A stretch of DNA of 12,904 bases. It comes from Bdellovibrionota bacterium. Its GTDB lineage: Bacteria; Bdellovibrionota_C; UBA2361; JBIKWN01. The stretch covers positions 1-12,904 of the forward strand of contig JBIKWN010000066.1 of NCBI GenBank assembly GCA_044356295.1, in the 5' to 3' direction. Shown here in pieces: positions 1 to 12,904 of this stretch. A model generated the notes under the pieces. That model was not told the origin of the DNA. It saw only the letters and a list, made by a program, of their open reading frames with translations, and made no database searches. A program made the position numbers and the translations under genes. How positions within the stretch are numbered: the first letter of the stretch is position 1; every line of letters begins with the position of its first letter.

Positions 1-2
1 AT

Positions 3-1358
3 AAGAGCAATAGCTAACACAGGCCCTGTAACTTCTTGCATCGCTTTATTTGTGGCATCCCTTGGTGATAATCCATGCTCGATATGATGTATGACTGCCT
101 CTACTACAACGATTGCATCATCAACTACTATTCCTATCGCTAACACTAACCCCAATAATGAAAGTGTGTTAATTCCAAATCCAAGCAAAGGAAAAACAGC
201 AAAAGTAGCAATCAAAGCAATTGGCACTGTCAAAATAGGAATCAGTGTTGCTCGCCAATTTTGAAGAAAAATAAATACAACCAATAAAACAAGAATAATT
301 GCTTCAAAAAGCGTATGAAGAATTTCATCGACACCTGCAGTTACAGCTTTAGTTGTATCAAGCGAAATCGAATAATCAATATCTTCAGGGAAAGCTTTTT
401 TTAAACTTTCCATGGTGGATCTAATTTGATTAGCTACCTCTAAGGCATTTGACCCAGGAGTCTGATAGATTGAAATGATTGCAGATGGCTTTCCATTAAT
501 TCGGCCAATTGCATTGTAGTTTTGCGCCCCAAGCTCTACTCGCCCTACATCTTTGACTCTGACAATGGATCCATCACTATTAGCTTTAACAATTACGTTC
601 TGAAAATCTTCCGCAGTCTGTAATCTGCCTTTAAGTCGCAATGGATAAGTAAACTCTGTACCAGCAGGTGCAGGCTCGGCCCCAACTTTACCACCAGGAG
701 CAATTATATTCTGCGACTGAATAGCTTTTGTAATATCAGAAACCGTAAGCTGCAAAGTCGCAAGCTGTGCCGGATTAACCCAAATTCGCATTGCATAATC
801 ACTACCGCCAAATAAATTTACCTGCCCAATTCCATTTATCCTAGATAACTGATCGTTGATATTAATTGCAGCATAGTTACTTAAAAAATTTCCATCAAAA
901 GTCCCCTTTGGAGAACTAACTGCCACAAGCATTAACGGGAATGATAGTGATTTTTTTACTGTTACACCTAAACGCTTAACCTCTTCAGGCAACGAAGCTT
1001 GACCTTCTGACACTCGGTTTTGCACAAGTACGTTGGACATATCTAGATCTGATCCAACTTCAAAGGAAGCTTTAATCGAACTGCTACCATCATTTGAATT
1101 AGTAGATCGAATATAGATTGATTTCTCTACACCATTAATTTTTTGTTCAAGAGGAGCCGTAACCGAAGATTCAACTGACACCGCATCAGCACCATTATAA
1201 GTGGCACTAACTTGAATTTCGGGTGGAACAACATCGGGATACATTGCGATTGGAAGCTTTGTCAAAGACACCGCTCCAAAAATAACCAAAACAATCGAAA
1301 TTACGATTGCAACTATTGGTCGCTTCACAAAGAAGTTTTCTTTTATTTCCTGATTCAT
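3..1358 (-). CDS. RND efflux permease (AcrB/HAE1 family), N-terminal ~452 aa, runs off the left edge
   Basis: Not in the ORF track. Manual translation from the ATG at 1358 gives MNQEIKENFFVKRPIVAIVISIVLVIFGAVSLTKLPIAMYPDVVPPEIQVSATYNGADAVSVESSVTAPLEQKINGVE..., and later DYAMRIWVNP and LAIGIVVDDAIVVVE, which are AcrB-family signatures. Starts 8 nt after the adaptor stop codon. Confidence 0.95.
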   Translation of the reverse strand, partial: MNQEIKENFFVKRPIVAIVISIVLVIFGAVSLTKLPIAMYPDVVPPEIQVSATYNGADAVSVESSVTAPLEQKINGVEKSIYIRSTNSNDGSSSIKASFEVGSDLDMSNVLVQNRVSEGQASLPEEVKRLGVTVKKSLSFPLMLVAVSSPKGTFDGNFLSNYAAININDQLSRINGIGQVNLFGGSDYAMRIWVNPAQLATLQLTVSDITKAIQSQNIIAPGGKVGAEPAPAGTEFTYPLRLKGRLQTAEDFQNVIVKANSDGSIVRVKDVGRVELGAQNYNAIGRINGKPSAIISIYQTPGSNALEVANQIRSTMESLKKAFPEDIDYSISLDTTKAVTAGVDEILHTLFEAIILVLLVVFIFLQNWRATLIPILTVPIALIATFAVFPLLGFGINTLSLLGLVLAIGIVVDDAIVVVEAVIHHIEHGLSPRDATNKAMQEVTGPVLAIAL

Positions 1359-1366
1359 CTTGGGCC

Positions 1367-2479
1367 TTATTGAATTTTAGCTTGAACTTTCATTCCGCTT
1401 TTAAGTCGTAGCTGCATTTGCGGAACAATTAAGTCTCCGGCAGAAAGCCCCTCTAGGACCTCGACTAAATCACCAACTTCTTTTCCGGTTTTTATATTCT
1501 TAACTTCAGCTATATTATCAGCGTTTACGACAACAACTTGCTTAATTCCTTGGATATCACGCATAGCTTGTTTTGGAACTGCAATAATATCGTGCAACGT
1601 TTCTCCGACTGCTCTGATTTTTGCAAATTGTCCTGGACGAATTAGCTTATCGGGGTTTGGAAAACTTGCTTCGATTGTTAAAGTTCCAGTTGTAGGATCA
1701 ACCTGCGAATCAACAGATGCTAACGTACCTTTGTGTGTATGAATTGAATCATCGCTCAGTACCAAAGTTAACTCTGTGGGGGTAGCGTTACCTTCATTTT
1801 CAGTTTGCTTTTTCTTTAAACGAGCAAAGTATAAATATTCTCGCTCTGTAATGCTGAATCGAACATTTATAGGATCTAGCTGCGAGATAGTAGTAAGAAT
1901 GGAAGAATTTGGTTTTCCAACAAGTTCACCAACTTTTGCTTTTGTTAATCCGATCAGTCCTGATACCGGAGCTGATATTTTTGTATATCCCAAAGAAATT
2001 GACGCCGAATCATAAACTGCTTTTGCCGCATCGACCGAACCTTTAGCGACTCCTTGTTGCGCAACTGCACCATCAAGATCACGCTGACTAACAGCTTTAA
2101 TCGCTGCAAGTGGTCTGATTCTTTCTAAATCTGAATTTGCTTTCACTAAGCGGGTTTCCGCTTCTGTAAGCTTCGCTTTTGCCTCGGCAAGCTTGGCTTC
2201 AAACGGCGCAGAATCGATTGTATATAACAGGTCTCCTTCTTTTACTTCTTTTCCTTCTTTGAAGTGAATTCCTACCAATACTCCCTCAACGCGCGCTCTG
2301 ACTTCGGCATCAACTGCCCCTTTGGTTTGGCCTACAAATTCAGCCGGTATAGAAATATCTTGTTTTTGTAATTTTAGGACTGCAATTTCAGGAACAATAG
2401 CAGTTTGGGCCACTTCCTCCTTGCTACATCCAAAAGTAAACAAAAAGACACTCAGTAAAAGGGCACGCAAAATCAGCAT
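1367..2479 (-). CDS. RND efflux periplasmic adaptor / membrane fusion protein (AcrA-like), probable lipoprotein
   Basis: Signal peptide with lipobox-like FGC; EVRARVEG, FKEGKEVKEGDLLYTID, TKISAPVSG, VDPTTGT and FPNPDKLIRPGQF motifs; directly upstream of the RND permease. Confidence 0.95.
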   Translation of the reverse strand: MLILRALLLSVFLFTFGCSKEEVAQTAIVPEIAVLKLQKQDISIPAEFVGQTKGAVDAEVRARVEGVLVGIHFKEGKEVKEGDLLYTIDSAPFEAKLAEAKAKLTEAETRLVKANSDLERIRPLAAIKAVSQRDLDGAVAQQGVAKGSVDAAKAVYDSASISLGYTKISAPVSGLIGLTKAKVGELVGKPNSSILTTISQLDPINVRFSITEREYLYFARLKKKQTENEGNATPTELTLVLSDDSIHTHKGTLASVDSQVDPTTGTLTIEASFPNPDKLIRPGQFAKIRAVGETLHDIIAVPKQAMRDIQGIKQVVVVNADNIAEVKNIKTGKEVGDLVEVLEGLSAGDLIVPQMQLRLKSGMKVQAKIQ

Positions 2480-2583
2480 AGCTTATTATCCCAAATCGTT
2501 TAACTACTCATAATGCGCGACAGAATCACACATATTAGCTTAGGAATAAATAGAGACTATGCCCAATACCACTTAAACAATAA

Positions 2584-2611
2584 ACAAGAAAAAAATTGGT
2601 ACAAAGTAACT
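2584..2611. repeat. Left inverted repeat (ACAAGAAAAAAATTGGTACAAAGTAACT)
   Basis: Imperfect reverse complement of 3848-3874; core also matches 3894-3908. Ends 43 nt upstream of the transposase ATG. Confidence 0.7.
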
Positions 2612-2654
2612 ATTTTGGCAACTTCCAAAGCTGGTACGACGAACAGTCAGTACA

Positions 2655-3620
2655 ATGCCAAGAACCCGAAGACACATTCAACCTGGAAGACCCTACGAGT
2701 TAATCCTAAGAGTTAAAGAAGGCTTACCGTTTCGTCCTAGCCCACTTATAAACACTCTCTTAAACGGGATTATTGCAAGAGCGCAAAGGGATAATAAGGT
2801 AACACTTTGCCATTACCTGTGGATGAGCAATCATATTCACATAATTCTAATCGCCAAATGCCCTTTAGCCACAGTTCATTTTTATCAAGAAATCCAAAAA
2901 AAAGTTACTGATACTTTCAAGCGTCTTTTAGGCAAAAGGCGACTTTCACTTTGGGAAGGTGACGCAGTCCTTGCTCAAATTCTAGACATTGATAAGGCAC
3001 TCGATAGAGTTGCGTATCTATATGCCAATCCGGCTCGCGCTAATCTTGTAGAATCAATCGATGATTATCCAGGCGCTTCAAGTTGGAATCAATTTTTATC
3101 AGAGAAAAAAGAGAGCCCGTCTATCCCTTGGATTCAACTTCCATCGATTAAAAAGCTTCCTTCTTTGTATCTAAACCAAAAAGACGAAGTAAAAATCTTA
3201 AAGAAGCTGTCATCGGAAAGTGTGACCTTACATAAGATTACTCTTGAACCAAATGCTTTGATTGCAGCATTTGGACATCAAGGTGACTGTAAGCAAATTA
3301 TAATTCAGAAAATTAGAGAAAAAGAAAAGCTTGCAAATCAAGCCAGGCACAGTGAGAAGAAATTAATACCGTCTAAAGAATTGCTACTGAATCAACAAAT
3401 TAACCGCGCACACTCTCCAAAGAAGCGTCTTGGAGAGAGAAGAATCTTTGTGCTTTCCTCTATAAAATCTCTACGGGTTAACTATATCTACTCGTTAAAA
3501 GAATTTTGTAGGAGATGCACTGAATGTTATAAAAAATCGATGCTAGGAATTGGGACAGTACGCTGGCCGATTGACGCCTTTAGACCTTTTCTTCCTCCGA
3601 TGTTGGTTGTAAATCATTAA
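2655..3620 (+). CDS. REP-associated tyrosine transposase-like (RAYT / IS200-like Y1 HUH endonuclease), 321 aa
   Basis: MPRxxR start, HUH motif in MSNHIHI, LWEG, catalytic-Tyr helix YLYANPARANLV and YPGASSW, all typical of RAYT/Y1_Tnp. Long C-terminal extension beyond the Y1 core. Confidence 0.88.
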   Translation: MPRTRRHIQPGRPYELILRVKEGLPFRPSPLINTLLNGIIARAQRDNKVTLCHYLWMSNHIHIILIAKCPLATVHFYQEIQKKVTDTFKRLLGKRRLSLWEGDAVLAQILDIDKALDRVAYLYANPARANLVESIDDYPGASSWNQFLSEKKESPSIPWIQLPSIKKLPSLYLNQKDEVKILKKLSSESVTLHKITLEPNALIAAFGHQGDCKQIIIQKIREKEKLANQARHSEKKLIPSKELLLNQQINRAHSPKKRLGERRIFVLSSIKSLRVNYIYSLKEFCRRCTECYKKSMLGIGTVRWPIDAFRPFLPPMLVVNH

Positions 3621-3847
3621 TTTATGATTCTATTACAATTCATAGTGGTCTATGAGCAAGTAGGGATTGAAAGCCTTTGGCTTCATGCGTGCTAAAGTTG
3701 AAAAAACGTATCTTAGTATAGGAAAATTCGGACTAGCGATTTAGATTCAGACTACTAAATTTAAAAAATTGTGATTTATACTTGTAAATCCTTTGTAGGC
3801 TGTGTGGGTTTTTACTTGGTTGATTGGTGAGTTTTATTAACAATCTG

Positions 3848-3920
3848 AGTTACCTTGTACGAGTTTTTTTTTGTACCAGTAAGTATTCTTCCAAGTTACC
3901 TTGTACCAGTAAGTATTCTT
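3848..3920. repeat. Right repeat cluster: AGTTACCTTGTAC x2 and TTGTACCAGTAAGTATTCTT x2
   Basis: AGTTACCTTGTAC at 3848-3860 and 3894-3906; exact 20-bp direct repeat at 3871-3890 and 3901-3920 (30-bp period). Confidence 0.9.
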
Positions 3921-3976
3921 GACGTTTTTCTCGGTCTTTAGCAGTTAATCCTGAGTGATAACTTTCTGCTTTAATA
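3917..3976 (-). repeat. Non-coding near-copy of an internal recQ segment (direct repeat of 9663-9722)
   Basis: Ungapped alignment at offset 5746 with 56/60 identity. Minus-strand translation is [19 protein letters not shown] versus Rec[20 protein letters not shown]. No start codon between it and the upstream in-frame stop at 4006-4008. Confidence 0.95.
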
Positions 3977-3988
3977 GGTGGTTCGACT

Positions 3989-4858
3989 TTAACAAAAAAG
4001 ATTTTTTAAATCTTCATCTGGTTCGTGAATGCTACAAGATCCAATTGTAAATGGTATCTGATTCATTGCATTGATTAGTTGATCCCGTGAGATTTTAATA
4101 TTATTCCAAATAATTTCGTTATCATTAAATTTAAAATTTTGTGGATTTGTTTCGGTTAAAATTTCATTGATAGTTGAAAGATCTATTCTTAAAATTTGAG
4201 AAAATCTTAACGCAGCAACTAAATTTAAAAATCCTAAGTTATTGTTATATTTTTCTAAAATTATTGGATGATGTAGGCCTCCTGTTGCTTTTAGTGGGGT
4301 CATCGAGATAGTAATTATTTCTAGGATTACAGCTATTTTTTCATTTGTGATAGCGGTAGGGCCAGTGCCTCTAATTTTTAAACTAAATTTTTTATCATGA
4401 CTTTGAATTTGTTTTAGAAACAAGGAAAGTGTTTCTTGCCAGTTGTGAGTTGATAGATCTGGCTCTAATGCGACACAAAAGGGAAGGTTGTTAAGTATTT
4501 GGATATAGTTATCGAATAAAGATTTAGAATTAATTACTAAGTCTGAAATTTTCATTTCAAGGCTTTTAATATTATAGCCTTGGTTTAAAAGTGTATTTAA
4601 CTTTTCGATCTGATTTTTGAATAATATTTGATTATCAGTTAGTTCGTTTGAAAGGAGAGCAATACTTAAACTTAGATCTTTAATTTCATCAACTTGATCG
4701 ATTCCTATAACGATATCAGATGCTAGTAAATTTTTTCTTATTAAAGTATTTGTAAAATCTTTTGTTGTAGCAATAGCGTCTTGAATCGATTTTGATTCAG
4801 GCGGGAATATCCCACTATAGTCAAAAAGTTTGTTTGTTATTAAATCTAAAGTAGTCAT
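3989..4858 (-). CDS. Conserved hypothetical protein of homogentisate-pathway gene clusters
   Basis: 289-aa ORF, 1 nt downstream of the FAA hydrolase gene. Motifs FDYSGIFPP, LKIRGTG, KATGGLHHP, GFLNL and GSCSIHEP resemble an uncharacterised family I recall (DYAGLFPP...KATAGLHHP...GSCS..EP). Confidence 0.75.
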   Translation of the reverse strand: MTTLDLITNKLFDYSGIFPPESKSIQDAIATTKDFTNTLIRKNLLASDIVIGIDQVDEIKDLSLSIALLSNELTDNQILFKNQIEKLNTLLNQGYNIKSLEMKISDLVINSKSLFDNYIQILNNLPFCVALEPDLSTHNWQETLSLFLKQIQSHDKKFSLKIRGTGPTAITNEKIAVILEIITISMTPLKATGGLHHPIILEKYNNNLGFLNLVAALRFSQILRIDLSTINEILTETNPQNFKFNDNEIIWNNIKISRDQLINAMNQIPFTIGSCSIHEPDEDLKNLFC

Positions 4859-4859
4859 T

Positions 4860-5852
4860 TTATGCTACGATTTGATTAATCTGTCCAAATATACTTTTTC
4901 CATTTAATTTCATATCAAATTTAATTTTATCGCCTTTTTTCATAAAAGGAGTTGATGCTGTGCCTGTATTTATTATTTCCAGCATACGTTTTTCGGCAAG
5001 ACAACTTGATCCAACACTTTCATCTTTATTGGAAACTGTACCGCTACCAATTATTGTTCCTGCTGTTAAGGCGCGAGTCTTTGCGGCGTGAGAGATAAGC
5101 TTTGCAAAAGAGAAATGCATCTCTGAAGCATTAGGATGTCCAAAAGGCTCCTCGTTTAGCCATGATTCTAAGGGTAAGTGAACTTTGCAATCATTCCATG
5201 CTGCTCCTAGTTCATCTGGAGTAACTGCAAATGGGGCAAAAGATGAACTTGGTTTTCCATGAAAAAATCCAAAACCGGTTGCAAGTTCTTTGGGGATTAG
5301 GTTTCTAAGTGAAACATCATTCATTAGCATTATAAGCTTTATGTGATTTTTGGCCTTATCTTCACTTACTCCCATTGGAACATCGTCAACAACCACAGCG
5401 ACTTCGCCTTCAAAATCCATGCCCCATAATTCATCTTTTAATATTATTGGATCGAATGGACCTATTAATGTATCGCTGATGCCTTGATACATTAATGGTA
5501 CTGTCAGTAAGTCTTCAGGAGGCTCGGCACCTCTGGCTTTTCGCACTAATATTACATGTTGTATAAATGCACTTCCATCTAACCATGCATAGGTTCTTGG
5601 AAGAGGTGCCTTAAATTTTGCACTTTCTATATTAAATGTTTCTAATTCAGAAGAGTTGCTATTTAGTAGCGTTTGTTTAATCTTCAACTCTTCAGATGCG
5701 CTACCCCAAGATTCAATTGCGCTTAATAGGGTTTTGAATTTATCAGATGCATAGCAGAACTTTTTTCTACAATCTGAAACTAAAATTAGTCTTCCATCAA
5801 TTTTTTCTGAATGATTAGTAGGATTTTGTACTTCAATTGTAGCTAATCGCAT
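4860..5852 (-). CDS. Fumarylacetoacetate hydrolase family protein
   Basis: APLPRTYAWLDGSAF, PLMYQG, DFEGEVAV, NDVSLRNLIPKEL and GTIIGSGTVSN motifs; context with hmgA and hppD. Confidence 0.92.
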   Translation of the reverse strand: MRLATIEVQNPTNHSEKIDGRLILVSDCRKKFCYASDKFKTLLSAIESWGSASEELKIKQTLLNSNSSELETFNIESAKFKAPLPRTYAWLDGSAFIQHVILVRKARGAEPPEDLLTVPLMYQGISDTLIGPFDPIILKDELWGMDFEGEVAVVVDDVPMGVSEDKAKNHIKLIMLMNDVSLRNLIPKELATGFGFFHGKPSSSFAPFAVTPDELGAAWNDCKVHLPLESWLNEEPFGHPNASEMHFSFAKLISHAAKTRALTAGTIIGSGTVSNKDESVGSSCLAEKRMLEIINTGTASTPFMKKGDKIKFDMKLNGKSIFGQINQIVA

Positions 5853-5854
5853 AT

Positions 5855-7027
5855 TTATAGATTTCCTCGTTTTGCTTGTTCTCTTTCAATTGCTTGAAAA
5901 AGTGCCTTAAAGTTTCCAACTCCAAATCCTCGAGAGCCTTCTCGTTGAATTATTTCAAAAAATAAAGTAGGTCTATCATGTACAGGTTTGGTGAAGAGTT
6001 GAAGAAGATAACCATCATCATCACGATCTACTAAAACGCCAAGTGCAGCAATTTTTGTCATGTCTTCTTTTATAGATCCTACTCGATTAGGAATTTCGTC
6101 ATAGTATGTTTTGGGAACAGATAAAAATTGAACTCCTCTTTCTTTTAGTGCAGAGACTGTTTTAATTATATCCTTACAACCGCATGCTATATGTTGAACA
6201 CCAGCACCGTTGTGGAATTCTAGATATTCTTCAATTTGAGATTTTCTTTTGCCTTGAGCAGGTTCGTTAATAGGAAACTTAATTTTGCCGTTACCGTTGT
6301 GCATAACTTTGGACATTAACGCGCTGTATTCTGTCGATATATCATCATCAGTAAAATGCAGTAATTGAGAAAATCCAAGAGTTTGTTCGTAAAAACTCAC
6401 CCATTTATTCATTGCCCCTAGTTCTACATTTCCAACAACGTGATCTATTACAATTAAACCTACATCAGGTCCATTATCAGTCCAGTCTGCGATTTCAGAA
6501 TAAGGAACAAAGCCAGGCCAAAATGTACCTTTGTATTCTTTTCTTTCAATTAATGAATGAACAACATCACCATATGTTTTTATCGTTGCTTTTTTTACCT
6601 GTCCATTTTCATCTTCAAATAAAGTAGGAGCCATTACACTTGTGGCTCCATTTTTTAATGCTTGGTAGTAAAAACTTTCACAATCTGGAACACGTAGAGC
6701 TAAATCTTTTGCAGAGGTGCCATGTAGATGAACAAATGAAGCAATAGGAGATGTAATTTTAAGTGCTGAAGTAATGATTAGAGTTATATTTTGTTGTTTT
6801 AGACAATAACTTGCGGATTCTGGATATTTTGTTTCAGGGCCTTTATAGGCAAAAGGTGTAAACCCAAATGCTTTACAGAAAAAGAAGGCGGTTTGTTTTG
6901 CATTTTCACAAAAGATCTCAACGTAATCGATTGCTTCAATTGCTAGCGGATCATATTGGGTATTTGAGCTGTAGTTACTAAAGATTATTGGTTTTCCAAA
7001 ATGAACACTACTATCTTTAATTGGCAT
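5855..7027 (-). CDS. hppD: 4-hydroxyphenylpyruvate dioxygenase
   Basis: IDHVVGNV, YSALMSKV, KFPINEPAQGKRKSQIEEYL, GVQHIA, RPTLFFEIIQR and GFGVGNFKALF motifs. The ATG at 7027 avoids overlap with hmgA; 7051 is an alternative start. Confidence 0.96.
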   Translation of the reverse strand: MPIKDSSVHFGKPIIFSNYSSNTQYDPLAIEAIDYVEIFCENAKQTAFFFCKAFGFTPFAYKGPETKYPESASYCLKQQNITLIITSALKITSPIASFVHLHGTSAKDLALRVPDCESFYYQALKNGATSVMAPTLFEDENGQVKKATIKTYGDVVHSLIERKEYKGTFWPGFVPYSEIADWTDNGPDVGLIVIDHVVGNVELGAMNKWVSFYEQTLGFSQLLHFTDDDISTEYSALMSKVMHNGNGKIKFPINEPAQGKRKSQIEEYLEFHNGAGVQHIACGCKDIIKTVSALKERGVQFLSVPKTYYDEIPNRVGSIKEDMTKIAALGVLVDRDDDGYLLQLFTKPVHDRPTLFFEIIQREGSRGFGVGNFKALFQAIEREQAKRGNL

Positions 7028-7041
7028 AGAATTCCTATAAT

Positions 7042-8190
7042 TTAAATCCAACTTTTAATGTATCCTTTGTCACAAAGTGCAAATCCTTGCTTTGTAATTT
7101 GCAAAGGATGATGAGTATCAATCATTACGGCGAGTTCTTCTGTTTTGGTTTTTCCTAAAGAGGCTTCGACTGTTCCTGGGTGAGGGCCATGAGGAATGCC
7201 TGCTGGATGATGTGTAAAGGATCCTGTATTGATACCTTTTCGACTCATAAAATCACCTTCTACGTAGTACAGAACTTCATCACTGTTTACGTTTGAGTGA
7301 TTATACGGAACAGAAACTGCCTGAGGGTGATAGTCGTACATTCTAGGAACAAAAGAGCATACGACAAATCCTTCGGCATTAAATGTTTGATGCGTTGGAG
7401 GTGGTAGGTGTATACGACCAGTAATGGGTTCGAAATCTTTTATATTAAAGATAAATGGATATAAATATCCATCCCATCCGACAACATCGAATGGATGATG
7501 ATCTAATATGAATTCATTAAGTTGATCCTGAGATTTAACTTTAACAGTGAATTCTCCTTTTTCGTCTTTAGGGGTTAATTGAGTAGGAACTCTGATGTCT
7601 CGCTCGCAAAAAGGGGAGTGCTCAAGAAGTTGACCATATTCATTTCGATATCTTTTTGGAAATTCAATTGGAGAGTTTGATTCTAAACATAGAAATTTAG
7701 TGGGCTCTTCAATTTCAACTTGATACAATGTTCCAACTGGTAAAATTATATAATCACCTTTAACAAAGGGCATATTCCCAAATTGAGTCTTCAGTGTTCC
7801 TTTTCCCCAATGACAAAAAAGCATTTCATCGCAATCGGCATGACGAAAAAAATAAGTCATATTTTCAGTTGGAGTTTGCAAGCCTATTCTTACTTGAGCA
7901 TTCCCAAGTAGCCAAACTTTTGAATTAATTGCATCACCGCTTGATGAAAATTGATCGGTTTTTAAATGTCTGTGTTCAAGGTTAATTCCCTGTACATATT
8001 CTAAAGGAAAAGATCCTATCAGTTTTGCACTTCGAACACTTGTTGGAGCATTGTTGTGATATAGAATTGATTGAATTCCAGAGAATCCTCTAACTCCCAT
8101 GACATGTTCATGATAAAGAGAGTTGTCTGGTTTTCTAAATTGAATATGTCGTTTGTGAGGTATGTTTCCTAATCGATGATAGAATGGCAT
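7042..8190 (-). CDS. hmgA: Homogentisate 1,2-dioxygenase
   Basis: GNIPHKRH, HHPFDVVGWDGY, GRIHLPPPTHQTF, PYNHSNVNSDEVLYY, HPAGIPHGPHP and ELAVMIDT motifs. Confidence 0.95.
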   Translation of the reverse strand: MPFYHRLGNIPHKRHIQFRKPDNSLYHEHVMGVRGFSGIQSILYHNNAPTSVRSAKLIGSFPLEYVQGINLEHRHLKTDQFSSSGDAINSKVWLLGNAQVRIGLQTPTENMTYFFRHADCDEMLFCHWGKGTLKTQFGNMPFVKGDYIILPVGTLYQVEIEEPTKFLCLESNSPIEFPKRYRNEYGQLLEHSPFCERDIRVPTQLTPKDEKGEFTVKVKSQDQLNEFILDHHPFDVVGWDGYLYPFIFNIKDFEPITGRIHLPPPTHQTFNAEGFVVCSFVPRMYDYHPQAVSVPYNHSNVNSDEVLYYVEGDFMSRKGINTGSFTHHPAGIPHGPHPGTVEASLGKTKTEELAVMIDTHHPLQITKQGFALCDKGYIKSWI

Positions 8191-8241
8191 ACAATAAGAA
8201 TAGTCGACCTAAGGCTTAACGAAAAGCTTTTTCTAGTAGTT

Positions 8242-8402
8242 TTATTTTGCATTTTTGCCCAACCAGCTTTGATTGCTTTGAATCTTGCAGTTGGAGTTGA
8301 TGTTCTTGTGGTAACACTTTTTTGATCTGGCACTTCTAGATCCCAGATGTCTGCGCCTCTAAAGGAGTGATAGGTCCAATTGAACTTGTAAGTATTAACG
8401 AG
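8242..8402 (-). pseudogene. Gene remnant resembling the C-terminus of a GH5-like glycoside hydrolase
   Basis: Minus-strand frame reads LVNTYKFNWTYHSFRGADIWDLEVPDQKSVTTRTSTPTARFKAIKAGWAK. The WTYHSFR..W motif recalls GH5 C-termini. No N-terminal part or start codon. Confidence 0.4.
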
Positions 8403-8653
8403 TAGGAAACAACGAGTGGTGTAGAAAGTCAGAGTCGAAGCCGCATTAGTATCGTGGAAGCAGTGGTTTATACAATCTGGTTGATGTTTACCTGAAGATT
8501 ATTGAAGCAACAGCATTCTGTAAGCTATTGATCTTAGGTTATTACATTCTTTTACGAGCAGCGGATATCAAGATGGTACTTTTCTAGCCAACAAAGATTT
8601 GAAGAGAATCACTTAAATGTAATCAGAGTTTCTTAATTCACAAATGATTGCAT

Positions 8654-10504
8654 TTAATACAACCCAAGTATCTGCTCCCCATAAAGCGCAAGTTTGTTTT
8701 CACCAATTCCATGAACAGACTCCAACTCACGAAGTGTTTGAGGCATTTTACGTGATATTTCTTGCAGCGTTTTATCACCCAAAATCATATAAGCAGGTAT
8801 ACCTTTCTGCCGAGCAACATCAGCGCGCCATCTTCTAAGAACTTCAAAAAAATCTTGATTATACGACTCTTCACCAAGTTGAATTCTTCGGTCACGCCGT
8901 TTATCTGAACTGAGGGACGCAGAAATAAGAGGTCTCTTTAAAGTGAGACTCGGTTTTTCCTGAATAAACTTCATCCCTGCTTGGGTGACTTCAATCGTTC
9001 TAAATTTTTCAAGATTGATTCTTAGGAACCCTGCACTAATAAGTTCTCTTCCGTAATATTGCCAATCGGTACGACTAATATCATCTCCAATGCCAAACGT
9101 TGAAAGAGAATCGTGCCCCCATTTGATAACTTTTTCAGTTTCATTTCCTTGTAAGATATCTACAAGATGAACAAGCCCAACGTTAAATCCGCTCATTTGT
9201 TTCACTCGAAGTGCACAAGAAATTAGTTTAAGAGCAATCTCAGTTCCATGTACAAGGTCCCGAGGAGCGATGCAATTATCGCATGTGCCGCACTGCTCAA
9301 GAACTTCTCCTTTATCAGAGCAGTAAGTTTCACCAAAATAGTGAAGCAGCGACACCCTTCGACATTGAGATGATTCTGCAAAATGAATTAACTGAGTCAG
9401 TTGCGTTTGTGCAGTTTGTTGCTCAGTTTGATCTTCCATCCTATCGATAAAAGATCTTATTTTCGCTGCATCACCTGGGCTGTAGAGCAGAACACACTCA
9501 CTTGGAATTCCGTCTCTGCCCGCTCTCCCTGTTTCTTGGTAGTAACTTTCAATATTTTTTGGAAGATCGTGATGGATGACAAATCGAACATCAGGTTTAT
9601 CAACTCCCATTCCGAATGCAATCGTTGCAACCATGACCTGTGTTTTATCGATGATAAAGTTATCTTGACGTTTTTCACGGTCTTTAGCAGTTAATCCAGC
9701 GTGATAACTTTCTGCTTTTATATTTTTCTTTCTTAGAGCTTCAGCAACTTTTTCAGTTTGTGCTCTACTTAAACAGTAAATAATTCCTGATTCGTTTTTG
9801 TGTTCAGCTATGATTTCAAGAATCTGTTTTATAGCTGACATTTTGGGAACGATTCTGTATGAAAGATTCGGTCGATTAAAACTTGCTGTAAAAATAGCAG
9901 GATTTTTTAACTCGAGTGACTCAATAATATCATCTTGCACTCGTTTTGTGGCTGTAGCTGTAAGAGCAATAATAGGAAGATCTGGAATTTTTTCTCTGAA
10001 GATTTTTAATGCTCTATATTCTGGTCTGAAGTCATGTCCCCATGATGAAATACAATGTGCTTCATCAACGGCAAGTGCTTCAAGATTCAAAGAGATAAGT
10101 TTATCAATCATTCCATCTATCATGAGGCGCTCTGGTGAAACGTAGAGAATTTTTATTTTATTATTATAAAGCTGCTTCCAGATCTCTTTTGCAGAAGCTT
10201 CATCATGTGAGGAGTTTAAAAATCCAGCGTTTATTCCCATCTCTTTTAACGAATCCACTTGATCTTTCATTAAGGCAATAAGTGGAGAGATGACAACAGT
10301 TAATCCTTTACGAACAAGAGCTGGGAGTTGGTAGCATAAAGATTTTCCACCACCGGTAGGAAGCAGGGCTAGGGTGTCTCGCTTTTCAAGATGGGACTCT
10401 ATGATTTGTCGCTGGAGTGGGCGAAATGATGTGAAGCCGAAATACTGTCTTAATACTACAGCAAGTGGATCGGTTTCTGATGTTGAGGTGGTATCGTTAG
10501 GCAT
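8654..10504 (-). CDS. recQ: ATP-dependent DNA helicase RecQ
   Basis: LPTGGGKS (motif I), [45 protein letters not shown], Zn-binding CRR...CGTCDNC, RQC winged-helix region and one C-terminal HRDC domain. Confidence 0.97.
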
Positions 10505-10852
10505 GATATTTTGTCATATGCATCGTATAATACATGGTCAGAGTTTCCTAAGGTTACGCGAAAAAGAGTAGGGTAAATTACTTGGGATTGGAGAGGCTCA
10601 CATTTATAATCTTAAAACACTTTGGCGATGTTGATACCGACAACATCACGATCCTTTCCGACGAGGCCCCCACCGACCGACGAATAATCGTTAAGCAGGA
10701 ACCAAGTGTGCTAAGGGTTCCCACTCCTAACTACTTGTCTTCTGCCTTTTTTTAGCGCAGGTAGAACAAATTATGGCGGATCTCCTCAGTGCTGCCGTTT
10801 CTAAAATAGCAGAGGATCCTCATTTATATGATGATCTTTACAAAAAATTAAC

Positions 10853-11695
10853 TCAATACTTATAAAACCCACGCCCAGATTTCTTACCATACCATCCAGC
10901 TTCAACATACTTAACGAGCAAAGGACATGGACGATATTTATCCTCTCCAAGTTCTGAGTGAAGAATTCGTAAAATATAGAGCAACGTATCGAGCCCAACA
11001 AAGTCAGCAAGAGTTAATGGCCCCATCGGCTGATTTGTTCCAAGTTTCATTGCATTATCAATATCTTCTGCAGAAACACCTTCTTGTAGCAGAAAAATTG
11101 CTTCATTAATCATCGGGCAAAGAATTCGGTTCACTACAAAACCAGGACCATCAATGCCTTTGACTAATGTTTTATCCATTTTTTCGCAGATAGTTTTAAC
11201 AGCATCAAAAGTTGCATCACTTGTTTGTAGTCCTCGAATAACTTCAATCAGTTTCATTACAGGGACTGGATTCATAAAGTGCATTCCAATCATTTGTTCA
11301 GGACGTTTTGTCACGCTGGCAAGTTTTGTAATAGAGATCGACGAAGTGTTACTACAAAGAATTGCTTCTTTGGGAAGCAGTGAATCGAGTTTCTGAAAAA
11401 GTTCTTTTTTTATCTCAAAGTTTTCAACGATAGCTTCAATACAAACAGTTCGGTCACTAAGGTCTTCAAGTTTTGTGCAAGGAGTTAAGCGAGATAAAGT
11501 CTCTTTTTTTTGCTCAGCTGTAATTTTTTCTTTTTCTACGGCTTTTTGAAGCAGTGTCTCAATTAATGTCATCCCCTTTTTCAGGGAAGCATCGTGTGCG
11601 TCAAACAGGCGCACTTCATATCCAGCAAAAGCTGCAACCTGAGCGATGCCTGCTCCCATTTGTCCTGCGCCAATTACACCAATTTTTTGTGCCAT
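10853..11695 (-). CDS. hbd: 3-hydroxybutyryl-CoA dehydrogenase
   Basis: GAGQMGAGIA Rossmann motif, SNTSSISIT, GMHFMNPVPVMKL, PGFVVNRIL, PMGPLTLADFVGLD and GKKSGRGFY; AGAGGA Shine-Dalgarno-like sequence upstream. Confidence 0.93.
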   Translation of the reverse strand: MAQKIGVIGAGQMGAGIAQVAAFAGYEVRLFDAHDASLKKGMTLIETLLQKAVEKEKITAEQKKETLSRLTPCTKLEDLSDRTVCIEAIVENFEIKKELFQKLDSLLPKEAILCSNTSSISITKLASVTKRPEQMIGMHFMNPVPVMKLIEVIRGLQTSDATFDAVKTICEKMDKTLVKGIDGPGFVVNRILCPMINEAIFLLQEGVSAEDIDNAMKLGTNQPMGPLTLADFVGLDTLLYILRILHSELGEDKYRPCPLLVKYVEAGWYGKKSGRGFYKY

Positions 11696-11752
11696 AGTTT
11701 TATTCCTCTCTCGGAAGTTTCTTTTTCAAATGAATACTATACACTATACCCT

Positions 11753-12766
11753 ATGTTTCGTCTTGTTGCCCGTGATCTTGCTATCGACCTTGGAACCGCT
11801 AACACCCTAATCTACGAAAAGGGTAAGGGGATAATATTAAATGAGCCTACTATCATCGCTGTTAAGATAGATGGCAATCAAAAAACGCCAGTTGCTTACG
11901 GCAGTGAAGCAAAAATAATGCTTGGTCGTACTCCGGACGGTGTCAAAGTTATTCGTCCAATCCGAACCGGCGTTATTGCTGATTTTGAAGCAGCAAGTAT
12001 GATGCTTAATCATTTTCTTGCCCAAGTTCGAAAAAAGAACCGCGGAATTTTTCCTCCTCGAGTCATTGTTGGAGTACCAAGTAGTATTACCGAAGTAGAA
12101 AAGCGTGCTATTCGTGAAGCAGTCGAGCGTCAGGCCCGAGAAGTAAAGCTTATCGATGAAGCAATGTCTGCTGCAATCGGATGTAACCTTCCAGTGACTG
12201 AAGCAACAGCTTCTTTAATTGTTGATATCGGTGGTGGGACTACTGATATAGCAGTCATTAGTTTAAAAGATATCGTTTATTCGCTCTCTGTTCGTGAAGG
12301 TGGAGATGCGATGGATGAAGCCATTATTAATCACATGAGGCGTCGCCATCACTTACTGATTGGTGAAGCAACTGCAGAGTTAATTAAAAAAACTGTAGGT
12401 AGCGCACACAGCCATTATGATGGACAAGAAATGGATGTTCGCGGACGTTCCCTTATAAGTGGAGCACCTGATTCTAAACGTGTTACCAGTGACGAGATTC
12501 GTGAAGCAAGTAGTGAAGTTGTTGCAACGATTACTGCTGCGATTCGTCAGGCACTTGAAAATACTCCTCCTGAACTGAGTGGCGATATTTTATCCCGCGG
12601 AATGTCTCTTGCTGGTGGTGGAGCGCTTCTCAAAGGTATCGATAAGAAAATCTCAGAAGAGCTGCAAATTGCGGTAACTATTGCTGATGATCCACTTGCA
12701 GCAGTTGTTGAAGGTGCTGGGAAGTGCCTTGATAATGCAGAGATTTACCGTGGGGTTTGGTTCTAA
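11753..12766 (+). CDS. mreB: Rod shape-determining actin-like protein MreB (337 aa)
   Basis: DLAIDLGTANT, LGRTP, GVIADF, ITEVEKRA, VDIGGGTTDIAVIS, LENTPPELSGDI and LAGGGALL motifs. The start is reassigned to ATG 11753 because the longer ORF overlaps hbd. Confidence 0.95.
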   Translation: MFRLVARDLAIDLGTANTLIYEKGKGIILNEPTIIAVKIDGNQKTPVAYGSEAKIMLGRTPDGVKVIRPIRTGVIADFEAASMMLNHFLAQVRKKNRGIFPPRVIVGVPSSITEVEKRAIREAVERQAREVKLIDEAMSAAIGCNLPVTEATASLIVDIGGGTTDIAVISLKDIVYSLSVREGGDAMDEAIINHMRRRHHLLIGEATAELIKKTVGSAHSHYDGQEMDVRGRSLISGAPDSKRVTSDEIREASSEVVATITAAIRQALENTPPELSGDILSRGMSLAGGGALLKGIDKKISEELQIAVTIADDPLAAVVEGAGKCLDNAEIYRGVWF

Positions 12767-12852
12767 AGCACTACTGTCCGGTACCAATCTATGTGCATTA
12801 AGTAATTGAAAAGTTACTACTAAACAAAGATTTGATATTTTTTCCATTTAGT

Positions 12853-12904
12853 AACGCGAAGGTCGCGAAGTACGCGAAGAAAATAATTATCCCTTCGCGT
12901 ACTT
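12853..12904. repeat. CGCGAAG 9-bp-period triplet with inverted copy (palindromic intergenic repeat, truncated by the window edge)
   Basis: AACGCGAAG GTCGCGAAG TACGCGAAG at 12853-12879. AAGTACGCGAAG (12868-12879) is the perfect reverse complement of CTTCGCGTACTT (12893-12904), with a 13-nt loop. Confidence 0.85.

Follow-up and report, generated by a model that had tools for sequence, protein, structure and literature searches.

RAYT enzymes and their dispersed repeats are the closest described counterparts of the locus analysed here. The design of REPIN/RAYT systems is laid out in passages of PMC3116915 and PMC3337134, and RAYT and REP-REPIN systems are also treated in a section of PMC3479197. 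RAYTs bind and cleave REP DNA (stated in part of PMC4690160), and REPs are described as short hairpins that carry a conserved tetranucleotide, GTAG or CGTC, at the 5' side (part of PMC3733652). The RAYTs described in passages of PMC5581495 are single-copy and vertically inherited, and Y1 subclasses with large C-terminal domains appear in a portion of PMC6006769. A limited literature search, with supplements outside its scope, yielded no prior description of the element family or of the kind of junction reported below, and nothing usable was found in the literature on REP sequences as rearrangement joints.

The locus lies on a contig of 12,904 nt (C79), which was analysed in its entirety and is called the window below. 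Its genome assembly (G000; 2.96 Mb, 128 contigs, 38.6% G+C) was compared with two others of the genus, G001 and G002; all three are fragmented assemblies (between 128 and about 370 contigs each), in which a mixture of strains can mimic between-contig duplications. Ten long ORFs, among the 24 of at least 60 aa in the window, were run against Pfam. A single ORF accounts for the mobile element at the centre of the analysis, whose parts are as follows:

2589..3869, plus strand: RAYT-like mobile element with one gene and inverted terminal cores (comparison with G002 contig C212)
2597..2611, minus strand: left terminal core, TGGTACAAAGTAACT on the plus strand, with one mismatch to the core consensus (motif scan and comparison with the G002 ends)
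2655..3620, plus strand: gene for P0001, a predicted HUH/Y1 (RAYT-like) protein of 321 aa (profiles, alignment, structural model and Foldseek)
3848..3862, plus strand: right terminal core, AGTTACCTTGTACGA (motif scan and comparison with the G002 ends)

Judged by its sequence and modelled fold, P0001 is a RAYT-like HUH/Y1 enzyme, its enzymatic role being predicted. The protein consists of an N-terminal catalytic domain of about 145 aa and a conserved, mostly helical C-terminal domain of about 175 aa. It gave no match at the default Pfam threshold. The NCBIfam profile NF047646 (REP_Tyr_transpos) matched over profile positions 1-144 of 146 (E = 8.1e-10, 38.8 bits against a cut-off of 80), and Pfam Y1_Tnp (PF01797) reached 19.3 bits (E = 1.3e-3) against a cut-off of 23. 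When 39 homologues were aligned, no variation was seen at H60, H62, Y121, N125 or P126. The AlphaFold2 model has a pLDDT of 92, and its top PDB match in Foldseek was 4er8_A (E = 5.8e-6, 153 aligned columns, TM (target) 0.72), which is the E. coli RAYT-REP complex with the REP hairpin bound; IS608 and ISDra2 TnpA came next in the ranking, and the C-terminal 175 aa or so were not placed by this search. The invariant H60, H62 and Y121 and the best fold match thus bear out the preliminary description, which had called the 321-aa protein HUH/RAYT-like. Compared with the known RAYTs (TnpA-REP of E. coli, 4er8, and the enzymes of Pseudomonas REPINs), P0001 has the same HUH/Y1 core, with a His-hydrophobic-His motif and the Tyr in a Y-x3-N-P helix; unlike them, it is twice as long owing to its conserved C-terminal domain, and it falls under the curated cut-offs of both NF047646 and PF01797.

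The element measures 1281 nt and is 94.9% identical to a copy on G002 contig C212 that sits in another genomic context, the homology ending at 2589 and 3869. The other genes of the window are only 65-77% identical between the two genomes, as against about 95% for the element. A second copy of the P0001 gene, 96% identical up to aa 186 (aa 1-186) and broken off there by another repeat, was found on C8, together with gene fragments on C113 and distant paralogues on C8 (27%) and C102 (22%), and matches to P0001 occur in 35 of 41 relatives, with as many as 21 per genome. The C8 copy, the C113 fragments, the matches in relatives and the difference in identity indicate that the RAYT-like gene behaves as an insertion sequence. 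In this it differs from RAYT groups 2 and 3, which are domesticated, single-copy and vertical, whereas the gene here is multi-copy and seemingly horizontally exchanged. The element family, with its long RAYT-like protein, multi-copy IS-like behaviour and REPIN-like miniature derivatives, stands between domesticated RAYTs and true insertion sequences and merits description. As a side observation, the C8 copy (C8:1-704) is cut at the equivalent of window position 3213 by another repeated element that runs on into C66:62-142, and the same loose end at 3213 was seen in the run of a second study (X2, see below).

The ends of the element are inverted, reading AAAAAAAY-TGGTACAARGTAACT at the left and AGTTACCTTGTACSA-GTTTTTT at the right, with the A-run and the T-run as outer flanks. 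The 15-nt core, AGTTACCTTGTACCA, has 63 matches in G000 at two mismatches or fewer (13 of them exact), which form 20 inverted, REPIN-like doublets with a conserved spacer of 39-42 nt, plus 21 singlets. Each doublet can fold to a hairpin whose stem is 15 bp long (z between -0.2 and -5.3), in which a G-T pair on one strand corresponds to an A-C mismatch on the other. In G002, 80 core matches were counted versus two in a reversed control, and in G001 there were none above control. The inverted cores and the comparison of ends with G002 confirm the earlier proposal that the repeats are the end sequences of the RAYT-like element. A gene between inverted short repeats that are also dispersed in the genome, mostly as hairpin doublets whose arms are about 40 nt apart, is the arrangement of a RAYT/REPIN system; in contrast to a REP, the core is not self-complementary and has no GTAG or CGTC, so that a hairpin forms only between the arms of a doublet.

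Just beyond the right end of the element lies a short piece of recQ. The features concerned are:

3871..3920, plus strand: extra repeat ends outside the element, with TTGTACCAGTAAGTATTCTT at 3871-3890 and again at 3901-3920, and a full core at 3894-3908
3917..3976, minus strand (sense): recQ-derived piece, covering recQ codons 262-282, the match being extendable to 3911
3989..4858, minus strand: gene for P0002, a conserved protein of 289 aa, whose stop codon is 12 nt from the recQ piece
9657..9722, minus strand: source-like stretch within the intact recQ (alignment), with AAGTTATCTTGACG at its edge, 11/14 like the repeat core AAGTTACCTTGTAC

A match of 56/60 (60/66 when extended), in the same orientation and starting inside the last repeat, had been noticed in the preliminary description and was reproduced by alignment and BLASTN. 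Positions 3911-3976 align with recQ positions 9657-9722 without gaps and with equal strands (60 of 66 identical; repeat search and alignment), and the core of the match, 3917-3976 against 9663-9722, has its four mismatches at 3931, 3952, 3954 and 3973. When the piece-bearing repeat flank was compared by BLASTN with the 2.96-Mb genome, the match fell in recQ (E = 2.5e-20), and no further copy of the piece was found across that genome. The intact gene (8654-10504, minus strand, 616 aa) is full-length, shows all five Pfam domains (DEAD, Helicase_C, RecQ_Zn_bind, RQC and HRDC) and is the sole recQ in G000; the codons covered by the piece encode the conserved YHAGL region of RecQ. None of the stop-to-stop frames that reach at least 70 aa covers the piece. 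An extension of the match at the protein level (3901-4083, E = 1.6e-5, 36%, three stops) was discarded because nearly all its identities fall within the 60-nt core. Insertion of the element into a recQ copy was likewise rejected, since repeat and BLAST searches gave no recQ match left of 2589.

The recQ piece lies outside the mobile element. Helitrons and IS91/ISCR elements use Y2 or rolling-circle enzymes, and a piece that they capture travels with the element. The locus resembles these systems, and IS-mediated adjacent deletions, in that a piece of a host gene lies against the element end, a junction that end-to-pseudo-site joining would give; unlike the pieces of Helitrons and IS91/ISCR, the recQ piece is not within the mobile unit, and the other copies lack it. 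On its other side, P0002 is the last gene in a row of fumarylacetoacetase / HPPD / homogentisate-dioxygenase-like genes. No Pfam or NCBIfam family matched P0002, which 10 of 41 relatives share with 25-41% identity and which may be an unrecognised member of a tyrosine-degradation cluster. Downstream of its orthologues in G001 and G002 (39-41% identity), no repeat, RAYT gene or recQ piece was found.

The left joint of the piece lies in repeat sequence. The recQ match starts within the second TTGTACCAGTAAGTATTCTT copy (3901-3920), in an imperfect microhomology of 10 nt: the repeat tail reads AAGTATTCTT (3911-3920), recQ reads AAGTTATCTT and the repeat core reads AAGTTACCTT, with pairwise identities of 10/10, 8/10 and 9/10. 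The resemblance of recQ to the repeat core was read by eye from the sequences and noticed post hoc. The tail variant found here, GTAAGTAT, is rare, and the exact 15-mer TGTACCAGTAAGTAT occurs twice in G000, both times beside the recQ piece, once in G002, and nowhere else in these two genomes. Since G002 has AGTTACCTTGTACCAGTAAGTAT followed by unrelated sequence, the tail belongs to the repeat and not to recQ, so that certain recQ homology begins at about 3917-3921. The single G002 copy of TGTACCAGTAAGTAT lies 1.36 kb from the G002 recQ, with the tail and the antisense recQ oriented as in the window. At the right joint (3976/3977), no recognisable homology or repeat motif was seen.

The four differences in the core show that the piece is no fresh copy of the resident recQ, and point either to an old event or to a related source allele. 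In the recQ frame they comprise ATA/ATT (synonymous, the piece having the G002 state), GCT/TCA and CGT/CGA (synonymous). At the GCT/TCA site both G002 and G001 have GCA, which implies one change on each side. The ATA/ATT difference and part of the GCT/TCA difference look like changes on the recQ side, because the state of the piece is found in G002 at both sites and in G001 at the Ala codon.

The resident gene has itself a history of movement. Window positions 8620-10577 are 91% identical to G002 contig C64 (40502-42458), where the gene context is another one, with a sharp common edge at 10577; the RecQ protein is 94% identical to that of G002 and 68% to that of G001. An identity of 91%, against 65-77% for the other window genes, in different contexts suggests a recent exchange of recQ between species. 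Furthermore, two parts of this region, window 8415-8529 (89% identical) and the final 44-46 nt of recQ (95-98%), recur on a stretch of G002 contig C50 (906-1427), in the order and orientation of the window and with no recQ behind them, while the intact G002 recQ is elsewhere. This apparent remnant indicates that recQ formerly lay at that site. Between the two C50 pieces is part of another repeated element. In the window, one more feature lies at the edge of this region:

8380..8396, plus strand: possible degenerate repeat end, TTGAACTTGTAAGTATT (14/17), 260 nt downstream of recQ, which could be due to chance

Its orientation to recQ equals that of the 3901-3920 copy to the recQ piece, and it sits at the left edge of a block that is 89-95% identical to G002 contig C50.

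Taken together, the junction anatomy, the flank screen described below and the evidence for recQ relocation favour what the preliminary description had kept as a fallback, a passive rearrangement scar: the recQ piece is probably a non-functional scar of a rearrangement whose joint falls at the outer end of one of the REP-type repeats of this RAYT-like element family. For the route as a whole, we tentatively propose a second recQ copy and two deletions, a scheme that we hold with somewhat less than even confidence. A second recQ copy would once have lain downstream of a GTAAGTAT-tailed repeat end, as in present-day G002. Deletion of the DNA between this repeat end and a point within the gene would then have removed everything up to codon 282, either through catalysis by the Y1 enzyme, with a repeat-like pseudo-site as its target, or by plain microhomology-mediated joining; a further deletion would have taken the remaining recQ and left 20 codons, and the piece would afterwards have drifted in sequence. 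G002 would represent the reciprocal outcome, in which the moved recQ was kept and a 46-nt remnant stayed at the old site. Against this route, an internal piece of 60 nt requires two deletion endpoints, although the right-hand joint has no recognisable homology or repeat motif, and the second recQ copy at the 3917-3976 site is a hypothetical one. If the scar reading is true, the piece has no function and its value is that of a dated footprint; the repeats of this Bdellovibrionota REP/RAYT family would be elements at whose outer ends DNA is broken and rejoined, and recQ in this genus would have been exchanged between species and relocated.

The main rival to a scar left by deletion is a templated insertion, in which, while DNA beside the repeat was being replicated or a break there repaired, the nascent strand changed template to recQ, which lies 5.7 kb off and has the same strand, and returned after copying about 60 nt. 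This would have used the AAGT(A/T)(T/A)TCTT microhomology at the left joint and would require no second recQ copy; the piece is short, and its source is near, in direct orientation and on the same contig. The hairpins of REPIN-like units, with their 15-bp stems, could also stall replication forks; the repeat copies beside the piece, however, are direct and do not form hairpins. Recent copying of the resident recQ is excluded by the 4/60 differences, with the G002 state at two of the sites, and the rare GTAAGTAT tail near the G002 recQ would be left unexplained. We therefore regard a templated insertion as rather unlikely.

A more active part for the enzyme was also considered. The Y1 enzyme might join repeat ends to host pseudo-sites (in recQ, AAGTTATCTT|GACG) and might in this way have moved or duplicated recQ, the GTAAGTAT-linked recQ then spreading between two species; one species would have kept the moved copy and the 46-nt remnant, and the other the old copy and the 60-nt remnant. 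We consider this quite unlikely. If true, host genes could be relocated by a RAYT/REPIN-type system, and the gene moved would be recQ, whose helicase product would act on the system's own intermediates.

A quite different possibility, raised in the preliminary description, was that the piece is a captured spacer or guide. TnpB uses a flank-derived guide (omega RNA), and Y1 enzymes of the fold of P0001 recognise DNA hairpins; to our knowledge, no RNA guide is required by such Y1 enzymes. Like IS200/IS605 elements with TnpB, the element has a Y1 HUH enzyme that would act on single-stranded ends, and sequence just past the element end can matter. Unlike them, it has no tnpB or iscB and carries terminal inverted repeats instead of distinct left and right hairpins, and no scaffold-like fold lies beside the recQ piece. 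Among the ten ORFs run against Pfam, no gene for an RNA-guided nuclease (RuvC, TnpB, IscB or Cas) was found in or beside the element, and Rfam gave no family anywhere in the window. The fold at the piece did not differ significantly from shuffled sequences, with z = 0.77 for RNA of the minus strand and 0.43 for DNA of the plus strand.

The preliminary description had also proposed a BLAST of the flanks of the repeat copies against the host genome. For this screen, the 120 nt past each repeat end at 139 core matches (three mismatches or fewer, some of them by chance) were compared with G000. The results showed that, among these 139, the flank in the window is the only non-coding one that copies the interior of a long real gene, the rest having been classified by open frames; no second short internal gene piece in non-coding DNA was thus obtained. 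Most non-self flank matches came from an unrelated palindromic family beside one chance core match on C59. The other flank matches in G000 were rejected as cases of capture, as they proved to be C59-type palindromic repeats, intergenic repeats or paralogous genes. The nearest other flank case is a partial duplicate of at least 311 nt (94%), formed by C27:1-311 (reverse) with C90:1-178 against C90:9009-9329; it comprises the upstream region and the 5' part of a 187-aa frame (C90:9027-9590) and stops exactly at a REPIN-like unit, and it differs in kind from the recQ piece. Within positions 1-8000 of G002 contig C142, where REP cores occur at seven places, all 27 non-self matches fell on repeat units (39-96 nt) and none on flanks. 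The G002 copy of the element (95% identical) is followed by unrelated DNA with no recQ piece, and the C8 copy is likewise without it.

A functional module would consist of an HUH enzyme that captures host DNA and a read-through antisense or guide-like RNA that acts on recQ or on RecQ-sensitive intermediates. In terms of geometry only, the arrangement would allow it: the plus strand that begins with the RAYT-like gene and continues across the repeats is antisense to recQ, the interval 3620-3976 contains no predicted terminator-like site, and the piece adjoins a repeat end. Against this, the piece is one case among the 139 repeat ends screened, with none in the G002 stretch searched; the element copies in G002 and on C8 do without it; an RNA-guided nuclease gene, a structured scaffold and an Rfam match are all lacking; and a possible shorter piece in another assembly (X3, below) would fit decay, if weakly. 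The captured spacer or guide module was accordingly not borne out, and we consider such a function extremely improbable; the answer to the guide-RNA question is negative. Three other known arrangements were tried and rejected as well. A DGR-like reading failed, as the ten ORFs include no reverse transcriptase and the differences are not confined to the adenines of one copy; for an integron attC-like reading, no attC-like core was seen by eye; and for a tRNA-linked reading, no tRNAs were found.

The junction was further compared with other assemblies. X1, a separate assembly from a public lake-water run that is perhaps the sample of origin for the window, contains a contig of 5085 nt that joins the repeat, the recQ piece and the following gene, with 0 differences across 3654-4500. 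The junction is thus not confined to the G000 assembly. In X2, from a second study, 3654-3914 and 3941-4500 were found without differences, and among the contigs listed 3914-3941 is unbridged; the contigs of X4 cover the neighbouring gene only. Among the public runs listed for this stretch, no RNA run appeared. These data bear on the possibility of an assembly artefact, in which reads of a variant recQ allele were wrongly joined to the repeat. The assembly is indeed fragmented and repeat-rich, and the listed X2 contigs break at 3914 and resume at 3941. The X1 contig, however, spans 3654-4500 without a difference, the longest exact run in common with recQ is about 20 nt and so probably too short to mislead an assembler, and on either side the piece is flanked by sequence that is unique to the window contig. 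An artefact is therefore very unlikely. In X3, from a third study, a low-depth contig of 170 nt has TAAGTATC joined straight to position 3938, with eight letters of support; it may represent a decayed recQ piece, about 20 nt shorter, although this is weak. A collection of metagenome contigs, which may omit records close to G000, gave 0 exact matches to a fragment-specific 41-mer and 0 to a 37-mer with two free positions, and these searches yielded no donor recQ allele or second junction.

The recQ piece is not the only rearrangement at these repeats. REPs are known from classical reports to lie at the join-points of duplications, and the repeat ends of this element family often serve as joints where sequence has been duplicated, in tandem or as segments. 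Duplications of the tandem kind, with their start at TTGTAC, were found at C23:29485, C23:67035, C89:8441, C63:23869 and C113:7579 as well as at window 3871-3920; they take in 7-12 nt of the tail, and at least five copies exist besides that of the window. At C63:23876-23924, the tandem design of 30 nt is like that of window 3871-3920. The common start at TTGTAC hints at a defined break-and-join point at the repeat ends. The footprints are of several kinds, namely repeat ends duplicated in tandem, segmental joints and one scrap of a gene. The recQ piece is, in these terms, an ordinary, neat rearrangement footprint, and the element beside it is a RAYT/REPIN-like system with an IS-like lifestyle.

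Several minor observations concern repeats and duplications elsewhere in these genomes. G002 contig C214 (216-4917) has segments in common with C112 and C101, five in all, with lengths of 178-788 nt and identities of 77-99%, and two of them end within 12-34 nt of repeat cores; either strain variation or more repeat-end joints could account for them. Just upstream of the G002 recQ (C64, 9851-10004 of the stretch), 154 nt duplicate the 3' end of a gene for 281 aa at 95% identity. The intact 281-aa gene is on G002 contig C248, where the corresponding segment is 138-291 of the stretch; its end abuts a REPIN-like unit, and the homology begins at the repeat edge; alternatively, the copy could reflect a strain-variant contig. 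The non-coding stretch downstream of recQ (window 8421-8613) has copies at 74-84% on C126, C8, C124 and C113 of G000, the one on C8 adjoining the distant RAYT paralogue, and more copies in G002 (C50 and C234) and G001 (C193); Rfam at a relaxed threshold gave nothing over 8150-8700. Finally, window 12852-12879 is a copy of another, very abundant palindromic family whose units measure about 36-45 nt; dozens of copies are present, and many of them lie at contig ends.
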